Under the pieces are notes generated by a model. The model had not been told where the DNA came from. It searched no databases and was given only the letters and a program-made list of their open reading frames with translations. This document shows, piece by piece, positions 1-64,000 of a stretch of 64,000 nucleotides of DNA (position 1 is its first letter; the number at the start of each line of letters is the position of its first letter). Location of the stretch: the IMG/VR virus record IMGVR_UViG_3300034072_000758, positions 310,001 through 374,000 of that record. One strand, 5' to 3'. The translations under genes were made by a program, and so were the position numbers.

Positions 1-1201
1 CACGGCGATAGCGGTCAATTTCCGAAGGCTGACCGATGGCCTTTAAATAGTTGTCCGACAGCTTCACCGCGCTGCGGCCATTGACCGTCTTGAGTTTACA
101 AACGATACTCATGGCCTTCTTGCCAGCGGCACGGAAGTCGTTGGTGAAGTTGGTTCCCCAGCCGAAACCGAGGTTGACACGTTCCGCGAAATAGTCACGA
201 AGTTCAACCATATCCGTTCCGTTCAAAACGTAGGTGTCGTTGTTGTCCGAAACGTCCACGTCCAGCCCATCGGCGAAAATGACAGTCTTTTCCTGCGGAT
301 TGCGGTCATTTTCCAACCACCACTTAATTAATTCTTCGCCAGCCACATAGGCGTCCTTGGAGTCTGGACGAATTGATGGCCAATCCAGAAGATATTCTGG
401 CGCATCCTTGAGGAACTGGCTGGTTCCGTAAGTATCGGGAAGAATGGTACGGCGATCCGGGTACATTTCGCCCCAGAGTTCAGTAACCTTGTAAGGCGAA
501 TGTTTGAGGTCTTCGTCCGTTTCGGCTAATGCGGCTTGCGCCATCGGAAGCTCATGGGCGTTGGTGCCAACGGCTTTCAGGTTATATTTCATGGCAAAAT
601 AAACGTTCGATGTGCCGACGATGACGCCGTAATCCACCGCCATGCGGATCGCGCGGTCTTGCCAAGCGAACGAATGGCGGCGGCGGGTGCCCATATCAGC
701 AAAGACCACCTTGTTTTCTTGAAGGCGTTGAAGCTTCTGATGAAGAATGAACGCCGCGACTTCTTGATCATCATCTTCCTTCGATGGATCGGGATCGACC
801 GAGGCCATTTCATTGATGATAGCAAGAACGTAGATTTCCCAAAGGGTCGTCTGTTCGATAGGACCGGTGAACGTAATTTCGTACTGGCCTTCTTCGGTCT
901 TCGACGGGACAATGGCGAAGCTGACCTTATCAAAGTTGAAGGTCTTGAGCCATTTCAGAAAGTCCTTGTCGAAGTTGCCCTGCGAACCAATGTAGGCGAT
1001 TTCAGCCGGTGTGAACCGGAGATCGTAGAGTGAATTGATTTCGAGGCTCAAATGCTCTATATCGACCAGATCAGCCAGCTTGATTCCTTTGGAACGATTA
1101 GTAACCGCCCAAGTCGAAACCGTGCCACGAAGATGCTTCCAGTGATATTGGAGCATGGTGAACTTGTACAAATCATTGTCTGCGAGTGTCGTGATAATCA
1201 T
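1..1201 (-). CDS. pncB: Nicotinate phosphoribosyltransferase (PncB type), 3' end runs off the window; missing from the ORF track
   Basis: Manual translation from ATG 1201: MIITTLADNDLYKFTMLQ...TTLWEIYVLAIINE...FADMGTRRRHSFAWQ...GTSNVYFAMKYNLKAVGTNAHELPM...LPDTYGT...IRPDS...IFADGLD...FGWGTNFTND...SIVCK...AVKLSDN. These are NAPRTase motifs of the alphaproteobacterial type. Confidence 0.9.
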   Translation of the reverse strand, partial: MIITTLADNDLYKFTMLQYHWKHLRGTVSTWAVTNRSKGIKLADLVDIEHLSLEINSLYDLRFTPAEIAYIGSQGNFDKDFLKWLKTFNFDKVSFAIVPSKTEEGQYEITFTGPIEQTTLWEIYVLAIINEMASVDPDPSKEDDDQEVAAFILHQKLQRLQENKVVFADMGTRRRHSFAWQDRAIRMAVDYGVIVGTSNVYFAMKYNLKAVGTNAHELPMAQAALAETDEDLKHSPYKVTELWGEMYPDRRTILPDTYGTSQFLKDAPEYLLDWPSIRPDSKDAYVAGEELIKWWLENDRNPQEKTVIFADGLDVDVSDNNDTYVLNGTDMVELRDYFAERVNLGFGWGTNFTNDFRAAGKKAMSIVCKLKTVNGRSAVKLSDNYLKAIGQPSEIDRYRR

Positions 1202-1205
1202 GGCC

Positions 1206-2318
1206 TTAGTCCCTCGCCAGATGCTTGTTTTTTTGGATCATCAGATAATGATCCTCGAACATGATGCGGGGATCGACTTCATCCAGAGGAACCCACTTTG
1301 CTTTTTTGGCGTCGTCAGCCGCCTTGATTTTCGGGAGACCGAACGCCTTAATAAGACGCTTGTTGAACGAAGCGTTACTTTCGCCGCGTTCGGGCTTGGG
1401 AGCCGTAGGAACGAGGTGATAGATCGTCGCTTGTGTGATGGTGCGCAGACGGGTAGAGCGATAAGGATTGTCTTCCAGAGACACGCCCTTGATCGCGCCA
1501 CGAAGAACAGCGGTCGGCACGTCGATCTTGGTTTCTTCGATCAGTTCACGCATAGAACCGTCAATGAACGTTTCATTGCGGTTCAAGTGGCCACCCGGAA
1601 GCGCCCACAAATTTTTGCCGGGAAACGATTTACGTTGAACCAGAAGGATATGGCCGGACTGAATGACGATGTTATCCACAGTCACGAAGTTTGGCGGATA
1701 CGGAGACGAATCCCATTGTGCCAGATAGTTCTTCATGAACACGAACTCTTCGTGTTGTTCCTTGTACGCAGCCGTGGACAAAAAGTCCGCCATGTACTGC
1801 GCCGCGCCATCACCGATATGCTCCGCATCGATAAAGCCCGTTTCCAGATACTTGTCGCGCAAGGGCGTGGCGCTCAGACCAATGTTGTTGAGTGGAGAGG
1901 TCCAGCATTCCGCATTGATGCTTTCCCATTGCGGGAACAGTTTCAGATAGAAACTGGTATTGTCCTTCGAGTGGCCGATCAAGGTCACACGCTCGGCGCT
2001 GAACTGGCGATCATCGTCCAGTTTCAGATTGCGCACAGCGGCATTGACATTCTTAGTCCAGTCGGTAAGGGTCGGCTGATCTTCGATATATTCGATGGAT
2101 ACGCGCGGGTCTTCGAAATGAGCCAGCGACTTGCGGATCATCGCAGCGCGTTCATTTTCAAAGAATGGATTGTAGGAATTTCGTGAGCGGTTGGCCGATC
2201 CAACCAGAATGAGAACATGGCGAGCATGTTGAAGTGCTTTGCGCACTACCGACAAATGGCCTTTATGGAAAGGCTGGAACCTGCCGATGAACACGGCAAG
2301 ATCATAATCGTAGTTCAT
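1206..2318 (-). CDS. nadM: Bifunctional NMN/NaMN adenylyltransferase - ADP-ribose pyrophosphatase (NadM-Nudix)
   Basis: GRFQPFHKGH (HxGH), VGSAN, NPF, SATPLR; C-terminal Nudix box WALPGG...RELIEET; GGAGG SD before ATG 2318. Confidence 0.93.
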   Translation of the reverse strand: MNYDYDLAVFIGRFQPFHKGHLSVVRKALQHARHVLILVGSANRSRNSYNPFFENERAAMIRKSLAHFEDPRVSIEYIEDQPTLTDWTKNVNAAVRNLKLDDDRQFSAERVTLIGHSKDNTSFYLKLFPQWESINAECWTSPLNNIGLSATPLRDKYLETGFIDAEHIGDGAAQYMADFLSTAAYKEQHEEFVFMKNYLAQWDSSPYPPNFVTVDNIVIQSGHILLVQRKSFPGKNLWALPGGHLNRNETFIDGSMRELIEETKIDVPTAVLRGAIKGVSLEDNPYRSTRLRTITQATIYHLVPTAPKPERGESNASFNKRLIKAFGLPKIKAADDAKKAKWVPLDEVDPRIMFEDHYLMIQKNKHLARD

Positions 2319-2363
2319 ATTGACCTCCAATATGATATGTGAACTGCGGGTCTATCCCGAATC

Positions 2364-2394
2364 TATTTATATTAGGATCGACTTTACCTGTCAA
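2364..2394 (-). promoter_or_regulatory. Composite sigma70 (TTGACA-N17-TATAAA) and T4-type late (TATAAATA) promoter of nadM-pncB
   Basis: Minus strand TTGACA 2394-2389, 17 nt spacer, TATAAATA 2371-2364. Confidence 0.7.
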
Positions 2395-2402
2395 TTTTTA
2401 TT

Positions 2403-2594
2403 TTAGACAAAATCAATTTCTAATGCAGCTTTACGAAGATCGCCATAATGAAGCTGAGATTTTTGAAGAGTTACCGGATCACGGCAAATGCGTTTACCAA
2501 TATCCAGCCGATGAAGAGAGGCTGATACACCTAAGTCTTTTATGACTTTGTAGGTCGCGTAACCGTTGTTGACGACATCACCTTTAGCATACAT
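2403..2594 (-). CDS. Hypothetical protein
   Basis: ORF with GGAGAG SD. Confidence 0.6.
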   Translation of the reverse strand: MYAKGDVVNNGYATYKVIKDLGVSASLHRLDIGKRICRDPVTLQKSQLHYGDLRKAALEIDFV

Positions 2595-2678
2595 CGTAAT
2601 CTCTCCATTATTACTGAAAAAAATTAGGGATACGCTACTAGATTTACTTTCTACCCTATAGTGGTTAACGAAGGGTTA

Positions 2679-3065
2679 CTATAGACCGACTTTCTCAAAA
2701 AATTCATCGACCGTAAAGACATCCGGGGTCAAGAACCCATAATCATACTGATATATGTCCGAGATCGAAATTTTGTTGACGCCGATGGTCAGCTTTTCGG
2801 TCTTATTCAGATCGTCCATCTGTTCCATCAATGGTTTGATTTCAGCCTTATGATAATCGCGTTGTTTATCGGGGCGATTGATAGAGGCAAACACCTTAGC
2901 ACGATCATTTATCTGCGCTTGAAGTTCGGAGCGGCGATCATTCCAATAATGAAACGCTATTTCGAGATCGGCCAGAAATTGCGCCTTGTCGGCATACTCA
3001 ATCGGAAACACGTTAGTGTATCCAAAATCGTAGTCCGATTTGTGAACTCTCATGATAAGGCGCAT
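2679..3065 (-). CDS. Hypothetical protein
   Basis: ORF; start moved to ATG 3065 (GGAGA SD) to avoid overlapping tdk. Confidence 0.65.
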   Translation of the reverse strand: MRLIMRVHKSDYDFGYTNVFPIEYADKAQFLADLEIAFHYWNDRRSELQAQINDRAKVFASINRPDKQRDYHKAEIKPLMEQMDDLNKTEKLTIGVNKISISDIYQYDYGFLTPDVFTVDEFFEKVGL

Positions 3066-3120
3066 AAAAAATCTCCGTACATTTTCATATACGGAGACTA
3101 TAACATAGTATTGATAGTCG

Positions 3121-3666
3121 TCAAGCTGACCAGTGTTTATTACATCTGGGTTCGTAAATGTCAGAATGACCAAGCTCGATCTCTTTATCGTCCTTGTATT
3201 TCTTAAACGTTTTGTGCGCAGGTTGGCCGCATACTGAACAAATAGCTTTCAATTTTACGACTTCATCAGCCATTGCCATAAGTGTTGCCGTCAGTTCGAA
3301 GGCTTCACCCTTCCAATTAGCATCCAAACCCGTGACTACGACTTCTTTCCCGGCCTTTAGTAGACTCGCTATAAAGTCGATAACGCTGATTTCCATATTG
3401 GAGAAAAATTGAATTTCATCCAAACACACCATTTCCGCATCTGGAACTAGATTTTCCACTTCGGAGAATGATGAAATTGACATCGAGTCAACGGAAAGAC
3501 CATCGTGGCTTGTGATTTTTGACTCGGAGTAGCGATTGTCGAAGGCGGTCTTGAGGACCAAAACCGCTTTTGATTCGCCGTTTCTCGCCCATAAAATGCG
3601 CTTTAGAAGCTCGGTAGTCTTTCCGGCGAACATAGGGCCACAGATTACAGTGAGTTTTCCGTACAT
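3121..3666 (-). CDS. tdk: Thymidine kinase (type II)
   Basis: GPMFAGKTTELL P-loop, DEIQFF, GLD, CSVCG and YEPRC zinc motifs. Confidence 0.95.
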   Translation of the reverse strand: MYGKLTVICGPMFAGKTTELLKRILWARNGESKAVLVLKTAFDNRYSESKITSHDGLSVDSMSISSFSEVENLVPDAEMVCLDEIQFFSNMEISVIDFIASLLKAGKEVVVTGLDANWKGEAFELTATLMAMADEVVKLKAICSVCGQPAHKTFKKYKDDKEIELGHSDIYEPRCNKHWSA

Positions 3667-3669
3667 GAT

Positions 3670-4038
3670 TTACACCGCCGTATAAGTAACGATGGTATCT
3701 TCGGCCTTCGTTTCTACTTGCGGGTTCAATCTGTTCCATTCTTGGAGCGTTTCTTCAATCTGTGTGGCATACTTCTTGAAGTAATGTTCCAGAACATCGG
3801 TATCGGAATTGGTCGAGAAGCCATTCTTCACAATCTTCTTGTTCAAAAGATCAATGATAATGTTGCTATTAAGCAGTTGCTTGTCATTGATGCGATCAAC
3901 CACGACCGGATTTTCAAGAACTTCCCAATTCGTGTCTTGTTTCGACCAACCTTTAACCTCAGTTTTGGCACCACTGCGGGGTGTTTGGATTAGGGTGATT
4001 GTCAAAAATGGACGATTTCTAAGATAATTTTGCGACAT
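3670..4038 (-). CDS. Hypothetical protein
   Basis: ORF with AGGAG SD, adjacent to tdk. Confidence 0.7.
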   Translation of the reverse strand: MSQNYLRNRPFLTITLIQTPRSGAKTEVKGWSKQDTNWEVLENPVVVDRINDKQLLNSNIIIDLLNKKIVKNGFSTNSDTDVLEHYFKKYATQIEETLQEWNRLNPQVETKAEDTIVTYTAV

Positions 4039-4288
4039 AATGTGCTCCTATAGTTTATTAACTATAAAGTATTCTTTTCAAATATTCAATTTTATTTTAA
4101 ATAAACGCTTCATTCTAATTGTATGATTTGCTTACAATTTTTTTATGACATTTACTATTTTATAACCTGTCTTTCTTATCAAAATATGTTATGTTGTGTT
4201 CAAGGACAAACCGCCCCATGACATTGGTTATGTCTTTCGAACTCAACTCAACATCTTCGTCCACTATACCAGATTAAGGTTACTCCAA

Positions 4289-4900
4289 ATGAACCAGTCT
4301 CAAGCTCAGGCCCCCGCGTTCCACGAATCCGATTTGAAAAATATCTCGGATATGATTTCCTCCTTTGTGGGAAATAACAAAGTTGCTGTTTCGGAACTTC
4401 CGAATACACTTTCTCACATCATCAACACGTACAACAATATCCGGCTGACCGGCGTGTCGATCAATGAGGCCGACTCTGCGGTATCAGCAACAGCCGTCAC
4501 AGATGAACCCCGCACTCCGGTCGTTCCGGTCAATAAGTCGGTCAAACAAGACTACATCATCTGTCTGCTGGATGGCGGTCGCTTCAAGTCCCTCAAGAAG
4601 CACCTCAAGACCAAGTATAATCTGACACCCCAGCAATACCGTGAAATGTTCGGCCTCAAGGCAGACTATCCGATGGTCGCCCCCAGCTACTCATTGGCTC
4701 GTTCGGCACTGGCTAAGGCAAGCGGTCTGGGGCGCACCACACACGAACGTCTCGGCAAGAACAGTGGACGCAAGGTAGCGGCTTCTGCGACTACCAAGCG
4801 GACCACGAAGGCAGCTTCCCCGGTTCAAGCCAAGACTACCTCTGCTAAGACTACGGCCAAGGCCGCTCCTGCTACCAAGCGTGGCAAAAAGGCGGCTTAA
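4289..4900 (+). CDS. mucR: MucR/Ros family regulator with Lys/Ala/Thr-rich C-terminal tail
   Basis: SSFVGNNKV..ELP..I, PVVPVNKSV, ICLLDGGRFKSLKKHL...LTPQQYREMFGLKADYPMVAPSYS..RS.LAKASGLG. Confidence 0.92.
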   Translation: MNQSQAQAPAFHESDLKNISDMISSFVGNNKVAVSELPNTLSHIINTYNNIRLTGVSINEADSAVSATAVTDEPRTPVVPVNKSVKQDYIICLLDGGRFKSLKKHLKTKYNLTPQQYREMFGLKADYPMVAPSYSLARSALAKASGLGRTTHERLGKNSGRKVAASATTKRTTKAASPVQAKTTSAKTTAKAAPATKRGKKAA

Positions 4901-4910
4901 GTCTGTCATG

Positions 4911-4939
4911 AAAAGCGGGGTTAACTACCCCGCTTTTTT
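4911..4939 (+). terminator. Intrinsic terminator
   Basis: AAAAGCGGGG-TTAACTA-CCCCGCTTTTTT. Confidence 0.85.
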
Positions 4940-4975
4940 ATTGACTATTTCTATAGCTTGATCTATTTTCGTTGA

Positions 4976-5629
4976 ATGTATTCTATCAGAGTTCGCACAC
5001 GCAAGCACGAGGCATATTTTACCACGCGCTATGTGTACAAAAAAATCTGCGGTGTATACTACTCGTTTCGCTCAAAGCCAGTCTTTAATAAAACCAAGTT
5101 CGAGATCGTCCGGCTGGAAGAAGCCCAAGAGATCATGAACCGGTATTATACGATGAAGTATCTAAGCCCATATACGACCGGGCGTAGCTTCGATTTTAAA
5201 ACCCCCACGTTCGATACCATAATCGTCACTAATTTCGAACACCAATATCCTGATTTGGACATCTATTGCGGCGACAGAAAAATTCCATACGAACCACAAA
5301 TCGTTCTCAATTTGGTCCTTGAGCGATGGGTGGAAACAGCGATCACCTATGATGGTAACTTTATGCGGTTTCTGAAAGAGTGCGACATAAAACCAAACGA
5401 ACGGTTTTTATGTTTCTCGGTATCGCGTAAAGCTAAACAGTTCGTGGGTAAACCAAACACTTGGGTCACCCCTGCGACAGAAGATGAATTAGCTCTTATT
5501 CGATTGGTAGATCGAAAGCTGACCTTCTTGGATTTCAAGGAAATCATCACAGAAATGAAGCCGGTTCGGCGAGGCAAATACCGAACAGTCACCAAAAAGA
5601 TACTCGGAAATTATACCAAAACAATTTGA
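4976..5629 (+). CDS. Hypothetical protein
   Basis: 217 aa ORF downstream of a TTGACT box. Confidence 0.7.
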   Translation: MYSIRVRTRKHEAYFTTRYVYKKICGVYYSFRSKPVFNKTKFEIVRLEEAQEIMNRYYTMKYLSPYTTGRSFDFKTPTFDTIIVTNFEHQYPDLDIYCGDRKIPYEPQIVLNLVLERWVETAITYDGNFMRFLKECDIKPNERFLCFSVSRKAKQFVGKPNTWVTPATEDELALIRLVDRKLTFLDFKEIITEMKPVRRGKYRTVTKKILGNYTKTI

Positions 5630-5664
5630 TAAAACACCGAGTTTAATGCCGCCTAAATACATAC

Positions 5665-8367
5665 ATGGCGGAAATATCTGATCAACAATTAGGTGACTTA
5701 ATTACGGGCTTGAACAGGCACACGGGTGCTATGAACAAGCTTACGACAAAGCTTGGCAACACAGAGGTTGAGTTCAAGTCGAAGAGTTCTGCCCTTAAGC
5801 ATATTCAAAGAGACCTGAAAGACACTAGCGAGAAGCAAGTTTCTGCGACCCGCAAAATGTACAACAGCATGAAAGACGTAAACTTCGGTCTCGAAGGGCT
5901 GTCTTCTATGTTGGTTAAAGCCGGTGGCTTCGGCCTCGTCTTGGGTGAATTGGTCAATTGGGGTAAGGAAGCCACACAATCGTTCCGCGAGCTTTCCGAT
6001 GTAGGTATGAACTTCGGCGGAAGTATGGCGGTTATGCAAACCGCCGCTGCTTCGGCTGGTCTTCCTCTTCAACAATTCTCCAAGCATTTGGTAGAAAATA
6101 ATAAGGTCATTGGTCGCATTGGCGTAAAAGGCTTCTCCGACATTCAAAAGCAATTCCGTGGACTGGCTGAAAAGTCCGGTATGTACGGTATGTCTCTTGA
6201 CCAGTTGATTTCGTTCCAAGGGGATTATCTGGAAACGATGCGTCTGTCTGGCGGTTTGGAGCGCGTGAACGCTCAACGTCAGGCTCAAAATATCAATGAG
6301 TTTGCTGCTTCGGTTTCGGCTATGGCTGGGATCACAAACAAGTCTCGTAAAGAGATTATGGAAGCTACCAATGCCGCCCTGCGTGACAGCACCGTAAATG
6401 CCGCTATGCGCCTGAACGCGGCTAAGGGGATGGGCGAGTATAACACTGCCATTAGAAGCGCTGTGGCCGATCTGGCGGCTCAACAAGGTGTAGCTGGTCA
6501 ACTTCTCTCCAAAGGGTTGGCGGACACATTCAGCCATTTCGGTCAGGCTCAATTGACCGAGTATGGTAAGATGATGGTCAATGCGGGTGTTGGTCCCGGC
6601 GTCGAGATCATGAATGAGGCTGCGCGTCGTATTGAAGCTGGGGCGGATGCTCATGATGTGGCTATGGATGTCACCAATCAGTTGAAGGACTTGCTTGATA
6701 ATCCGGCCTATCTCCAATCTCTTCAATTACAAGCGGCTGCGGGTAATGATGCGGCCAAGCAAGTGCTCGCCATGTCTGAGCAAATGCAAAAGTACACGGC
6801 GGCGGATCGTGCCAAGCAATTGAAGGAAAAGAAGCAAGCCGACATCATGACCGGTTTCTTCACAGCCTTTGAGTCCATCAAGAACACCATTTTCGGATCA
6901 TTTATCGAAGGCGTCCTTGCGCCGTGGATCGACAACATGGGTAAGTTCGATTCAGCTAAATTTATCGAGAGCTTCCAAGAAATCGCGCCGATGGTTGGAA
7001 AATTCGGGAAAAGTATCGGCGAACTGATCAAGAGCTTTATCGGAACTCCGGGGAAACTCGAAGCAACCGTGAATGTGGTTCTTGGGGCAATCAATGGCAT
7101 CATGGTCATGGCCAAGGGAATTGGGGCCATTGCTGGTGGGTTTATTAATGCCATTTCAGCGGTGAATAATACGCTTACCGCGATCACAGGTGATAATGGT
7201 TTGGGAGCTATCTTGACGACCATTTCAACCTTTGCTGCGCTCTGGGGCGGTAAGAAGCTCATAGATATGGCCGTAAACGGCGTCCAGAAATTCTTCGGCT
7301 TCGAGAAAAAAGATGTCACTATTATGGGTGGCGAAATCACCATCAACGGCGCGGACATGGTTGGTGATGCTATGGACGAAATCACCGGGGGTAGACGTGG
7401 GCGCAGAGGCCGTGGTGGGCGACGTGGGCGAGGGTTGGCCAATAGAGCCAAGCGTTTGTTCAACATGGGTGGAGGTGGTGCTAAAGCCGCCGCTGCGGCT
7501 GGTAAAGTCGGACAAATCAGAGAACTACTGAAAAGCGCTCCACATTTGGCCAACGATCCACGTTTCGCCAAAATTGCTCAATCTGTTGGTATGGGAATAG
7601 ACGATCTCGCTCCGACCGCCGCTAAGGCAACCGGTTTGATAGGAAAAATCATGCCCGTAATCAACGATAGTGGTATTGCGAAGTCTCTTTCAAAAAAGCT
7701 TCCATTCATCGGTACGGCCATTTCTACAGCAATGGCCGCTGGTAGCGCTATGGACATCTATAACCAGATGAAGGCTGGAAAGATCAGCCCTGAGCAAGCT
7801 AAGAAAGGTCTCACGAAGCTTGGTGGTAGCGTAGCTGGTACGGCGGCGGGTACGGCTATCGGGGCAGCTATTGGAACACTCATCCCTATCCCGGTCGTTG
7901 GAACCCTCTTGGGAGGGGCCGTGGGTGGTTGGCTGGGCGGTATGGCCGGGGAGGCTATTGCTGGTAAGGGCTTCGACATTGCCTCAAAAATGAAGATGCC
8001 GGGTGTTGGCGCTATGCTGGGTATGGGCGCGGGCGCTATGATACCGGGTGGAATGGCTATTGGTGGTATGGTTGGTGCGAAGTTCGATAGTGACCGTGCT
8101 AAAAAGGCTGCTATGGGGACCGCTGGTGGTGTTGCTGCTGCGGGTGCTGCTGGGGCGGCGGCTTCAAAGTTGACAGAAACGAAAGTCACTGAACCAGTCA
8201 AGAAAGAAGCTGCGGCCCCTCTACAATCGGCTAATAATGGCGATCTACGAGCGTTGACAGATGAAATGCGTCGTGTTGGTGATTTGCTAGAACAACTTAT
8301 CAGAACCGAAGGTATTATTGGTCGAGAACAAATTCAGGAATTGAAAAAACTCCGTCCGGCGCAGTAA
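5665..8367 (+). CDS. Tape-measure-like virion protein
   Basis: 900 aa, helical Ala/Gly-rich, hydrophobic segments, RG-rich patch, glycine zipper; late promoter; directly upstream of portal. Confidence 0.6.
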   Translation: MAEISDQQLGDLITGLNRHTGAMNKLTTKLGNTEVEFKSKSSALKHIQRDLKDTSEKQVSATRKMYNSMKDVNFGLEGLSSMLVKAGGFGLVLGELVNWGKEATQSFRELSDVGMNFGGSMAVMQTAAASAGLPLQQFSKHLVENNKVIGRIGVKGFSDIQKQFRGLAEKSGMYGMSLDQLISFQGDYLETMRLSGGLERVNAQRQAQNINEFAASVSAMAGITNKSRKEIMEATNAALRDSTVNAAMRLNAAKGMGEYNTAIRSAVADLAAQQGVAGQLLSKGLADTFSHFGQAQLTEYGKMMVNAGVGPGVEIMNEAARRIEAGADAHDVAMDVTNQLKDLLDNPAYLQSLQLQAAAGNDAAKQVLAMSEQMQKYTAADRAKQLKEKKQADIMTGFFTAFESIKNTIFGSFIEGVLAPWIDNMGKFDSAKFIESFQEIAPMVGKFGKSIGELIKSFIGTPGKLEATVNVVLGAINGIMVMAKGIGAIAGGFINAISAVNNTLTAITGDNGLGAILTTISTFAALWGGKKLIDMAVNGVQKFFGFEKKDVTIMGGEITINGADMVGDAMDEITGGRRGRRGRGGRRGRGLANRAKRLFNMGGGGAKAAAAAGKVGQIRELLKSAPHLANDPRFAKIAQSVGMGIDDLAPTAAKATGLIGKIMPVINDSGIAKSLSKKLPFIGTAISTAMAAGSAMDIYNQMKAGKISPEQAKKGLTKLGGSVAGTAAGTAIGAAIGTLIPIPVVGTLLGGAVGGWLGGMAGEAIAGKGFDIASKMKMPGVGAMLGMGAGAMIPGGMAIGGMVGAKFDSDRAKKAAMGTAGGVAAAGAAGAAASKLTETKVTEPVKKEAAAPLQSANNGDLRALTDEMRRVGDLLEQLIRTEGIIGREQIQELKKLRPAQ

Positions 8368-8419
8368 AGCCCGCTTATAATGCTAAATATATAGCAAAAG
8401 CAGGGAATACATTACACAC

Positions 8420-10186
8420 ATGAGTTGGAAAAAATATTTCAAAACCACAAAACCTGTATACTCAAATGACTTCGATGCTTATAGTAGCGCGGGTGGTGTC
8501 TCTGTTGGCAAAAGAGATAGTCGCTTAAGTGAAGCTTATTCGGGGCACCCAAGCCGTATTCAAAGATACTATCAGTATTCGGATATGGACAAAGACTCGG
8601 ACATTTCGGCTATTCTGGACTTGATTGCGGATTTCTGTACACAATCTATCGATCAACATAACAACCCATTCCACATCAATTATATCGATGACGTGAATGA
8701 AACCGAAATGAAAATCCTCAACAATGCGATTAAGCGCTGGATCAACATGAACCAGTTCACGTCGAAACTTTGGTATATTTTCCGCCAAACACTTCTCAAT
8801 GGCGATCAGTTCTTCATTTCCGACAAGGAAACGGGCGAATGGATTTGGCTTGAGCATTACGCGGTTGAAATGGTGAAAATGGATGAAACCAAGAAGCCAC
8901 TCGAATATGTGTGTAAAGGTCTGGATATTAATCTAGCTGATAAGTATGCCATCGAAGCGTCCGGGGATAACAATTATCGGACAAAATATGGTATCCCGGT
9001 AAACAGCAATCGTCCGAATGAAAATTCTTATACTAGCTCAAGTTTCTCGCTGGCCGGTGATAATTTCGATCATAGAAACATCATTCGTAACACGACACAA
9101 AAATCCATCATCAATGCTGATGATATTGTTCACTTATCGCTATCTGTAGGGATGGATGTGAACTGGCCGTTCGGTAAGTCTATTCTCGATCCGATCTTCA
9201 AGACCTTCCGCCAAAAGCAATTGATGGAAGACTCCATCGTTTTGTATCGTATTCAGCGCGCGCCTGAGCGTCGTATCTTCTACATTGATACTGGTTCTAT
9301 GAACTTGGCTCAGGCCGAAGCTTATTTGGAAAAGGTCAAGGCTCAAATTCACCAAAGAAAAATTCCGTCCAAGAATAACCTTGGCCAATCAATGATCGAC
9401 GCAGTATATGATCCACTGTCAATCAACGACGATTATTTTTTCGCGCAAGGCCAAGAAGGTCGCGGCTCTAAGGTTGAGACCCTTCCGGGTGGTGACAATC
9501 TCGGTGAAATTGGCGACTTGTCCTATTTCGTAAAGAAGCTGGTTCGTGGTTTGTCGATCCCACCGGGATATATTTCATTCGGCGATGATTCTATTCAAAC
9601 CGTATTCAATGACGGTAAGGTAGGCACTGCGCTCATTCACGAATATCGTTTCAATAAGTTCTGTATGAGACTTCAAGCTCTCTTGGTCCCAGCTTTTGAT
9701 GCTGATTTCAAGAAATATTTAAAGAAGTCGGGCTTCAATATCGATGAAACGATATTCGAGCTTCAATTCCACCCACCACAAAACTTCACAGCGTACAAAG
9801 AACTCGATCTGGATTCGGCTCGTATCCAGAATTATTCGGCGGTCGCCGATAACAAGAAGATTTCGGAACGCTTTAAGCTCAAGAAATATCTGGGTTGGAC
9901 CGATGAAGAAATTCTTGAGAACGAAAAGATGTGGCGTGAGGAAAATCCAGAAGCCGTTAAGAATGCCATCGGAACAACCTCGGCGGAAACCGAAGATGAT
10001 ACCGGTCTGTCTTCTATCGGATCACGTGTTGACATGGGTGGTATGGACGATATGCCTGAACCAGAAGAAGACCTCGGTGACGAAGAAGATGTTGGCGGTG
10101 ACGATATAACATCGGACATTGGCGATATTCAAAATAGCTTAAATACAGGAGCGGGCGGTGGTGGAGCCGCGCCGACAGGTAATTAA
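8420..10186 (+). CDS. Portal vertex protein (T4 gp20-like)
   Basis: QLMEDSIVLYRIQRAPERRIFYIDTG, DDYFF, GRGSKVETLPGG. Confidence 0.95.
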   Translation: MSWKKYFKTTKPVYSNDFDAYSSAGGVSVGKRDSRLSEAYSGHPSRIQRYYQYSDMDKDSDISAILDLIADFCTQSIDQHNNPFHINYIDDVNETEMKILNNAIKRWINMNQFTSKLWYIFRQTLLNGDQFFISDKETGEWIWLEHYAVEMVKMDETKKPLEYVCKGLDINLADKYAIEASGDNNYRTKYGIPVNSNRPNENSYTSSSFSLAGDNFDHRNIIRNTTQKSIINADDIVHLSLSVGMDVNWPFGKSILDPIFKTFRQKQLMEDSIVLYRIQRAPERRIFYIDTGSMNLAQAEAYLEKVKAQIHQRKIPSKNNLGQSMIDAVYDPLSINDDYFFAQGQEGRGSKVETLPGGDNLGEIGDLSYFVKKLVRGLSIPPGYISFGDDSIQTVFNDGKVGTALIHEYRFNKFCMRLQALLVPAFDADFKKYLKKSGFNIDETIFELQFHPPQNFTAYKELDLDSARIQNYSAVADNKKISERFKLKKYLGWTDEEILENEKMWREENPEAVKNAIGTTSAETEDDTGLSSIGSRVDMGGMDDMPEPEEDLGDEEDVGGDDITSDIGDIQNSLNTGAGGGGAAPTGN

Positions 10187-10188
10187 TT

Positions 10189-10434
10189 ATGAAGCTTTTT
10201 GAATTTGAAAAAGAAGATTTGGAAACAGCTTATTACGATCCAGAGAATGACGAAATCAATAAGCGTCACTTCGATGACACACGCAAGCCTAAATTGACCC
10301 TGCGTGATTTGAATAAGCTGAAAAAACTAAAGGCCGTCAAGAAGTTCGAAGCTCTTAAGCGTCAGGACTTGATCTCTGCTATGTATGGAAGCGCTGGTGG
10401 AGGCGATGATGGCGGTGGTGGAGCACCGTTCTAA
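10189..10434 (+). CDS. Small portal-adjacent head protein
   Basis: ORF coupled to portal; MKLFE N-terminus; DTRKPKLTL. Confidence 0.7.
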   Translation: MKLFEFEKEDLETAYYDPENDEINKRHFDDTRKPKLTLRDLNKLKKLKAVKKFEALKRQDLISAMYGSAGGGDDGGGGAPF

Positions 10435-11759
10435 TGACAATTCTTAATGAAGCCGTAAGTTTTTACTCTTCGTTGAAGGGTTCATTAGCATATGCTAAAT
10501 CGGGGAACAACTATCCGGTTGTAATGATCGCACGAGACAACGCGAAGATTGAAGATTCTAGTGATTTGGTGTTGGTAAAAATCGGTCCTAAAAAACTGAA
10601 TAGTTTATATGATCAATTTAATAGAAAGCAATTAAGCTGGAACTCAACTGAACCGAACGTGTTTGCTGGTTGGGATAACGACCGTCTGACGGAATTTTAT
10701 AACAATTTTATTAGATTTGCTCGTTATCCAACTTATTTACATAACATGACAGACGTAAAAGAATATCTTGACACTATTTCAAAGTATTCAGATACTATCG
10801 GCGACGTGGCCGAAGTAATCAAATTCTCGTCTCCAAAAGAACTTGCGAAGTATTTGATCCTCAAGCAAAAGAATTTCGATCCATATCATATAAAATTGAT
10901 TACCGGAGTTAGCCTTGAGAACGAAGATGACACCGATCTGAATTTCGTTACGGTGGGAAATACCCAAATTGTATTCCCAGATAACATGCGTGGCAAGAAG
11001 CAGAAAGAAATCATCGATCTCGTAAATGCGACCGATAAAGTTTTCGCACTTCATGGTATGTCATATTTGACAAATATCAAGATGTTCGTAAAGCCTATTC
11101 AAGAAAAGTGGTCCGGGTTATATTATTTGGATTCCAAGATAATTGCCATCAATACTTCGGCCCGTGCTTCGAAATCAGCGCTACACACTATGGTCCATGA
11201 GATCGGACACAAGTATTATTATGAGTTCATGTCTATGGAAAAGAAACGTGAGGTAGTTTTCAAATACATGAGCTTAATTAAGAGTTACAAAAAACCAGAG
11301 CCGAAAGAAAAAGATCACAGTGCTCTTTATCAATCCATTTGGGATCAATTTTCGGTTGGCGATGAACTTACTTTTGTCGGGGTGGGGAGAACTGGTAATT
11401 TTAACCCGTATGAGATCATATCCATTACCACGAATGAAATGAAGTTCGCATCGAAGGAGAAATCACCAAGAGGTAAACCTTGGGTCACCGGTCATTTTGA
11501 ACTGAAAAACATGGTATGGGTTGCTAGAAATTATTTGCTGAATGGAAAACAAATAGAGTACGAAGCCCCAAAGGCAGATGATCGACCAAGAACCGATGAT
11601 GGATTTGGTTTGAGGTATATCAATGACGGTTGGTTTCCAACCGCGTATTCGGCGACTTCACCGGAAGAATGGTTTGCTGAATGCTGGGCCTTTTACCTTC
11701 TGGGGCAGATCGAGTTCGAACCGCTCAAAGAGTTTTTCGAGGGTATCATCAAACAATAA
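10434..11759 (+). CDS. Zincin-like metallopeptidase, probably head-associated
   Basis: HEIGH (HExxH) plus distal YSATSPEEWFAE motif. Confidence 0.7.
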   Translation: MTILNEAVSFYSSLKGSLAYAKSGNNYPVVMIARDNAKIEDSSDLVLVKIGPKKLNSLYDQFNRKQLSWNSTEPNVFAGWDNDRLTEFYNNFIRFARYPTYLHNMTDVKEYLDTISKYSDTIGDVAEVIKFSSPKELAKYLILKQKNFDPYHIKLITGVSLENEDDTDLNFVTVGNTQIVFPDNMRGKKQKEIIDLVNATDKVFALHGMSYLTNIKMFVKPIQEKWSGLYYLDSKIIAINTSARASKSALHTMVHEIGHKYYYEFMSMEKKREVVFKYMSLIKSYKKPEPKEKDHSALYQSIWDQFSVGDELTFVGVGRTGNFNPYEIISITTNEMKFASKEKSPRGKPWVTGHFELKNMVWVARNYLLNGKQIEYEAPKADDRPRTDDGFGLRYINDGWFPTAYSATSPEEWFAECWAFYLLGQIEFEPLKEFFEGIIKQ

Positions 11760-11793
11760 AAAAGACCGGTGCTTTCGCATCGGTCTTTTTTTA
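11758..11793. terminator. Bidirectional intrinsic terminator
   Basis: AAAAAAGACCGGTGC-TTTC-GCATCGGTCTTTTTT. Confidence 0.85.
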
Positions 11794-11794
11794 T

Positions 11795-12630
11795 GAAACC
11801 CTGAGACTAGAGGCTTCGTAACCGTCTTTCGCATGGATTATGATCCGCTTGCGGCGAACTTTCCCAGCTTATCCACGATACCCTTGCGGTATATCGTATC
11901 GGCTAATGTCGCAACTTATAGAGCGCTTGCTGCGGCGCTTACCCACGTGACTTACTCGGCACTTCCCAAATCGCCGAAACCCGCTAAGGTTCCATTTGGA
12001 CAGCATGACCCGTCCTACGACTCTTCCTTTACCAACACATCCGAGCTTTGCGGCCCATCAGTGACCCGATTCCTTGCGGTCAGGTGTTAGACATTTTGTA
12101 GTCACGCAGAGAGGTAGACTTTGCGTTTTTAATTCGAAGCAGGAATTGAACCTGCGACATATGGTATGGAAAACCATTGCTCTACCAAACTGAGCTATTC
12201 GCAACTTACGAAGACGTGCCACCTCTGTTGCTTCATGGCTTTCACCACAAAATACAACACGCCTAGTACCTTTCTCACCGCTAAGTGATACTCAATCTTG
12301 ATACAGGACCGAAACCCCACATCAATCCTAACCGCCCTTGGCCGCTAAACCTCGAACTAATTAGATACCCGTTAAATATCACGCGGGAATGGTTTGCGTG
12401 TTTGGCAGGGCTTGCGGACCCCTTTATGCTACTCCATGCTTTCACAGAGGAAGCAACACTACCACCTTTCGGTGACCAAACCCATTCATCGCGTTAGTTC
12501 CTATCGTTTGGCAATAGAAACGTCTCTCGACTATTTCGGGCTTGCTTGGTTATACTGTATTGCTACAGCGGGACTATGTAAGCTTCATCCCTTTCAGCTA
12601 GTTGCCTAGCTTTATCGTCCCAAGCGACAA
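11795..12630 (-). ncRNA. Large structured ncRNA of about 835 nt, probably GOLLD RNA
   Basis: No credible ORF; own TTGACT-N17-TATATT promoter (12664-12636) and terminator; many GCAA/GAAA/GAGA-capped hairpins on the minus strand; embedded tRNA-like domain. GOLLD assignment rests on size, architecture and recalled motifs, not a covariance-model search. Confidence 0.7.
12132..12204 (-). tRNA. tRNA-Gly(TCC)-like domain embedded in the large ncRNA, with degenerate acceptor stem
   Basis: D arm GCTC-AGTTTGGTA-GAGC, anticodon arm ATGGT-TTTCCAT-ACCAT, T arm GCAGG-TTCAATT-CCTGC; only 4 bp of acceptor stem, no CCA. Confidence 0.7.
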
Positions 12631-12872
12631 ATGTGAATATATATAAGTTGGATTCTGTAGTCAACATAAAAAGAATTATTTTTGAACTTTTTTTGAAGTT
12701 ATCCACAGGTTCTCAAATTCCACAGTATTGATGTATAAATCGCATTTTTACGGATTTTTATATAGTATTCGGTCATTTTTTCAGAAAAATAACAGTTTAA
12801 ATCATAAAAACCATTCTAAATGCTAAATAATATCGATACGCTTTACCCTAAATTATCAAAGGAGATTTTTTG

Positions 12873-13823
12873 ATGCGTTCGATTCTTGAAGAAGCTCTCG
12901 CAGCTATTATTGAAAACGACGACGAAAGAGCCGCGCAACTCTTGCACAAATTCATTGTTGCTCGCTCTCGTCAAATCCACGAGTCGTTTAGACAAGGCGA
13001 TGACTTCGCTTTGGAAGAAAACGACATGTCCGACGACATGTACTCGGAAATCGATCTGGCCAGCCTGTCGGAAGATGATGAAGACACACTAGATGGTGCT
13101 GCTGATGACGTAGCTGCTGATCTGGGTGGTGAAGAAGAAGTTGATGATGCCGATGATTTCGGTGGCGATGATGCTGCTGGTCTGGGTGGTGAAGAAGAAG
13201 TTGATGGCGATCTTGACGCCGATATGGATGCTGACACCGGAGAAACAACACTGGACGACATCGCTGATCGTCTGGACGCCATCGAAGACCGTGAAGACGA
13301 TCTTGATGCGCAGATCGCCAAGCTGATCGCTTCGCTGGATGACGGCGAGGAAGAAGCCGGTGAAGAAGAAGAAGTCGCCGACGACACCGAGTTCGATGCC
13401 GACGAAGCTGGTCTGGATGACGCTGGTGAAGAAGAAGATTCCTTGGAAATCAAGGACGATATGGCTGACGACGAAGAAATGAAAGAAAGCGTCTTGGACG
13501 AAGACTTTGATGACCTCGCCGAATCCATCGTTGACGAACTCAAGAAGGTAATGGTTGACAACACCGAAGGCCGCACAACAGACGGCAAGAAGGTAGCTGT
13601 AAACGTAAAATCGCCGGGTAAGGTTGGTTACGACTTGTCGAAGGGTCAAGCTAAGGCCGAAGGTACTGAGCAAGGTGGTAAGAAGACATCCACCAACACA
13701 AAGTCCACACTGCCTCAGAAGGACGTAAAGGCTCGTCAAGGTGGCGCACCTACAAAGGTTGACACCAAGAAGAAGACCGATTTCGCAAAAGAAAAGGCCC
13801 CAGAAGTCAAGAAGCAGAAGTAA
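12873..13823 (+). CDS. Highly acidic prohead core-like protein
   Basis: Asp/Glu-rich with basic tail, internal LGGEEEVD duplication, late promoter, directly upstream of the prohead protease. Confidence 0.65.
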   Translation: MRSILEEALAAIIENDDERAAQLLHKFIVARSRQIHESFRQGDDFALEENDMSDDMYSEIDLASLSEDDEDTLDGAADDVAADLGGEEEVDDADDFGGDDAAGLGGEEEVDGDLDADMDADTGETTLDDIADRLDAIEDREDDLDAQIAKLIASLDDGEEEAGEEEEVADDTEFDADEAGLDDAGEEEDSLEIKDDMADDEEMKESVLDEDFDDLAESIVDELKKVMVDNTEGRTTDGKKVAVNVKSPGKVGYDLSKGQAKAEGTEQGGKKTSTNTKSTLPQKDVKARQGGAPTKVDTKKKTDFAKEKAPEVKKQK

Positions 13824-13838
13824 TAGGAAAAACCAGTC

Positions 13839-14474
13839 ATGTCATTGTTGCTGAGAGAAAATCTTTCGTTCGATGACGCTAATATGCGTCTCGATTATCT
13901 CACCGAAGGTGAGGGCGAAAATGCTAAGAAGAAGCTTTACATGACTGGTACTTTCATTCAGGGCGGTGTCCGTAACCTGAATAGAAGAGTCTATCCAGTC
14001 AATGAAATCCGTAATGCTGTCCACAGCATCCAAGAATCCATCGACAAAGGCGATTCCATCCTTGGTGAACTTGATCACCCAGAAGAATTGACCGTAAACC
14101 TCGACCGAGTGACACACGTTATTCGTAAGATGTGGTTCGATGATAGTATTGGGTACGGAAAGCTTGAAATTCTGCCTACCCCTATGGGTAATATCGCTAA
14201 GACACTCTTGGACTCAGGCGTTAAGCTAGGAGTTTCCAGCCGTGGTTCGGGCAACGTCGATAGCAATGGTTATGTTTCAGATTTTGAAATCATCACAGTT
14301 GACATCGTAGCGAAACCATCGGCTCAAGGTGCTTATCCGAAAGCTATTTACGAAGCGCGAAATATGAAGCGTGGAGCGGTCATTGAAGATTTGGCAACCG
14401 CCGTTTCTCATGATCCAAAAGCGCAGAAGTATCTCACGGAAGAACTGAAAAAGTTCATTGAATCTTTGAAATAA
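13839..14474 (+). CDS. Prohead protease (T4 gp21-like)
   Basis: NLNRRVYP, LGELDHP, TPMGNI, GVSSRGSG, DIVAKPSA. Confidence 0.95.
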   Translation: MSLLLRENLSFDDANMRLDYLTEGEGENAKKKLYMTGTFIQGGVRNLNRRVYPVNEIRNAVHSIQESIDKGDSILGELDHPEELTVNLDRVTHVIRKMWFDDSIGYGKLEILPTPMGNIAKTLLDSGVKLGVSSRGSGNVDSNGYVSDFEIITVDIVAKPSAQGAYPKAIYEARNMKRGAVIEDLATAVSHDPKAQKYLTEELKKFIESLK

Positions 14475-14478
14475 GATT

Positions 14479-14504
14479 AGGCCCACTTCGGTGGGCCTTT
14501 TTTT
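14479..14504 (+). terminator. Intrinsic terminator
   Basis: AGGCCCAC-TTCG-GTGGGCCT-TTTTTT. Confidence 0.85.
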
Positions 14505-14892
14505 ATGCCAGTAGCAACAATCTGAAAAGGTATGCTTCTACTCGTTCTTCATCCCAAGTTTTACGCATGTTATCGGTTCGAATAAAAGCGAGATTGGCTA
14601 TATTATCTTCCCAATGTTTTCTACCAACAAACACTAAATCTACATGGAAGATTCTTTTAGCTACGAAAGATATTTTCGTTTCATCATACATCCCACGCAG
14701 TTCTATTGCGATCCGATTATCGTTAGCAACCAGCTTCTTTTTAACGGAATAATACGCATCAGATTTAGGTTTATTAGCCGGGTATATGAACCGGTCGGCC
14801 CTATACCCGGTAGTTTCTTCCGGCGTCAAAAGTACAGCGCGCTGATAAACCTTGAGCCAAATTTCCGGGTCTTCAAGAAGGCTACGAGTCAT
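14503..14892 (-). CDS. Hypothetical protein
   Basis: ORF in a coupled minus-strand trio. Confidence 0.6.
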   Translation of the reverse strand: MTRSLLEDPEIWLKVYQRAVLLTPEETTGYRADRFIYPANKPKSDAYYSVKKKLVANDNRIAIELRGMYDETKISFVAKRIFHVDLVFVGRKHWEDNIANLAFIRTDNMRKTWDEERVEAYLFRLLLLA

Positions 14893-15071
14893 TAATCAAG
14901 GTCCGGGGTTTTTGATCGGGTTAGCACAATATTTTCAATGGTTCCAGCTTTTTGCTGGCACTGTTTATATTTCACCGAGTTTAGGCGTTTGATCTTCCGC
15001 GCCATGTTATAAAAAAACACAGAGGGTATCAACATTAAAGCATATACGGCGAAGATCAGGGCTAGTTTCAT
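14892..15071 (-). CDS. Small membrane protein
   Basis: MKLALIFAVYALMLIPSVFF hydrophobic N-terminus; overlaps neighbouring stop/start codons. Confidence 0.5.
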   Translation of the reverse strand: MKLALIFAVYALMLIPSVFFYNMARKIKRLNSVKYKQCQQKAGTIENIVLTRSKTPDLD

Positions 15072-15373
15072 TTCAGCTTGATGGCGGTCGGCATCCAGCC
15101 ACCGGAGCACCCAACCCCTTTAAACTTTTGGCCACCCTTCGTGGCTGTCCAATCGAATACCGCCCGCGCACCTTTTTTATCCAGAGCACATTCGAATGGG
15201 TTTTGAATCCAAGGACGAGTGACTTGGATATTGACGAAGCCTTGTTTGACTAGCGCGTCCTTTACAAAACCACCGGACCAAGAATGAAAAGAGAACCAAC
15301 CAAAACCAAGCAGAGCGACGACTATCAGTACGACACCCACGACTAGCGCGAGGTTTTTAGTGAACGTTTTCAT
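15068..15373 (-). CDS. Membrane-anchored exported protein
   Basis: N-terminal TM helix and two Cys. Confidence 0.65.
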   Translation of the reverse strand: MKTFTKNLALVVGVVLIVVALLGFGWFSFHSWSGGFVKDALVKQGFVNIQVTRPWIQNPFECALDKKGARAVFDWTATKGGQKFKGVGCSGGWMPTAIKLK

Positions 15374-15439
15374 AAAAAATTTCCCCGAATATGAATGAAT
15401 TTAGCCAACACATATCACATAATTAGAATAAATACAAAT

Positions 15440-15805
15440 ATGATATACTCCGATTTTGCCAAAAAAATGAAGAAGCTTTTTGAGGAACATAGCGTCACCG
15501 AAGATTGGGGCAGCTTGTTTAAAAAAACATATACGGGCGACAAAACCCCGAATACAATTACTCCGAAGAAAGAAGATACTGGCGAAGAACAAGGACAAAT
15601 CTACGTCAAGTTTCAAGTAATGAGGCAACAAAATAAGATTAGAATTGTGTACCGTCATTACAGCGATCCGTCCAAATGGTCTGCTTACGGATATATAACT
15701 ATGAATAACCCGAATGAATACAAGAAGTATATCGGGTTATGGCAACAAGAACGTTTAAAGAAAAACGTTCGAGTATTGGGTGGAAAATGTGAATTTATAG
15801 ACTAA
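15440..15805 (+). CDS. Hypothetical late protein
   Basis: TAAATA-N5-ATG start; KKLFEE motif. Confidence 0.65.
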   Translation: MIYSDFAKKMKKLFEEHSVTEDWGSLFKKTYTGDKTPNTITPKKEDTGEEQGQIYVKFQVMRQQNKIRIVYRHYSDPSKWSAYGYITMNNPNEYKKYIGLWQQERLKKNVRVLGGKCEFID

Positions 15806-15963
15806 GGCGAGAGTAATTCTCGCCTTTTTTCTTACCTGAAATAAAACTTGAATAAAAAAGTTAAAAAAACACCATTAAATCGGGGTTTTTTGAATCAGCC
15901 CTATAAATATTATTGTTCAATATGATCATTGAATATTCAAAATCGACCAAGGAGAAAAATCCT

Positions 15964-17181
15964 ATGGATAAAGACATTTCTAAAATTCTTGAGCAAACTG
16001 GACTGCCAGATGAATTGGTTGTTCAGCTTCAAGAAGCATTCGAAGAGAAGGTTAAGAATGCGCGTTTAGAGATTGAAGATTCCGTTCGTGCCGATTTGTC
16101 TGAACAATATGAAAATGACAAGTCTCAACTCTTGGAAGCAATGGACAACATCATCACCGATGCGCTCAAAGTTTCCGAACAAGAAAAAGCCGAAGAAATC
16201 AACAAGCTGGCAGAAGCGAGAACAAAACTCGAAGCTGCTATCTCTGAAAGCAAAGCCGAATACCAGCGTAAACTAAAGGAAGGTCTTTCCAAAGCTGCCG
16301 AAGTAGTTGCTACTAAAGTAGATGCGGAAATCACTTCTCTGAAAGAAGCTAAGGCTTCGCTCAACGCCTCAAAGACTAAAATCTTGTCCGAGTCTAAAGC
16401 ACTCATGGAGCAAGAAAAATCGGATTTCAGTGGCAAGCTCGCGCAAATCGATGCGTTCGTTGTAGAGCAAGTTACTAGAGAATTGCGCGAGTTGCATGAA
16501 GACCATCAGGCTCTCATTCAAACACGTGCGAAGCTGATCCAAGAAAACGAAGAACGTTTCAAAGCCGCTCGTGCTGCTTTCATCAAAGAAGCTGCTGCCA
16601 AGGTTGATACAGTTATCACCGAAGGTTTGAAGTCGGAAATGAAGCAACTTCATGAGGAAGTAGAGAACTATCGTCAGAACTCGTTTGGGCGTAAGATTTT
16701 CGAGTCATTCGTGGCCGAATACATGTCCAGCTACTTTGCCGAAGGTTCCGAAACCAAGAAGCTTACCGCCATGCTGGAATCGGTTCAGGCAGAACTCGTT
16801 GCTACGAAGTCTCAACTGACCGAAGCCACAAACACTATCGAAGCCGCCAATCGCAAAGCGAAAATCGTTGAAGCAAAGTCGGTACGCGATAACACGCTGA
16901 ACAAGCTCCTGAATACTTTGTCGGGTTCTACCAAGAGCACAATGAAGGGTCTGCTGGAAACAGTAAAGACCGAAAAGCTTGAAGAAGCATTCCACAATTA
17001 CCTCCCTATTCTGACCGAAAGCAAGAAGACGGAAGTTAAAACCAAGCCAGCCACTTCAACAACTGTAACAGGTGACGGTCGTAGCAAGCTTACAGAGACC
17101 GCATCGAATGATGCTGTTGAAACCACAGAACAAAATTCTGAGATCGCCGAAATCGTAAAGCTGGCGGGAATCAGAAAATAA
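15964..17181 (+). CDS. Prohead scaffold protein (T4 gp22-like)
   Basis: Long coiled coil directly upstream of the capsid gene; FGRKIFESF; AAGGAG SD. Confidence 0.85.
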   Translation: MDKDISKILEQTGLPDELVVQLQEAFEEKVKNARLEIEDSVRADLSEQYENDKSQLLEAMDNIITDALKVSEQEKAEEINKLAEARTKLEAAISESKAEYQRKLKEGLSKAAEVVATKVDAEITSLKEAKASLNASKTKILSESKALMEQEKSDFSGKLAQIDAFVVEQVTRELRELHEDHQALIQTRAKLIQENEERFKAARAAFIKEAAAKVDTVITEGLKSEMKQLHEEVENYRQNSFGRKIFESFVAEYMSSYFAEGSETKKLTAMLESVQAELVATKSQLTEATNTIEAANRKAKIVEAKSVRDNTLNKLLNTLSGSTKSTMKGLLETVKTEKLEEAFHNYLPILTESKKTEVKTKPATSTTVTGDGRSKLTETASNDAVETTEQNSEIAEIVKLAGIRK

Positions 17182-17197
17182 TTTGGAGTCGTAAAAA

Positions 17198-18409
17198 ATG
17201 AACAAACTGTTTGAATCTCGTTGGAGCGCAACTAAAGCCGCTCTGTTGGAAGGTGAAGACCTTCGCCGCAACGCTGACGGTTCTAAGAACACAACAAAGC
17301 AACAAGTCTTGGAAACTGTTCTGGAAAACACACGTCAGCACATGAAAGTGATGGAATCTGCTACCGCTGGTGCTACTTCCGCTGCTAACATCGCTACCCT
17401 GAACAAGGTCATTCTGCCAGTTATCCGTCGCGTTATGCCGACCGTAATTGCGAATGAAATCATCGGCGTTCAGCCAATGGTTGCTCCGGTTGCTCAAATC
17501 CACACTCTGCGCGTTCGTTATGCTGAAACTGTTCCAGCATCGGGTGGCGTAACTGCTGGTGATGAAGCACTGTCGCCTTACAACATCGCTCGTTACTACT
17601 CTGGTAACGAAAACGTCGCTACTCCAAAGGGTGCTGATACAGCTACTCTCGAAGGTACAGGCGGACACAAGCTGTCGATCCAAGTCCTGCGTGAAACCGT
17701 TACGGCTAAGTCCCGTAAGCTGGGTGCTCGTTGGACCTTTGAAGCTGCTCAAGACGCAATGTCGCAGCAAGGTATCGACATCGAGGCTGAAATCATGGCC
17801 GCTCTGGCTCAAGAAATCACAGCCGAAATCGACCAAGAAATCCTGATGTCGCTCCGCGCTCTGCCGGGTGCTCCAACAGCGATCTTCGACCAAGCTGCTG
17901 TTTCGGGTACACCAAACTTCGTTGGTGACGTTCACGCCGCTCTGTCGATCTTGATCAACCGTCAAGCTAACCTGATCGCTTCCCGCACACGTCGCGGCGC
18001 TGGTAATTGGGTTGTTGTTTCGCCAACCGCTCTGACCATCCTGCAATCGGCTACAGCTTCGGCTTTCGCCCGCACCACAGAAGGTCAGTTCGAAGCTCCA
18101 ACAAACACCAAGTTCGTTGGTACGCTGAACAACTCGCTGCGCGTTTACGTTGACCAATACGCCCAAGATAACACACCAGTTCTGGTTGGTTACAAGGGTA
18201 ACGAAACAGACGCCGCCGCGTTCTACTGCCCTTATATCCCACTGACATCTTCGGGTGTTGTGATCGATCCAACAACCTTCGAACCAGCCGTTTCGTTCAT
18301 GACACGTTACGGTTATCTGGAACTCACCAACGTTGCTTCCTCGCTGGGTAACGCTGCTGACTACCTCGGTCTCGTAGGTATCAACACTGCCAACCTGACC
18401 TTCCTGTAA
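17198..18409 (+). CDS. Major capsid protein (T4 gp23-like)
   Basis: IRRVMP..IANEIIGVQPM, KSRKLGARWTFEAAQD, EITAEIDQEI, TRRGAGN, FYCPYIPL, FMTRYG. Confidence 0.97.
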   Translation: MNKLFESRWSATKAALLEGEDLRRNADGSKNTTKQQVLETVLENTRQHMKVMESATAGATSAANIATLNKVILPVIRRVMPTVIANEIIGVQPMVAPVAQIHTLRVRYAETVPASGGVTAGDEALSPYNIARYYSGNENVATPKGADTATLEGTGGHKLSIQVLRETVTAKSRKLGARWTFEAAQDAMSQQGIDIEAEIMAALAQEITAEIDQEILMSLRALPGAPTAIFDQAAVSGTPNFVGDVHAALSILINRQANLIASRTRRGAGNWVVVSPTALTILQSATASAFARTTEGQFEAPTNTKFVGTLNNSLRVYVDQYAQDNTPVLVGYKGNETDAAAFYCPYIPLTSSGVVIDPTTFEPAVSFMTRYGYLELTNVASSLGNAADYLGLVGINTANLTFL

Positions 18410-18427
18410 GCGTTAGGAAAGACTATC

Positions 18428-18459
18428 GAATAGGCGGCTTCGGTCGCCTATTCTTCTTT
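18428..18459 (+). terminator. Intrinsic terminator after the capsid gene
   Basis: GAATAGGCGGC-TTCG-GTCGCCTATTC-TTCTTTT. Confidence 0.85.
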
Positions 18460-18508
18460 TATATAGAATACCTTCTTCATATTATATTCTACCTCAAAGC
18501 CCGCTCAT

Positions 18509-19240
18509 TTAGCGGGCTTTTTTCTTTGTCTTTTGTGTAATGTGCGGGGGTGCTTCTAGCAAAATTTCTTTGGTCTGATAGAATTTCATTAAGTTTTCCA
18601 TCTTAACCCTGAAAGCGGTTCCTCGATCATGAATGCAACCCTTCGACATGCTGTATCCAATTCGGAAATCCACCCTAACAGTATTCAATATTTCTTCCCA
18701 GAATTGATCAACGTTGAAGTCTGTATATAGTGTAATTTTGGTAAAAATAAAATATTTCTTTCCATCTATTTTCTTTCGAATCGCCTCAATTACAACCAAA
18801 TTAGTGAGTTTGTTTATAAGTTTAATCGACAAATCTGAGTAATTCCATTCACCGAAAAACGTCTCTCCATCTTTCAAGATTAGTTTGCTATCTGTTTTGA
18901 TGAATGAAAACGGCAAATTCATAGAAGAATCTTTAAAGAACACTTTTCGATTTTTCTTGTCTTCGTAAGAAAAATTTTCATATATGTATCTAGTTGATCC
19001 CGGTGGTGTTGAAGTAAGACAAGTTATTAACGTCGAGAGACTAACTTTTACTTTAAGCTCATACCCTTTGAAATCGGCAAATTTATTATTGTTTTCGGGG
19101 ACACCAATCAAAGTTTCAAATGTGTGTCCAGCATCACCATCACAACCGTTTTCTTCTTTAGAAGCCGGAATTAATTTAAAATTCATGAGCATTTCATTTT
19201 GATGTATTGCTTCAAGAAGGTAGTTTTTATTACTGGACAT
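18509..19240 (-). CDS. MvaI/BcnI-family PD-(D/E)xK endonuclease
   Basis: GHTFETLIGVPENN..ADF.GYELK, LIT.LT..P, KL.NLV.IEA, HDRGTAFR; low GC. Confidence 0.8.
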   Translation of the reverse strand: MSSNKNYLLEAIHQNEMLMNFKLIPASKEENGCDGDAGHTFETLIGVPENNNKFADFKGYELKVKVSLSTLITCLTSTPPGSTRYIYENFSYEDKKNRKVFFKDSSMNLPFSFIKTDSKLILKDGETFFGEWNYSDLSIKLINKLTNLVVIEAIRKKIDGKKYFIFTKITLYTDFNVDQFWEEILNTVRVDFRIGYSMSKGCIHDRGTAFRVKMENLMKFYQTKEILLEAPPHITQKTKKKAR

Positions 19241-19361
19241 TATACGCTTTACTCCACTAAGCTCCCACCTTAGCAAAAAGTATTTGCGCATTACAATTTA
19301 AATCACAAAAAAGACCCGCCGATTACTCGACGGGTCCAGTTTGATACGCTTGTGAAGGAGA

Positions 19362-20435
19362 TTAGGCGTAAGTGATGATCACGTTAGCCGAACCTTGGGT
19401 AGCTGTTCCGGTAATGTATACGAAAACTTCTGTTTCCGTGTTAGCCGGGAACTGATAGATTGGTGTTGAAACAAAGGCATCTTCGGTTTGGAGATCGTTT
19501 TGATTAGAACCCATCAGACGGTCATTGTCACCAGCATCACCTACAGAGATTTCGAAATCCCCGTCGAATGCGTCTGTTACTTCAACCGACACCTCAACAA
19601 CACGAGCGCCGTTGCCAACTTTACCCAAAGAGATAGAGCCAGTATCGCTCGATGTGATAACCAGCTTGGTCGTCAGCGAGTCGCTTCTTGCCGAGTCTTG
19701 CGTAGAGGTTAGTGTCCAACCACCGTCTGTATAGATGTAGTTAGCCCATTCACCAGCACCAGCATCGGTAGTGATCGCGCTCGCGTCTTTAACGTGAACA
19801 GTGTCGCCTTCACCCGCATCTATAGCGTCACGAGCCGCAATATCAGCAACTACATAAGACTTAGTAGCTGTTGCACCTGTAGCACCAATATACTGATAAA
19901 TTTCAATATAGATACCGTGTGTCGAAACCGAAACTGTCCCCGTTCCAATAGTAGCGGTCTTTCCCGATGGGATGGTGTTGAAGAAGGTTACAACGCCAGC
20001 CATATAGTCAACATAGTATTCTTCGTTTGTTGTATCAGGGAAGATACGAACCGCTGGACCGCCATTAGGGTCGCCGATGTAAACCTTGGCCAGATAGCCC
20101 GAACCAAAAGTAGTTGGAATAAACTTACCTTGGTGTGTAGCTAAGTTTCCAAAGGTTGTTGTAGCGAACCATGTTTGGTTTGAAGGAGCCGTTGGGTCTT
20201 GAGTACAACGGATTCTGTTAGCTCCGGTATAGAGTTTCACCGTCGTTGTATCAGAAACCGGAGGGGTTGCTGAAACTGCCGAAGATTCCGCCCAAAAGCT
20301 GTCGGCGAGAACTGGCATAGCGGAAGCTACTGTTTCGTTCGAACCAGCCTTGTTGGCGGCGGAAGCAGTCTTGGATGTACCATAACCGATTTTCTTCCAA
20401 AGGAGGTCAAGTTTTTCTGCGTCTGAAATAGCCAT
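19362..20435 (-). CDS. Virion structural or fibre-associated protein
   Basis: N-terminal half paralogous to 58776..61598; C-terminal half paralogous to the C-terminus of 61614..63578. Confidence 0.75.
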   Translation of the reverse strand: MAISDAEKLDLLWKKIGYGTSKTASAANKAGSNETVASAMPVLADSFWAESSAVSATPPVSDTTTVKLYTGANRIRCTQDPTAPSNQTWFATTTFGNLATHQGKFIPTTFGSGYLAKVYIGDPNGGPAVRIFPDTTNEEYYVDYMAGVVTFFNTIPSGKTATIGTGTVSVSTHGIYIEIYQYIGATGATATKSYVVADIAARDAIDAGEGDTVHVKDASAITTDAGAGEWANYIYTDGGWTLTSTQDSARSDSLTTKLVITSSDTGSISLGKVGNGARVVEVSVEVTDAFDGDFEISVGDAGDNDRLMGSNQNDLQTEDAFVSTPIYQFPANTETEVFVYITGTATQGSANVIITYA

Positions 20436-20454
20436 TTTTTACTTTCTCCTTTCC

Positions 20455-22260
20455 TTAGTTTGTGAAGCTCAAAGCGGTGATTTGCTGACCAGCGGTAAGT
20501 CTGAAACGAACCAAGATCATGTTGCTTGTAGCGTTTGTGGATGACTGCGTACCGAAGGTAACTGTATAAGTTCCCGACGCGCCTGCCATGACCGTACCGG
20601 AAGCACAACCTGCGTTCGTGTCACCAGTTTCACCCGGAACACCAGCGCCATCGTAAGATTGGAAAGCATTCCACCAACCGCCAGCGGCGTTTGGTGAGAT
20701 TGTTCCGTTGTCGGAAACACCCGGAAGCTTAATCCAGCAACCGTTATACGAACCTGTTACGTTGATTTTGAACTGCGACAGAGCGGTTCTTGCGAAAGCA
20801 AATGTTACGTATTGAGCACCCGAACGACCAGTCGAATAGTTTGGACCGACTGGTAGATAACCAGTCGAATAGTTTGTTTGGTCATGCTTCAAGACACCGC
20901 CAACAACAGTAGCTTCATAAGTTGGAAGCGCTGCTGTGTTCGACCAAGCTGTATAAGCTGCGGACGGCGTGTCACCCGAACCTGTGTTGACGCGAATAGC
21001 GTTGTTCGAGTTAGGAGAAGAACCCAGACCGGTAACAGTTACCGACAGTTCATCAATACGCACACCAGCCGAACCAATCTTCACGAGAATGTTGTTGGAC
21101 GACAGATCGGTTGTTGTCGAAGAACCGTTTACGTTCTTAGCAACACCTTGGAGACGACCTACGTTGTGAACATTCGAACCGTCGATATTTACGTTTACTG
21201 CGGAAAATGCTGTGGCGGCGGTCGTGTTGGCAGCGAATGGTGTTGAAAGACCCAGACCAGAATAGGTCAGAGTGTCCGAAGAAATGATGGAGTTTGTACC
21301 CGAAATTACGAATGGATCAGACCCACCGTAATAGGTTTGGCCAGCCAAATTCGAGATAGAAGCGTTTGCGGTCAGAACCGAACCAGTTGTGTAGTGCGGG
21401 ATATTCGAGGAATACGCCAGAGTGGCCGACGACTGATTGACCGACGCCAATGTGATCGAAGGAACTGCTGTCAGTTGGTCTCTTACGAAATAAACTTCAC
21501 CGGTGTTACCAGCACCGGAGTGGGTGATCTGAAACTTGTTAACACCCAAAGAAGCCGCTGCGAGCGTAACTTGTGTGCTGATCGATTTCCAAAAACCCGG
21601 TGTTGATACAGGGAAATCGTTTTGGTTAGAGAGAACCAAACCAGAATAGTTGCCAGTATCACCCGAACCGGTCAGGGTCTTCGATCCCAACGAAGTGCCG
21701 TTCATCAACAGGGAGATTGTACCCGAAGACGCTGGACCCATATTGGCGAAAAGGTTAGACGATACACCCGACGCCGTAATACGAGTTACAGCCGACCCAG
21801 CCGTAATAGTAGAAGTACCCGAATTGTCAGCAACACCCGAAGCCAAGAACGGTGTGTTACCGGCGGTGTTTGTTACTGTCAGGGCGTTAGCGTTAGGGAA
21901 AGCTGGTGGCGCAGATGGTGCCAACAGACCCAAAATAGTATTAAGCTGATCAACAGCGTTAGAAAGAGAAGTGTTGCTTGTTAAAGGAACCGCGCCAGCG
22001 TAGGAACCGTCGCCCTTCGAAGCATCACCCATAAGAACGTCATATCCATCAGATACGGCGTTAGCCAGCGCGGCATTAAGCTGAGACAAGACAACAACGT
22101 CAGTATTCGCAACGGCGGGAGCCGCGCGGAAATTGACTAATGTTGACTCATCGGCGCTGCGGGCTTCGAGCGTAGTTGAGTTTGTTTTAAGGCGGGGACC
22201 AGCCTTACCAAACTGAACATTGGCTCCAATACCACTGAGTCCAAATTGTTTGCTTTCCAT
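20455..22260 (-). CDS. Virion structural or fibre protein (Ser/Thr/Gly-rich, beta-rich)
   Basis: Body paralogous to 56870..58765; N-terminus paralogous to the ORF at 63700; CTAAATA promoter upstream. Confidence 0.75.
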   Translation of the reverse strand: MESKQFGLSGIGANVQFGKAGPRLKTNSTTLEARSADESTLVNFRAAPAVANTDVVVLSQLNAALANAVSDGYDVLMGDASKGDGSYAGAVPLTSNTSLSNAVDQLNTILGLLAPSAPPAFPNANALTVTNTAGNTPFLASGVADNSGTSTITAGSAVTRITASGVSSNLFANMGPASSGTISLLMNGTSLGSKTLTGSGDTGNYSGLVLSNQNDFPVSTPGFWKSISTQVTLAAASLGVNKFQITHSGAGNTGEVYFVRDQLTAVPSITLASVNQSSATLAYSSNIPHYTTGSVLTANASISNLAGQTYYGGSDPFVISGTNSIISSDTLTYSGLGLSTPFAANTTAATAFSAVNVNIDGSNVHNVGRLQGVAKNVNGSSTTTDLSSNNILVKIGSAGVRIDELSVTVTGLGSSPNSNNAIRVNTGSGDTPSAAYTAWSNTAALPTYEATVVGGVLKHDQTNYSTGYLPVGPNYSTGRSGAQYVTFAFARTALSQFKINVTGSYNGCWIKLPGVSDNGTISPNAAGGWWNAFQSYDGAGVPGETGDTNAGCASGTVMAGASGTYTVTFGTQSSTNATSNMILVRFRLTAGQQITALSFTN

Positions 22261-22426
22261 CAATTTTCTCCTAAAAAGAATCGGGATGTTACCGATATGT
22301 ATTTAGTCGATGCCCTTGATAATTAAGGCCGTAGTTACTGTAAAAAATGATTTTGATCGGTTTTAACTTGACGAATATTTTTTATCCTATAGATTGACTA
22401 TGAATATTCAATTTGAGGTTTAGAAA

Positions 22427-22921
22427 ATGGTTGAAGAGGTTCGTAACGAATATGCGCCAGCGCAAAAAACTGTAGTTGAACGGGTGTTATTGGTTGGTCT
22501 AGGTATAGCTATTACACTGTTCTTCATGTGGGTGGTTTGGGTAGTCAACAGTATTCCGAACTCTAGTAATGTTCGCCTAGAATTATCGGAACTGCGCGAC
22601 TACGAAACCACGGGTGGTGAATTAGACGTGGCTGTTTCTAGCCTCAGTGATGCCTTTGTGGACAAACGATCTGAAAGTGACATCAATAAGGCTCGTATTA
22701 AAGCGGTTGTCGCTGTTGAGCGCCATCGGCTCGAAGCCAACGATGTCGTACCCATGATGACTTCCCAAGAGGCTTGGATATACGCAGCCACCCTCAGCCG
22801 CCTCGATCATCAGATAGAAACTGTGGACGATCTTCCATCTATGGTGAAAACAGCCAATACTCTGTTCGCTCTGGTGAAAGAACGCCAAGATAATTTAAAA
22901 AGGATCAGAAAAAAATATTAA
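22427..22921 (+). CDS. Single-pass membrane protein
   Basis: TM segment VLLVGLGIAITLFFMWVVWVV; TTGACG promoter. Confidence 0.7.
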   Translation: MVEEVRNEYAPAQKTVVERVLLVGLGIAITLFFMWVVWVVNSIPNSSNVRLELSELRDYETTGGELDVAVSSLSDAFVDKRSESDINKARIKAVVAVERHRLEANDVVPMMTSQEAWIYAATLSRLDHQIETVDDLPSMVKTANTLFALVKERQDNLKRIRKKY

Positions 22922-22962
22922 GCTATTGACATTGGGTATAGAGGTAGCTTATAAATACATCA

Positions 22963-23292
22963 TCACTGTTTGACGACTGTGTAATAGGCTTGGTAAGACG
23001 GGAGTTCGACTCTCCCCGCCTCCACCATTGAATACATTAGTTGCTAGGTAGCCCCTAGTACGGAATATAGGATTGATCATCCTTAGCAGGTTCGAATCCT
23101 GCCCGAATGTGTTCTATTATGGGGGCGTTTTGGTTTCGATTATCGGCTGACGGACAGGAATAGGTGACGGTAAGAAACGACCGACCAATCAGTTCAAATT
23201 CATACTTGCCAACGACAACGTTGACATGAAGGACATGGCGCTCGCCGCCTAATCCATTCGGGGCTTGAGAGAGCCTAGCAACAGAATCTCTC
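22963..23292 (+). ncRNA. ssrA: Circularly permuted two-piece tmRNA (alphaproteobacterial type), tag ANDNVDMKDMALAA
   Basis: Acceptor piece ends GACGGGAGTTCGACTCTCCCCGCCTCCACCA (23027); coding piece starts GGGGGCG (23121) with G3.U70; tag 23208-23252; GGGC..GAGAGA-GCCT-AGCAACAGAA-TCTCTC pseudoknot; TTGACA and TATAAATA promoter at 22926-22957. Confidence 0.93.
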
Positions 23293-23293
23293 G

Positions 23294-23399
23294 TTCTATC
23301 TACAGAGTCCGGCCCCACAAGGGAAAGGCGTACAGACGGTTATATTGTTAGATACAGAACTTCACTTCGGTGCCTTCTGTGTGGCCATGTAACCTAGAA
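23294..23399 (+). ncRNA. Candidate structured RNA co-transcribed after tmRNA
   Basis: Nested stems TTCTA/TAGAA, TACA/TGTA, GGCC/GGCC enclosing ACAGAA/TTCTGT with a C(UUCG)G loop; no ORF; lies upstream of the terminator. Confidence 0.45.
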
Positions 23400-23415
23400 A
23401 TCTGTTTGATCAATT

Positions 23416-23439
23416 AGGCTCGCTTCGGCGGGCCTTTTT
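23416..23439 (+). terminator. Intrinsic terminator
   Basis: AGGCTCGC-TTCG-GCGGGCCT-TTTT. Confidence 0.85.
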
Positions 23440-23506
23440 GCGTTTGACTTGACATTTGAGTATTTCGTGATACGATATACTTAGGTCAATATCGGAGGTA
23501 TAAAAT

Positions 23507-23773
23507 ATGATCAGCCAAGAAAGACAAAATTTCTTCAAAAGCCTCAAGATACATCAAATTCGCGGGAAAGGAACCATCGGTTTCGGTCAGGTGGTCAATC
23601 TGACTTCCAGCGACAACGACTATATCAAGTACCCTTGTAAGGGTGTTCTGGACATCATCGAACAAGGTATGGACCTCAGCATCATCGTTGCGGTCTTTCA
23701 CCAGATGAAAGACGATGGCTCGCTCGGCCCGCCGCAACGTGTCGGTAAAGTCAAGTTCAATAACGAGGTTTAG
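23507..23773 (+). CDS. Hypothetical protein
   Basis: GGAGGT SD; TTGACA promoter upstream. Confidence 0.7.
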   Translation: MISQERQNFFKSLKIHQIRGKGTIGFGQVVNLTSSDNDYIKYPCKGVLDIIEQGMDLSIIVAVFHQMKDDGSLGPPQRVGKVKFNNEV

Positions 23774-23775
23774 CT

Positions 23776-24000
23776 ATGTGTCAGACTCTCGTTCTCCCTC
23801 TCAAAGGAACTCCACGGTATCTCGGCTGTTCGGATGATGGTCGAACAGGCCGGTGGCAACTTCGTTGTCTGTCCTGCGGGAAGCACTACGAACCGATAAC
23901 CACTCTGTTCGCTACCCAGATCACGACGCATGATCAATGTGGAGCGCAGCACTTCGCCGATTATAACAAGGGAACTTACGAACTGTTCGAGTTCACCTAA
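23776..24000 (+). CDS. Small zinc-ribbon-like protein
   Basis: CLSCG...HDQCG; GAGG SD. Confidence 0.6.
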   Translation: MCQTLVLPLKGTPRYLGCSDDGRTGRWQLRCLSCGKHYEPITTLFATQITTHDQCGAQHFADYNKGTYELFEFT

Positions 24001-24037
24001 AAAGAAAGCCGCCTCGAAGGGCGGCTTTTTTATTTGA

Positions 24038-25105
24038 TCATGGTGTCCGGTCGTTGATGATCTCGTAGAACGGAGTGTCATCATCTGAAATAGGCGTGTT
24101 TCCGTCCTCGTCCGGCAAGTCCGACCCAAGCTTATCCAAGGTAGCTTGATAGCGTTCAACCGCCAATTCCTTCACGTCTCCGGTTGCTGCCGTCCTGATC
24201 GAGTACAAGCCATGACCCGTATTCATAAAGTTTAGCAAGGTAGCCGCGTCAGTGGTATCTTTTAATTCCGAAATCAACATATCGAAATTGGAAGCTTCAT
24301 TTTGGCCAGCAAGAGTTGCGATCATACCAGCAACATCTTTTATTTCTTCGTAAATTACAGTTTCCCAAATCGGATCACCGGGATAAATTTCTCCCGTTTG
24401 AATACGTTCCAATCTCTCGGTCATGACATCCACGACCGCATTAGTCAGCGTGAACGATCCAAAGAAATCATTATACCGAAATACAGCGTCCCCAGCCCAA
24501 GTTCTTCCTAGATCACTCGCCACATCTAACCAAGTATGATAAGCTTCTGCGTTTCTATAAAACATAGCATTGCTTTCGTTGTTAGCCATGTCAAAATGGA
24601 ACTCTTGATTAGTATCAACATTACCACTCGCATTACCTAATATAAGAGCAAGGTTACTGAGAGTTACGTTGGCAAAGCTCGCGTATATAGCATTAGCGGT
24701 CGTTACACTGTTATTTTTACAATACAATGTAACCCCAGCGAGGGGAATGAGACCATATTCAAAAGTATTTACAGTATTAGCATCGGTGATAGAAAAGGTA
24801 CGAGTATCGTCTACTTCCATATTAAACGTGGAAGTTACACTGCCGGACAAACCAATACCAATACTGAACACATGATTGGTGTTATTATAGTTAATACTAG
24901 GACCACCAATAGTAACGTTGGTTAAAGTTACATTACTGACAGCCACATTACTGTTAGTGTTGGCTATCTCGTTGACAACTGCTTGAATAGCCGCCACACC
25001 GGGGGCGACTGATGTTGGAGCAAATGCTCGACCGTCCCGAACGGCCACAAATGTCTTCGAAAGAGTTTCAACATCTGCTGGATTTTTAATAAATTTTTCA
25101 GTCAT
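24038..25105 (-). CDS. Hypothetical, probably virion or baseplate-associated protein
   Basis: 355 aa ORF translationally coupled (TAATG) to the PAAR-M15 gene. Confidence 0.65.
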   Translation of the reverse strand: MTEKFIKNPADVETLSKTFVAVRDGRAFAPTSVAPGVAAIQAVVNEIANTNSNVAVSNVTLTNVTIGGPSINYNNTNHVFSIGIGLSGSVTSTFNMEVDDTRTFSITDANTVNTFEYGLIPLAGVTLYCKNNSVTTANAIYASFANVTLSNLALILGNASGNVDTNQEFHFDMANNESNAMFYRNAEAYHTWLDVASDLGRTWAGDAVFRYNDFFGSFTLTNAVVDVMTERLERIQTGEIYPGDPIWETVIYEEIKDVAGMIATLAGQNEASNFDMLISELKDTTDAATLLNFMNTGHGLYSIRTAATGDVKELAVERYQATLDKLGSDLPDEDGNTPISDDDTPFYEIINDRTP

Positions 25106-25902
25106 TATCGCATCTTCTTCAATCCGGGTGGATATTTTGTTCCATAAGACGCTTGAAACGACTTATGGTAGGTGTTGACCTTCTTTCGATTACCTTTTCG
25201 GTTGAAGCTCAGATGGAACCAGCAATTTGGACGGTTATCACTATATTCCAAAATGAATTGGTCATAGTTCACGTTATCCCGAACCCATAAAGCTCGCGCC
25301 CAGATTTCATCTTGGGTGAGACCATCCCACTGGAAATCAGCCGCTTGACCGCGTTCGTGTTGACTCTTACCAGAACCGTGACGGAACCCGCTATTAACGT
25401 TTACTCGACCGTATTTTTCCAAAAGTTTTTCGGCGCAATTTACGGACAGCGCTCTCAAATTACATACCAGTTGGGGAACAGTAAAACCGGCCTGTTCCTT
25501 AAGCTGATAACCATTCATACGAACATTGGTCGTGAAATCTTTTAGCTTGAAATGCGGAGACAATTGAAGATTACCAGTCACTTCGCCAGTTAAACCATCA
25601 CAATCAACGCTAATTGGTGATGTGTTATTATTGTTACCGTTTTCACTGGCTAATACTCCATCGGCTGTTCCTTCTCGAATAGCCTTATCCAAGATAGCTT
25701 TGTCCTCCGGGGACATGCTGTCATAATCGATGTCATCATTATGGGTCTCAGAAGCTTCCTCAGCGGTATAAGCGAATATATTTCCCTTATACACATTCAC
25801 GTTGACTCCCCCACCACCCATGTCCGTAAACAGCGTGGCCGAACCCGTTATGATCTTCCCACCACTTTCGGTGAAGTTACCAACACGAGCGACTTTGAAC
25901 AT
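25105..25902 (-). CDS. PAAR-like N-terminus fused to a peptidase M15 (peptidoglycan hydrolase) domain
   Basis: VARVGN...GKIITGSATLF; LSPHFKL.DF, NSGFR, SQHERGQAAD, WFHLS. Confidence 0.75.
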   Translation of the reverse strand: MFKVARVGNFTESGGKIITGSATLFTDMGGGGVNVNVYKGNIFAYTAEEASETHNDDIDYDSMSPEDKAILDKAIREGTADGVLASENGNNNNTSPISVDCDGLTGEVTGNLQLSPHFKLKDFTTNVRMNGYQLKEQAGFTVPQLVCNLRALSVNCAEKLLEKYGRVNVNSGFRHGSGKSQHERGQAADFQWDGLTQDEIWARALWVRDNVNYDQFILEYSDNRPNCWFHLSFNRKGNRKKVNTYHKSFQASYGTKYPPGLKKMR

Positions 25903-26240
25903 TATACGATCAGACCTTTGTTAGGAATTTCAATTGGAGAGACCGCATTGCTATACGACTTCTTCAAATTGTCATTGACCTTGAGTGTTGGAAGAATGGT
26001 GATAGTCGAGAGGTTGAAGGAAAATTCCTCTGTATCGTGAATTACTGACAACGGGATGAACTGAATAGCCATACCGCCGCCCTTACCAGACGGGTCATTG
26101 ACCAGATGGACGATCAATGGGCGAGTAACCGTGAGTACAGTATCAGTTTGCGATCCAAACTTAGCAATAATGTCTGTACCGTCAACAAGTCTAAATAATA
26201 CGACATCAAATTCTTTTATTTTATTACTTGTGATAAGCAT
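25902..26240 (-). CDS. Small protein with probable Sm-like fold
   Basis: VVLFRLVDGTDIIAK....LTVTRPL pattern typical of T4-like phage Sm-like proteins. Confidence 0.5.
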   Translation of the reverse strand: MLITSNKIKEFDVVLFRLVDGTDIIAKFGSQTDTVLTVTRPLIVHLVNDPSGKGGGMAIQFIPLSVIHDTEEFSFNLSTITILPTLKVNDNLKKSYSNAVSPIEIPNKGLIV

Positions 26241-26351
26241 AAATATCTACTCCTACATAGAAAGTTAATAGTAGGTGTTAACCCCTGAAAAGTCAATTTT
26301 TTTGTGGTTTAAAATAAATAAAAGAAAGCATTTATCAGGAGATATACTTTC

Positions 26352-29237
26352 ATGGCGACATTAAGTTCACCGGGCGTTAGTGTAACGATTTCAGCCGATC
26401 CGATTACAAGTTCGGGTCAGGAAGGAACTGTACCACTGGTCATCTTAGCAACAGCTTCCAACAAGACGATCTCTGGCACGGTAGCCGCCTATACAGCCCC
26501 ATCAAAGGCTGGTGCGTTGTTCCTCGCCACGTCACAAAGAGAATTGATTCAAAATTTCGGCGTTCCAACATTTAAAGTTCTGAACGGCACTCCTGTTCAC
26601 GGTAGTGAATTGAACGAGTATGGCCTTCATACGGCTTACGAGTTCTTGGGCGTATCCAATAGATGCTATATCCTACGCGCTGACATCGATCTGGACCAAT
26701 TGGAACCATCGTCTTCTGAGCCTACTGGTGACCCAATCGTCGGTACATACTGGTTCGATACATCGGCCACGTCATTTGGTGTATTCCAATCGAACGGTGA
26801 TGCTCTCGCCGGGTCCGCTTGGAAAGTACAACCAGTAACCGTTCTGGACGAAAACAACACCGTTGACGTAAACGGCTCATTTGTTCCAGCCGCGAACTAT
26901 GGTGAAGATGGTGATTTCGCCATCGTGATCATCCAATCCGATAATCTGCTTTATGAAAAGATCGGCGGCACATGGTATCATGTTGGATCGGCTGATTGGA
27001 AGGGCGCTCGCCCTACAACCGTTGTTGGTAGCGCATCGCCAGCGAATTTGCTGACAACTGATACACTTGTAATCAATGGTTCGACTGTTGACTTCCTGAC
27101 ACTTGACTCGTCGTTCGACGGTACTTTGGCAAAGGTTGTTGCCGGTATTAACGCCGCTGCTATCGCCAACATCACCGCAACTATCTCCGGTGCTGGTGCT
27201 CTGGTTATCACAAACAGCACAGGCGGTGACATCACGCTGGCTAACGGTGACGGCACAGGCTTGGCTACTCTGGGTCTCACTGCTGGCACCGTAACCGGCG
27301 TTCAGTTCTCAATGACCAATAACGCTCAATACCCAACCACCACCACAGCCGGTTCGGTTTGGGTTAAGGGTTCGCCATCAAACAATGGTGCTAAGTGGAC
27401 GGTGAAGTATTACGCTTCCAGCACTGGTTGGACCGTTGTAAGCGCTCCATTCTACCCATTCAACTCTCTGCTGGCTGATGGTAGCCCATCGAAGGACTTG
27501 GCCGCTACAAACGCTCTACAGCCTGTTTCCGGCACTCTATATGTTGGTTATGACGCTGGTAACGGCACTCAGCAACTCCGCCGCTTCAATGGCTTCACAT
27601 GGGAAAACCTCACATATGAAGCTGGCTCGATTGCCCCAACAACCAACCCAGAAACCGGAACACTTTGGTACAATGCCGACTTCAAGGTTGACATCATGTA
27701 TGGAACGGGTTCGCAGTGGATTGGTTATCAGCGCAAATATCCGGCGACAAACCCGGAAGGCGTATTCCTGACAGCTACCCAACCAACACAACAGTCGGAT
27801 GGTACAGCACTGGTTGACTACGATCTGTGGATCGATACTTCCGATCTGGAAAACTATCCAAAGCTGTATCGTTATAACGAAACTTCGAGAAAGTGGACTT
27901 TGGTTGACAACACCGACAATAGCTCGCCATTCGGTATCGTATTCGCCGATGCTCGTGCCACATCAGGTGCGAACTATTCTGGTAACACTGGTTCGTATAA
28001 CTACAACTCGGTCGCAATTGCCGACCTGTTGAAGTCGAACTGCGTTGATCCAGACGCGCCAGACCCAAGAACCTACCCAGATGGCGTTCTGTTGTTCAAC
28101 ACACGTTTCTCTACATACAACGTGAAGCAATATCAGGACAACTACTTCGCAGATGGTGGTTACAACGATACTGACTATACAATGACAACCTACACTGTGG
28201 GTAACTCGCCAGCATTCTCGGCTCTGCCTACAGTAGCTCGTTGGGTTTCAACATCGGGTAATAAGACAAATGGCGCTCCTTACATGGGTCGCAAGGCTCA
28301 ACGCGCTATGATCGTTCGTGCCATGTCTGCTGCTGTTGCTGCCAATGACGACATCCGTTCGGAACTGGTTTATTACAATCTGATCGCCGCTCCGGGTTAC
28401 GCTGAACTGATCGATGAAATGGTCAACCTGAATACTGACCAAAAGGAAATCTCTTTCATCGTTGGTGATACTCCTGCGCGTCTCGACCCATCGGGAACAT
28501 CTATCAATAATTGGGCCGGTAACGCCAATAATGCCGCTTCGAACGGCGAAGATGGTCTGGTTTCCGCTTCCAGCTATGTTGGTATCTACTATCCTTGGGG
28601 TCTCTCAACCGATCTGTACGGCAACGAAGTCATGGTCCCACCATCGTCTATCGCTCTGAACGTTATCGCGTATAACGATCAGATCGCTTATCCTTGGTAT
28701 GCTCCTGCTGGTTCCCGTCGCGGACTCGTAAACAACGCTTCTTCGGTTGGTTACCTGAACGCAGAAGGCGAGTACACACCGGTTATCCTGAACCAAGGTC
28801 AAAGAGATACGCTGTATCTCAAGAACATCAACCCAATCGCTTATATTCCGGGTCGTGGTTTGACTGTATACGGTCAAAAGACACTGGATAACGCAACTGA
28901 GTTGAACCGAGTTAATACGGCTCGTCTGGCCAACTATGTAAAGTACAACCTCGACAAGCTCACAAAGTCCTTCCTGTTCGAGCAAAACGACGCTCAAACC
29001 CGCGCTTCTGCCGGTAATGCTGTCGCCAGCTTCCTGAACGGTCTGGTTGGTCTGCGTGGCCTCGAAGACTACGTAGTTGTCTGTGACGAAACAAACAACA
29101 CCTCGGAACGCCGTGACGCAAACGAACTGTGGATCGACGTAGCTATCAAGCCAATTGATGCTATCGAATTTATCTACATCCCGGTTCGAATTGTAAACGG
29201 AACAACAGACCTCACCACCAGCGTAACAGTTGGATAA
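26352..29237 (+). CDS. Contractile tail sheath protein (gp18-like) with large insertions
   Basis: LSSPGVSV, ELNEYGL, YPWYAPAG.RRG, INPI, YGQKT, RVN.ARL, LFEQND, VCDETNNT, KP..AIEFIYIP. Confidence 0.95.
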   Translation: MATLSSPGVSVTISADPITSSGQEGTVPLVILATASNKTISGTVAAYTAPSKAGALFLATSQRELIQNFGVPTFKVLNGTPVHGSELNEYGLHTAYEFLGVSNRCYILRADIDLDQLEPSSSEPTGDPIVGTYWFDTSATSFGVFQSNGDALAGSAWKVQPVTVLDENNTVDVNGSFVPAANYGEDGDFAIVIIQSDNLLYEKIGGTWYHVGSADWKGARPTTVVGSASPANLLTTDTLVINGSTVDFLTLDSSFDGTLAKVVAGINAAAIANITATISGAGALVITNSTGGDITLANGDGTGLATLGLTAGTVTGVQFSMTNNAQYPTTTTAGSVWVKGSPSNNGAKWTVKYYASSTGWTVVSAPFYPFNSLLADGSPSKDLAATNALQPVSGTLYVGYDAGNGTQQLRRFNGFTWENLTYEAGSIAPTTNPETGTLWYNADFKVDIMYGTGSQWIGYQRKYPATNPEGVFLTATQPTQQSDGTALVDYDLWIDTSDLENYPKLYRYNETSRKWTLVDNTDNSSPFGIVFADARATSGANYSGNTGSYNYNSVAIADLLKSNCVDPDAPDPRTYPDGVLLFNTRFSTYNVKQYQDNYFADGGYNDTDYTMTTYTVGNSPAFSALPTVARWVSTSGNKTNGAPYMGRKAQRAMIVRAMSAAVAANDDIRSELVYYNLIAAPGYAELIDEMVNLNTDQKEISFIVGDTPARLDPSGTSINNWAGNANNAASNGEDGLVSASSYVGIYYPWGLSTDLYGNEVMVPPSSIALNVIAYNDQIAYPWYAPAGSRRGLVNNASSVGYLNAEGEYTPVILNQGQRDTLYLKNINPIAYIPGRGLTVYGQKTLDNATELNRVNTARLANYVKYNLDKLTKSFLFEQNDAQTRASAGNAVASFLNGLVGLRGLEDYVVVCDETNNTSERRDANELWIDVAIKPIDAIEFIYIPVRIVNGTTDLTTSVTVG

Positions 29238-29242
29238 TAAAA

Positions 29243-29272
29243 GAAAAGGCGCTCTACGGAGCGCCTTTTTTC
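29243..29272 (+). terminator. Intrinsic terminator
   Basis: AAAAGGCGCTC-TACG-GAGCGCCTTTTTT. Confidence 0.85.
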
Positions 29273-29351
29273 TGTTCTTTTGATCCATAAAAACCGACTA
29301 TTTCGATATTGCCTAAATATTAATAAGAACTTTTTTTGAGGGTCTATCTAA

Positions 29352-29939
29352 ATGGTTTCCACTATTAATACCTTTGGTGTTCCACTCGGCGGCGGTGCTG
29401 GTCGTGGTGGTATCATCCAGCCAAAGACAAAACATAAATTCCGCGTCCGTGTTATCGGCTTCGGCCCACTGAACGGTGGTCTGGAATTGACACAACAAGT
29501 CATGAGCGTTGGTCGTCCACAAGTTGATTTCAACCCTGTTGAAGTTCATTCTTACAACTCAACTACTTATTATGCCGGTAAAGCTCAGTGGCAAACACTG
29601 GAACTGACTGTACGTGATGACATTACGAACTCGGTTTCGGCTCTTGTTGGTCACCAGCTTCAAAAGCAAATGAACTTCTTCCAGCAAACATCTGCTGCTG
29701 CTGGCTCGAACTACAAGTTCCAAATGTATATCGAGACACTGAATGGCGGTGATGATGCTGTTATCGAACAGTGGTACATTGAAGGATGCTTCTTGTCTGC
29801 CGTCAACTATGATCAGTTCAGTTATGACGCTGCTGATCCAGTAACGATCCAAATGACAATTCGTTTCGACAACGCCACACAGCAAGACAATCTGATGCCG
29901 GTCAATCCAGAACTCGGCGTAGGATCGATGATCGGGTAA
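29352..29939 (+). CDS. Tail tube protein (gp19-like)
   Basis: QPK.K.KFRV, YAGK..W, W.IEGCF, IRFDNA; follows the sheath gene. Confidence 0.9.
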   Translation: MVSTINTFGVPLGGGAGRGGIIQPKTKHKFRVRVIGFGPLNGGLELTQQVMSVGRPQVDFNPVEVHSYNSTTYYAGKAQWQTLELTVRDDITNSVSALVGHQLQKQMNFFQQTSAAAGSNYKFQMYIETLNGGDDAVIEQWYIEGCFLSAVNYDQFSYDAADPVTIQMTIRFDNATQQDNLMPVNPELGVGSMIG

Positions 29940-29948
29940 TAATACCTA

Positions 29949-31271
29949 ATGAGTGACGTTATTCGTTCACCAAGACAGGCTTCTACTATCTATGGGATGG
30001 ATGGAAACAACATCCCAAGAAAGAAAAGCCTGTTTTACGCTCGTTTCAGACGAACGGACAATGGACAGGCCACCGTGGGTGGTGGCTGGCAGGATAACTT
30101 TAGCTTCATTCTAAAATCTATTGATAGACCTTCTGAAAATCCAAAGATCGAAGAACTCAATCAGTACAACAAAAAGAGACAGATCATCACCGGTATCGAA
30201 TATGAGCCGATGAATATGGTTTTGTATGATGTTGTTGACAACATTGTTTTCAAGATGTGGGATGAATACTCTCGTTATTACTATGGTGATTACAACCAAC
30301 AAGACGAGAGACAATTTGATTACGACCAAACCCTCCCTGTTACTTATGATAACGGGGCGGGTTACGGTTATGTTCCTCGCAAGTTTAATTCTAGTGTTCC
30401 TATAAAGGATCAAACTGCGCTCGATTTGAACTCTCAAAATTTCTTCGACGCAATTGAAATATACCAAGTTTTTGGTGGATATTATACACAGTTCGATTTG
30501 ATAAATCCTAAGATCAAGACGTTCAACCCGGACGAACTTGACTATGAACAAACCACCATTTCCACAGTCAACATCACCGTAACTTACGAGGCTATTCTTC
30601 GTCAGAACAGCGGAAAACCTATGCTTATTTCCGAAAACGAATTTGTGTCTCAGGTTTTTAGAGATCAATTCAACGGGGATACGATTGAAACCGAAAGCTT
30701 GAGTAGACCTGATTTCTCGTCAGCCTTACAGACAACAGAGACTTGGGACAAGACTGGCGATTTCTACGCTGATGTGATCTCGCGGGCGATGTCTAACACC
30801 AGTGTGACGTTGAGTGGCATCCAGTCTAGTCCAGCCAAAATCAATTACGGCCAGTACGATTTTGGCTCGGCCTCTTCGACCACCAATCGTCAAAGCGACG
30901 GTACGTATCTCCTAAGCGGTAGTGAGACATTAAAAGCCGCATTGTCTGGCGGCGCTAAAACCATGAGTGATGCCCTAATTCAAACAGCCGGGGCCAAGAT
31001 TGGTGGAACGGCTAAGAACTCGGCTGGAACCAACTATCTCAAGAACACCATTGTCAGTGGTATGATTGGTGCCGGGGCATTGAACAAGGTCGATCCATTG
31101 ACGGGCGCTGTAGTGCGCCAGATCGCCCGTGGGGCCACACCGACGCAAGCGGTCGTGAATGGCGTCAAACAGACCTCTACAGGGCGCGCAGCCCTATCCC
31201 TACAGTCCAGCGTCTATGCGGTCATAAACGCCTCCAAGAACCTTCGTTCGCGCATTGGTAAGAAACTGTAA
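29949..31271 (+). CDS. Tube-fold baseplate or tube initiator protein (gp48/gp54-like)
   Basis: NQYNKKR.I.T.I.Y.P, NP.I..F..DELDY, V.YE. Confidence 0.65.
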   Translation: MSDVIRSPRQASTIYGMDGNNIPRKKSLFYARFRRTDNGQATVGGGWQDNFSFILKSIDRPSENPKIEELNQYNKKRQIITGIEYEPMNMVLYDVVDNIVFKMWDEYSRYYYGDYNQQDERQFDYDQTLPVTYDNGAGYGYVPRKFNSSVPIKDQTALDLNSQNFFDAIEIYQVFGGYYTQFDLINPKIKTFNPDELDYEQTTISTVNITVTYEAILRQNSGKPMLISENEFVSQVFRDQFNGDTIETESLSRPDFSSALQTTETWDKTGDFYADVISRAMSNTSVTLSGIQSSPAKINYGQYDFGSASSTTNRQSDGTYLLSGSETLKAALSGGAKTMSDALIQTAGAKIGGTAKNSAGTNYLKNTIVSGMIGAGALNKVDPLTGAVVRQIARGATPTQAVVNGVKQTSTGRAALSLQSSVYAVINASKNLRSRIGKKL

Positions 31272-31285
31272 GGAGTAATCATTCG

Positions 31286-31726
31286 ATGGCTCGAAATTAC
31301 AGACAGGGTGAATACGTCCTCAAGAATCCTGAGAAGTATGTAGGGAAGCTTCCCGTCATATATCGTAGCTCATGGGAGTTCGCTCTTATGCGCGTATTGG
31401 ATAATCACCCAGCCGTGACGCAATGGGCCAGTGAAAGCATTCAAATCCCATATAAAAATCCATTTACTAACAGATGGACCGTTTATATACCAGACTTCTT
31501 CATAGTATATGTTGATAAAAATGGCAAACATCACGCAGAACTGGTAGAAGTAAAGCCTGAGAAAGAAACCCCGGAATACGGGAAGCGAGTATCACAGAAG
31601 ACAAAAGCTATCCAACAACTCAATCTTGTTAAATGGACAGCGGCAAGAGTGTTCTGTTCCAAAAATGGTATACGCTTTAGAGTAGCAACAGAGAAAGATT
31701 TATTTGGAAGGACATCGAGAAAATGA
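31286..31726 (+). CDS. Head completion nuclease (T4 gp4-like, TnsA fold)
   Basis: NPEKY.G, YRSSWE, WASE, Y.PDF, EVKP. Confidence 0.9.
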   Translation: MARNYRQGEYVLKNPEKYVGKLPVIYRSSWEFALMRVLDNHPAVTQWASESIQIPYKNPFTNRWTVYIPDFFIVYVDKNGKHHAELVEVKPEKETPEYGKRVSQKTKAIQQLNLVKWTAARVFCSKNGIRFRVATEKDLFGRTSRK

Positions 31727-32232
31727 GTAAAAAGATCGAAGAACTTTTCGACTTACCAGACATCGACTCCATGAATGAAAATGAGGTCGAAGAGGATATG
31801 TCTATCGATATTCCGGCCACGAACTCGGCCCCGGCTATCATGGATGAAGTTTTGGTATTCCCAGACGATCACGCGGAAGCTATGGACAAGATTTATGAAG
31901 AGACGGTTCAACACGCGGCTGATCTCATGGATTTTGGCTATTCTGCCGAAGAACGCTCCAAGGCAACTATCTTTGAAAAAGCCAACATGCTTTACAATAC
32001 CGCCATCAGTGCGAAGAAAGCAAAACGCGATGCTCAACACAAGGAAATGGACCTTGAACTGAAAAGACGCCGATTGGTCCTTGACGAGAAGAAATTTGCT
32101 ATGCAAAGCATGGACGGCGAAGTCATCGAAACTAAAGTTAATAATGGCGTTGGTTTCTTCGACCGCAACGAAATCGTCAAACAAGCAATTCAAGATAGAA
32201 AGAGCGACCGTAATGACAACAACGACATCTAG
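31723..32232 (+). CDS. Putative terminase small subunit
   Basis: MSKKIEELFDLP start, helical core, C-terminal DRNE; located after gp4. Confidence 0.55.
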   Translation: MSKKIEELFDLPDIDSMNENEVEEDMSIDIPATNSAPAIMDEVLVFPDDHAEAMDKIYEETVQHAADLMDFGYSAEERSKATIFEKANMLYNTAISAKKAKRDAQHKEMDLELKRRRLVLDEKKFAMQSMDGEVIETKVNNGVGFFDRNEIVKQAIQDRKSDRNDNNDI

Positions 32233-32333
32233 CGAAGATTGCTTCTGTGAAAAATACGATAATGCTGAGGCAGAAATTGACGCAAAAGACGAAGGTTCGA
32301 CTTGCCCCAAATGCGCTATGGTCTTCGAAGATT

Positions 32334-32600
32334 TTATGAAGACGCTGAAAGAATCTTCCGATCCTCAGCAATAGCCCGAATAAACAACTCAGCGGGTTCA
32401 AGAGCCGCCCATGTCACGGCCTCATATAACCGATCTTCGGTCGAAACCATATATCCATTAGCCGAAATCATCAAATTGGCAATATAGCCTATTTTGAAAT
32501 GGCTATATTGATACTGAACATAAACCACCGATCCATCATCATTGTGGGCTTGATGGACGATGGCTTTATCTAATGTCATGAGCGGATCGACTGGATTCAT
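32334..32600 (-). CDS. Hypothetical protein
   Basis: AAGGAG SD. Confidence 0.6.
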   Translation of the reverse strand: MNPVDPLMTLDKAIVHQAHNDDGSVVYVQYQYSHFKIGYIANLMISANGYMVSTEDRLYEAVTWAALEPAELFIRAIAEDRKILSASS

Positions 32601-32672
32601 ATCTCCTTATAACACCGACTATTTTTCACGGCAACAGGATAAATATAAGAAACTCCCATTGAGGTTATTGAT

Positions 32673-33200
32673 ATGAATTTCAAAGATTATTATTTGAAGG
32701 CACAGAAAGTTCATAAGTTCCGTTTGAAGACTATTGTTTGCCTTGATGACGCCGCTATGGATAGCGTTGAGCGTATCTTGAGAAAATATAATCCGACATC
32801 CGTTTCTCGTCCAAAGAAAACCATCATGCAAAAGAACCCGCTCGACTTCATTGGTGTCGAGTATGCTGAGGTTTATATTGTAGATTTCGAAACCCACATG
32901 CCAGTATCTCCTTGGATGCTGCGTCGTGAATTGGAAGTGGGTCTCGGCGTACCTGAGAAATACATTGTCATTCGTTCGAAAGATGATCCATTGGAGGATG
33001 AAGCAACCAAGGCCGCTGGTGAAGAACCAGAAAAAGAAACCGATACGGATGTTCCATTGGCAGGTAATGATCGCGTCAATAAGCTGCTTCAATACGTCGA
33101 AGAACTTGAAAAGAAGCGCAAGGACGAAATTGCTGCTGAAACCAAAAAGAAAATCGATTTTTCTCTCCTGAATACATTGGATAAGAAGGAAACGAAATGA
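32673..33200 (+). CDS. Hypothetical late protein
   Basis: Late promoter, GAGG SD. Confidence 0.7.
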   Translation: MNFKDYYLKAQKVHKFRLKTIVCLDDAAMDSVERILRKYNPTSVSRPKKTIMQKNPLDFIGVEYAEVYIVDFETHMPVSPWMLRRELEVGLGVPEKYIVIRSKDDPLEDEATKAAGEEPEKETDTDVPLAGNDRVNKLLQYVEELEKKRKDEIAAETKKKIDFSLLNTLDKKETK

Positions 33201-33688
33201 TTAGGTTCGGTAATTTATTTGAAGACAAAAACATCGACAAGCTGCGTAAGTATTTGAATGATTCGGGTATATCAGATCGTGAAATATCCGGGGGCTTGGA
33301 CCTCAAGAAGATCGGTTACGCCAAGATCGCAGCGGCTATGGATGTCTCAGAAGAGGATGCTGAAAATCTTCTGGACGATCTGAGTGACTTCTTGAAAAAG
33401 AAAGCCAGCCTCGAAGAGTCGTATGCGGCGCTAGTTGAGAAGGATGATGATACAGAAGACGATGATGATGATGATTTCCATGCCGAAATTCACGCCAAAT
33501 ATAATACGTTCAATTTCCTCTGGATATACGACGATATGAACGGCTCTGGAACGGCGCGCTTCTCAGACAAGGGCGTAAAAGTCATGTCGATCCGTGATAG
33601 CGAAGGAAAGGTAATTCTCAAGTTCCCTTCTAAAGACTTCGTAGATTCAATCCAGCGTCAGGCCATAGACTTCATTCACGAGGCATAA
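33197..33688 (+). CDS. Hypothetical acidic late protein
   Basis: Coupled ORF, NLFE N-terminus. Confidence 0.7.
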   Translation: MIRFGNLFEDKNIDKLRKYLNDSGISDREISGGLDLKKIGYAKIAAAMDVSEEDAENLLDDLSDFLKKKASLEESYAALVEKDDDTEDDDDDDFHAEIHAKYNTFNFLWIYDDMNGSGTARFSDKGVKVMSIRDSEGKVILKFPSKDFVDSIQRQAIDFIHEA

Positions 33689-33690
33689 CG

Positions 33691-34173
33691 ATGAAGCTAC
33701 ACGATTTCTTTGAGGATGATAGCGCACATACCGCCGCTGCCGCTGAGACGGGCTTCTGGGGCCGTCAAGGCGCAGGGTGTATCGTGTTTGCTAAATCCAC
33801 GAAGAGGTTCCTGCTGGCTTACAGATCGGAATACGTGATGGAGGGGAATACTTGGGGCACTTGGGGCGGGGCTATCGACTCCAACGAAGACCCGCGTACA
33901 GCCGTTGTTCGTGAACTCAAAGAAGAAACCGAGTTTCATTCCCCAATATCAAAAATCATCCCTCTTTATATTTTCAAAAAGAGCGATTTCCAATATTTCA
34001 ATTTTGTCGTGATTATCGAAGACGAATACGAGCCAGACTTGAATTGGGAAAATTCGGGCTTCAAATGGTGTGCTTTGGGAGAGTTCCCATCACCATTACA
34101 CTTTGGTCTCCAATCCTTGTTGAAGGATGGAGCCAGCATGAGCACGTTAAAGAAGCTTTCAGACATCCAATAA
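33691..34173 (+). CDS. Nudix hydrolase
   Basis: WGGAIDSNEDPRTAVVRELKEET; P.PLHFG. Confidence 0.88.
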   Translation: MKLHDFFEDDSAHTAAAAETGFWGRQGAGCIVFAKSTKRFLLAYRSEYVMEGNTWGTWGGAIDSNEDPRTAVVRELKEETEFHSPISKIIPLYIFKKSDFQYFNFVVIIEDEYEPDLNWENSGFKWCALGEFPSPLHFGLQSLLKDGASMSTLKKLSDIQ

Positions 34174-34197
34174 TGGTTGTCTCAGCACAAACAACCG

Positions 34198-34368
34198 TTA
34201 TCGGTTGTCTAGGACATCTACTTCAACAACATAGTCTGGGAAGAGTTCTTCCGCAACTGCGCCGACCGCCGCTACTTGATCTGCCGGAATATTGATTTCT
34301 TCGTCGGAGCCTTCCTTGATCAGCTTGGACAGGATGATAGTGATTTCTTGTTGAATAACGCGAGCCAT
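34198..34368 (-). CDS. Small hypothetical protein (56 aa), not in the ORF track
   Basis: MARVIQQEITIILSKLIKEG...VVEVDVLDNR; GAGGA SD. Confidence 0.65.
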   Translation of the reverse strand: MARVIQQEITIILSKLIKEGSDEEINIPADQVAAVGAVAEELFPDYVVEVDVLDNR

Positions 34369-34419
34369 GATACTAATCCTCTTTTCCTAAAAATATCATG
34401 TTCGCAAGTCTAATTACAA

Positions 34420-34827
34420 TTATTTTCTATTAAGAATTGCTTTATTGTTTTCGCGGATCAGAGAATCGTGAGGACGTTCAATCGCATTCTTTTTGCGAGC
34501 AAATATTTTTCCACGTTCCTCCGACACTTTTTTGTACAAATTATCGCGGTACGCTCGCGCGGATTTTACCGCAGAGAATTTATACGGATTACAAAGAGCA
34601 AGCTTCACTTGATCTTCTTCATCCATTTTATAAAAATCAGACAAAAGTTGATCGTAATACGAAAGCGATGCAGCCGGTAATGTCAATGGAGACATCCAGC
34701 TTTTATTCGATGGTAGCTTCAACTCCACAAGTTGAGGCGGAATCCACACTATACCATCTGGATAAAAGCCCAAAAATTTCACAGACAGGTGAGACGTACT
34801 CTTAAGTTCAACAATGCGCCCGGTCAT
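34420..34827 (-). CDS. Hypothetical protein
   Basis: Coupled ORF. Confidence 0.6.
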   Translation of the reverse strand: MTGRIVELKSTSHLSVKFLGFYPDGIVWIPPQLVELKLPSNKSWMSPLTLPAASLSYYDQLLSDFYKMDEEDQVKLALCNPYKFSAVKSARAYRDNLYKKVSEERGKIFARKKNAIERPHDSLIRENNKAILNRK

Positions 34828-35201
34828 TGTGAATTATATTCTTTCGGGAATCGACCGCAGAGTATTGCCGCAACGAAATGATCAGCAACCTCTTGTTCAG
34901 TCACGTCACTATATACTTCAACACATGAGGTGGCGAGCAATTCCCCGGTATCATCGCGCGTATCTACGCAATAATCGTATGAAAAAATATCACCTATCAC
35001 GTTATGCTCAGGATCATAGTCCAAGATTGTGTAGGCTTGAGACGTATAATTGAAATCCTCATTGCGATTTTTCAACAGCAAGGGATCATGCTTATAGATG
35101 CGGAAATACAAATTCATATTCAAATGTGCGTATTCGTATACCGACTTACGAATGTTTTCCGGTAACTCAACACTTTGGAAGAATTTGATAATGATGTCCA
35201 T
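34824..35201 (-). CDS. Hypothetical protein
   Basis: Coupled ORF. Confidence 0.6.
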   Translation of the reverse strand: MDIIIKFFQSVELPENIRKSVYEYAHLNMNLYFRIYKHDPLLLKNRNEDFNYTSQAYTILDYDPEHNVIGDIFSYDYCVDTRDDTGELLATSCVEVYSDVTEQEVADHFVAAILCGRFPKEYNSQ

Positions 35202-35473
35202 CAGGAGATCGTAGAACGATTGTGAACGATGTAATTGTACACCGCCGTTGGCGTGATTGAAGGACCGCTCAGATAGTCAAGATCGTCTTCGGGGCCGGGT
35301 TCTTTGTAGTCGAACACATCGCTACACTTGTTGACGTTTGTTCGCTTACCGTTGGGAGACAGGATGCTCACCACGGTCTTCCCGACCTTCCAGAACCAAA
35401 TCTCGGAGCCGATCTGAATCTCGCGCTCACCCTTACCTTTGACGTGAGGCTTTTTGGGTTTCTTGCGTTCCAT
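35201..35473 (-). CDS. Hypothetical protein
   Basis: Coupled ORF. Confidence 0.65.
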   Translation of the reverse strand: MERKKPKKPHVKGKGEREIQIGSEIWFWKVGKTVVSILSPNGKRTNVNKCSDVFDYKEPGPEDDLDYLSGPSITPTAVYNYIVHNRSTIS

Positions 35474-35496
35474 GATCGTATCTTTCGGGGGAATTA

Positions 35497-35578
35497 AGTC
35501 TGGGGGACAAGTCTGACAGCTTTGTCATCATCCAATTGAAATTTTTAGAAGGAAGCGCACCAATGCGTCCCCCAGACT
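35497..35578 (-). ncRNA. Small structured RNA motif, copy 2 (3' of tRNA-Thr)
   Basis: 12-bp closing stem AGTCTGGGGGAC/GTCCCCCAGACT; core GCATT..GCTTCCTTCTAAAA...TGACA-AAGC-TGTCA-GA. Confidence 0.6.
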
Positions 35579-35579
35579 G

Positions 35580-35652
35580 TGCCGGTTGCAGGAATCGAAC
35601 CCGCGACATCTTGTTTACAAAACAAGTGCTCTACCAACTGAGCTAAACCGGC
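35580..35652 (-). tRNA. tRNA-Thr(TGT), no encoded CCA
   Basis: Full cloverleaf; anticodon arm CTTGT-TTTGTAA-ACAAG. Confidence 0.93.
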
Positions 35653-35661
35653 GTGTAAGTA

Positions 35662-35728
35662 GCAAACTAATCTAACAGCTTTATCATGCAAGGGTTGGTT
35701 TTAGAAGGAAGCACGTTAATGCGTTTGC
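35662..35728 (-). ncRNA. Small structured RNA motif, copy 1 (5' of tRNA-Thr)
   Basis: Closing stem GCAAAC/GTTTGC; same core, TGATA-AAGC-TGTTA; TAAATA at 35741-35736. Confidence 0.6.
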
Positions 35729-35796
35729 GTGATTATATTTATCAAAAAGAAAATGTAGCGTCAATTAAAATCGACTTTTATCCACATTTTCTTAGA

Positions 35797-36183
35797 TCAA
35801 CGGTAAACCAGTTCCTTTTGGTCACGTTCGAGGATGACCGTAGTACGACATGGCATACGCACACCGTCTTGATTTTCGTCGGTCAAAAGGAACATTCGGT
35901 GAAGTTTCACTCCGATACCAGCCATGTAGGTGGTGACCGATTCCAAATAAGAACCTTCGACCCCACCAAAAGTGATCTTATAGTCCCTGAGACGATCAAG
36001 ACCCTTGGGGAGAAAAACTTCGTGATTGAAAACCCCCAGATCATATCCGAGAACATGAAGGGCGAAATTCTTCTTGGTTTCCATTTCGGAAATCACAGCT
36101 TCAATCGCTTTGAGGTTCATGTCCTCAAAGTTTTCATGGCGACGTGATGTAGAAATGTCGATGGCGAGTAGATAATGCTTCAT
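35797..36183 (-). CDS. Small VWA-like protein
   Basis: LLAIDISTS (DxSxS) and FLLTD MIDAS-like motifs. Confidence 0.55.
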   Translation of the reverse strand: MKHYLLAIDISTSRRHENFEDMNLKAIEAVISEMETKKNFALHVLGYDLGVFNHEVFLPKGLDRLRDYKITFGGVEGSYLESVTTYMAGIGVKLHRMFLLTDENQDGVRMPCRTTVILERDQKELVYR

Positions 36184-36223
36184 TATATTGAAGGCCGTGG
36201 AAATTAATCCACGGCCATATCCC

Positions 36224-37387
36224 TTAGTTGAACTCGGTGGCGTTTTTACGCAGGATGTAGTCTGGGGAGACCCACTTCCCGATTTTCCGGCCACGCAGGA
36301 GCGACCGGCCTTCGGTCACCGTCTTGATAACGATGCCTTCCCGAACGTGGATGCCTGACAGCGTATCCTTGCCGTCGCGCACGGCTTCCAGTGCCGCCAG
36401 ATCGTATTGGCCACGATACAGGACCGGGGCGACCGGAATACCCAGCTTCGCCGCCAGAGCTTCGAAAACCTCATAAGATACGAACTCGTACCCGATTTGG
36501 ATGTCGAAGATGTAGAGCGTGGGCTTCTTGAAGCCGTAGGTCAGGTCTTGGATACCTTCGCCGAAGATTTCACCGAAGACACGCACCGGCTGACCGTACT
36601 CGTCCGAGATAGCCTTGATCAGTTCACCGAAGCCGTTTTCGACCAGCGGCTTGAGCATCCGAACATAGACGTTCTTGAGCGCGTTGGCTTCGTTATCCTT
36701 GAAGACCAGCCCTTGTGCCGCCATACCCTTCGAGCCGACATACAGATTGCCGTCGAAGAACAGTTCGTCGTTATTCAGGCCGGGGACATAACCGATCTGA
36801 ACGTGAGTACCGTGAAGCTTTTCAGTCGCCACGACTTCATCCGACGAATCGAAAGTATCCGGGTAATTCTGAACGCTTTCGAAATCGTACTTGTGGGTAT
36901 TGCCCGAAATATTACAAACATCGCCCGCAAAGTTCGTAGGGACGGGTGGTTCGTACTTGGTGATACCAAGGAACTCGGCCACGTTGTCGCCTTCCAGAAC
37001 GGTCAGAATATGTTCGCCGTTCGGGCTTTCGATCACGTCCGAAACTTCGCCGCATCCCATATCGTATTTCGAAATGGGATACAGGACGCCTTGCGAGAAG
37101 ATGCCACGCAGACGCTTGGCCTTGACACGATCACCCTTCTTACCGGCGAGGAAGCCGACATTCTTTTCATGGTCCCAGAAGTCCATGAAGCGCAGAACAT
37201 CTTCGGGAAGAACGGCGGCTTCGGGAATGTAGGCTACGAGATCGCCCGCCTGATAGCGGTGAGAGCCATCTTCCAGCTTACCAGAAATACACAGAAAGCC
37301 CTTGATTTGGATGATCGACAGACGATCCGCATCCGGGTGATGATCGACAGAGAGAATCTTGGTCACTTCGACCGCAAAACTTGACAT
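36224..37387 (-). CDS. RNA ligase (DRB0094/Rnl5 family) with N-terminal OB domain
   Basis: HPDADRL, RLRGIFSQG, motif I EKLHGT, FGEIFG.GIQ, FDI, motif IV EGIVIK, K.VS..Y. Confidence 0.9.
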   Translation of the reverse strand: MSSFAVEVTKILSVDHHPDADRLSIIQIKGFLCISGKLEDGSHRYQAGDLVAYIPEAAVLPEDVLRFMDFWDHEKNVGFLAGKKGDRVKAKRLRGIFSQGVLYPISKYDMGCGEVSDVIESPNGEHILTVLEGDNVAEFLGITKYEPPVPTNFAGDVCNISGNTHKYDFESVQNYPDTFDSSDEVVATEKLHGTHVQIGYVPGLNNDELFFDGNLYVGSKGMAAQGLVFKDNEANALKNVYVRMLKPLVENGFGELIKAISDEYGQPVRVFGEIFGEGIQDLTYGFKKPTLYIFDIQIGYEFVSYEVFEALAAKLGIPVAPVLYRGQYDLAALEAVRDGKDTLSGIHVREGIVIKTVTEGRSLLRGRKIGKWVSPDYILRKNATEFN

Positions 37388-37450
37388 ATTTTATATCCTT
37401 TCTCATTACGTATATTCTCTTATAGCATCAAACTAAGTATTGTCAACACA

Positions 37451-37732
37451 TCACTGCGTAATTTCGTATAACTTTAGTTGAACATTCTCCAACTCGGATT
37501 TAGAACAACCGAGGTTTTTACAGGCATGTTTTATACAAGATTCGGCGATTTCGTCCGCAGTCCGAATACGACCAAAATCTTTACGATAGGTCGAAATAGA
37601 TAATTCGGAACTATCTACGTACTTTCGTCCTTTATATTCACAAGTGAAGTGAAATTGCTTGGTCGAACTTTTGGGCGGAATCTTGGGTGCTGATTTTTCG
37701 CCCCTCACATATTTCATAAGCTGTTGTATCAT
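37451..37732 (-). CDS. Hypothetical protein
   Basis: ORF with AAGGTG SD. Confidence 0.55.
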   Translation of the reverse strand: MIQQLMKYVRGEKSAPKIPPKSSTKQFHFTCEYKGRKYVDSSELSISTYRKDFGRIRTADEIAESCIKHACKNLGCSKSELENVQLKLYEITQ

Positions 37733-37760
37733 TTTAAATCACCTTCTGTTCCTTTGATTA

Positions 37761-38147
37761 TTGCGGTGCAAAAGGTATTCCATCTGTGAAAAATATATGA
37801 TAGGAAATCGTATGCTCACCATAGTCAATGATATGAAAGATAACGAGGAAGTTGCCGGGGCATTGGACCGGATGTACGATACCATATGGAATAAGTATAC
37901 CGAAACTTCGTGCTCAAATCGATGTCATGCTAGATTATTAGTTCCTTACAGCTTAGGTGATTATTCTATAGTCTTTTACGGCCCCACGTCAGACATCGGT
38001 AAAATATTATGGAGAGATTTGGGAATTGAAGTCGTCATGACACAACCAAAACATTCGGTTTCGCACGTAATTTTAAGGACATATATGGAAAAAAGTAAAG
38101 AAGACTTGGAAGAGGATTTCATAGTATTTCTTTTGTCTTTAACGTAA
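37761..38147 (+). CDS. Hypothetical protein (start uncertain)
   Basis: ORF. Confidence 0.5.
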   Translation: MRCKRYSICEKYMIGNRMLTIVNDMKDNEEVAGALDRMYDTIWNKYTETSCSNRCHARLLVPYSLGDYSIVFYGPTSDIGKILWRDLGIEVVMTQPKHSVSHVILRTYMEKSKEDLEEDFIVFLLSLT

Positions 38148-38201
38148 CTTGACAAATATCAAACATATTATATGATGATCTTGAACTGAGGGAGACAAAA
38201 T

Positions 38202-38447
38202 ATGCGAATCACGATAAACAATATCAACAAAGCTCTTGCTGATGCTGGGATCAACGCCGAACTCATCAAGGGTAAGGGTTATTTCTATTTCTTCGGCGAT
38301 GATGTTGATACCTGTAACACCACCTCAGTCTACGTATATCGCCTGACTTCATTCACTATCGATCAGTGGGTCAGGGAAGCTACTAATCTGAAAGCCGAAC
38401 ACGAGCGTAGCCGTTCATTCTTACTGGATGATGCGGCGATACTGTAA
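38202..38447 (+). CDS. Hypothetical early protein
   Basis: TTGACA..TATGAT promoter, GGGAG SD. Confidence 0.7.
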   Translation: MRITINNINKALADAGINAELIKGKGYFYFFGDDVDTCNTTSVYVYRLTSFTIDQWVREATNLKAEHERSRSFLLDDAAIL

Positions 38448-38451
38448 AAGA

Positions 38452-38613
38452 TTAAGTCTGGATGCGCCACTTTCCATTCGGATCGCGGACCACTTTTCCT
38501 TTTCCACCGGCTTGCTCAAGCTCTTGAGATAACCGAACCAGTTCAGCATAGCCGCCTACTTTACGGGCGGCTGATGCGACAGCTTGCTGTTCCTGTTTGG
38601 TGGTGACGATCAT
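38452..38613 (-). CDS. Small hypothetical protein (53 aa), not in the ORF track
   Basis: MIVTTKQEQQAVASAARKVGGYAELVR...DPNGKWRIQT. Confidence 0.5.
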   Translation of the reverse strand: MIVTTKQEQQAVASAARKVGGYAELVRLSQELEQAGGKGKVVRDPNGKWRIQT

Positions 38614-38629
38614 CGGATTTCTTGGAAAT

Positions 38630-38703
38630 TGGAGCGGGTAGCGAGAATCGAACTCGCACGATCAGCATGGCAAGCTGACAGGCTACCACTACATCATACC
38701 CGC
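38630..38703 (-). tRNA. tRNA-Gly(GCC) with CCA
   Basis: GCGGGTA...TCAGC-TTGCCAT-GCTGA...TACCCGC-T-CCA. Confidence 0.93.
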
Positions 38704-38705
38704 GT

Positions 38706-38799
38706 AGCGGGGAATGCTTCTGTTGCCAAGTGCATCCCCAAAACTCCGGTTAGCGACAATTAAGCCGCCAGAGCCAAGACTACGTTATCGTTGTCAGTT
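38706..38799 (-). ncRNA. tmRNA-like fragment lacking the tRNA-like domain (tag frame DNDNVVLALAA* plus pseudoknot)
   Basis: Tag 38795-38760; GAGT..GGGGATGC-ACTT-GGCAACAGAA-GCATTCCC pseudoknot with the same architecture as in the main tmRNA; TAAATA at 38810-38805. Confidence 0.7.
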
Positions 38800-38842
38800 G
38801 ATTATATTTATCATAGACAAATATCAAACGCAACTAAAAAGT

Positions 38843-39214
38843 CTAATTTCTTTGACCACCATCAAGAATCAGATGAAAGAAAAAATCCTCCAACTCTTCT
38901 TCGGATTTCCAATTACGAATCTTATAACTAACGATGTCCCAATTATCCCAATCTTCGCTGGTTCGGTACAGCTTACCGTAACTTTGCCATTCTCCGCCCT
39001 TATGAGGCCCATAGGTGATGCTGATCACAAAGAACTCGTGGACAGTAAAAGTAAACCGGGTAAGACTGTGAATGTGCTCGTATATAGGTTTCTTGGAAGT
39101 CTTATGGTATCGGGCCATAATACGATATTCTTTATCGTCTACTGACAATAGATACCCATTTGGATACACATTCGTTTCCAATAGAATACCAGCAATGGCC
39201 TTGGTAATAATCAT
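38843..39214 (-). CDS. Hypothetical protein
   Basis: Coupled ORF. Confidence 0.6.
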   Translation of the reverse strand: MIITKAIAGILLETNVYPNGYLLSVDDKEYRIMARYHKTSKKPIYEHIHSLTRFTFTVHEFFVISITYGPHKGGEWQSYGKLYRTSEDWDNWDIVSYKIRNWKSEEELEDFFFHLILDGGQRN

Positions 39215-39633
39215 ACCAACATTCTAGCAGTAACTAGAAAATCGTCAAGACCTTCATAGCTCTTGGTAGTTGTGATCATACAAATTCTTCTAACGAGTTC
39301 ACGATGATCCGTAAGAATAATGTATAGGGCGTCTTTTCCGAGGTTCGCCCACTCCATGTGTAAATGGATTGAGAATTTGAATTTACCCGGAGAACTAATA
39401 TCCAATCGCCCGGTATATTTGTGATTATATGGTTTGATGTAATTCATCACCAAATCACCATTTGGCGTCTTTAAGACCCGGCGTCTGGAATCACGATCTC
39501 GAATTACATTACCGTATGGAGAGACGGGTAGTAAATCATTGTACAATTTGATCATGGCGCGGGCCAAATCAATATCACCGGGGTTCAACTCGAATAACTC
39601 ATCACCATCTTTATCCAGTTGATTGATACTCAT
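39211..39633 (-). CDS. Hypothetical protein
   Basis: GAGGGG SD right after tRNA-Ser. Confidence 0.6.
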   Translation of the reverse strand: MSINQLDKDGDELFELNPGDIDLARAMIKLYNDLLPVSPYGNVIRDRDSRRRVLKTPNGDLVMNYIKPYNHKYTGRLDISSPGKFKFSIHLHMEWANLGKDALYIILTDHRELVRRICMITTTKSYEGLDDFLVTARMLV

Positions 39634-39645
39634 AGTAAACCCCTC

Positions 39646-39735
39646 TGGCGGAAGCGGTGGGATTCGAACCCACGGAGGACTTTCACCCTCGCAGCTTTAG
39701 CAAAGCTGTGCTATCGACCACTCAGCCACGCTTCC
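39646..39735 (-). tRNA. tRNA-Ser(GCT) with CCA
   Basis: CAGCT-TTGCTAA-AGCTG, long variable arm, G73. Confidence 0.93.
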
Positions 39736-39737
39736 AT

Positions 39738-39926
39738 TTAAAAGTCGTTATTCAACGACTTCTGTTCTGTTGTCTCATACTTGTAGTTCTTTTTCAACCA
39801 GTCCCGACATATTTTCATATGCCAGTCCCGTTGATTATACGCCTTATCACTACTCAGTTCCACATAATCACTTGCGATATATTGGATAAGCTGTTCGGCA
39901 GTCAATTGATCTGTGTACTCACTCAT
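39738..39926 (-). CDS. Small hypothetical protein in the tRNA operon
   Basis: ORF between tRNAs. Confidence 0.55.
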   Translation of the reverse strand: MSEYTDQLTAEQLIQYIASDYVELSSDKAYNQRDWHMKICRDWLKKNYKYETTEQKSLNNDF

Positions 39927-39938
39927 GGACGTATCGTA

Positions 39939-40160
39939 TCATGTTAAGTCAGATTTTTCAATTTTTAATATAAGCAGTATTTTTTCATCATCGGTTAAGC
40001 TCTCAGCCATACTAATTTCCTCATATACTGCTGGACAACCGATACGAAGGGACGTTACTTCATCAAGCATAAGTTCGAACGTAAGTGTACCTCGCTCAAT
40101 TCCACTTACGTAGACTTGAATTAACATACACCAAGCTTTGAATATTTGCTCATTAGTCAT
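39939..40160 (-). CDS. Small hypothetical protein in the tRNA operon
   Basis: MTNEQIF...; ATG overlaps the CCA end of tRNA-Cys. Confidence 0.5.
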   Translation of the reverse strand: MTNEQIFKAWCMLIQVYVSGIERGTLTFELMLDEVTSLRIGCPAVYEEISMAESLTDDEKILLILKIEKSDLT

Positions 40161-40234
40161 GGAGTTCCCGATAGGATTCGAACCTACATAAGACGGGGTT
40201 GCAATCCGCCGCATAGCCTTTCTGCCACAGGAAC
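40160..40234 (-). tRNA. tRNA-Cys(GCA) with CCA
   Basis: GCGGA-TTGCAAC-CCCGT, U73. Confidence 0.9.
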
Positions 40235-40253
40235 ATAACCGGATTATACCGGG

Positions 40254-40342
40254 CGGACAATGGGGGATTCGAACCCCCGGAGGACATTACTGCCCTCACT
40301 CGCTTTCCAAGCGAGCGCGATAGACCGCTCTGCCAACTGTCC
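40254..40342 (-). tRNA. tRNA-Ser(GGA)
   Basis: CTCGC-TTGGAAA-GCGAG, long variable arm, G73 followed by CCC. Confidence 0.92.
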
Positions 40343-40600
40343 TTACTTTTGCCATATATGAGACTGTTCATCAACCTTTACCGGAAAGGTATGAACAGTC
40401 GTGCGAAAAAGAAAGTCCGATCCCATCTGACCAACAAGTCGATCAGTAAATGCTTCTGGGGTATAGTGATCGTTTACCCCAGCTAGGATCGCCGTCTTCA
40501 ATATGGCTTCGCATTCGTTGCTATCATCAAACTTATCCATATCGACAAACCATAAACGGCTATTCCGATCATTATAAGTTTCAACAACAGCATATATCAT
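40343..40600 (-). CDS. Hypothetical protein in the tRNA operon
   Basis: Coupled to the Nudix gene. Confidence 0.6.
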   Translation of the reverse strand: MIYAVVETYNDRNSRLWFVDMDKFDDSNECEAILKTAILAGVNDHYTPEAFTDRLVGQMGSDFLFRTTVHTFPVKVDEQSHIWQK

Positions 40601-41097
40601 TTTTGCCTTTCGAACCAGCTTTTAACCACATCGGTATGAGACCCGAAGCAAAGTTCTTCCGGTTCCAAAATGGCTCGGATTGCTGGCACTTCATTGGTTG
40701 GAACGAAGTCTTTCAAAACTTGTGCCATCGGAATAGGCGTCTTAGCTTCGCAAAAGGCCATCATATTACGACCGTTGTTGTATGAACTTATCAGACGAAC
40801 ATCAACCGGGTCAATAACCAGTCCAGTTTCTTCCACAAGCTCACGTACCGCAGCATGTTCGATAGAAGCGTCAGAAAGCTCTTGGAAGCCACCTACGAGC
40901 GCCCAGCCGTCCTTACAAGGTTGAATGCCTCGTTGGGCTACCAGAAGGCCCACAGAGCCTAATGGGAACGATACCGGTAAGAGAAGTACAGCAACCCCGA
41001 TTGGGTTGATGAATGTGATGTTGCCGCAGCTTGAACAAGCCTTGGGGTACTCAGTCGCGGTATGCTCGGTGCCGCAGAATTTACAGAACTTGTCCAT
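40597..41097 (-). CDS. Zinc-ribbon Nudix hydrolase
   Basis: FCKFCG..CSSCG..F.NP; WALVGGF...AAVRELVEETG. Confidence 0.88.
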   Translation of the reverse strand: MDKFCKFCGTEHTATEYPKACSSCGNITFINPIGVAVLLLPVSFPLGSVGLLVAQRGIQPCKDGWALVGGFQELSDASIEHAAVRELVEETGLVIDPVDVRLISSYNNGRNMMAFCEAKTPIPMAQVLKDFVPTNEVPAIRAILEPEELCFGSHTDVVKSWFERQK

Positions 41098-41122
41098 TTA
41101 TATCGCCAGAATTTTTACGGAG

Positions 41123-41207
41123 CGGAAGCGGTGGGATTCGAACCCACGGAACCTTACGGTTCGGAAGTTTTCAAGACTTCTGGGATAAACCTCTCCCCCA
41201 CGCTTCC
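41123..41207 (-). tRNA. tRNA-Ser(TGA), no CCA
   Basis: GAAGT-CTTGAAA-ACTTC, long variable arm, G73. Confidence 0.92.
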
Positions 41208-41214
41208 TTAAATA

Positions 41215-41421
41215 TTAGAAATGTCGTCTTCTGACTTTTCTTACTATAGAATCAACCGCTTTTTCCTCAGTCGGTTGGCCATTCACTATTATAACTACGG
41301 TGTCAGCCTGTCCACCTAAGTCAGTGACCGCCTCTTCCGCTTCGTATAATGCTTCTTTTGATGTTTCGGCGTTAATTTTAGATTTCGAACGAAAGACGTA
41401 TTCTACTTCAAATTCAGCCAT
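41215..41421 (-). CDS. Small hypothetical protein in the tRNA operon
   Basis: MAEFEVEYVF... after GAAGG. Confidence 0.55.
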   Translation of the reverse strand: MAEFEVEYVFRSKSKINAETSKEALYEAEEAVTDLGGQADTVVIIVNGQPTEEKAVDSIVRKVRRRHF

Positions 41422-41496
41422 AACACGTAGACCTTCAACACGATTATTACTCTTTTTACGTCTAACACGATGGTAAAGACTGGTCAATTTATTTTG

Positions 41497-41586
41497 TGGC
41501 GGATGGTGAGGGATTTGAACCCCCGGTTCCTTTCGGAACGCCAGTTTTCGAAACTGGTGCAATCAGCCGGACTCTGCCAACCATCC
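41497..41586 (-). tRNA. tRNA-Ser(CGA) with CCA
   Basis: CCAGT-TTCGAAA-ACTGG, long variable arm, G73. Confidence 0.93.
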
Positions 41587-41587
41587 G

Positions 41588-41662
41588 TGGACTATGATGG
41601 AATCGAACCATCGCTATCGTTGAGTTACAACGACGACCTATCCTTTACAGGTCTGATAGCCC
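41588..41662 (-). tRNA. Atypical tRNA-like RNA: Ala-type acceptor (G3.U70, A73) with nominal AAC anticodon
   Basis: GGGCTAT/ATAGTCC-A; 5-bp D stem GACCT/AGGTC; TCGTT-GTAACTC-AACGA; canonical T arm. Confidence 0.7.
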
Positions 41663-41673
41663 TTAATTTTAAT

Positions 41674-41762
41674 TGGGGGACGGGTGGGATTCGAACCCAC
41701 GGAACCTTCTACAAGACCCTCCCGCGTCAATCGGGACACCTTAAGCCACTCAGTCACCGTCC
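41674..41762 (-). tRNA. Atypical tRNA-Ser(TGA)-like gene (6-bp acceptor, C discriminator, CCA)
   Basis: GGACGG/CCGTCC-C-CCA; TCCCG-ATTGACG-CGGGA; long variable arm. Confidence 0.65.
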
Positions 41763-41767
41763 ATCAA

Positions 41768-41980
41768 TTAAACCGTCTGTTCTTCGATCAAAGACATATG
41801 CTTCCTGATCCAACGCATAAAGAACAATCCTTTATCCTTGGTCAAGAAGCGGGCAGTCCCGCAATCGGAGATCGGAACCGGAAACTCAAACCCATCTTCG
41901 CAGCGATAGATCAAGTTGCCGTCCTGATAGTGAACGAAGTTTACTTCGCCTTTTACTCTTGTTTTAATGTCAGCCATCAC
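41768..41980 (-). CDS. Small hypothetical protein in the tRNA operon
   Basis: ..GNLIYRCEDGFEFPVPISDCGTARFL..DK..FFMRWIRK; AAGGG SD. Confidence 0.7.
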   Translation of the reverse strand: MMADIKTRVKGEVNFVHYQDGNLIYRCEDGFEFPVPISDCGTARFLTKDKGLFFMRWIRKHMSLIEEQTV

Positions 41981-42000
41981 TTTACCCTTTCATTCAGTGA

Positions 42001-42084
42001 TGGTGTGTCGTGATGGATTCGAACCACCGTGCCTTTCGGATGGGGGTTACAACCCCACGCAATCAACCGCTCTGCCAACGACAC
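42001..42084 (-). tRNA. tRNA-Tyr(GTA), copy 2, with CCA
   Basis: TGGGG-TTGTAAC-CCCCA, long variable arm, A73. Confidence 0.9.
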
Positions 42085-42096
42085 ATAAAGGATTAA

Positions 42097-42220
42097 TCGA
42101 CCCCTCGCCTTCGGGCTTTTACCGCTGGTCATTAGGCTACCGGAGAGGAGTTTCCGTAGCCTCAGCTTACTATGTGCTCACCCCGTTTGGAGGCATACCC
42201 CTACTAGGTTAAAGTAAGCA
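42097..42220 (-). ncRNA. Candidate structured RNA between the two tRNA-Tyr genes
   Basis: Stems GCTTACT/AGTAAGC, AGGCTAC-GGA/TCC-GTAGCCT, GACC/GGTC; no ORF. Confidence 0.45.
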
Positions 42221-42227
42221 CTTCATT

Positions 42228-42312
42228 TGGTGTATGGTGCTGGATTCGAACCAGCGCGCCTTTCGGAACAGATTTACAGTCTGTCGGTATCGACCAACTC
42301 ACCCAACCATAC
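42228..42312 (-). tRNA. tRNA-Tyr(GTA), copy 1, with CCA
   Basis: ACAGA-CTGTAAA-TCTGT, long variable arm, A73. Confidence 0.92.
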
Positions 42313-42313
42313 G

Positions 42314-42385
42314 TACTCGGTAATGGAATCGAACCATTATCTTCGGAGCCACAATCCGACGCTCTTACCGTTGAGCTAACCAAGC
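42314..42385 (-). tRNA. tRNA-His(GTG), alphaproteobacterial type without G-1 (G1.U72, A73)
   Basis: U at -1; GCTTGGT/ACCGAGT-A; TCGGA-TTGTGGC-TCCGA. Confidence 0.9.
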
Positions 42386-42404
42386 ATAGTTATAAGATTC
42401 ACAA

Positions 42405-42416
42405 TGTAAAAGAACA
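42405..42416 (-). promoter_or_regulatory. boxA-like antitermination element
   Basis: TGTTCTTTTACA versus rrn boxA TGCTCTTTAACA, preceded by a hairpin (42415-42466). Confidence 0.5.
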
Positions 42417-42467
42417 TGTCTCATACACGATACAAGAAGAGGCTTCTTGCTTCATTAATGAGACATT

Positions 42468-42544
42468 TGGGGTGACCAACGGGATTCGAACCCGCGCTTG
42501 GAGATTCACAGTCTCTCGTGCTAACCGCTAACACTATGGCCACC
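42468..42544 (-). tRNA. tRNA-His(GTG), canonical G-1:C73 type with CCA
   Basis: G-GTGGCCA/TGGTCAC-C-CCA; anticodon loop CTGTGAA. Confidence 0.92.
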
Positions 42545-42554
42545 ATAAAGATCG

Positions 42555-43167
42555 CTACAGAGCTAACATCAGTCGATCAACTCCAATCGCCCAACCAATA
42601 CCTTCTGAGTATCGGCCACCACCGGCAATCTGTTTTTGTGCTCCAAGTTTGGAACACTCTGCTTCGAAACCTTCTTCAACATAATAGGTCAAACCGCGCT
42701 TAACCGAGTCCGTGAATGAGTATTCGACGCCAAGCTTGTCTAAACACAACTTCAAAAGCCTCTTGGCCTCTTCTGTCGAATTGTCAACTTCACCGAGGAT
42801 TTCCACACCAAATTGGGTGAACTCTCGATAACGACCAGCTTGAGGTCGTTCGTAGCGATAGCACCGGGAGACGTAGAAAATCCTCTTGGACTTACTTGTC
42901 TTTGACCAGTTATCCCGCCAAAGTTCTTGGACTAAGCCGGTGACTTCGGGGATCAAACATACCGGACGGTTTGCCTTATCCTCGAAAGCCCACATTTGAT
43001 TGATGATCTCAGACCCCGCCTTGTCGATGAACGTTTGTTGTTCCCACAAGGCTGGAAGAATCACTTCCTCAAATCCAGCTTCAATGAAGAGACCCCCTAA
43101 GAGCCTCGATTACACGGACGTAGGACTTAGCTTCGTCCCCTTCCAAAATTCTCGTACCTCGTAACAT
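42555..43167 (-). CDS. hisS: Minimal catalytic-domain-only histidyl-tRNA synthetase (about 203 aa); needs a +1 shift near 43093-43101
   Basis: MLRGTR..; GFEEVILP (motif 1), LIPEVT, YRYERPQAGRYREFTQFGVE (motif 2), RGLTYY, GGGRY, GWAIGVDRL (motif 3); no insertion or anticodon-binding domain; frame break at CTT AGG GGG T. Confidence 0.85.
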
Positions 43168-43183
43168 TCCATTCTCCAAAAAC

Positions 43184-43208
43184 AAAAAACCCGCCAAGAC
43201 TGGCGGGC
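43184..43208 (-). terminator. Attenuator terminator T2
   Basis: CCCGCCA-GTCT-TGGCGGG-TTTTTT. Confidence 0.85.
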
Positions 43209-43211
43209 ATT

Positions 43212-43239
43212 AAAAAACCCGCCTAATCGGAGCGGGTTT
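43212..43239 (-). terminator. Attenuator terminator T1
   Basis: AAACCCGCT-CCGATTA-GGCGGGTTT-TTT. Confidence 0.85.
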
Positions 43240-43277
43240 AGAAGCTTCTATGATTTTCAGTTAATCATATAGTCGCG

Positions 43278-43340
43278 TCAAAACCCACCCTTGCTAGAGT
43301 GCGAATAAGAGCAGCTATGTGAATACGACATGAAAGTCAT
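43278..43340 (-). CDS. Attenuator leader peptide MTFMSYSHSCSYSHSSKGGF
   Basis: AAAGGA SD; ATG ACT TTC ATG TCG TAT TCA CAT AGC TGC TCT TAT TCG CAC TCT AGC AAG GGT GGG TTT TGA; 3' end GGGTGGGTTT complementary to the T1 left arm. Confidence 0.85.
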   Translation of the reverse strand: MTFMSYSHSCSYSHSSKGGF

Positions 43341-43420
43341 TGTAGCAGTTCCTTTGTTACCAGCGGGGGTGTGATAGGGCGCACCCTATAACGACGACTT
43401 TTTCCCTCGCCATCTTTTTC

Positions 43421-43450
43421 TATTTAGCATCTTTCGCAAAAACGTGTCAA
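43421..43450 (-). promoter_or_regulatory. Promoter of the leader-hisS-tRNA operon
   Basis: TTGACA (43450-43445)-N18-TAAATA (43426-43421), also readable as TTGACA-N16-GCTAAATA. Confidence 0.7.
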
Positions 43451-43463
43451 TTTATTTTTTAAA

Positions 43464-43766
43464 TTAATTTTTGCGGGCGTTGTAGACGAATCTCCCAACC
43501 TCTTTATTATTATGAGAAGCGATAACAATGGTCGTCGCAAACGTGTCAATATCGGAGTTATCATCAACCGGTGGCTGAGACATTGTTAACTTATATCCAT
43601 ATTTTTTAGATAAATCGACAAACTCTTTCAATTGCTGACTAGAATTTCGTCCAGCAATACCACCAAAATCAAGACGCAGATAATTATTACTTGGGTTGAT
43701 GTCTTGAACCGAAGCCTCATTCAACACCATCTTGTTTTGAATTTCTCTATACCATTCGTTGTCCAT
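43464..43766 (-). CDS. Hypothetical late protein
   Basis: TAAATA-N5-ATG; VLNE motif. Confidence 0.65.
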   Translation of the reverse strand: MDNEWYREIQNKMVLNEASVQDINPSNNYLRLDFGGIAGRNSSQQLKEFVDLSKKYGYKLTMSQPPVDDNSDIDTFATTIVIASHNNKEVGRFVYNARKN

Positions 43767-43814
43767 GCTTGTATTTATTTGACTTTTAGTAAAGTTGTAT
43801 GTATAACAATATAC

Positions 43815-44570
43815 ATGAAAAGATTACTGATCCTCAGCCTTGTGCTGGCCTCCTTCTCTACACCTTCCTATGCGGCTCAAAAGAAGCCGTTGCCTAATGC
43901 TGTCTGTGCGCCACTAATCAAACATGTCAGCGTCATTCCGGGGCAAATGATTTGTCGTGCTGGGTACGTGGCGATCTATGACGCTCGCAACCGTATTCCA
44001 GAAATGGTGATATACAATAATGACCGAGCAAAGCTGTCAGCTTGTGGGAAACGTACTGATCGGTTCCAGCGAGACGAGAGTGTCAGTGATGGTGCTCTCC
44101 CAGCAGACTACACCGGGACAGGATATGATCGCGGTCACATGGCTCCGAACAATGACATGATTTACGATCCAGTCATTGAAGAAGAGAGCTTCATCATGAC
44201 CAACATTGTTCCCCAAAAGCCAACCCTCAATCGTGGCATCTGGAAGGAACTGGAAACTCATGCTCGTGAAAAATCATACGCGGTGGGTAATCTAACAATT
44301 ATCACCGGGGTCATCTATCGCCCGAATAATGCTCGCCTCAAGGGGCGGGTTCTGATCCCAGATGGCTTCTATAAAATATTGGTCGATCATAAAGCTAAGA
44401 CGACCGAGACATATATCATGTATCAGAACGACAAGACCGGGCCTATTTCATCCTATCTGAGCACTCGAAAAGAAGTCCAGCGCTTGACCGGCCATCGTTT
44501 TAACTTGGACGGTTATCAAGACGCCAAGTGGACAATCAGTTATCGAAACATCCACAAGGAGTGTAAATAA
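43815..44570 (+). CDS. Secreted DNA/RNA non-specific endonuclease (NucA/EndoG family)
   Basis: Signal peptide MKRLLILSLVLASFSTPSYA; DY...GYDRGHMAP, SF.MTNIVPQ...LNRGIWKELE, IPDGFYKI. Confidence 0.9.
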   Translation: MKRLLILSLVLASFSTPSYAAQKKPLPNAVCAPLIKHVSVIPGQMICRAGYVAIYDARNRIPEMVIYNNDRAKLSACGKRTDRFQRDESVSDGALPADYTGTGYDRGHMAPNNDMIYDPVIEEESFIMTNIVPQKPTLNRGIWKELETHAREKSYAVGNLTIITGVIYRPNNARLKGRVLIPDGFYKILVDHKAKTTETYIMYQNDKTGPISSYLSTRKEVQRLTGHRFNLDGYQDAKWTISYRNIHKECK

Positions 44571-44571
44571 A

Positions 44572-44599
44572 GAAAAACCCGCCAACTCGGCGGGTTTTT
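44572..44599. terminator. Bidirectional intrinsic terminator
   Basis: AAAAACCCGCC-AACTC-GGCGGGTTTTTT. Confidence 0.85.
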
Positions 44600-44601
44600 T
44601 A

Positions 44602-44739
44602 TTAGTCTTTCTTCACGAAAGGAGCCAAGAACGGAAACTTAGCCAAGAGCTTTGCGAGAAGGGCTTTAGCCCAAGCCGGTGTAGGCAAGAAGAACCAACC
44701 AAGAAACAGGCCAACGAGCAAGTACAGGATATTCATCAT
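44602..44739 (-). CDS. Small membrane peptide (45 aa), not in the ORF track
   Basis: MMNILYLLVGLFLGWFFLPTPAWAKALLAKLLAKFPFLAPFVKKD; GAGGTG SD; TAAATA upstream. Confidence 0.7.
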   Translation of the reverse strand: MMNILYLLVGLFLGWFFLPTPAWAKALLAKLLAKFPFLAPFVKKD

Positions 44740-44772
44740 AATTACCACCTCATAAACTGGTATAGATATTTA

Positions 44773-45006
44773 TCAGTGTGCGATGATTTCGTCTGTATTG
44801 AAAACCACGGGTAGGTCTTCAAATGTTTCGGGAAAATTGCTGGCGACCAGTGATTTATTAAAGATCACAATGGCTGGTGGATTGAACCACATAGTAACAC
44901 CTAATACTTTGTATTGTTCGACAAAACGATCCACGACCTCCCGAATTTCATCAGGAGATAGGTGTGGTGTTTCTACCGGGATCAGGTCTTCATATTGAGT
45001 ACGCAT
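44773..45006 (-). CDS. Hypothetical protein
   Basis: AAGGAG SD. Confidence 0.65.
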   Translation of the reverse strand: MRTQYEDLIPVETPHLSPDEIREVVDRFVEQYKVLGVTMWFNPPAIVIFNKSLVASNFPETFEDLPVVFNTDEIIAH

Positions 45007-45042
45007 AGTTTATTCTCCTTGGTCGTCTGTATAAATAAATGT

Positions 45043-45600
45043 ATGAAATGTTGCAACGAAAATCATCAGCACACTTTTAAGTGCCTGACCGAAGGGTATT
45101 TAGACGACGATAATACTCCTTACCGTCTGGATGAAATGTATTACAAAGATTTCATGAAGGAGATCAACCCAAACAATCTCCCTCACCGCGATTACGCACC
45201 TTTAATCAAGTATGTTCGATACGTTGCGACCAAAAAAGATACCATGAAATATTTTGTTCCGAACCATCTAAATGGCTGGAATACATTCATTCAATTCACA
45301 GAATGGGATGAACAAGTCAAGGACTTATCGATTACGCCACAAGAAGCCGCTCGTCTTCTATTATGGGGTGGTAACCTGAAACTTCACTGTCAATGTCCCG
45401 CCTACAAGTTTTGGGGATCGCAATACATCTTATCCCAGCTTGATTCGGCTATTGTACCGGAAGCTCGTTTCCCACACATGAGAAACCCCAATCTGAAAGG
45501 TGTGGTCTGTAAGCATCTGAACAGAACGCTTAAAGTTCTCCCATTCCATCTTGGGGATATGGCTACGCAAATCAAGAAACAGCGCCTTACTTTGAAATAA
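45043..45600 (+). CDS. SWIM-like zinc finger protein
   Basis: HCQCPAY...RNP...VCKHL (CxC...CxH); TAAATA-N5-ATG. Confidence 0.7.
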   Translation: MKCCNENHQHTFKCLTEGYLDDDNTPYRLDEMYYKDFMKEINPNNLPHRDYAPLIKYVRYVATKKDTMKYFVPNHLNGWNTFIQFTEWDEQVKDLSITPQEAARLLLWGGNLKLHCQCPAYKFWGSQYILSQLDSAIVPEARFPHMRNPNLKGVVCKHLNRTLKVLPFHLGDMATQIKKQRLTLK

Positions 45601-46207
45601 CCTCAAGGCACTCCGGTAACAGGTGGTAATATATGGGTTCATCACCCATGTAACCCAAATCTTTCGCTTTGATTTTGACAGTGACCGCGCCCCAAGGGGG
45701 AGTCATGACTTCGTGCGCGCGTCTGTGAGCCACCACGCATTTGATCCCAATCTCCGGGTAAGCGCTGGTGTGCCGGGGCCAGTTCGGGTGATCGCCGATG
45801 ATGCGGACCTTAGTACCATGAGGAAGTGGCTGAACGTAACCTTCCAGATGATCGCGGGGAATAATAAATTGCTCGAAATCGCGCTTGAACTGATCTTCTC
45901 TAAGTTCGCGCAAAATTTCATCCACTTCTTTGTTGGATGCGATTCTTTCGGCGAGGTCATCGGTAGATAAAGACGAATAATCGCGGCCAGCGCGGATTGA
46001 CATATAACGATGACCAAGCTCGTATTTCGACAATTTCACCACGAGAGTTTTTGTATCGCTCGCTTTTTGTCCTTGCTCGTTAGTGTAATGATAAAACCCG
46101 ATACGACCAATGAGGCCAGTCGGGTCTTCACATGTTTCATAAAACCAATTGGACGGTTTTTTGATGATCTTGACCGATTGATCCCAGACCAACTTAGATT
46201 TAGGCAT
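45587..46207 (-). CDS. Hypothetical protein with paralogous C-terminal domain
   Basis: C-terminus resembles that of 46545..47066. Confidence 0.65.
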   Translation of the reverse strand: MPKSKLVWDQSVKIIKKPSNWFYETCEDPTGLIGRIGFYHYTNEQGQKASDTKTLVVKLSKYELGHRYMSIRAGRDYSSLSTDDLAERIASNKEVDEILRELREDQFKRDFEQFIIPRDHLEGYVQPLPHGTKVRIIGDHPNWPRHTSAYPEIGIKCVVAHRRAHEVMTPPWGAVTVKIKAKDLGYMGDEPIYYHLLPECLEVISK

Positions 46208-46211
46208 CGAA

Positions 46212-46532
46212 CTACTCTTCACGAAACGCGGTTGGTAGACCGAACTTGGCCAGCGCGTCATCCAAAACAATTACCGCGTCGGATGCGCTGATGATTTTCC
46301 AAATAGCGCGGTTTGCGGGTAGCGTGATCTTGGACGCTGTATCGGGCAGAAGCTTTTCTGGATACCGAATACCATAGGAATCGATATTGTATTCGATCTG
46401 AACCTCGATGTTGGGCCAAGGATGACCGAAGGACGGTCCCTTATTGTCCCAAATCGCTGTCACGAACGACGATTCGTAAGTGTCCGCGATTTTCTTCATG
46501 TGATCGAAAAGGTCTTTGCCGGTCTTAGGCAT
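46212..46532 (-). CDS. Hypothetical protein
   Basis: AGGA SD. Confidence 0.6.
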   Translation of the reverse strand: MPKTGKDLFDHMKKIADTYESSFVTAIWDNKGPSFGHPWPNIEVQIEYNIDSYGIRYPEKLLPDTASKITLPANRAIWKIISASDAVIVLDDALAKFGLPTAFREE

Positions 46533-46544
46533 GGATTTATCCTG

Positions 46545-47066
46545 TTACGGGTTAATAACTTCCAGTTTATCTACATCGAGAAAATAGTAAAGTGGTGAAC
46601 CAGCACCATAACCCAGAACCTTGGGTCTAAATTTCACGACGACTTGTCCCCAAGCGGGGGCCATAGATGATGACCGGGCGACGATCATGCCCTCGATACC
46701 CACTTTAGGATAAGCGCACACATGCGTCGGCCAGCGTTCATGCTCACCAATTACACGAACCTTCGTGTTCGGCTTGATGGGGTATTCGTATGTTTCCAGA
46801 AGCTCGACCGGAACCACGATGTCCATGTCATCTTTATAACGACCGAGCGCTTCGTCTTTGAGGTAATATTCATCAAGACCACGATAATATTCTTGATCCG
46901 CCGCAGAAGTATACGGAACGTGGCGATTTACGTCATATTTCAGGACGGTAATCGTGGCCATCCCACCATTCACTTGTTTCACGATTCCGGTAGCCCCGGT
47001 CGGATCAGTGCTATATTCCCATTCGGGTGGCTGGGAGAGAATTTTTACAGCGTCTCCCTTAAGCAT
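46545..47066 (-). CDS. Hypothetical protein with paralogous C-terminal domain
   Basis: C-terminus resembles that of 45587..46207. Confidence 0.65.
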   Translation of the reverse strand: MLKGDAVKILSQPPEWEYSTDPTGATGIVKQVNGGMATITVLKYDVNRHVPYTSAADQEYYRGLDEYYLKDEALGRYKDDMDIVVPVELLETYEYPIKPNTKVRVIGEHERWPTHVCAYPKVGIEGMIVARSSSMAPAWGQVVVKFRPKVLGYGAGSPLYYFLDVDKLEVINP

Positions 47067-47325
47067 CGGTCGGCACTTTGCCGTTGATGATCGCTTCGAG
47101 ATCGCGGAATTGAACGTAGGTGATGTTGGGGTTCTGGATGACCGGCACGAATTTACCTTGGTCGGTGTTCCAGATTTCGGTCAGGATCGAATGCGTCCAC
47201 GTACCACCCAGCTTTTTCGTGCGCTTGATGAAAGCGCCGTTGGCGGAGACATTCACGCGGTAGATATAGTTGCCTTCGATGACTTTGTAGACAGTTTCGA
47301 TGGTGACGAGATCGCGCATTTTCAT
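47059..47325 (-). CDS. Hypothetical protein
   Basis: AGGAG SD. Confidence 0.65.
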   Translation of the reverse strand: MKMRDLVTIETVYKVIEGNYIYRVNVSANGAFIKRTKKLGGTWTHSILTEIWNTDQGKFVPVIQNPNITYVQFRDLEAIINGKVPTDA

Positions 47326-47429
47326 ATGATGTGTCTCCTGATATAATATGTCGATAGACTGACAATATCACAAATCGGTATTCTGTAAAGGCATAATCAC
47401 TAAATATTTTTCTCAGGAGAATATAAAAT

Positions 47430-48089
47430 ATGGCTACTTTTGAAGAAGTAAAAGAAAAAGCAATAGCAGGAAACGTCAAAGCACAGATCGCTTTGGGTGA
47501 ATATCACCTTAATAATGAGGAATATCATTTTGCTAAACACTGGTTTATCCAAGCATCCGAAAATGACGCACGTGGTCTTTTAGGGTTAGCGACGACTTAT
47601 GAAATGATGAAAGACCCGGCTGAGGCCGTGAAGGTATATCAACAGATGTATGAAAAATATCAGGATAAGAAAGCCCTCGATATGATCATCCTTCATGAAG
47701 AAACTGCCAAGCAATATCTAAATGCGTTAACATGGCTCATGAAGGGCGGTATTAAAGATTATTCCGATGAACACAAGGCCACTAAATTATCATTCATGTC
47801 TGTATGGGATTCTGGATCGTATAACGAACAAAAATTTGTATCCGTTCTGATCTTACTAGGTCTCACATCGATTATGGGGCTATTCGAGTTCAAGGAAATG
47901 GATGAACAGGAGTTCTATCAGTTGCTTGCTGATTTAATTGGAAATGTATACGGCATTAAGGACAAGAACAAAGCACCAGAATACATCAGTGATCATATAA
48001 TTAAGAATAACCATATGCCCGTGTATGGCTACTATCTTAAAGGAGAAATGGGTGACTATACTAGGATGATGATAAAATTGATCAATTAA
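47430..48089 (+). CDS. Sel1/TPR-like repeat protein
   Basis: AIAGNVKAQIALG..., A.HWF.QA, LGLA..YE......EAV..Y. Confidence 0.65.
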   Translation: MATFEEVKEKAIAGNVKAQIALGEYHLNNEEYHFAKHWFIQASENDARGLLGLATTYEMMKDPAEAVKVYQQMYEKYQDKKALDMIILHEETAKQYLNALTWLMKGGIKDYSDEHKATKLSFMSVWDSGSYNEQKFVSVLILLGLTSIMGLFEFKEMDEQEFYQLLADLIGNVYGIKDKNKAPEYISDHIIKNNHMPVYGYYLKGEMGDYTRMMIKLIN

Positions 48090-48099
48090 TGAATCATCT

Positions 48100-48733
48100 A
48101 ATTCAGTTACACCTATGTGGTCTTTATCCCCCTGTCCCTCAGAATAATATTTCGGAAGTCCGAAATCTCAGAATCAAAATAGATTCCGAGTCCCTTCTGA
48201 GGGACAGAGGATGGAAACACTATGGTCACACCACAGGGGTAACATTCGCGCGCTAATGGTGTTTGCCGCACCGCGACTCAGGAGGATGCCATTTCCCCAA
48301 GTCTTCACTACGCCCATCCCTTGACATTCTACTTGGTTTGTCCGAACTCGATGTTTCGGGCCATAAGGAACAATACAGTGAGTTTGAGAATCAGTGACTA
48401 TGTATCTATATTACTATATGGCTGGTCCCTTGTAGAAGCAGACATCGGTTAAAGATAAAAGGGTTTTTTCCTTTCATCTTAGCATACGCATACATGTGTT
48501 ACTCATGTCCTACGTATTGGCCAGAGGCGGAATAACTTCACCGCATAACCTCTTTTGGTTTTATCCGTTTTCATGAACCGAAGTTCAAAGGGTTAACCGG
48601 ATTATTAGTCCGATCTCCTTACGGCTGACCTTACCTCAAGCTTAGGGTCATTCGTCCCCTCTTGCGTTTTCGCCCGATGAAAGGCGAAGTAATCATCTGG
48701 TCATATATGGCCACGGAAGCAAAACTCCGTGTT
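48100..48733 (-). ncRNA. Unassigned highly structured non-coding region of about 630 nt (candidate large ncRNA)
   Basis: More than 10 hairpins; G.U pairs and a C(UUCG)G loop favour the minus strand; TTGACT-N18-TACCAT promoter at 48769-48740; no ORF. Confidence 0.55.
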
Positions 48734-48938
48734 AACGTCATGGTAAGTGATTCAAAAACAAAGAGTCAAATTATTTTTTATTTTACTCAGAGGAATCTTG
48801 GACCAGTATTTATAATTGCTAATACTATATTCGATCTTTACAATACTCATAAACGATACTTCGAGAAATCATGTAGAAAATTATTGATTTCTGTGCGAAA
48901 ATATACGAAAATGGTTGCGTCTATGACCAAGGTGGAAG

Positions 48939-49184
48939 ATGATTATCTACAGAGTGCTATGTAAGGAAGACCCTTCCAAGGTTGATCGATACATATATAG
49001 CAAGAAAGACGCATTCGATGCCGCTAAAAAAGCGGCAAAGATTTTCGGCTGCGCGGTCGAAGTCACGAGATATAGCGTTACCGAAACACTTACCCCCAAG
49101 CGTTTGAATATCTGCCTTCTAAATAGATTTGGCTGGTGGGATGGTGAGCCGGAAGTTGTTCTTCAAATCTCAGCCAAAAAATAA
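48939..49184 (+). CDS. Hypothetical protein
   Basis: AAGGTGG SD. Confidence 0.65.
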   Translation: MIIYRVLCKEDPSKVDRYIYSKKDAFDAAKKAAKIFGCAVEVTRYSVTETLTPKRLNICLLNRFGWWDGEPEVVLQISAKK

Positions 49185-49243
49185 TTTTTAAATTGCTTTC
49201 TCCGTATGGTTAATATAGCTTTTAATCAAATTTGGAGAGTAGC

Positions 49244-50170
49244 GTGTTTGATAACCAGTTGTGGGTTGAGAAGTATCGACCCAAGAGTTTCGATGAGTAT
49301 GTTTGGAGTGATCCAGCCCAGCGCCAAAAGGCCGAAGAATGGGTAAAGAAGGGTTATACTCCAAACTTGCTGCTGTGTGGTAAACCCGGCTGCGGCAAAA
49401 CATCGCTCGCTAAGATGCTCCTTGATCAACTGGACGTTCCAAGCGCCGACATCTTGTATATCAAGGCGTCGAATGAGCGCAGGATCGATGAACTCCAAGA
49501 TCGTATCAATCAATTCACTGAAACCTATGCGTTCTCCGAGACGGGCATCAAGTACGTCATTCTGGATGAAGCTGATAGTCTATCGCAACTTTCGCAAAAG
49601 TTTCTGCGTTCGGAAATGGAATTAGATTCAGTTCGCTTCATTCTCACATGTAACTATGAGAACAAGATTATTGAGCCGCTTCACTCTCGTCTTCAAACAG
49701 TTCGGTTTTCGTCTCTGAACAAAGATGATTTCATTGTTCGGTGCGGCGAAGTCCTCGCGCTCGAAAGTGTTGACTTCGAAATTGAGAACCTGATGAAGTA
49801 CGTGGATGCGTCCTATCCAGACCTTCGCAAATGTATCGGGACGCTGGAACAAGAGACATTGAATGGCTCTCTTAAGCCATATAGCGATCTGGCTTCCAAG
49901 GGAACCGCCCAAGACTATCTTCTGGAAGCCTTTGCTTTGTTCAAGACGGGTAATTATCGCGCGGGTCGTGAGATCGTGATCGCCAATGCTTCGTTGGAAG
50001 AATACGTCGATATTTTCCGATGGTTCTATTCGAACCTCGATTTGTGGGAAACCCCACAGGAACAGGATCAAGCCCTCCTGATTATTCGTAAGGCGTTGGT
50101 CTACCACTCAAGCGTTGCCGATCCAGAAATCAATCTGGCGGCAATGCTGGTGGAGTTGTCCGCGATTTAA
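49244..50170 (+). CDS. Clamp loader AAA+ subunit (T4 gp44/RFC-like)
   Basis: LWVEKYRP, GKPGCGKTS, ILDEAD, FILTCN, PLHSR, PDLRK. Confidence 0.93.
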   Translation: MFDNQLWVEKYRPKSFDEYVWSDPAQRQKAEEWVKKGYTPNLLLCGKPGCGKTSLAKMLLDQLDVPSADILYIKASNERRIDELQDRINQFTETYAFSETGIKYVILDEADSLSQLSQKFLRSEMELDSVRFILTCNYENKIIEPLHSRLQTVRFSSLNKDDFIVRCGEVLALESVDFEIENLMKYVDASYPDLRKCIGTLEQETLNGSLKPYSDLASKGTAQDYLLEAFALFKTGNYRAGREIVIANASLEEYVDIFRWFYSNLDLWETPQEQDQALLIIRKALVYHSSVADPEINLAAMLVELSAI

Positions 50171-50182
50171 GGAGGGACACAG

Positions 50183-50638
50183 ATGTTTGGACTATTAAGT
50201 GTTTTAGGTTTCGCCAAGGATGCGTGGGCCTACGTAACCCAACACTGGAAGATGCTTCTTCTGGTGGGCGGGTTAATTGCCGTTCTGGTTGGAGTGACGG
50301 TCGGAGCCTACAATCTAGCCAAGGCTATGAGTAAGCAACAAATCGAAGCTATCAAGGAAGTATCGGAGAAGGCCGGACGAACCGAAGCCAATCTGAACAC
50401 CATGAAGGAAGCTCAAGCTCGTATGGAACAACAGATGACGGAGATCAATCGTCGTCTGGACGAGACTAACCAGCGCTTCGATGAAGTGCGTGTTGAGAAC
50501 CAAAAGGCTCAAAAGACCATCAATTCTTATGACGCCAAAGGTGTTGCTAAGACGCAAGGCCCGAAGGTGGTAGAAGATTGGGCCAACAAGACCAATAACG
50601 ATTTGTTCAAGGACGTTCAGAAGGAAGCAAATCAATGA
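50183..50638 (+). CDS. Putative inner-membrane spanin (Rz-like)
   Basis: N-terminal TM helix plus periplasmic coiled coil; overlaps a lipoprotein gene. Confidence 0.7.
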   Translation: MFGLLSVLGFAKDAWAYVTQHWKMLLLVGGLIAVLVGVTVGAYNLAKAMSKQQIEAIKEVSEKAGRTEANLNTMKEAQARMEQQMTEINRRLDETNQRFDEVRVENQKAQKTINSYDAKGVAKTQGPKVVEDWANKTNNDLFKDVQKEANQ

Positions 50639-50985
50639 GACGAGTTCTTTTAGGATTGGCGGCTCTCACTCTGACCGCCTGTACATCGACTCCGCCAAAG
50701 GAAATCATCGTGGTCGATGATAAGCCCAAGGTAAAAGCACCATCACCTGATACGATTACCATGCGCGAAGTGACGTGGAAGGTTTATGATCGGGCGTCTC
50801 TGGAAGCATATCTAGCTGAGGCCAAGAAAGAAAACCGGGATGTCCTGATCTTCGTCCTCGAAGAAGATGGTTTCAAGGCTCTAAACTCCAATATTGCGGA
50901 TATATTGGCATATATGAAACAACGCAACGCCGGGGTGAAGTTCTACGAACAAACTTACGTCGAAGATAACACAACGAAGAAGTAA
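50635..50985 (+). CDS. Putative outer-membrane spanin lipoprotein (Rz1-like)
   Basis: Lipobox LTAC, Pro-rich linker. Confidence 0.75.
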   Translation: MRRVLLGLAALTLTACTSTPPKEIIVVDDKPKVKAPSPDTITMREVTWKVYDRASLEAYLAEAKKENRDVLIFVLEEDGFKALNSNIADILAYMKQRNAGVKFYEQTYVEDNTTKK

Positions 50986-50986
50986 A

Positions 50987-51229
50987 ATGACCGAAGAAGA
51001 AAATAAAATGCTGGCCAAATCAATAGGTCAGTTTAAGGAATTACTAGAAGCTGGGGTGGACAACGCGGAAATTGATAAAATAGCATCGATTCATCCTTTA
51101 TATGAAACAGCTTTGAATTTGGCTCGCGCTTCAAAATCTATTGAAGATGGAACAGCCATTTTGATTGATGCCGATGATTTTTTCAAAGAATTGGGTATCG
51201 ATCTGTCTGAGATAAAAGAAGAGGAATAA
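50987..51229 (+). CDS. Hypothetical acidic protein
   Basis: Coupled ORF followed by a terminator at 51229-51253. Confidence 0.6.
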   Translation: MTEEENKMLAKSIGQFKELLEAGVDNAEIDKIASIHPLYETALNLARASKSIEDGTAILIDADDFFKELGIDLSEIKEEE

Positions 51230-51255
51230 AAAAGCCGCGTAACGCGGCTTTTTCT

Positions 51256-51468
51256 TTATTTGATGCTGGTCCAGTTACACCATGCGTCATCATCGGACAA
51301 ATGATCGAAAGCCATAAGCTTATCTATATAGTTCTGAGCCTCGATATAGGTCTTGAACCGCATGATCTCATAATTACACATGATCATATCGGCCCAGAAG
51401 AACCAGAACATGTGTTGCTGAACGTAAAACATCGATTTACGACGCTTGATGCGATATTTGATTTCCAT
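51256..51468 (-). CDS. Hypothetical protein
   Basis: GAGGA SD. Confidence 0.6.
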   Translation of the reverse strand: MEIKYRIKRRKSMFYVQQHMFWFFWADMIMCNYEIMRFKTYIEAQNYIDKLMAFDHLSDDDAWCNWTSIK

Positions 51469-51607
51469 TGGGTTTCCTCTTTTTATATGTCGTTTATATG
51501 ACGCTACGCCGGTTCTGAGTATTCGTCAATATCTTTATTGACGCCTTGACAGATTAAGTATTCGTGGTATGTTAGAATATATTCTATATTAGACGGAGCT
51601 ATAAAAT

Positions 51608-52048
51608 ATGAAAAATCTGATCATCGCCGCCGCAATCATCATGGCTCCGCAAGCTTCATACGCGGCGGTTAGTAATCCTGTACTTACGACCGAAGATATT
51701 TCGTCTGCTGTTGACCAGCGTTGCCAGTCAGAACTTTGCGAACAGGTTGTTCGTGAGATCATGATGGGTAAGATGGGTCGCGCCGCTGCGGTTCGTGGTA
51801 ATGGAGTAGCTTCCTGTGTCAAAGCCAATTCGACGCTGGGTGGGCTTATTTCTCAAGCCTCTTTTAATGTACGCCAAGGGCGGTCGCATGAAGAGGGAAG
51901 CGACATCGCCAACCTGATCTATACCGATACATATTTCGTCCGTCTGACTTTGCGGGACATCATCGCTATCGGTGACGCGAAACAATGCGACAAACTCATG
52001 CGCGTCGGAAACTACATTATCGGCGAGATAACAAAAAAATATAATTAA
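51608..52048 (+). CDS. Secreted hypothetical protein
   Basis: Signal peptide ending ASYA, four Cys, TTGACA promoter. Confidence 0.7.
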   Translation: MKNLIIAAAIIMAPQASYAAVSNPVLTTEDISSAVDQRCQSELCEQVVREIMMGKMGRAAAVRGNGVASCVKANSTLGGLISQASFNVRQGRSHEEGSDIANLIYTDTYFVRLTLRDIIAIGDAKQCDKLMRVGNYIIGEITKKYN

Positions 52049-52112
52049 TAATTGCGTTAAGAAAACATAAACCCTAATATAGGTTCCAGTGATCTTTATC
52101 AAGGAACCATTT

Positions 52113-54362
52113 ATGTCCATTTCTATTTTTAATGACGCAAAATCCAAAGCAATCGAGTTCGGCCACGAGTATATCACGCCTGAGCATGTGTTCGCCGCGT
52201 TGTTGAACAAAGAAGAAATCCAAAAGATGATTTCTTCGTTTGATATAGAACCACAACAAATCCAAGATGAACTGGAAGAATACCTCAAAGAGGCTTCGGT
52301 CCAGAACATTATCCCGGCCCTTCAATCGGATGGCCACTTGAAAGTTACTCGCGCTGTTGATAGATTACAGCGATTCGAAATCCTCATTTCCACGATTACG
52401 AATGGACAGTTGGACGACAACTTCTATCTGTTTTCCGCGATGTTCACCGACAACGACAGTTTCGTTTATTACCTTCTCAGCAAGTTCGGCGTGGAGAAGG
52501 CTCAGGTCGAGACCTACGTGAAGCGCTATTATGCCGTGAAGTTCTTCGATCATGACGAAAAGACTGGCGCTCCCGCGACCAAGGGTAAGAAAGAAGATAC
52601 CCCAAGCGAACTGGAAAAGTATGCGGTCAACCTCAACGAAAAAGCCAAAGAACTCAAAATCGATCCTCTGATCGGTCGAGAAAGCGAAGTCTATTCCATC
52701 ACGCAAATCATGGCGCGTTATAAGAAGAATAACGCCATGCTGATCGGTGAAGCTGGCGTCGGTAAGACAGCTATCGTGGAAGGTCTGGCTCTGAATATCG
52801 TCAATGGCAACGTGCCAGAATCCCTTCGTGATGCCACGATCTATGCTTTGGATATTGCCTCTCTGTTGGCTGGTACTCGTTTCCGTGGTGAATTTGAAGA
52901 ACGTGTCAAGCTGGTTCTGGAAGAACTCAAGCTCGATCCGAATGCGATCCTCTTCATTGACGAAATTCACATGATCCTTAGCGCCGGGGCATCGGGCGAC
53001 AACAACGTCAACGCGGCTAACCTGTTGAAGCCCGCCCTTGCCCGTGGTGATTTGCGTTGTATCGGTTCTACGACATATGAGGAATATCGTAAGTTTGTGG
53101 AAAAGGACAAGGCACTCGCGCGCCGCTTCAAGAAGCTGGATGTCAACGAACCTACGGTCGAAGACGCTAAGGCGATTTTGAAAGGCTCCAAGAGCTATTA
53201 CGAGACCTTCCACGGTCTGTACTTCGATGACGAAGCTCTGGATGCCGCTGTGGACCTCTCACATCGTTATGTGAAGGGTTTCCTGCCCGACAAGGCATTC
53301 GATCTGATTGATGACGCTGCGGCTCATATTAAGCTCTCTGGTAACCTTCGTAATCTGAATGTCGATGACATCGAGGCCGAAGTTTCCAAGACAGCCCGTA
53401 TTCCCCCGGCGACGGTATCGGAATCGGAAAATCAAAAGCTCGAAAATCTTGAAGGTGATCTTTTGGGCGAAATTTTCGGCCAAGATGCTGCGATCACCGA
53501 ATTGACCGATTCTATCATCATTTCCAGATCGGGATTGCGTGAACCCAATAAACCCGCTGCTGCCTATCTGTTTGCTGGACCAACCGGTGTCGGTAAGACC
53601 GAAGTAGCAAAGCAACTGGCTCGAACCCTTGGTATCGAACTAGTGCGTATGGACATGTCGGAATATATGGAAAAGCACTCGGTCTCTAAGTTGATCGGTG
53701 CTGGCCCCGGTTATGTCGGGTATGGTGAAGGCGGGAATGGATCGGGTAAACTGATCAACGCCATCGACACCACGCCACATTGCGTCCTTTTGATTGATGA
53801 AATCGAAAAGGCTCATGCTGATGTACAGAACATTTTCCTTCAAGTCATGGACAACGCTTCGTTGGAATCGTCTTCCGGTAAGAAAGTTGATTTCCAAAAT
53901 GTCATTATCATTATGACGACAAATGCCGGATCGGCCATCAGTGAGAAAAGCTCAATCGGCTTCGGGAACAGCACCAATACGGATAACTCCGGGGAACAAG
54001 ATAAGGCCATCAAGGCTATGTTCTCTCCTGAGTTCCGTAATCGTCTGGATGCGATCATTCGGTTCTCCGCTTTGGATGAACGCAACATGGTCAGCATTGC
54101 TAACAAATTCGTTGGTGAAATGATCTCTCAAGCCAAGGTTTCAAAGGGTGTGACGATTACGGTTGCTGATGAAGTGGTATCGTTCTTGGCTGTCAAGGGT
54201 TACGACCGCGCATATGGTGCTCGTCCTATGAAGCGCGCGATCACCGATTACATCAAGAAGCCTCTGGCGCGTCTTTTGTTGAAGGCAAAGGCTGGGGATC
54301 ATCTTCGTATCGAATTAAACGAAGTACCGGTAGTCAAGATTATCGAACAAATTGAGGCATAA
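52113..54362 (+). CDS. clpA: ATP-dependent Clp protease ATPase subunit ClpA
   Basis: HEYITPEH; two AAA modules ([16 protein letters not shown]); [16 protein letters not shown]; IGF loop; no ClpB middle domain. Confidence 0.93.
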
Positions 54363-54390
54363 GAAAGGGGAGCATTGCTCCCCTTTTTTT
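54362..54390 (+). terminator. Intrinsic terminator
   Basis: AAGGGGAGC-ATT-GCTCCCCTT-TTTTT. Confidence 0.85.
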
Positions 54391-54392
54391 GT

Positions 54393-54851
54393 TTAACCTA
54401 CGCACCAACCAAGATTGCGACAAAAGGCGTATCGCGGAACAGCGCGCGTCATGGCCTCTTCGGCTTCCTTGATTGTATAGTAGGGGTCGGAGTAGTTGTC
54501 TGCAATTTCGCCGTCTACACTTTGAAGTTCGACAACGTGTGAGGCGCGTTTGATGGTGTTGATGCGGAACTCGAAGACCGTTTTGTCTTCGCGGGTCAGA
54601 AAGTAATGACCTTCACCGAATGGATAATTCTTATTGCGATCAACAACGTATTGACCAGCAGCGGTTGGGCGATAGGCGCGTGAGTTAGCCGGGGTCCACA
54701 CACCCTGAACGCGGACGATTTCTTCGACCAAACCCATTTCTACCAGCTTCTTACGAGAAGCAACTTTCCAGTTGTGGGGATAACCACCCGAAATGGCCGT
54801 TTGCTTGGCGATGTCCAATAGAGCGATGCGCAGGGTTTCGGTCATTTTCAT
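54393..54851 (-). CDS. Hypothetical protein
   Basis: AGGAG SD. Confidence 0.65.
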   Translation of the reverse strand: MKMTETLRIALLDIAKQTAISGGYPHNWKVASRKKLVEMGLVEEIVRVQGVWTPANSRAYRPTAAGQYVVDRNKNYPFGEGHYFLTREDKTVFEFRINTIKRASHVVELQSVDGEIADNYSDPYYTIKEAEEAMTRAVPRYAFCRNLGWCVG

Positions 54852-54896
54852 ATGAGTGGTCTCCTATATAATATGAAACCACTATAGCATATGTTG

Positions 54897-55154
54897 TTAG
54901 GATGTCAAGTTACGTAAGAAAGAAAATGCTTCTTCCTTGGTATTAAACCTACGATTTACTGGTGGATTGTAGAGAGATACGTGTATTAAATTGTCGGAAA
55001 ACAATCTAACCATACCTCTTCCGGGGAATCGACCATTGCCAGCTTGTCTATTGTTCCATCTGGTCTTGTATGGGTACGGAAACTTTCTATAGAAGGTTTC
55101 GGTTTGGAGTATTTGCGAGACGGTCTCGTAAAATTCTTTTTCATCTGTTTTCAT
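54897..55154 (-). CDS. Hypothetical protein
   Basis: ORF downstream of TTGACA. Confidence 0.6.
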   Translation of the reverse strand: MKTDEKEFYETVSQILQTETFYRKFPYPYKTRWNNRQAGNGRFPGRGMVRLFSDNLIHVSLYNPPVNRRFNTKEEAFSFLRNLTS

Positions 55155-55208
55155 ATTGTTATATATTGTCGCTTAGAAAAATCGTTTTGTCAACAGCTAA
55201 ATAATCAT

Positions 55209-56045
55209 ATGGCTATTGAAACGTATGGTTTTTCCAATGGGTCTTGGCGAAAGGCCAAGCAAATCTTTGTCAAATCCGGTGGTAATTGGGTTGACTGTAA
55301 GGAAGTGTGGACAAAATCTGGCGGTGTGTGGAGACAAGTCTTCAAGAAGAACTACCAGTTTATCTACAACATTGGGACTCAATATGATTTCAATTTGCGT
55401 AATGCTGCGCTGGCAAACGGTTGGGATGGTAATACCCCACTCGAAGCCATTCTGACAGTTACGGGAGTTCTGGGGGCGTCCTCTACATCATCTGTGGCAT
55501 TTAATACCGACAATATTCCTGCCGAATCAGTCATTTCTCTGACAATTAATTCCGGTTGCTATATTGTAGGCGCTGGTGGTAAAGGCTCAAGTGCCACACA
55601 AAGTGGTAATGCGCAGTCTGCTATTACTGCTACACCGGGCCAAAATGGCGGGCCAGCTATGCGTTTATCGTATCCAGTGTCGATCATTAATAATGGAACC
55701 ATCGGTGGCGGAGGCGGCGGTGGCGGAGGCTATAGAGAACTTTTTGGTAAAGCTTTTCAAAGGTACTATCCCGGAGGCGGAGGCGCAGGATCGGTCGGCG
55801 GCGCTGGCGGTACATATTCGGGTGGTGGCGGGTCTGCGACCGGCCAACAAGGGTCAACGACTTCGGGTGGTCAAGGCGGAACCATTGCTGGAACTGGTGG
55901 TCGCGGCGGCGATCTGGGCCAACAAGGGGCTATGCCAAGTGGCGCATCGGCGACATATTTCCCCGGCTCACCCGGCAATGCCATAGAAGGTGGTAGTTAT
56001 GCCAATTTCTTGGTATACGGAAGCGTGTTGGGCGCTATAGTTTAA
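55209..56045 (+). CDS. Glycine-rich receptor-binding adhesin (T-even gp38-like architecture)
   Basis: N-terminal K.GG.W repeats; I.GAGG.G, G.IGGGGGGG and GGGAG glycine-rich motifs; TAAATA-N5-ATG. Confidence 0.65.
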   Translation: MAIETYGFSNGSWRKAKQIFVKSGGNWVDCKEVWTKSGGVWRQVFKKNYQFIYNIGTQYDFNLRNAALANGWDGNTPLEAILTVTGVLGASSTSSVAFNTDNIPAESVISLTINSGCYIVGAGGKGSSATQSGNAQSAITATPGQNGGPAMRLSYPVSIINNGTIGGGGGGGGGYRELFGKAFQRYYPGGGGAGSVGGAGGTYSGGGGSATGQQGSTTSGGQGGTIAGTGGRGGDLGQQGAMPSGASATYFPGSPGNAIEGGSYANFLVYGSVLGAIV

Positions 56046-56871
56046 TAAACTCTTGTCCCAGAAACTCGTTTACCTCTACCTTGATGCGTTCTATTTGCTC
56101 GTCAGAAAAATTAATACCTTGTAGAATAGACTGGTTGTGTTGAGTAATAGTTTCGCCTCGATCTCCCGAATATCGGTCCTCTCGCTTCATATCTGAAATG
56201 AAATAAAGAAGTTCGGATAAGCTCATAGTTTTTCCATGAACGTGTGCCTGTAAATATCCTTCATCGCTTCGAGAATAATATACGCGCTTGTCATCCAACT
56301 TGGCCGTGATCATGATGTCATCGTGTGAGCCTAGTTGATTTAAAGTCGTAGGGACAAACCCATAACGTAAATATTTGGCAACACGAAACATTTGTGTCGG
56401 GCGGGTTGGCCGCAATACTTTGTTCCAGAGATCACTCAACGACTCAGGATCGATGTAATATATTCCATCGTTATCCATAGCAAATTGACACACTGATAAA
56501 TCGAAGTCTTGTAGCAGGGCTACGATAGATTCAAATTCTTTGTGAACAACATTTACCGGAATGTTTTGTCCGTCGATTTGAATTTTAAACATTGTGCCAT
56601 TTGAAGTCTTATAGTCGGCTTGCCCTTTATGGTCGTAAATATACTTCATGACAAAATCAAATGTCTCTTTGTTTCGACAAAATATATCTATGTCACCGTT
56701 AGTAAGCTCGACATATTCCTTTCCAATTAATTTTCGAACAAAGCCCCCGGCAACCCAAGGACCATGTTCTATACTTAAGAACGGGAAGTATTTGCTGATT
56801 TTTTTCAGCAACTCGAAGTTTAGGTCCAAAGACGAATATTTGTATAAATATGTATGATTTTGGAGGTTCAT
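56035..56871 (-). CDS. Nucleotidyltransferase resembling the CCA-adding enzyme/poly(A) polymerase head domain (start uncertain)
   Basis: WVAGGFVR, DIDIF, LQDFDLSVCQFA, R..KY..YGF. Confidence 0.7.
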   Translation of the reverse strand: MNLQNHTYLYKYSSLDLNFELLKKISKYFPFLSIEHGPWVAGGFVRKLIGKEYVELTNGDIDIFCRNKETFDFVMKYIYDHKGQADYKTSNGTMFKIQIDGQNIPVNVVHKEFESIVALLQDFDLSVCQFAMDNDGIYYIDPESLSDLWNKVLRPTRPTQMFRVAKYLRYGFVPTTLNQLGSHDDIMITAKLDDKRVYYSRSDEGYLQAHVHGKTMSLSELLYFISDMKREDRYSGDRGETITQHNQSILQGINFSDEQIERIKVEVNEFLGQEFIKL

Positions 56872-58765
56872 GATGCCGAGCGTAAATAAGAGTCGTGTGA
56901 AGACCACGGGGAAAGGTGAAATATACTATGCCGACGAAGATACACTGTCAACGTCGAATGTAGCAACCCCAACGGAAGAAGGGGACACACAAACGTATTT
57001 CCTGAGCGGGGATAACATCGGCTATGGTCATGGTATTTTTGCTGGCGTCAATGGCGATGAATCTAATACTATCATGGAGTTCAAGTCTCTCGTAGCAGGG
57101 ACCGGTATTTTCCTGACTTCGACCGATTCGGTTATTACGATCTCCACAACGTCAAATACGATTGGAAATGGATCATCTATCGCAAATGGTCTTATGCTTC
57201 CCCTCGGAAACACAAATTTTGCTGGCGGCGCGGTCAATCTTACCGAGAATATGGACACCACATCGGCCATAAACGATATTAATAAGCTTCTGGGTCTTCT
57301 TGTTCCACCAGCACCTACCGCATTCCCTAACGCCGCGCTGACTATTGCTAACCTGAACGGTAATCAACCTCTTTTGGCTGCTGCGGTTCCAAACAACACA
57401 GACTCCGGTGCTCCTGCTGCCGGTAACGCAGTCAACCGCGTGTCTGGTCTGGTTGTTAGTTCGAATAATTTCAACGACATTGGCCCGGTATCCAACGGTA
57501 CATTGAGCCTGATGTTGAACGATTCCCCGGCCTCGATCATTACTCTGGACGGCAACGCTCATTCGGTTACAGGTCTGGTCGTAAGTGATCTTAAGAATTT
57601 CCCAGCGAACGTGGCTGGTTTCTGGAAATCGATGGATGTTGCGGTAGTGAACCGTTCGGTATCTGCTGGTGTTAACAAAATGAAAATTGTTCACTCTGCT
57701 GCTGGTAACACCAATAACGTTTATTTCGTTACGGATACAATGACTTCTACTCCAAATCTGGTTTCGACCGGTTTGGCTCAAGCATCGGCTGGTACGTTTG
57801 CTTATTCTTCGGGTGTTCCACATTACGGAACTGGCGGGCAACTGATCGTTCAAGGTTCGATTACTAACCTTGCTGGTAATACTTACTATGGTGGCTCTGA
57901 TCCCCTGTCGGTTTCGGGTACAAATAGTATTATAAATGCTCAATCATTTACATATTCGAATTTAGGTATCAATACACCTATCGCAAAAGATACAACCGCC
58001 GCTACACCAATTACTTCGATTTTGGTGAACGTGGATGGTTCTGTCCATGATGTTGGTTTGGTCCAAGGCATCGTTAAAAATGTTAACGGTCAATCGAGTG
58101 CTACGAACTTAGCTAACACAAAGATTTTGGTTAAGCGTGGATCAGCTTCGTCAACTCGTATTGATGAAATGGCTGTGCCGGTTACAGGTCTCGGTAATAA
58201 TCCAAACGCCAATTCGGCGGTTCGTGTTTCGATCCTCAGCAACTCCGATACCCCAGCGGCCTCTCATGGTACATGGGCCTCGAACGCGACTCTGGTTAAT
58301 TACGAAGCTGCTGTTGTTGGTGGTATTCTGGCTCATGACCAAACCGATTATTCAGTTGGTTTCTTACCCGTTGGACCGAACTTGTCTTCGGGAAGAAACG
58401 GAACACAGTATGCCACATTTGCGTTCAACAGAGCCGTAGTATCGCAGTTCAAGATCAACGTAATTGGCACATATTCGGGATGCTGGGTGAAACTGCCGGG
58501 TGTTTCGGATAGTGGCTCTATTTCACCAAACTCCGCAAATGGTTGGTGGAATGCTTTCCTCCCATACAACGGTGCTGGTGTACCGGGCAACATTTCTGAC
58601 TCGTCGGCTGGTATCGCAGTCGGTTCAGTGATGAGCGGCGCGTCGGGTTCCTACAATGTGACCTTCGGCCCACAATCGTCAACAAATTCTATCGGTAATA
58701 TTATTCTGGTCCGTTTTAAACTGACAGCCGGTCAAAAAATAACAGCTTTGAGCTTCACAAACTAA
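56870..58765 (+). CDS. Virion structural or fibre protein
   Basis: Paralog of 20455..22260; TATAAATA upstream. Confidence 0.75.
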   Translation: MMPSVNKSRVKTTGKGEIYYADEDTLSTSNVATPTEEGDTQTYFLSGDNIGYGHGIFAGVNGDESNTIMEFKSLVAGTGIFLTSTDSVITISTTSNTIGNGSSIANGLMLPLGNTNFAGGAVNLTENMDTTSAINDINKLLGLLVPPAPTAFPNAALTIANLNGNQPLLAAAVPNNTDSGAPAAGNAVNRVSGLVVSSNNFNDIGPVSNGTLSLMLNDSPASIITLDGNAHSVTGLVVSDLKNFPANVAGFWKSMDVAVVNRSVSAGVNKMKIVHSAAGNTNNVYFVTDTMTSTPNLVSTGLAQASAGTFAYSSGVPHYGTGGQLIVQGSITNLAGNTYYGGSDPLSVSGTNSIINAQSFTYSNLGINTPIAKDTTAATPITSILVNVDGSVHDVGLVQGIVKNVNGQSSATNLANTKILVKRGSASSTRIDEMAVPVTGLGNNPNANSAVRVSILSNSDTPAASHGTWASNATLVNYEAAVVGGILAHDQTDYSVGFLPVGPNLSSGRNGTQYATFAFNRAVVSQFKINVIGTYSGCWVKLPGVSDSGSISPNSANGWWNAFLPYNGAGVPGNISDSSAGIAVGSVMSGASGSYNVTFGPQSSTNSIGNIILVRFKLTAGQKITALSFTN

Positions 58766-58775
58766 GGGAATATAA

Positions 58776-61598
58776 ATGCCAATAAACGATTCTGAAAAAT
58801 TAGACTATCTCTGGAAGAAGATTGGTTATGGAGCCGCGAAGACCGCTAACTCAGCATTGAAATATGCGACCAACGAACGTCTTTCTTCCCCATTGACCGT
58901 TTTCTCGAATAATATCTGGTCAGATGCGCAATCACTCCCAGAAGTTCCAAGCACATCGGAGACTGCTTATAGCAAGCCGTATATTGGCGCTAATCGCATC
59001 CGTATGTCCCCGGATACAACATCGCCTTCAAACCAAACATGGATTGCTGCCTCCACGTTCGGAAACATCGATACTCGTTTGACAGACTTCATCCCGCCAA
59101 CAGTATTTGGTGACGGTTATTTGGTTCAAGTCTACATAGGTGATCCTAATGTCGGTCCAGCGGCTCGTATCTTCCCAGATACTACAAATGAAGAATATTA
59201 CTTCGATTATGATGCTGGTGTATTAATTTTCTTAACTACTATTCCGGGTTCGAAGGCGGCGACTATTGGTTCCGGTAACGTATCCATTTCTACACACGGT
59301 ATCTATATCAATGCTCACCAATACATTGGTAACAAAGGCGTAGGTTCGGGCGGTGGCGGAAATTACGTATATCGTACTGGCGACACTATGAATGGTGCTC
59401 TGGCATTTGACGATTCTAGTTTCGATACTGTCAAGTTCCGCCAAGCCAATGTCGGAAATTATGAATTTGGTATGGGTCTGGAAAATGGCAATCTCGTCAT
59501 TTATGGTCCAAAGAACGTATCAAATGGTAAGGTTTCCATTGGTCACCGAGATCAAAACGATGTTCTCACCACTGATCTGAGTATTGACTCGAATGGTGTT
59601 GTTACTATCGGTGGTACAGATGACGCTTATGTTCTTACTCAACACGGCAAGAGACTTGTTCTCGGTCATGAGGACAATGGTGTTACTTATGAGCGCGTAA
59701 CCGTTGATGCTAATGGTGTTCTCTTTGTTGGAAGCAACATAGTATATCACACCGGCAACTTGAATATGAGCAACGGTGGTAGTAGCAATGGTGCGGGTAT
59801 TCAATCGGCTGTAGTCGATGGTAACGGCGACCTGATCATTACCCTGACCGATCTCACAACAATCAATGCGGGCCACGTAGTTGGTGCCAATGGTGCTCAA
59901 GGTCCACAGGGACCAATTGGTAACACCGGCCTCCAAGGACCAATCGGCAACACCGGTCTTCAAGGGCTTCCGGGTATCGCAGGTACGAATGGAACTTCGA
60001 TTAATAGCACTTTGGTCAACGGTAACGGTGACCTGATCATCACCTATTCTAATGGCGCTACAGCCAATGCCGGACATGTGGTAGGGGCTGCTGGTGCCAA
60101 CGGGGCTGCTGGTGTTAATGGCGCAAATGGTATCTCTATCGTGAATGCTACGCTGACATTGGGTAGCTTGTTCCTGACATATTCGAACGGACTCACATCA
60201 AATGTTGGTTATGTTCAAGGTCCAGCCGGGGCGAATGGTGCTACTGGCGCAAACGGATCGACTGGCGCAGCAGGAGCGAATGGTATCTCGGTGGTTTCTG
60301 CGAATATTTCATCGGGCTATCTGAATCTGACATATTCTAACGGCGTCATTTCAAACGTGGGGTATGTTGTTGGCCCACAAGGTCTTCAAGGTCCAGCCGG
60401 GGCGAATGGCGTTGCGGGTGCTAACGGGGTAGCTGGCGCTAATGGTGTAAACGGTACAGATGGTATCGACGGTATCTCTATCAGCAACGCAGTCGTTAAC
60501 GGCTCTGGCGATCTTATCATCACTTATTCGAATGGGACTACGGCCAATGCTGGACACGTAGTTGGTTCAGGCAGCGGTGGAAACGCGGTTTCGATTAGCA
60601 ACGCGGTTGTAAATGGCTCTGGTGACCTGATCATCACCTATTCCAACGGTGCTACCGCCAATGCTGGTCACGTAGTTGGTGCTGCTGGCGCTAATGGCGC
60701 GGCGGGTGCTAACGGCGTAAATGGCGCAAACGGAGTGAACGGAGCTAATGGTGTAGACGGAGTAGGTATTGTATCTGCGAATGTTCTATCTGGTTATCTG
60801 ACCTTTACTCTCTCAAACGGTGCTACCGCCAATGCTGGGTACGTCATGGGTGCCAACGGCGTGAACGGAGCTAATGGTGCCGCTGGGGCTAACGGTGTGG
60901 CAGGTGCTAATGGCGTTGCTGGGGCTAATGGTATATCTATCACTAATGCTGTTGTGAATGGCTCCGGTGACCTGATTATCACCTATTCTAATGGAACAAT
61001 TGCTAATGCTGGTCACGTAGTTGGTTCCGGGGGTGGCAACGGTGGTACAATTGCTACCAGCTATAACGGAAACACGGTCGTTGCTTCGACCACAACTATC
61101 AATTTGATCAGTGCTGGTATTCAAGGAGCCGCCGCATCGTTGACAGACGGTGGAAGCGGTATTGCGAACCTGAGTGTTCCTAACAGAACAGAATATGTTG
61201 TTCTCAAGTATTCTGGCGGTAACAGCGGCACATTGAATTTGGCCGATGCTGTTTATGCTAATACTTCTGGCGTAACTGCGATTATTGATGTTGGTAACTC
61301 TTCCTCGGTTGTCGGTTTTGTATTTGGTAGTCAGTATACACACCCTCCATCAAGCATCACGATCTACGGTCAATCGTCATTTGCCAATAACAATTGGGTA
61401 GTCAAGTCTCTGGCCACCGAAATTGCTACAAGGTCGTTTGCCAACGTTGCGGGTACAAGCACGGCTCCGCTGTTGTTTGGTGCTTTTGGTGGTGGAAACA
61501 CAACGCTCAGATTACAATTGTCGAAAACTGACACAGGAACGGACTCCGCGCCGGGTATCGGTAATCGTCCGTTCTGTGGAATTGTGTTCCGTTTCTAA
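58776..61598 (+). CDS. Collagen-like fibre protein
   Basis: Gly-X-Y runs (GAN/GVN/GPQ) alternating with repeated ISNAVVNGSGDLIITYSNG..ANAGHVVG modules. Confidence 0.85.
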   Translation: MPINDSEKLDYLWKKIGYGAAKTANSALKYATNERLSSPLTVFSNNIWSDAQSLPEVPSTSETAYSKPYIGANRIRMSPDTTSPSNQTWIAASTFGNIDTRLTDFIPPTVFGDGYLVQVYIGDPNVGPAARIFPDTTNEEYYFDYDAGVLIFLTTIPGSKAATIGSGNVSISTHGIYINAHQYIGNKGVGSGGGGNYVYRTGDTMNGALAFDDSSFDTVKFRQANVGNYEFGMGLENGNLVIYGPKNVSNGKVSIGHRDQNDVLTTDLSIDSNGVVTIGGTDDAYVLTQHGKRLVLGHEDNGVTYERVTVDANGVLFVGSNIVYHTGNLNMSNGGSSNGAGIQSAVVDGNGDLIITLTDLTTINAGHVVGANGAQGPQGPIGNTGLQGPIGNTGLQGLPGIAGTNGTSINSTLVNGNGDLIITYSNGATANAGHVVGAAGANGAAGVNGANGISIVNATLTLGSLFLTYSNGLTSNVGYVQGPAGANGATGANGSTGAAGANGISVVSANISSGYLNLTYSNGVISNVGYVVGPQGLQGPAGANGVAGANGVAGANGVNGTDGIDGISISNAVVNGSGDLIITYSNGTTANAGHVVGSGSGGNAVSISNAVVNGSGDLIITYSNGATANAGHVVGAAGANGAAGANGVNGANGVNGANGVDGVGIVSANVLSGYLTFTLSNGATANAGYVMGANGVNGANGAAGANGVAGANGVAGANGISITNAVVNGSGDLIITYSNGTIANAGHVVGSGGGNGGTIATSYNGNTVVASTTTINLISAGIQGAAASLTDGGSGIANLSVPNRTEYVVLKYSGGNSGTLNLADAVYANTSGVTAIIDVGNSSSVVGFVFGSQYTHPPSSITIYGQSSFANNNWVVKSLATEIATRSFANVAGTSTAPLLFGAFGGGNTTLRLQLSKTDTGTDSAPGIGNRPFCGIVFRF
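59790..61030 (+). repeat. Intragenic beta-module and collagen repeats (about 8 modules)
   Basis: Recurrent GGTGACCTGATCATCACCTATTCNAA..GCCAATGCNGGNCACGTAGTTGG. Confidence 0.85.
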
Positions 61599-61613
61599 GG
61601 CATAAATATACTA

Positions 61614-63578
61614 ATGAACAAGAACAAAGTAAACATTCCATCCAAAGTCCTTTCGGGGAAATTGCTTACTTCCGTTGGTAAAGACCTTTGGAATTTTAAT
61701 GACGGTGATGAGTATTGGAGCGGGGGTTCGCAACCTCGCTTCTATACGTGGAATGTTACTTTGTCGGTTTCTTCTCAGAGACATTCATCGTCTCAAACTC
61801 GCAAGCCATATTTTTATGATGGTTTGGATATAAACACAAATATGTGGATTGCTGAACAGTCAACCGGTATTGCGCTTAAAATAACCTCCATAACATCTAA
61901 GACTGAGACCACAATTGATTGTGTGGTAGAAGATTATCTGCGTTATAATACATTGCGATTCTCTGGCGGAACAGGAAATGGTATCTTCGGCGAAGATACT
62001 CCGATTGTTATATTTCAATTAAATGAAGATAATCTTCCTTTGATTGATCCGGTTCCTACTACTACTTCGAGTAGTTTCTATCCAAATTTGATGTCTCGTT
62101 TTTCGTTCACCGCGAAAAATTATTATTTTGAACTGTACAAAATCAATCATGATTTCAAAATTGGTGATCTTATTTCTGCTGATCCAGCCGGGTCGTCTTT
62201 TCAAAAAACCAGCCCCGATTATCCGCATATTATCGGAGAGGTGACTTACACCTCCAACGGATCGAGTGTTTTTTTGGTCGATCCGTTTCAACAGATCAAT
62301 GAAGATTTCGATTCGTTAATTGGTGATGTGGGCCAAGTCATTTATGCTAATGCTTCGGACGCTGGTGGAATGTCCCTTATGGGTAACCTTCCGGTCATGA
62401 TTAAGCTTAGAAATAACACTAATTCTTTCGTGATTGGAAGTGGTTCCTCAACTGATGCCGGTGGTATCGTTAAACTAAATGGTATTTCGACTTCGGTTGG
62501 TGATGGTTCGGCATCCGATTTTGTTTCGTATGTCAATGCTAATACGAATTTACATGGATGTGTGGCTTCTCTTCTCGCATCCCCTACAGTTATTTCCTCT
62601 GATCCTTCGCAGTTGGGATATGGTGAACCAGCTTTTTACATCACGGGTGGGAATTATCCGGTCGCATCTATCAATGGTGTAAATGTTACATTTACTACCA
62701 CAACTGTTGGCGAAGCGTCATACGGGGATACTTATGCGCTGGAAGAAGATTTGGCGACCGACATCAATGCCGCTAATATTCCGTTTATTGTGGCTTCCAC
62801 GGAAATGAATAAATTGAAAATCAGTAATACTGATGGTGGTCCAATTGATATTGTAAACATCACTCCCGATTCTAGTGGCTACCATTTTGCTGGTACAGCT
62901 TCGGCATCTGGTCTTCCGCTTTCTACCCCAGCGAATACAAGTAGCGGGATGATTCGCTTGGATGCGGTCGATGCTCGCGCTATCAACGTGTATGACGAAA
63001 TTGGTACAGCAGTAGATGATTTCGGATTGTATAGTTCTGAAAACGGTATCAAAGCTGCTGGTATTGTTATCGAGCAAGGTCTTCGCACTTCATCTAGCTA
63101 TGTTGTGACGAACATTCCGGCCCGCGATTCTTTGAATGCGGTTTTTGGTGACATATGTTTCGTAACAGATAAAGGTAACTCGGAGTGGGGCTACTATATC
63201 TATACTCTTGCGTCAGAGTGGGTGAAATTCGCAGATAAGGATTCCGCCGCAACAGATGCGCAATCTCTCGAAATCGAGATCGACGCTGAGAGTGATTTAG
63301 AGGGTCTGATCGCCGTGGTTTCAAACGGAAGCGGTATCAATATGGTCACGGTCAAAGTAATAGAAGCTTTTGACGCACCAGCAACCGTATCGGTAGGAGA
63401 CGACATAAACAACGTGAGATTAATGGATGTATCTCTCAATGATCTGACCGTTATTTCTGAATATTCATACACGCCATCATATCATTATACAACTGGTGGT
63501 GACACCAATATCAACTATTACTTGAACTTAAATGGTGCGACTACTGGTCGCGCAAAAATATCGATTTCTTACTCATAA
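61614..63578 (+). CDS. Virion structural protein
   Basis: C-terminal domain paralogous to 19362..20435; TAAATA-N5-ATG. Confidence 0.75.
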   Translation: MNKNKVNIPSKVLSGKLLTSVGKDLWNFNDGDEYWSGGSQPRFYTWNVTLSVSSQRHSSSQTRKPYFYDGLDINTNMWIAEQSTGIALKITSITSKTETTIDCVVEDYLRYNTLRFSGGTGNGIFGEDTPIVIFQLNEDNLPLIDPVPTTTSSSFYPNLMSRFSFTAKNYYFELYKINHDFKIGDLISADPAGSSFQKTSPDYPHIIGEVTYTSNGSSVFLVDPFQQINEDFDSLIGDVGQVIYANASDAGGMSLMGNLPVMIKLRNNTNSFVIGSGSSTDAGGIVKLNGISTSVGDGSASDFVSYVNANTNLHGCVASLLASPTVISSDPSQLGYGEPAFYITGGNYPVASINGVNVTFTTTTVGEASYGDTYALEEDLATDINAANIPFIVASTEMNKLKISNTDGGPIDIVNITPDSSGYHFAGTASASGLPLSTPANTSSGMIRLDAVDARAINVYDEIGTAVDDFGLYSSENGIKAAGIVIEQGLRTSSSYVVTNIPARDSLNAVFGDICFVTDKGNSEWGYYIYTLASEWVKFADKDSAATDAQSLEIEIDAESDLEGLIAVVSNGSGINMVTVKVIEAFDAPATVSVGDDINNVRLMDVSLNDLTVISEYSYTPSYHYTTGGDTNINYYLNLNGATTGRAKISISYS

Positions 63579-63699
63579 GAATACGATTTTTTCTAAGTCT
63601 GTAGTTAATAAAAACGACTTTCTCCATAAATACTGGTGCCTGAATTTTGGTTAATAGTTAACCAACACTTTAGTTTCAAACACCCTATAGGAGATACGT

Positions 63700-64000
63700 A
63701 TGTCTAATTTTAAAAATTTTGGACTTACAGGTGTCAGCAACGATGTTCAGTTTGGTAAAGGCGGCGCGCGCCTTACACAAATCAACGGGACATTTGCGGC
63801 AAAGAACGCTCAAGGTAACGCATTCGTAAGATTGCAAGTTGCCGAAGGTAATGCCGCTGAGGATGCTGTAACCGTAAGCCAACTGTCGAACGCAATTGCG
63901 AACGTCACAAGCCTCAATGATGGTCTTCAAGCCGAAATCGATGCTATTGAACTTGGCGCTGGTCTGAACACAGACGGCACATATTCGGCCCCGGTTTCGT
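63700..64000 (+). CDS. Virion structural protein, partial at the window end
   Basis: MSNFKNFGLTGVSNDVQFGKGGARL, similar to the N-terminus of 20455..22260; AGGAG SD. Confidence 0.75.
   Translation, partial: MSNFKNFGLTGVSNDVQFGKGGARLTQINGTFAAKNAQGNAFVRLQVAEGNAAEDAVTVSQLSNAIANVTSLNDGLQAEIDAIELGAGLNTDGTYSAPVS

What the first reader, a model, noticed from the sequence alone, without database searches (positions are those of the whole stretch)
1..2394. Phage NAD salvage module built on PncB (nicotinate) rather than the usual NadV
Seen: NadM-Nudix coupled to a PncB-type phosphoribosyltransferase. Established: described phage salvage or reconstitution routes use Nampt/NadV with NMNAT (KVP40, NARP2) or Adps with Namat (NARP1) to offset NAD-depleting defences. 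Inference: this is a deamidated variant that needs PncA and NadE from the host or from genes beyond the window edge, or a PncB-fold enzyme that accepts nicotinamide.
Basis: partly seen in the sequence, partly recalled or inferred. Interest (0 to 1): 0.6.

Follow-up and report, generated by a model that had tools for sequence, protein, structure and literature searches.

The report
Megaphage nicotinate-route NAD salvage operon
A 517-kb soil phage carries a complete set of genes for rebuilding NAD from nicotinamide by way of nicotinic acid (PncA, PncB, NadM-Nudix, NadE), where most phages use NadV; this gene set has been noted in giant phages before but never tested.

Summary
On the minus strand, window 1206-2318 encodes a NadM-Nudix fusion (370 aa). 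Window 1-1201 encodes most of a PncB-type nicotinate phosphoribosyltransferase (414 aa in full), which is clearly not NadV/Nampt.

A nicotinamidase (PncA) gene overlaps the pncB stop codon just beyond the window edge and is followed by a strong terminator. A glutamine-dependent NAD synthetase (NadE) lies 146 kb away in the same 516,805-bp phage genome, and a second NadE-like gene lies 20 kb away. The genome has no NadV, Prs/Adps or PnuC.

The phage therefore appears to encode the full deamidated (Preiss-Handler) route: nicotinamide, nicotinate, NaMN, NaAD, NAD. It also has a Nudix domain for ADP-ribose.

This is not unique:
- Agrobacterium phage Atu_ph07 and Sinorhizobium phage Phosso carry the same enzyme set.
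- At least 137 IMG/VR viral contigs carry a PncB relative. Among the best 80, NadE (59), PncA (45) or an NMNAT (28) lies within 10 kb.
- A 2024 paper described Preiss-Handler "NAD-jumbo phages" from sequence alone.

No phage version of this route has been tested biochemically or against NAD-depleting defences. I file it as a new member of a known kind, of moderate interest.

The parts
2366..2394 (-). Promoter-like site for the operon: TTGACA, 17-nt spacer, TATAAA. It lies 48 bases upstream of the nadM ATG.
   Evidence: Read directly. The pattern TTGACA-N16-18-TATAA occurs 3 times in the window against 0.13 expected. The consensus scanner did not list it because it requires T at position 6 of the -10 hexamer. 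Function is inferred.
1206..2318 (-). nadM-nudix: NMN/NaMN adenylyltransferase fused to an ADP-ribose pyrophosphatase (370 aa).
   Evidence: Motifs GRFQPFHKGH (12-21), SATPLR (149-154) and the Nudix box at 243-265 with REx2EE intact.
1..1201 (-). pncB: ATP-coupled nicotinate phosphoribosyltransferase. The window holds residues 1-400 of 414; the full gene is G000:C1:309957-311201 (L001:1457-2701).

The rest of the system lies outside the window:
- pncA: G000:309322-309960, or to 309945 from the better ATG (L001:822-1460), minus strand.
- Terminator: G000:309293-309316 (L001:793-816).
- Glutamine-dependent nadE: G000:456063-457820, plus strand (L002:670-2427).
- NadE-like gene: G000:290082-290966, minus strand (L003:1285-2169).
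   Evidence: Phospho-histidine motif GTNAHE with H216, and GTRRRH, GWGTNFTND and KLSDN all kept. pncA. Terminator: -22.5 kcal/mol, z -5.1. nadE. NadE-like.
4196..4900 (+). Ros/MucR-family transcription regulator, a neighbour and possibly linked to the operon. This is context, not a shown part of the system.
   Evidence: PF05443, 125 bits. A MucR-like gene lies directly upstream of NadM-Nudix in related viral contigs L012 and L026.

Best explanation
The region is the start of a three-gene phage operon, nadM-nudix, pncB, pncA. It has a promoter-like site at one end and a strong terminator at the other. Together with a glutamine-dependent nadE elsewhere in the genome, it gives the phage a self-contained deamidated (Preiss-Handler) NAD salvage route.

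Proposed steps:
1. PncA deamidates nicotinamide to nicotinate.
2. PncB joins nicotinate to PRPP, driven by ATP through phospho-His216, to give NaMN.
3. The NadM domain adenylylates NaMN to NaAD.
4. NadE amidates NaAD to NAD using glutamine.
5. The Nudix domain splits ADP-ribose into AMP and ribose-5-phosphate, which the host Prs can return to PRPP.

Nicotinamide and ADP-ribose are the products of NAD-cleaving enzymes. The module can therefore rebuild NAD after NADase-type defences such as TIR, SIR2 or SEFIR, or simply keep NAD high during a long megaphage infection.

What is shown here: gene identities, intact catalytic motifs, operon layout, and absence of the NadV, Adps/Namat and PnuC routes. 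What is inferred: substrate preferences, flux and physiological role.
For: - Family assignments and catalytic motifs for all four enzymes.
- PncA-like model with pLDDT 86.3, whose top 14 PDB matches are nicotinamidases.
- Tight coupling: a 4-nt gap between nadM and pncB, and a pncB stop that overlaps the first pncA ATG, with GAGGGG in front of the second ATG.
- Terminator right after pncA.
- Only one PF04095 gene in the 516,805-bp genome, and no Prs or PnuC.
- NadE NF010588 at 507.9 bits, above the cut-off of 479.
- Conservation: related viral contigs L012 and L026 carry NadM-Nudix, PncB, PncA and NadE on one strand. Of the 80 best viral PncB loci, 59 have NadE, 45 have PncA, 28 have an NMNAT and 21 have all three within 10 kb.
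- Atu_ph07 and Phosso have the same set.
- NadM enzymes can use NaMN and work with NAD synthetase in Acinetobacter: PMC3376133.
- A bacterial nadM-pncB operon exists in Hahella: PMC2330246.
Against: - No enzyme was assayed.
- PncB, NadM-Nudix and PncA all fall below the curated NCBIfam equivalog cut-offs (372.5 vs 379, 370.8 vs 397, 46 vs 174).
- This PncB is unusually divergent. Its terminal branch is 2.05 against a median of 0.22. It differs at 34 of 125 columns conserved in cellular PncB.
- The best-studied NadM-Nudix enzymes are described as NMN enzymes.
- nadE is unlinked, 146 kb away.
- A counter-defence role is pure inference. The genome has no NAD-dependent ligase to explain the demand for NAD.
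Confidence: 0.7

Rival explanations
1. Francisella-type order of steps. PncA and PncB make NaMN. The single-domain NadE-like protein (294 aa, G000:290082-290966) acts as an NMN synthetase, converting NaMN to NMN. NadM then adenylylates NMN directly to NAD. The two-domain NadE would be a backup or serve host-derived NaAD.
For: The phage has a second, single-domain NadE homologue above the TIGR00552 domain cut-off (84.7 vs 63.65). It scores as well against the Francisella NMN synthetase 3FIU (50.7 bits) as against true NAD synthetases (52.1 and 51.0). NadM paired with an NMN synthetase is an established route (PMC3376133). The closest solved NadM-Nudix proteins are named as NMN enzymes. Small NadE homologues also occur in phages that carry NadM-Nudix, such as Xanthomonas phage X1.
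Against: The NadE-like gene is 20 kb away, among genes with no Pfam match. Its similarity does not separate NMN synthetase from NAD synthetase. A bona fide two-domain NAD synthetase is present and sits in the same operon in relatives L012 and L026.
Confidence: 0.15
2. The PncB-fold enzyme has shifted to nicotinamide, or to another pyridine or ADP-ribose-derived acceptor. The pair would then work like NARP2 (Nampt plus NMNAT) without any deamidation.
For: The protein is exceptionally divergent, with a long branch, 34 of 125 conserved columns changed, two loop deletions and one insertion. It scores just below both PncB cut-offs. Its NadM-Nudix partner's nearest cultured-phage relatives pair with NadV.
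Against: A nicotinamidase gene with intact active and metal sites is translationally coupled to it. The phage also keeps NadE, which is needed only on the deamidated route. All core PncB motifs are retained and there is no similarity to Nampt.
Confidence: 0.05
3. The pathway is as in the best explanation, but its role is general metabolic support: an auxiliary metabolic gene set that keeps NAD(H) up for a large, slow-replicating megaphage. It would not be a dedicated counter-defence.
For: The operon sits among nucleotide-metabolism genes, with thymidine kinase upstream and DHFR downstream. Large phages commonly carry NAD synthesis genes, and the 2024 survey interprets them this way (PMC11662467). 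No known anti-defence gene was seen next to it.
Against: The substrates are exactly the products of defence NADases. The Nudix domain handles ADP-ribose. The NadV, Adps and PnuC phage routes have all been shown to counter NAD depletion (abstracts and text). The two roles do not exclude each other.
Confidence: 0.4

Closest known systems
Preiss-Handler clusters of 'NAD-jumbo phages' (Microbiome 2024, PMC11662467)
   Same: Phage-encoded pncB plus an NaMN adenylyltransferase plus nadE, clustered, in very large phages. pncA was also noted in phages. That description is from sequence only.
   Different: The reported example (Kuafu_71) uses NadD and comes from gut phages of Bacteroidota. Here a NadM-Nudix fusion takes the NadD place, pncA is translationally coupled to pncB, nadE is unlinked, and the phage comes from soil or subsurface.
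Agrobacterium phage Atu_ph07 and Sinorhizobium phage Phosso (cultured ~470-490 kb phages)
   Same: They carry PncB (39-42% identity), a PncA-like hydrolase (39-48%), an NMNAT, a Nudix and NadE. These are clustered in Phosso.
   Different: Their NMNAT and Nudix are separate genes. Phosso has an ammonia-type NadE in the cluster. The PncA-like genes are annotated only as 'hydrolase' or 'hypothetical'. The Atu_ph07 paper used pncB only as a PCR marker.
NARP2 / KVP40 NadV-NatV salvage
   Same: The same NadM-Nudix type of adenylyltransferase. It starts from nicotinamide and PRPP and also disposes of ADP-ribose.
   Different: It has two steps through NMN using Nampt/NadV. Here there is no NadV, and the route runs through nicotinate, NaMN and NaAD, which needs PncA and NadE.
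Bacterial pncA-pncB(-nadE) salvage I operons and the Acinetobacter NadM + NADS network
   Same: The same four activities. NadM stands in for NadD in Acinetobacter, and a nadM-pncB operon exists in Hahella.
   Different: Those are cellular housekeeping genes, often under NrtR or NiaR control. Here the genes are on a lytic-type megaphage genome and are only 38-42% identical to the nearest cellular PncB.

Membership tests
PncB (type I, ATP-coupled nicotinate phosphoribosyltransferase) | Matches the NAPRTase N-terminal and catalytic domain models | tested here: met
   PF17767 at 91.9 bits and PF04095 at 126.2 bits, both above gathering.
PncB (type I, ATP-coupled nicotinate phosphoribosyltransferase) | Reaches the curated PncB cut-offs (NF003704 subfamily, TIGR01514 equivalog) | tested here: not met
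   372.5 vs 379 and 253.8 vs 269.55. These are full-length, best-of-library hits that fall just short.
PncB (type I, ATP-coupled nicotinate phosphoribosyltransferase) | Phospho-histidine motif and PRPP/ATP-binding motifs | tested here: met
   GTNAHE with H216 aligns with the same motif in 1YBE and yeast 1VLP. GTRRRH, LPDTYGT, GWGTNFTND and KLSDN are kept. That the His in this motif is the phosphorylated residue rests on my own knowledge.
PncB (type I, ATP-coupled nicotinate phosphoribosyltransferase) | Prefers nicotinate over nicotinamide | not testable with these tools
   Needs an enzyme assay.
Nampt / NadV | Matches the NadV-type model NF006629 or Nampt structures | tested here: not met
   No hit at E<=0.01, while control phage NadVs score 587 and 472 bits. 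BLASTP against a phage Nampt gives E=0.11. No Nampt appears among the PDB hits.
PncA nicotinamidase | Asp-Lys-Cys triad and the Asp-x-His...His metal site | tested here: met
   D15, C166, D59, H61 and H78 are invariant, and K107 is at least 90% conserved, in 20 phage homologues. They align to the P. horikoshii and M. tuberculosis PncA sites.
PncA nicotinamidase | Nicotinamidase fold | tested here: met
   AF2 model with pLDDT 86.3. The Foldseek top 14 are all nicotinamidases; the best is 1ILW with E 6e-10.
PncA nicotinamidase | Reaches the curated equivalog cut-off (NF008623) | tested here: not met
   46.4 vs 174 bits. It is still the best NCBIfam hit.
NadM-Nudix bifunctional enzyme | HxGH and SxTxxR nucleotidyltransferase motifs, plus an intact Nudix box, in one polypeptide | tested here: met
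   Residues 12-21, 149-154 and 243-265. 2QJO at 199.6 bits. The equivalog NF003786 scores 370.8 vs 397, just short.
NadM-Nudix bifunctional enzyme | Accepts NaMN | not testable with these tools
   The literature shows both NMN-preferring and dual-specificity NadM enzymes.
Glutamine-dependent NAD synthetase (NadE) | CN-hydrolase plus PP-loop synthetase domains, above the equivalog cut-off | tested here: met
   NF010588 at 507.9 vs 479. PF00795 and PF02540 both match. E44, K117, C154 and SGGVDS are present.
NARP1 (Adps + Namat) | Prs-like Adps and a second NAPRTase-family Namat | tested here: not met
   No PF13793 match, and only one PF04095 gene in the genome.
NARP3 (PnuC + NadR) | PnuC transporter | tested here: not met
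   No PF04973 match. The only other HIGH-motif transferase is CoaD-like.

The most novel reading that the evidence does not exclude
The nadM-nudix, pncB, pncA operon plus nadE could be a fourth, deamidating NAD reconstitution pathway that megaphages of soil Alphaproteobacteria use to defeat NAD-depleting immunity. It would recycle both cleavage products, nicotinamide and ADP-ribose. In that reading, the unusually divergent PncB, or the extra single-domain NadE acting as an NMN synthetase, would be tuned for this role.
Probability: 0.3. Interest if true: 0.6.

Novelty: new member of a known kind. Interest (0 to 1): 0.4.

Why it matters
All three experimentally shown phage NAD-rebuilding routes avoid the nicotinate branch: NARP1, NARP2 and NARP3. 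This locus and its many relatives show that large phages also carry the whole nicotinate branch, including the nicotinamidase that links it to NADase products.

If it works as predicted, it adds a fourth counter-strategy to NAD-depletion immunity. It would also explain the 'hydrolase' and 'hypothetical' genes next to pncB in Atu_ph07 and Phosso. Both of those phages are cultured, so the idea is directly testable.

There is a practical warning for annotation as well. 'Nicotinate phosphoribosyltransferase' labels in phage records mix true PncB with NadV.

Tried and rejected
- **Consensus scanner:** the promoter/terminator scan found neither the promoter-like site nor the terminator. Both were then read directly and checked.
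- **First IMG/VR scan:** a single-protein scan found only one relative. An alignment query was needed.
- **PHROGs:** no family matches PncB.
- **Other routes in the genome:** no Prs, PnuC or NAD-dependent ligase was found. The second CTP-transferase-like gene is CoaD-like, not an NMNAT.
- **NadE-like gene:** PDB similarity could not say whether it is an NAD synthetase or an NMN synthetase. Its neighbours have no Pfam match.
- **PncB tree:** it did not resolve the origin of our copy, which sits on a long branch in a polytomy, so no donor is named.
- **Sequencing runs:** they gave only habitat, a subsurface/soil metagenome that is probably the source sample. They gave no usable RNA evidence.
- **Not run:** the large representative-protein search, the search for homologous proteins and complex prediction. 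The family scans settled the identities, and no binding claim is made.
Full report
**What the window is.** The window is bases 310,001-374,000 of a 516,805-bp virus record with direct terminal repeats, rated 100% complete. It also encodes a portal protein, a tail sheath, tail-fibre-like proteins and a Lon-like protease. This is therefore a megaphage genome, not a bacterial chromosome. Its closest cultured relatives for the genes studied are Sinorhizobium phage Phosso (469 kb) and Agrobacterium phage Atu_ph07 (490 kb). The DNA occurs in a subsurface and a soil metagenome of one study. A Ros/MucR regulator in the window and the nearest NadM-Nudix relatives, which come from phages of Alphaproteobacteria, suggest an alphaproteobacterial host. 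That host assignment is an inference.

**The observation.** Two minus-strand genes fill window 1-2318.

- Window 1206-2318 encodes a 370-aa NadM-Nudix fusion. It matches Pfam CTP_transf_like and NUDIX, NF003786 at 370.8 bits (cut-off 397) and phrog_395. The best structures are Synechocystis slr0787 (2QJO) and Francisella NadM-Nudix (2QJT). The HxGH motif, the SxTxxR motif and the Nudix box are intact.
- Four bases downstream, window 1201-1 encodes 400 of the 414 residues of a PncB-type NAPRTase. The full protein matches NAPRTase_N and NAPRTase. It scores 372.5 bits on NF003704 and 253.8 on TIGR01514, each a few bits under its cut-off. It scores 288 bits against the A. tumefaciens NAPRTase structure 1YBE.
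- It is not NadV. The genome has a single PF04095 gene. Our protein does not hit the NadV-type model NF006629, whereas the NadV partners of NadM-Nudix in Phaeobacter phage MD18 and Sinorhizobium phage phiN3 score 587 and 472 bits on it. BLASTP against the MD18 Nampt gives E=0.11.

**What lies beyond the edge.**

- The pncB stop codon overlaps an ATG of a 212-aa isochorismatase-family gene. A second ATG 15 bases on has a GAGGGG ribosome-binding site and matches where homologues start.
- That gene's best PDB sequence hits are nicotinamidases. The triad D15/K107/C166 and the metal ligands D59/H61/H78 are invariant or nearly so in 20 phage homologues.
- An AlphaFold model (pLDDT 86.3) finds only nicotinamidases in its top 14 PDB matches.
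- Five bases after its stop lies a 13-bp GC-rich hairpin with a T-run (-22.5 kcal/mol, z -5.1). It is shared with the convergent DHFR gene.
- Upstream of nadM there is a TTGACA-17-TATAAA site. The pattern TTGACA-N16-18-TATAA occurs 3 times in the window against 0.13 expected.
- The unit is therefore nadM-nudix, pncB, pncA.

**The rest of the pathway.** A 585-aa two-domain NAD synthetase lies at G000:456063-457820. It has CN-hydrolase and PP-loop domains, scores 507.9 bits on NF010588 (cut-off 479), and has its E/K/C triad and SGGVDS motif present. A divergent single-domain NadE-like gene (294 aa) lies at G000:290082-290966. No Prs, PnuC or second NMNAT exists in the genome.

**Mechanism.** The simplest reading is the Preiss-Handler route, encoded entirely by the phage. 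Nicotinamide is converted to nicotinate by PncA and to NaMN by PncB. NadM then makes NaAD, and NadE makes NAD. The Nudix domain removes ADP-ribose. NadM enzymes that use NaMN and act with NAD synthetase are documented in Acinetobacter and archaea (PMC3376133). A bacterial nadM-pncB operon is listed for Hahella (PMC2330246). The alternative order, NaMN to NMN through an NMN synthetase as in Francisella, cannot be excluded because of the extra NadE-like gene. Whether the module mainly counters NADase defences or supports general metabolism cannot be decided from sequence. Its substrates are the NADase products, but it sits among nucleotide-metabolism genes (thymidine kinase and DHFR).

**How common it is.**

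- In 50,697 GenBank phage records, NadM-Nudix occurs in 468. PncB relatives occur in 19, the PncA-like protein in 6 and the two-domain NadE in 18.
- In IMG/VR, at least 137 viral contigs encode a PncB relative. Among the best 80, NadE lies within 10 kb in 59, PncA in 45 and an NMNAT in 28. All three are present in 21, and five have a NadM-Nudix fusion.
- Contigs L012 and L026 have NadM-Nudix, PncB, PncA and NadE on one strand, at 39-46% identity to ours for NadM-Nudix, PncB and NadE (the PncA-like gene there is only weakly similar, ~25%). They also share other genes with this phage.
- The nearest cellular PncBs are only 38-42% identical. They come from Rhizobiales, Sphingomonadales and Acidobacteriaceae.
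- In a quick tree, our copy sits on a very long branch in an unresolved polytomy with a viral clade and the two cellular clades. It differs at 34 of 125 columns conserved in cellular PncB, while other phage copies differ at 4-24. Core motifs are kept. This divergence is unexplained.

**What is already known.**

- The Atu_ph07 paper annotated pncB but used it only as a PCR marker, and it discussed NadR and PnuC (PMC6102473).
- Iyer et al. 2021 described jumbo-phage NAD systems as NAPRTase plus adenylyltransferases, read as the nicotinamide route (PMC7824862).
- A 2024 survey named 'NAD-jumbo phages' with salvage or Preiss-Handler pathways, including a pncB-nadD-nadE cluster and phage pncA, from bioinformatics alone (PMC11662467).
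- The NARP1/NARP2 preprint does not mention PncA, PncB or NadE. NARP3 is PnuC plus NadR (PMC13464706).
- The kind is therefore known from sequence. This locus is a new member with a NadM-Nudix in place of NadD and a coupled pncA. No phage version of the route has been tested experimentally.

**Verdict.** Novelty is modest and interest moderate, because cultured relatives make the counter-defence idea testable.

Noticed in passing
window 4196-4900 (+); L012:7986-8408; L026:7941-8372: A Ros/MucR-family regulator lies 1.9 kb from nadM. A MucR-like gene also sits directly upstream of NadM-Nudix in two related viral contigs. A second paralogue is at G000:88531-88992. It may regulate the operon, and it hints at an alphaproteobacterial host.
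   Followed up: partly
G000:C1:290082-290966 (-) = L003:1285-2169: A divergent single-domain NadE-like protein (294 aa) scores equally well against NAD synthetases and the Francisella NMN synthetase. Distant relatives occur in cyanophages, Pelagibacter phage HTVC008M and Xanthomonas phage X1, where it lies about 2 kb from NadM-Nudix.
   Followed up: partly
window 1-1201 (-) and G000:309957-311201: This PncB is far more divergent than other phage or cellular copies. Its branch length is 2.05 against a median of 0.22. It has changes at 34 of 125 conserved columns, two loop deletions and a 13-residue insert. The cause is unexplained.
   Followed up: partly
L009:8001-9380 (= L031), 543-kb IMG/VR contig: The PncB homologue there reads GTNANKLPM. 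The phospho-histidine and the following Glu are replaced, so it may be inactive or not coupled to ATP.
   Followed up: no
L171:5102-6532 (Sinorhizobium phage phiN3 gp219): It is annotated 'nicotinate phosphoribosyltransferase' but matches the NadV-type model NF006629 at 472 bits. Phage records mix PncB and NadV under one name.
   Followed up: yes
window 2367-2394 (-), 22926-22954 (+), 37420-37446 (-): TTGACA-N16-18-TATAA occurs three times against 0.13 expected. This may be a class of host-type promoters in this phage.
   Followed up: partly
window 3121-3666 (-); L001:252-794 (+): Thymidine kinase lies upstream of the NAD operon and dihydrofolate reductase is convergent downstream, so the neighbourhood is one of nucleotide metabolism. 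DHFR and pncA share a bidirectional terminator.
   Followed up: partly
window 20455-22263 (-) and 56870-58765 (+): Two large paralogues of phrog_8578 (unknown function; 693 and 572 bits) lie 35 kb apart. A Lon-like ATP-dependent protease is at 52089-54362.
   Followed up: no
G000:C1:212597-213604 (-) = L008:1465-2472: A 335-aa protein has a CoaD-like (pantetheine-phosphate adenylyltransferase) C-terminal domain and an unassigned 190-residue N-terminal part.
   Followed up: no
window 33763-34104 (+) and 40777-40947 (-): The window holds two further Nudix-domain genes. The genome has five in total.
   Followed up: no
window 2403-2594 (-): A 63-aa ORF with its own ribosome-binding site ends just before the operon's promoter-like site. 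It has no family match.
   Followed up: no

What the first reader, a model, noticed from the sequence alone, without database searches (positions are those of the whole stretch)
11795..12664. GOLLD-like giant ncRNA with an internal non-chargeable tRNA-Gly(UCC) domain, inserted antisense in the head gene cluster
Seen: its own promoter and terminator, about 835 nt of dense tetraloop hairpins, and a tRNA with intact D, anticodon and T arms but a broken acceptor stem. Established: GOLLD RNAs are roughly 800-nt phage-associated RNAs of unknown function that can carry tRNAs in variable regions. Inference: the tRNA fold is displayed rather than excised, possibly as bait for tRNA-targeting enzymes, which fits the translation-defence theme of this window.
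Basis: partly seen in the sequence, partly recalled or inferred. Interest (0 to 1): 0.65.

Follow-up and report, generated by a model that had tools for sequence, protein, structure and literature searches.

The report
GOLLD RNA with built-in tRNA-like module
This is a phage copy of GOLLD, a known giant cage-forming non-coding RNA, carrying a tRNA-shaped module that seems to stay in the RNA rather than serve as a working tRNA; it is a good new example of a known kind, not a new class.

Summary
Window 11758-12629 (minus strand) is a roughly 870-nt non-coding RNA gene. It has a sigma-70-like promoter and a bidirectional terminator, and it lies antisense between T4-like head genes of a 517-kb jumbo phage.

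It matches Rfam GOLLD over the whole model (144.4 bits, E 5e-40; 5.6 bits under the curated cut-off). Four related alphaproteobacterial phages carry alignable copies that pass the cut-off.

A tRNA-Gly(UCC)-like element (12131-12204) sits in the J13/15 linker, a position where embedded tRNAs are already described in the literature.

- **Arms and acceptor stem:** its D, anticodon and T arms and elbow nucleotides are intact. The top of its acceptor stem is mismatched (5 of 7 pairs) and lacks the G1-C72/C2-G71/G3-C70 pairs of the phage's two free tRNA-Gly genes.
- **Relatives:** across 42 related GOLLD-embedded modules the three top acceptor pairs form in only 55-60%. Anticodons differ widely, and some modules are impossible as decoding tRNAs.
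- **Expression:** contigs from three metatranscriptomes and one library only guessed to be RNA cover only 11813-12616. They run straight through the tRNA and do not touch the flanking genes.

Verdict: a new member of a known kind. The bait or decoy function remains untested.

The parts
12636..12664 (-). Sigma-70-like promoter: -35 TTGACT at 12664-12659 and -10 TATATT at 12641-12636. The expected start is near 12629.
   Evidence: The consensus scan gives 10 of 12 matches and one search gives the coordinates. RNA-library contigs begin at 12610-12616.
11758..12629 (-). Predicted GOLLD RNA transcript, about 870 nt.
   Evidence: The bounds come from the promoter and terminator. Fold z = -4.7. RNA-library contigs of 794 and 804 nt lie wholly at 11821-12614 and 11813-12616, with none on the flanks.
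12268..12629 (-). Variable 5' domain, which is not part of the Rfam model.
   Evidence: It aligns in blocks with the 5' domains of Phosso, Cp1R7A-A1 and 13 metagenomic relatives. One shared block is GTTCGAGGTTTAGCGGCCAAGGGCG at 12357-12333.
12206..12267 (-). P13/P14 hairpin with an A-rich L14 loop (GGUGAAAGCC at 12246-12237). This is the start of the conserved 3' domain.
   Evidence: It corresponds to Rfam GOLLD model positions 1 to about 62. The stem has 9 bp closing a GAAA loop.
12131..12204 (-). tRNA-like module with anticodon UCC, sitting in the J13/15 linker.
   Evidence: Rfam tRNA scores 58.1 bits and ARAGORN calls it. The arms are perfect and the acceptor stem has 5 of 7 pairs.
12116..12130 (-). 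Conserved J13/15 motif AAAAACGCAAAGUCU. Its CGCAA (12125-12121) is complementary to UUGCG (12204-12200), the 5' strand of the tRNA acceptor stem.
   Evidence: The motif follows the Rfam consensus AAAGCAAAAGUCU. The alternative closing helix is 2.9-5.1 kcal/mol better than the acceptor stem. It forms in 17 of 38 relatives.
12100..12109 (-). J13/15 strand of the kissing loop (CUGCGUGACU).
   Evidence: It is 10 of 10 complementary to 11943-11952. The pairing covaries across relatives.
11943..11952 (-). L20 strand of the kissing loop (AGUCACGUGG).
   Evidence: In the env-38 cryo-EM structure this pairing is an intermolecular bridge (10.1101/2024.12.08.627333).
11798..12115 (-). Remainder of the conserved GOLLD 3' domain.
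   Evidence: It corresponds to Rfam GOLLD model positions of about 140 to 416.
11758..11792 (.). Bidirectional intrinsic terminator hairpin, shared with the convergent gene 10434-11759.
   Evidence: The sequence is shown and the coordinates. It appears as the last hairpin in the fold.

Best explanation
The locus is a GOLLD RNA gene of an Atu_ph07-like T4-superfamily jumbo phage. The phage genome is 516,805 bp with terminal repeats.

The RNA is made from its own promoter, antisense to the head module, as a discrete RNA of about 800-870 nt.

By homology with solved GOLLD RNAs, I infer that it assembles into a homo-oligomeric RNA cage through its conserved 3' domain. The J13/15-L20 kissing loop that bridges chains in the solved structure is retained here.

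The J13/15 linker points into the cage lumen in the solved structure. Here it carries a tRNA-shaped module. The L-shape of that module (D, anticodon and T arms and the elbow) is under selection. Its acceptor end is degenerate and its anticodon is free to drift.

The module is therefore most likely a permanently tethered tRNA mimic, not a tRNA precursor. One copy per chain would be held inside the cage.

The most likely role, by inference only, is to bind or sequester a factor that recognises tRNA shape during infection. Candidates are a host tRNA-cleaving defence nuclease, a tRNA-modifying enzyme, or a ribosomal site.

Shown here: the family membership, the anatomy, presence in RNA libraries as an uncut unit, and the non-canonical acceptor stem. 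Inferred: cage formation in this member, the lack of charging and excision, and the sequestering role.
For: **Family**
- Rfam GOLLD gives 144.4 bits, E 5e-40, over model positions 1-416.
- It is the only such match in the genome.
- Four phage homologues score 160-193 bits, each with a tRNA at the same place.
- The full-length sequences can be aligned.
- The kissing loop is 10 of 10 complementary. Across relatives, 36 of 48 have 8 of 8 complementary positions, against 8.3 +/- 2.1 after permutation.

**Expression**
- Contigs from metatranscriptomes of three studies, plus one probable RNA run, lie only on 11813-12616.
- Two of them (794 and 804 nt) span the whole RNA including the tRNA.
- None lies on the flanking genes, so the flanks serve as an internal control against DNA carry-over.

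**Not a working tRNA**
- The acceptor stem has U1.U72 and G3.A70 mismatches.
- The phage's free tRNA-Gly(UCC) and tRNA-Gly(GCC) both have G1-C72, C2-G71, G3-C70 and U73.
- In 42 unique embedded modules, pairs 1-72, 2-71 and 3-70 form in 57, 60 and 55%, while pairs 4-7 form in 93-100%. In 41 free tRNAs of this phage, read by the same parser, every pair forms in 95-100%.
- The modules carry eleven different anticodons. These include Ser and Leu anticodons on bodies without the long extra arm, and 5 of 42 modules have anticodon loops of abnormal length.
- Close relatives share the anticodon stem AUGGU/ACCAU but have the loops UUUCCAU, UUCAGGA and CGUCUAA.

**L-shape under selection**
- The three arms are 98-100% paired, with 9 pairs changed on both sides.
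- G18G19 is present in 41 of 42 modules and A14 in 42 of 42.

**Literature**
- The linker lies inside the cage and sometimes carries tRNAs (10.1101/2024.12.08.627333).
- The 'inhibited storage' idea is in PMC12990946.
- No excised product was detected from a mycobacterial GOLLD pseudo-tRNA (PMC6582537).
Against: - The Rfam score is 5.6 bits under the curated gathering score.
- The expression evidence comes from assembled contigs, not reads. It cannot show ends, strand or abundance, and it cannot exclude that a fraction of the RNA is processed. One low-depth contig ends 6 nt beyond the 3' end of the tRNA.
- 8 of 42 related modules have a full 7-bp acceptor stem, so some could still be processed.
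- GOLLD members with a plain hairpin in place of the tRNA exist, so the module is not essential to the family.
- No binding partner is known.
- Cage formation has not been shown for this subgroup.
Confidence: 0.7

Rival explanations
1. Pro-tRNA or 'inhibited storage'. In this reading the module is a real tRNA-Gly(UCC) stored inside the GOLLD transcript or cage. RNase P and RNase Z release it when the cage opens, supplying the phage with a tRNA.
For: - The tRNA score is in the middle of the range of the window's free tRNAs (58.1 bits against 48-75).
- All tertiary-fold nucleotides are canonical, as are U33 and A37.
- 8 of 42 related modules have a 7 of 7 acceptor stem.
- The storage idea has been proposed in PMC12990946.
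- One low-depth RNA contig ends 6 nt after the tRNA.
Against: - The top of the acceptor stem is mismatched and lacks the Gly identity pairs that both free tRNA-Gly genes of this phage have.
- A canonical free tRNA-Gly(UCC) already exists.
- Anticodons in close relatives are unrelated. Some modules are class II identities without the long arm, and some have loops of the wrong size.
- Contigs of 794 and 804 nt from RNA libraries are uncut.
- No excised product was seen in Mycobacterium aubagnense (PMC6582537).
Confidence: 0.12
2. Decaying passenger. A tRNA gene was captured into the tolerant linker, because GOLLD genes usually sit in tRNA arrays. It is now a neutral remnant with no role of its own.
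For: - The linker is the variable region of the family.
- Some relatives carry a simple hairpin instead (L008, L016, L040 and others).
- The acceptor stem and anticodon look relaxed.
- GOLLD lies inside tRNA arrays in Cp1R7A-A1, DSS3_MAL1 and MD18.
Against: - The three arms stay 98-100% paired through compensatory changes.
- The elbow nucleotides are nearly invariant in 42 diverged modules.
- Linker length is held at 83-90 nt.
- The modules share a body lineage that differs from the phage's own tRNAs: the T loop is UUCAA in 34 of 42 modules, against UUCGA in 35 of 41 free tRNAs.

A neutral remnant would lose the fold.
Confidence: 0.13
3. Not an RNA gene. In this reading the stretch is an intergenic spacer or hides a small protein gene, and the matches arise by chance.
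For: ORFs of 40-85 aa can be drawn on both strands.
Against: - The covariance-model E-value is 5e-40.
- Structured homologues exist in more than 60 phage loci.
- The kissing loop covaries.
- RNA-library contigs are confined to the element.
Confidence: 0.01

Closest known systems
GOLLD RNA (Rfam RF02032; cryo-EM structures of env-38, a 14-mer, and Streptococcus agalactiae GOLLD, a 12-mer)
   Same: - The full 3' domain is present: the P13/P14 hairpin with an A-rich loop, the J13/15 motif, the J13/15-L20 kissing loop and the terminal UCUCAG hairpin.
- The 5' domain is variable.
- The RNA is phage-encoded and more than 800 nt long.
   Different: - The score is 5.6 bits under Rfam's cut-off.
- The gene sits in a head-gene module of a 517-kb jumbo phage rather than in a tRNA array.
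- Oligomer formation has not been shown for this member.
Mycobacterial GOLLD with an embedded tRNA-Phe or pseudo-tRNA in J13/15 (PMC6582537; PMC12990946, citing Morgado 2020)
   Same: - A tRNA-like element lies in the same linker.
- It was judged a pseudo-tRNA, and no excised product was detected.
   Different: - The host group is different: an alphaproteobacterial type of phage.
- The anticodon is different.
- Here the degenerate acceptor stem is documented across 42 modules, and an alternative helix with the J13/15 motif is predicted.
ROOL RNA
   Same: It is a phage-associated large RNA that forms a cage with a disordered internal linker, and it often lies near tRNAs.
   Different: Its sequence and fold are unrelated, and there was no match here.
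YrlA / bacterial Y RNA-like tRNA mimics (RF02553)
   Same: A non-coding RNA that carries a tRNA-like D/T-arm domain that is not aminoacylated. There is a weak match at 12148-12248 (30.5 bits).
   Different: The match is far below the cut-off of 69 bits. There is no Ro-binding stem. The resemblance is only the shared tRNA-like arms.
tmRNA tRNA-like domain and viral tRNA-like structures
   Same: A tRNA shape built into a larger RNA.
   Different: Those have a functional, chargeable acceptor end. This one has an internal, mismatched acceptor stem with no free 3' end.

Membership tests
GOLLD RNA (RF02032) | Significant full-length match to the covariance model of the conserved 3' domain | tested here: met
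   144.4 bits, E 5.1e-40, model positions 1-416 of 416, at 11798-12267 on the minus strand. The genome search gives the same result.
GOLLD RNA (RF02032) | Reaches Rfam's curated gathering score of 150 bits (an operational cut-off, not a structural feature) | tested here: not met
   144.4 against 150 bits, so the default scan missed it. Four homologues that align with it over their full length score 160-193 bits.
GOLLD RNA (RF02032) | P13/P14 hairpin with an A-rich L14 loop, followed by a variable linker and the conserved AAAGCAAAAGUCU-type motif | tested here: met
   The hairpin is at 12206-12267 with loop GUGAAAG. The motif AAAAACGCAAAGUCU is at 12116-12130.
GOLLD RNA (RF02032) | Complementarity between J13/15 and L20 (pseudoknot or kissing loop) | tested here: met
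   Positions 12100-12109 pair with 11943-11952 at 10 of 10 positions. In relatives, 36 of 48 have 8 of 8 with different sequences, against 8.3 +/- 2.1 after permutation.
GOLLD RNA (RF02032) | Large, less conserved 5' domain, giving a total length near or above 800 nt | tested here: met
   About 360 nt lie upstream of P13. This part aligns in blocks with relatives. RNA contigs reach 12616.
GOLLD RNA (RF02032) | Phage or prophage location, often near tRNA genes | tested here: met
   The genome is a 516,805-bp virus record with terminal repeats, carries T4-like head genes and holds 57 tRNA genes. The nearest tRNA array is 23 kb away, so 'near tRNAs' holds only loosely.
GOLLD RNA (RF02032) | Homo-oligomeric cage assembly | not testable with these tools
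   This is inferred only from the retained bridge elements. The structures are described in 10.1101/2024.12.08.627333 and PMC12990946.
Functional tRNA-Gly | Cloverleaf with D, anticodon and T arms and the tertiary-fold nucleotides | tested here: met
   Rfam tRNA scores 58.1 bits (cut-off 29), ARAGORN calls it, and U8, A14, G18G19, U54U55C56 and A58 are present.
Functional tRNA-Gly | Continuous 7-bp acceptor stem | tested here: not met
   There are U1.U72 and G3.A70 mismatches. The acceptor stem is absent from the minimum-energy fold. By contrast, 37 of 41 free tRNAs of the same phage have 7 of 7 pairs.
Functional tRNA-Gly | Bacterial glycine identity set: G1-C72, C2-G71, G3-C70, U73, C35 and C36 (from established knowledge of tRNA identity) | tested here: not met
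   Only U73, C35 and C36 are present. Both free tRNA-Gly genes of the phage have the full set.
Functional tRNA-Gly | Released from its precursor as an RNA of about 75 nt | tested here: inconclusive
   RNA-library contigs run through it uncut, but contigs cannot exclude partial processing.

The most novel reading that the evidence does not exclude
In one large subgroup of phage GOLLD RNAs, common in jumbo phages, the tRNA-like module is a standard built-in part. Its acceptor end is closed off, in the window's type by pairing with the conserved J13/15 motif, and its anticodon loop evolves freely.

The cage would then hold 10-14 tethered tRNA decoys that trap host tRNA-targeting defence nucleases or other tRNA-binding factors. 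That would give GOLLD its first function: an RNA-only counter-defence organelle.
Probability: 0.15. Interest if true: 0.8.

Novelty: new member of a known kind. Interest (0 to 1): 0.4.

Why it matters
GOLLD is one of the largest bacterial and phage non-coding RNAs. Its cage structure is now solved, but its function is still unknown.

- **Range.** This locus extends the family to Atu_ph07-like jumbo phages. Of the GOLLD-bearing virus contigs found here, 15 exceed 200 kb, and no held paper links GOLLD with jumbo phages.
- **Detection.** Rfam's default cut-off misses this copy.
- **A testable constraint.** In this subgroup the linker tRNA keeps its L-shape but not its acceptor end or anticodon. 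It also appears uncut in RNA libraries from several environments. This favours 'tethered tRNA mimic' over 'stored tRNA'.
- **Where to test.** Cultivable relatives could settle it: Sinorhizobium phage Phosso, Mesorhizobium phage Cp1R7A-A1 and Phaeobacter phage MD18.

Tried and rejected
- **Default Rfam scan.** The scan at gathering threshold gave no GOLLD match. Only the E-value scan of the region found it.
- **No close relative.** No relative was more than about 80% identical over the whole RNA in the phage records, IMG/VR or the metagenome contigs. Fine-scale covariation around the window's own sequence could therefore not be done. The near-identical copies seen in sequencing runs could only be laid, not fetched.
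- **5' domain structure.** MAFFT plus RNAalifold on the 5' domains of 15 relatives gave only 15 consensus pairs. The alignment is too poor, so no 5' domain structure is claimed.
- **Closing helix UUGCG/CGCAA.**
  - It is energetically preferred.
  - It is enriched against permutation at p about 0.004, without correction for relatedness.
  - On the 11-sequence alignment the helix is mostly invariant. Only one pair covaries, plus a coupled C/G insertion that may be a single event.
  - It is kept as a lead, not a finding.
- **Hybrid helix.** A helix with the top 3 pairs formed with the motif and the bottom 4 with the tRNA 3' strand scores worse (-15.1 kcal/mol).
- **Protein-coding reading.** Rejected: the ORFs are at most 85 aa.
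- **Synteny.** Atu_ph07, the phage with the closest portal, has no GOLLD. Phosso has its copy about 200 kb from its portal. The position in the head module is therefore not conserved.
- **Papers not held.** Weinberg 2009 and Morgado 2020 could not be read. Their content is cited only through papers that quote them.

Full report

Yes. Between the convergent + strand gene 10434-11759 and the + strand gene 12870-13823 lies about 1.1 kb with no ORF above 85 aa.

On the minus strand there is a promoter-like site, TTGACT-17-TATATT at 12664-12636. At 11758-11792 there is a G+C-rich hairpin flanked by A and T runs, which can terminate both strands.

The 873-nt minus-strand RNA folds at -300.8 kcal/mol, against -267.5 +/- 7.1 for shuffles, z = -4.7. 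It holds four GNRA hairpins with stems of at least 4 bp, where 0.8 is expected.

Rfam and ARAGORN both call a tRNA with anticodon UCC at 12131-12204 on the minus strand. Its D, anticodon and T arms are perfect. Its acceptor stem has U1.U72 and G3.A70 mismatches.

**2. What is it?**

The default Rfam scan of the window gave no GOLLD match. An E-value scan of the region gave GOLLD (RF02032) at 11798-12267 on the minus strand: 144.4 bits, E 5.1e-40, covering model positions 1-416 of 416. That is 5.6 bits below the curated cut-off of 150. It is the only such match in the genome.

The structural hallmarks are all present:
- the P13/P14 hairpin with an A-rich loop;
- the linker;
- the conserved motif AAAAACGCAAAGUCU;
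- the UCUCAG hairpin at the end;
- the J13/15-L20 complementarity, 10 of 10 here.

That last pairing covaries across relatives. 36 of 48 have 8 of 8 complementary positions with many different sequences, against 8.3 +/- 2.1 when partners are permuted. In the env-38 cryo-EM structure this pairing is an intermolecular bridge of the cage (10.1101/2024.12.08.627333).

A distant blastn search found four alphaproteobacterial phages: Sinorhizobium phage Phosso, Mesorhizobium phage Cp1R7A-A1, DSS3_MAL1 and Phaeobacter phage MD18. All four carry a GOLLD above the cut-off (160-193 bits) with a tRNA at the same linker position. They align with the window over the whole RNA, including blocks of the 5' domain.

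I therefore file it as a GOLLD RNA.

**3. Genome context**

The window is bases 310001-374000 of a 516,805-bp virus record with direct terminal repeats.

The neighbours on the + strand are:
- a T4 gp20-like portal (PF07230, E 5e-92);
- a weakly matching minor head protein;
- an unknown 317-aa protein;
- a gp21-like prohead protease (PF03420).

So 'antisense in the head gene cluster' is correct.

The portal is closest to Agrobacterium phage Atu_ph07 (45.5%) and Phosso (43.9%). Atu_ph07 has no GOLLD, and Phosso's copy lies about 200 kb from its portal. The element is therefore accessory, and its position is not conserved.

In Cp1R7A-A1, DSS3_MAL1 and MD18 the GOLLD sits inside tRNA arrays, in the latter two beside a tmRNA. 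Here the nearest tRNA array is 23 kb away.

**4. Is it expressed, and is the tRNA cut out?**

The stretch, or a near-identical copy, is held by 20 public runs from 11 studies. Seven of them are recorded as metatranscriptomes.

I laid the contigs of three metatranscriptomes (two soil, one plant) and one probable RNA run on 10600-13800.
- Contigs lie only on 11813-12616.
- One contig of 794 nt lies wholly at 11821-12614, and one of 804 nt at 11813-12616.
- A 411-nt contig lies at 11826-12233.
- Two error-free contigs lie at 12125-12415 and 12420-12610.
- Nothing lies on the flanking genes apart from short low-identity scraps.

The silent flanks argue against DNA carry-over. The contig limits fit the predicted start and the end of the GOLLD model. 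Four contigs bridge the whole tRNA.

This supports a discrete, stable RNA that retains the tRNA. The caveat is that contigs cannot show true ends, strand or level, and they cannot exclude partial processing. One low-depth contig ends 6 nt beyond the tRNA 3' end. I do not read that as processing.

**5. The tRNA-like module**

[quoted passage not shown] A Mycolicibacterium GOLLD carries a tRNA-Phe in J13/15, for which 'inhibited storage' has been suggested (PMC12990946). A pseudo-tRNA inside the M. aubagnense GOLLD gave no excised product (PMC6582537).

What I add is a survey. A pattern drawn only from the P13/P14 hairpin pulled 53 IMG/VR loci. A 5'-domain pattern pulled 12 more from viral and metagenome contigs.

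*Linker and anticodons*
- Among 48 unique linkers, most are 83-90 nt. They read as a conserved GUAGGUU, then a tRNA-like element, then the AAAA-GCAAAG motif. About eight carry a plain hairpin instead.
- ARAGORN's anticodon calls are scattered: Lys, Asn, Arg, Gln, Cys, Ile, Gly and AUG. They also include Ser and Leu on 72-74-nt bodies without the long arm, and several loops of abnormal size.

*Comparison with free tRNAs.* I read 42 unique embedded modules and 41 free class-I tRNAs of this same phage with one simple cloverleaf parser.

| Feature | Embedded modules (n = 42) | Free tRNAs (n = 41) |
|---|---|---|
| Acceptor pairs 1-72, 2-71, 3-70 formed | 57, 60, 55% | 98-100% |
| Acceptor pairs 4-69 to 7-66 formed | 93-100% | 95-100% |
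| Full 7 of 7 acceptor stem | 8 | 37 |
| T loop | UUCAA in 34 | UUCGA in 35 |
| Encoded CCA | 3 | 16 |

*Fold conservation*
- On an 11-sequence alignment of the window's own subtype, the D, anticodon and T stems are 98-100% paired, with nine pairs changed on both sides.
- G18G19 is present in 41 of 42 embedded modules and A14 in 42 of 42. The T-loop letters are partly imposed by my parser, so I do not count them.
- Close relatives share the window's anticodon stem but have unrelated loops.

*Redundancy in this genome*
- The genome has 57 tRNA genes, including a free tRNA-Gly(UCC) and a free tRNA-Gly(GCC).
- Both free genes have G1-C72, C2-G71, G3-C70 and U73. The embedded module has none of the three pairs, and its body is unrelated.
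- By the established identity rules for bacterial tRNA-Gly (my knowledge, not tested here), it should not be glycylated.

Together these results show selection for the tRNA L-shape, but not for decoding or for a free acceptor end.

**6. A lead: an alternative closing helix**

In the window the acceptor 5' strand UUGCG (12204-12200) is complementary to CGCAA (12125-12121) inside the conserved J13/15 motif.

- With the three arms fixed, this helix gives -21.0 kcal/mol. The canonical acceptor stem gives -15.9 to -18.1.
- Over 38 relatives folded in the same way, 17 pair the 5' flank with the downstream motif, 15 form the canonical acceptor stem and 6 do neither.
- The helix occurs as UUGCG/CGCAA, UUCGC/GCGAA and UUGCA/UGCAA.
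- Permuting the 3' motifs among sequences gives 7.1 +/- 2.1 five-pair helices, against 14 observed.
- On a proper alignment the helix is mostly invariant, and the changes may be few events.

It would explain the mismatched top of the acceptor stem, and it would bury the end of the module. It needs probing or a covariation test that corrects for phylogeny.

**7. How it most likely works**

Shown:
- it is a GOLLD RNA;
- it is present as a unit in RNA libraries;
- it carries an L-shaped but non-canonical tRNA module in the linker.

Inferred from the solved homologues: it forms a homo-oligomeric cage with one module per chain inside.

Inferred from the anatomy: the module is a tethered mimic that binds something recognising tRNA shape. 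The commonest anticodon loops in the subgroup are Asn GUU, Lys UUU and CUU, and Arg UCU. From my own knowledge these are classic targets of anticodon nucleases. However, the loops are one mutation apart and the sequences are related, so this is weak support.

Rivals:
- release as a working tRNA (about 0.12);
- a neutral remnant (about 0.13);
- not an RNA gene (refuted).

**8. Novelty and score**

This is a new member of a known family with a known type of insertion, so the headline is not new. The modest additions are:
- the occurrence in Atu_ph07-like and other jumbo phages (15 of the GOLLD contigs exceed 200 kb; no held paper links the two);
- the miss by the default Rfam cut-off;
- the survey evidence and RNA-library evidence that the linker tRNA is a retained mimic.

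Interest is 0.4.

Noticed in passing
window 22963-23252 (+): A permuted (two-piece, alphaproteobacterial type) tmRNA gene is encoded by the phage: 97.5 bits to tmRNA_permuted and 72.3 bits to alpha_tmRNA. DSS3_MAL1 and MD18 carry one right beside their GOLLD.
   Followed up: partly
genome G000 117291-117364 (outside the window): ARAGORN calls a tRNA with anticodon CUA, of the amber-suppressor type and labelled Pyl. It is one of 57 tRNA genes in the phage genome. I did not check whether the phage reads TAG as sense.
   Followed up: no
window 41587-41662 and 41675-41763 (-): ARAGORN calls tRNA-Val(aac) and a second tRNA-Ser(tga) here, but Rfam's tRNA model does not report them at its cut-off. 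They may be degenerate copies in the array.
   Followed up: no
window 12148-12248 (-): There is a weak match to YrlA, the bacterial Y RNA-like tRNA mimic (30.5 bits, cut-off 69). It is explained by the shared tRNA-like D and T arms and is not a membership.
   Followed up: yes
L008, L012, L040, L016, L021, L036, L045, L054 (linker after P13): These GOLLD relatives carry a short plain hairpin in the linker instead of a tRNA-like module. They are natural 'module-less' variants that would be useful as controls.
   Followed up: partly
L071 (Agrobacterium phage Atu_ph07, 162.1-164.6 kb of the record): The phage with the closest portal has no GOLLD anywhere. At the syntenic place in its head module it has a topoisomerase-like gene and three small minus-strand ORFs. 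This spot is therefore a variable insertion site in the group.
   Followed up: partly
window 12125 (contig end in run X12): An error-free metatranscriptome contig of 291 nt ends 6 nt beyond the 3' end of the tRNA-like module, and that run shows no contig on the 3' domain. The depth is only about 4. This is too thin to call a processing site.
   Followed up: no
sequencing runs X2-X9: Several runs labelled with single organisms (coded A-E) hold 50-59% of the sampled words of the element. Near relatives of this GOLLD may therefore occur in cultures or isolates, and not only in metagenomes.
   Followed up: no

What the first reader, a model, noticed from the sequence alone, without database searches (positions are those of the whole stretch)
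22963..23292. Phage-encoded permuted tmRNA whose intervening segment holds a tRNA-like module
Seen: the 93-nt intervening segment (23028-23120) is closed by GAAUACAUU/AAUGUGUUC. It contains a hairpin CUAGG/CCUAG, an anticodon-like arm AGGAU-UGAUC-AUCCU and a perfect T arm GCAGG-UUCGAAU-CCUGC. Established: two-piece tmRNA is typical of alphaproteobacteria, and the excised loop is short in Caulobacter. Inference: the host is alphaproteobacterial, and the excised piece may be a stable tRNA mimic or a processing aid.
Basis: partly seen in the sequence, partly recalled or inferred. Interest (0 to 1): 0.6.

Follow-up and report, generated by a model that had tools for sequence, protein, structure and literature searches.

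The report
Phage two-piece tmRNA with tRNA-like spacer
A 517-kb phage carries a working-looking split ("two-piece") tmRNA gene, and the stretch that must be cut out between the two pieces folds like a small tRNA; the same design turns up in dozens of other phage tmRNA genes but almost never in bacteria, so it probably acts as a built-in cutting signal.

Summary
Window 22963-23295 is a circularly permuted, alpha-type tmRNA gene (Rfam RF04321 97.5 bits, RF01849 72.3 bits). It lies in a 516,805-bp phage genome with terminal repeats that also encodes SmpB. It is tRNA-like but not a tRNA: ARAGORN is silent and Rfam gives only a sub-threshold tRNA-Sec match. The module is not conserved. The four nearest megaphage tmRNAs have unrelated spacers, and no close kin turned up in the viral or metagenome collections. 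The design, however, recurs. I found about 50 viral permuted tmRNA genes of alpha, beta and cyano type, in about 23 sequence clusters. Each has a T arm abutting a closing stem that starts 0-2 nt after CCA. A few hold real tRNAs there instead. Across 185,579 cellular genomes only two such genes appeared. In one family the stems show compensatory changes. My best reading (0.45) is a tRNA-derived cassette kept as a processing "punctuation" signal, cut by RNase P-type enzymes next to the CCA. This is inferred, not shown. The claim of an alphaproteobacterial host cannot be decided. No expression data could be obtained.

The parts
22926..22931 (+). -35-like hexamer TTGACA of the tmRNA promoter
   Evidence: Read. 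It falls in the promoter part of the RF01849 alignment. The consensus scan did not list it because the -10 ends in A.
22950..22955 (+). -10-like hexamer TATAAA, 18 nt after the -35
   Evidence: Read. Inference only. The Rfam match begins 8 nt downstream at 22963.
22963..23027 (+). Acceptor piece of the two-piece tmRNA: 5' strand of the long helix, tmRNA T arm (23000-23016), acceptor 3' strand CGCCUCC (23017-23023), ACCA (23024-23027)
   Evidence: RF04321 alignment, model positions 1-64. G3-U70 is formed with the coding piece's 5' end (sequence).
23028..23120 (+). Intervening segment (93 nt) that must be removed; stem-closed, cloverleaf-like, tRNA-like cassette
   Evidence: It is an insert relative to both Rfam models. 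Fold z = -3.1. Sub-threshold tRNA-Sec hit at 20.6 bits. No tRNA call by ARAGORN.
23030..23038 (+). Closing stem, 5' strand (pairs with 23106-23114); starts 2 nt after CCA
   Evidence: The same kind of stem closes 57 of the 66 unique phage spacers of at least 25 nt in an unbiased sample of 71.
23042..23060 (+). Hairpin 1 (7 bp, 5-nt loop), in the place of a D arm
23069..23083 (+). Hairpin 2 (5 bp, 5-nt loop UGAUC), in the place of an anticodon arm but with the wrong loop size
23086..23102 (+). Canonical T arm (5 bp, loop UUCGAAU), 3 nt from the closing stem
23106..23114 (+). Closing stem, 3' strand, followed by the 6-nt tail UAUUAU that serves as the leader of the RNase P site at 23120/23121
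23121..23415 (+). Coding piece: 5' acceptor strand GGGGGCG (23121-23127), helices to the acceptor piece, tag frame, downstream structured region. The 3' end is not mapped.
   Evidence: RF04321 and RF01849 alignments. The extent to the terminator is inferred.
23208..23252 (+). Tag reading frame: resume codon GCC, peptide ANDNVDMKDMALAA, stop TAA
   Evidence: Aligned to the tag region of both Rfam models and read. Relatives carry ANDNV...AA tags.
23416..23445 (+). Intrinsic-terminator-like hairpin (8 bp, 6 G-C) plus T run

Best explanation
This is a complete transcription unit for a phage-encoded, alpha-type two-piece tmRNA, with its own promoter-like site and terminator. The phage supplies its own SmpB elsewhere in the genome. 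The precursor folds so that the acceptor stem of the tmRNA's tRNA-like domain and the closing stem of the 93-nt intervening segment face each other across a small internal loop: ACCA-UU on one strand and UAUUAU on the other. RNase P cuts before G23121, which is established for tmRNA in general. The intervening segment is a tRNA-derived, tRNA-shaped cassette with an acceptor-like closing stem, a canonical T arm next to that stem's 3' strand, and two further hairpins. It has lost tRNA identity but kept all of its helices. I propose that it serves as 'punctuation'. It offers the tRNA end-processing machinery, most likely RNase P, a second tRNA-like substrate whose 5' edge lies 0-2 nt after the CCA. 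The acceptor piece would then be released with a mature or nearly mature CCA-3'OH, and the cassette would be discarded. The closing stem itself is the general phage feature that brings the two ends together. What is shown: gene identity, fold, recurrence of the design, restriction to phages, and covariation in another family. What is inferred: which enzyme cuts and where, tRNA ancestry, and any benefit.
For: Gene identity: RF04321 97.5 bits and RF01849 72.3 bits. G3-U70, ACCA and the ...ALAA tag are read. The phage encodes SmpB at 172 bits. Four of 5 related megaphages have permuted tmRNAs. Fold: 29 base pairs with no mismatch, z = -3.1. That is not what a decaying pseudogene looks like, although its tRNA identity features are gone. 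Recurrence: a pattern scan of IMG/VR found 78 loci, of which about 50 are permuted tmRNA genes (ARAGORN; Rfam confirmed 31 of 32 tested, of alpha, beta and cyano types). They fall into about 23 clusters whose interiors cannot be aligned with one another. Geometry in 44 unique spacers: the closing stem starts a median 0 nt after CCA (range 0-2), is a median 11 bp long, and the T arm lies a median 0.5 nt from its 3' strand, followed by a 4-5 nt tail ending in AU. Real tRNAs sit in the same slot. tRNA-Asn lies 1 nt after CCA in cyanophage contigs L098, L118, L155 and L156. tRNA-Ile abuts CCA in L132. tRNA-Arg sits inside a closing stem in L109. There, RNase P cleavage at the tRNA 5' end necessarily makes the tmRNA 3' end; this rests on established knowledge of RNase P in polycistronic tRNA transcripts. 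Selection: in family F3 the closing stem and the outer T-stem pairs show compensatory changes, with 11 of 19 pairs changed on both sides. Phage restriction: the same pattern over 185,579 cellular species gave only 2 tmRNA genes, one of them matching a viral type. Thirty parsed alphaproteobacterial spacers are short (median about 30 nt) and lack T arms.
Against: The T arm is dispensable for processing in general. Only 1 of 71 unique phage alpha-type spacers in an unbiased sample has a strict T-loop motif, yet nearly all have the closing stem. Cyanophage S-SSM7 has the same tmRNA as L155 without the tRNA. This window's module has no conserved relative: the nearest megaphages have unrelated spacer interiors, and no kin appeared in the metagenome scan. 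So selection on this particular module is untested. The stacked closing stem plus T stem is 14-16 bp (14 here, with a 3-nt gap), against 12 bp in tRNA, so RNase P's usual measuring would not place the cut at the stem base. In family F1 the T-loop word is invariant but its stem has only 2 bp, and an alternative hairpin is predicted.
Confidence: 0.45

Rival explanations
1. Passenger relic. A phage tRNA gene landed in the one part of a permuted tmRNA gene that is transcribed and discarded. It lost tRNA function and is drifting. Only the closing stem matters, and the tRNA-like look has no function.
For: Intact tRNAs occur in this slot in other phages, and one close pair of cyanophage genes differs only by presence or absence of the tRNA. 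About 98% of sampled phage spacers lack a T arm. The module is absent from the nearest relatives. This genome has 57 tRNA genes to draw from, and the spacer shares its T-arm sequence and some D-region letters with several of them.
Against: All 29 predicted pairs are intact although the D loop, anticodon loop and variable region no longer fit a tRNA. Drift should break helices too. In family F3 a non-tRNA cassette keeps its T stem through compensatory changes. The T arm is consistently placed against the closing stem in about 23 unrelated clusters.
Confidence: 0.28
2. Folding clamp cut by double-strand or single-strand endonucleases. The spacer is a compact, stem-closed knot that holds the two tmRNA pieces in register while they fold. 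RNase III or RNase E cuts the long quasi-continuous helix, and the T loop is just one of several interchangeable structural modules.
For: Closing stems of about 11 bp starting 0-1 nt after CCA are near-universal in phage spacers whatever the interior. Some bacterial spacers have them too. Interiors range from 30 to 266 nt with unrelated structured folds. ACCA and the conserved UGAU tail are partly complementary, which gives about 22 bp of near-continuous helix (read from the sequences; inference).
Against: It does not explain why a canonical T-loop sequence, rather than any hairpin, recurs next to the closing stem, or why real tRNAs occupy the slot. The phage encodes no RNase III domain, though the host may.
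Confidence: 0.15
3. Stable tRNA mimic with a job of its own. The excised cassette accumulates and acts as a decoy or regulator, for example against tRNA-targeting host defences or tRNA-binding enzymes.
For: The fold is compact and mismatch-free with a canonical T arm. The design is restricted to phages.
Against: There is no sequence conservation of any loop among the roughly 23 clusters beyond the T loop. There is no anticodon-like 7-nt loop here. No RNA abundance data exist.
Confidence: 0.1
4. Chance resemblance: a random hairpin that happens to carry a T-loop-like word.
For: About one GGTTCRANNCC word is expected by chance per 64 kb. In the unbiased sample the motif is no more frequent than chance.
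Against: The probability of the word falling in this 93 nt is below 1e-3, and lower still with a perfect 5-bp stem in the tRNA-typical position next to the closing stem. Some 50 further tmRNA spacers show the same arrangement.
Confidence: 0.02

Closest known systems
Alphaproteobacterial two-piece (circularly permuted) tmRNA, Rfam RF01849/RF04321 (Keiler, Shapiro & Williams 2000; Nawrocki, Petrov & Williams 2025, PMC11915505)
   Same: Gene order with the acceptor piece before the coding piece, a tRNA-like domain with G3-U70 and encoded CCA, an ANDN...ALAA tag, and an AU-ending leader before G1. It scores above both curated cut-offs.
   Different: The spacer is 93 nt and tRNA-like, against a median of about 30 nt without a T arm in 30 cellular genes. 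It is encoded by a phage together with a phage SmpB.
Phage-encoded two-piece tmRNAs (Melnitz and pelagimyophages, PMC9004378; huge phages, PMC7162821)
   Same: A phage origin of an alpha-type ssrA, often alongside many tRNA genes and SmpB.
   Different: In the text I could search, those papers do not describe the intervening segment. Here, and in about 50 IMG/VR loci, that segment is tRNA-like or a real tRNA.
Permuted tmRNA with an intact tRNA-Ala gene in its intervening sequence (GCA-2688965__sp002688965.2), reported as a 'unique feature' in PMC11915505
   Same: A tRNA-shaped element sits between CCA and G1 of a permuted tmRNA gene.
   Different: That case is a high-scoring real tRNA in a nominally archaeal MAG. 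This one is a non-tRNA mimic in a phage, and the phenomenon is not unique: searches show many phage cases, including real tRNA-Asn, tRNA-Ile and tRNA-Arg.
tRNA-like 3'-end processing signals and tRNA punctuation: MALAT1/mascRNA, plant mitochondrial t-elements, mitochondrial tRNA punctuation, and RNase P separation of polycistronic bacterial tRNAs (from my own knowledge, not checked here)
   Same: It works like them in the proposed model: a tRNA-shaped element directly downstream of an RNA defines that RNA's 3' end through RNase P cleavage.
   Different: No cleavage data exist here. The acceptor-like stem is 9-14 bp rather than 7. It is bacterial or phage, and the released upstream RNA must end exactly in CCA to be charged.
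tRNA / tRNA-Sec (RF00005, RF01852)
   Same: A canonical T arm, four helices around a junction, and a long acceptor-like stem and long first arm reminiscent of tRNA-Sec.
   Different: It fails the models (20.6 bits against a cut-off of 47; no RF00005 hit) and ARAGORN. It has a 5-nt 'anticodon' loop, 10 nt between arms 1 and 2, no 3' CCA, and a 3-nt gap between the T arm and the stem.

Membership tests
Permuted (two-piece) tmRNA, alpha type | Covariance-model score above the curated cut-off | tested here: met
   RF04321 97.5 bits (cut-off 47) and RF01849 72.3 bits (cut-off 50), both full length.
Permuted (two-piece) tmRNA, alpha type | Permuted order: the 3' tRNA-like half with T arm and ACCA lies upstream of the 5' acceptor strand and the tag frame | tested here: met
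   ACCA at 23024-27, the G run at 23121, and the tag at 23208-23252.
Permuted (two-piece) tmRNA, alpha type | Alanine identity pair G3-U70 in a 7-bp acceptor stem, with discriminator A | tested here: met
   GGGGGCG (23121-27) pairs with CGCCUCC (23017-23), and G23123 pairs with U23021.
Permuted (two-piece) tmRNA, alpha type | Tag frame starting at an Ala resume codon and ending in a hydrophobic ...LAA degron plus a stop | tested here: met
   GCC...TAA encodes ANDNVDMKDMALAA. Relatives carry ANDNV...AA tags.
Permuted (two-piece) tmRNA, alpha type | An SmpB partner is available | tested here: met
   The phage genome encodes SmpB: PF01668, 172 bits, at G000:C1:22414-22839.
Permuted (two-piece) tmRNA, alpha type | The precursor is actually cut into two pieces, and the RNA tags proteins | not testable with these tools
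tRNA (RF00005) / tRNA-Sec (RF01852) | Covariance-model score above the cut-off, or a detector call | tested here: not met
   There is no RF00005 match at E <= 10. tRNA-Sec scores 20.6 bits against a cut-off of 47. ARAGORN makes no call.
tRNA (RF00005) / tRNA-Sec (RF01852) | A 7-nt anticodon loop with U33, a D loop with GG, and a 7-bp acceptor stem contiguous with the T stem | tested here: not met
   The loop is the 5-nt UGAUC, the first hairpin loop is UAGCC, the stem has 9 bp, and a 3-nt gap separates it from the T stem.
tRNA (RF00005) / tRNA-Sec (RF01852) | A canonical T arm (5 bp, loop UUCRANY) | tested here: met
   GCAGG-UUCGAAU-CCUGC at 23086-23102.
tRNA-like processing signal (mascRNA / t-element type) | A tRNA-shaped fold immediately 3' of the RNA whose end it defines | tested here: met
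   The closing stem starts 2 nt after CCA here and a median 0 nt after CCA in 44 unique phage spacers.
tRNA-like processing signal (mascRNA / t-element type) | Cleavage by RNase P at the 5' edge of the tRNA-like fold | not testable with these tools
   It needs in vitro or in vivo cleavage mapping. The geometry (14-16 bp stack against 12) is not the canonical one.
tRNA-like processing signal (mascRNA / t-element type) | The structure is conserved under selection | tested here: inconclusive
   No relatives of this module were found. Covariation is seen in another family of the same design, but it is weak or ambiguous in family F1.

The most novel reading that the evidence does not exclude
Phages have repeatedly evolved a class of split tmRNA genes in which a tRNA, or a tRNA mimic with an extended acceptor stem, sits in the excised spacer. 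This happened in alpha-, beta- and cyano-type genes. That element would be what makes the chargeable CCA end, through a single enzyme (RNase P) cutting two back-to-back tRNA-like domains. This would be a bacterial and phage counterpart of MALAT1/mascRNA 3'-end formation. The released mimics may additionally persist as small RNAs during infection.
Probability: 0.3. Interest if true: 0.7.

Novelty: new variant of a known kind. Interest (0 to 1): 0.55.

Why it matters
How the two pieces of a permuted tmRNA are cut apart, and in particular how the exact CCA 3' end is made, has never been worked out. The most recent census of about 12,000 permuted tmRNA genes lists a single tRNA inside the spacer as a unique oddity (PMC11915505). 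Here the tRNA-like spacer is one instance of a recurrent, nearly phage-only design, with both real tRNAs and mimics in the same slot. This gives a concrete, testable hypothesis: RNase P-made 3' ends. It also offers natural with/without pairs to test it on, such as cyanophage S-SSM7 against its uncultured kin. There is a practical point as well: such genes are missed or mis-annotated. ARAGORN misses this one, and the S-SSM7 tmRNA lies under a 'hypothetical protein'.

Tried and rejected
1. blastn of the locus against 50,697 GenBank phage records found no match.

2. I searched 16 partial contigs of capsid relatives for RF04321 and found none; they are fragments, so this is uninformative.

3. A metagenome scan for close kin of this spacer (same closing-stem start plus T loop) returned only tRNA Ala-Glu arrays and chance hits. 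A covariation test on this module itself was therefore impossible.

5. Host inference from the phage SmpB failed. The best alpha match is 137 bits at 49% identity (highest identity seen 51%), and the best gamma match is 134 bits at 50%. There is no signal. These class samples, and that, each included one unpublished genome (G066, G185).

6. Deriving the spacer from one of the phage's 57 tRNAs gave only T-arm and partial D-region similarity, which is not decisive.

7. BLAST of three T-type tmRNA families against cultured phages gave no full-length match, so no cultured T-type mimic was identified.

8. Two script errors were corrected. A regex for the acceptor 3' end was too strict (redone). An identity clustering with gaps that were too cheap merged everything (redone with a shuffled baseline).

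10. Two older papers (PMC16621, PMC516066) are not held. Statements about Caulobacter processing rest on my own knowledge and on PMC11915505.

Full report
**What is there.** The window is bases 310,001-374,000 of a 516,805-bp IMG/VR virus record with direct terminal repeats, rated complete. A T4-type major capsid gene (Pfam Gp23, 310 bits) and a tail sheath gene flank the locus. The genome carries 57 tRNA genes.

Rfam places a permuted tmRNA at 22963-23252 (RF04321, 97.5 bits, cut-off 47). It places the alphaproteobacterial type at 22922-23295 (RF01849, 72.3 bits, cut-off 50). The sequence shows the defining parts:
- a tmRNA T arm at 23000-23016;
- the acceptor 3' strand CGCCUCC followed by ACCA, ending at 23027;
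- the 5' acceptor strand GGGGGCG from 23121, which gives a G3-U70 pair;
- a tag frame at 23208-23252 encoding ANDNVDMKDMALAA.

A TTGACA/TATAAA promoter-like pair lies just upstream, read. An intrinsic-terminator-like hairpin lies at 23416-23435. The phage also encodes SmpB (172 bits) and a CCA-adding/poly(A) polymerase family protein. It encodes no RNase III domain. ARAGORN does not call this tmRNA.

**The intervening segment.** There is a 9-bp closing stem, a 7-bp hairpin, a 5-bp hairpin with a 5-nt loop, and a perfect T arm with loop UUCGAAU. The fold adds a 3-bp helix. The energy is -27.5 kcal/mol with z = -3.1.

In a fold of the precursor's first 198 nt, the acceptor stem of the tmRNA and this closing stem face each other across an internal loop. 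The T-loop word is very unlikely to lie here by chance.

The cassette is tRNA-like but not a tRNA. There is no RF00005 match. tRNA-Sec scores only 20.6 bits against a cut-off of 47, and ARAGORN makes no call. The loop and spacing rules of tRNA are also violated.

**Is it conserved?** It is not conserved in the nearest relatives. Of five huge phages with 72-80% identical capsid proteins, four have permuted tmRNAs with ANDN-type tags. Their spacers differ:
- two have about 190-nt multi-hairpin spacers, with compensatory changes between the two copies;
- one has a spacer of about 89 nt with a similar closing stem but no T arm;
- one has a spacer of about 5-9 nt.

Searches of GenBank phages, of IMG/VR and of metagenome contigs found no close relative of this spacer. 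Selection on this particular module therefore cannot be tested.

**The design recurs, almost only in phages.** I scanned IMG/VR for a tmRNA 3' end, then a T-loop word, then a tmRNA 5' end. This returned 78 loci. ARAGORN calls about 47 of them permuted tmRNAs. Rfam confirmed 31 of the 32 I tested, spanning alpha, beta and cyano types.

In 44 unique spacers:
- the closing stem starts a median 0 nt after CCA (range 0-2) and is a median 11 bp long;
- the T stem has a median of 5 bp (4-5 bp in 35 of the 44) and lies a median 0.5 nt from the closing stem's 3' strand;
- a 4-5 nt tail ending in AU precedes G1.

Their interiors fall into about 23 clusters that cannot be aligned with one another. The window's spacer is a singleton.

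Several loci hold real tRNAs in the slot:
- tRNA-Asn lies 1 nt after CCA in four cyanophage-type contigs;
- tRNA-Ile abuts CCA in L132;
- tRNA-Arg sits inside a closing stem in L109.

The cultured cyanophage S-SSM7 has the same tmRNA as those contigs minus the 74-nt tRNA.

The same pattern over one genome for each of 185,579 cellular species gave 31 hits. Only two are tmRNA genes. One is a Lysobacterales MAG contig that matches a viral type, and the other is a Parcubacteria MAG. In a class-wide sample, 116 of 121 Alphaproteobacteria have the gene. The 30 spacers I parsed from it and two further alphaproteobacterial genomes have a median of about 30 nt (range 5-125) and no T arm.

**How common is it among phage genes?** It is rare. 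An unbiased IMG/VR sample of alpha-type genes gave 71 unique spacers with a median of 78 nt. Of the 66 that are at least 25 nt long, 57 have a closing stem of 8 bp or more, starting 0-1 nt after CCA. Sixty of the 71 end in UGAU. Only one has a strict T-loop word. The closing stem is therefore the general phage feature, and the tRNA-like interior is an uncommon addition.

**Evidence for selection elsewhere.** In one family of nine sequences (alignment A2), the closing stem, the first hairpin and the outer T-stem pairs change on both sides while staying paired. This holds for 11 of 19 pairs. In another family of ten (A3), the closing stem covaries strongly. The T-loop word there is invariant, but its stem has only 2 bp and an alternative hairpin is predicted. 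The class is therefore heterogeneous.

**Mechanism.** It is established that RNase P makes the 5' end of tmRNA and that tRNA-processing enzymes cleave the permuted precursor (PMC11915505, PMC3985003). Where a real tRNA directly follows the CCA, RNase P cleavage at that tRNA's 5' end must create the tmRNA 3' end. The mimics occupy the same position with the same tight spacing.

My best reading is therefore that they act as punctuation. A second tRNA-like domain sits back-to-back with the tmRNA's own, and this lets the same machinery free the CCA end. I put this at 0.45.

Several things count against it. The T arm is dispensable in most phage genes. The stack is 14-16 bp rather than the canonical 12 bp. 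No relatives of this module exist, and there are no RNA data.

The main rival, at 0.28, is a tRNA gene captured in a tolerant, co-transcribed slot and now drifting. The mismatch-free helices here and the covariation in A2 argue against pure drift. A third reading is a clamp cut by RNase III or RNase E. The partial complementarity of ACCA with the UGAU tail gives a near-continuous helix of about 22 bp, which fits that idea. A fourth reading is an independent tRNA-mimic function. Both remain open.

**Host.** The gene is alpha-type. However, an alpha-type two-piece tmRNA occurs in a cultured phage of OM43 (PMC9004378). The phage SmpB is equally distant from alpha and gamma homologues. The host cannot be named.

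**Novelty.** Phage-encoded two-piece tmRNAs and tmRNA-plus-SmpB pairs in huge phages are known (PMC9004378, PMC7162821). In the searchable literature I found no description of tRNA-like spacers. The 2025 tmRNA census calls one tRNA-in-spacer case unique. I therefore rate this a new variant of a known kind.

**Limits.** Both pattern scans require an exact T-loop word and fixed distances, so all counts are lower bounds. The class samples each included one unpublished genome (G066, G185), and no statement rests on them.

Noticed in passing
G000:C1:22414-22839 and 34857-35216 (outside the window): The phage encodes its own SmpB (PF01668, 172 bits) and a PolyA_pol/CCA-adding family protein (106.6 bits). 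No RNase III domain was found.
   Followed up: partly
G000:C1:117291-117364 (outside the window): One of the 57 phage tRNAs has anticodon CUA (ARAGORN labels it 'Pyl'), which is an amber-suppressor type. I did not examine whether the phage recodes TAG. ORFs in the window read normally under table 11.
   Followed up: no
L313 (GU071098.1 21006-21263, Synechococcus phage S-SSM7): A cyano-type permuted tmRNA is unannotated in this cultured cyanophage and is overlapped by 'hypothetical protein' SSSM7_025. Its uncultured relatives L098, L118, L155 and L156 differ by a whole tRNA-Asn in the spacer.
   Followed up: yes
L357 (GU071106.1 22316-22626, Synechococcus phage Syn19): Syn19 has a Leu-Thr-Ala-Asn tRNA array where L155 has Asp-Tyr-Thr, then the tmRNA acceptor piece, then Asn, then the coding piece. 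The acceptor piece sits where tRNA-Ala sits. This hints that recombination between tRNA-Ala and the tmRNA's alanine-type end placed the tRNA in the spacer.
   Followed up: partly
L094:2633-3098: A GOLLD RNA (RF02032, 202 bits) lies 1.5 kb from a T-type permuted tmRNA, inside a dense tRNA array on a 23.8-kb viral contig.
   Followed up: no
L082:1560-1770 and L083:1560-1778: The closest capsid relatives carry spacers of about 190 nt with several hairpins and 9 compensatory pairs between the two copies. This is a different structured RNA in the same slot, and no Rfam family matches it.
   Followed up: partly
L250, L252, L256 (spacers of 200-266 nt): Some phage tmRNA spacers are long enough to hold small ORFs or other elements between the usual closing-stem halves. 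I did not examine them.
   Followed up: no
window 38630-42543 (- strand): There is a dense tRNA array of 12 genes with duplicates: Ser x5, Tyr x2, His x2, plus Gly, Cys and Val. A separate tRNA-Thr lies at 35579-35652.
   Followed up: no
window 23055-23318 (- strand): A mechanical 87-aa GTG ORF lies antisense to the tmRNA. It is most likely spurious and could be mis-annotated as a protein gene, as happened in S-SSM7.
   Followed up: no
window 51349-51359 (- strand): This is the only other T-loop word outside a called tRNA. Rfam finds nothing credible around it, so it is probably chance.
   Followed up: yes
L347, L331, L334 (alphaproteobacterial genomes G027, G032, G092): A few cellular spacers have the phage-style closing stem (AAGCACAC.../...GUGUGUUU followed by CUGAU). 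This suggests which bacterial lineages the phage genes came from.
   Followed up: no
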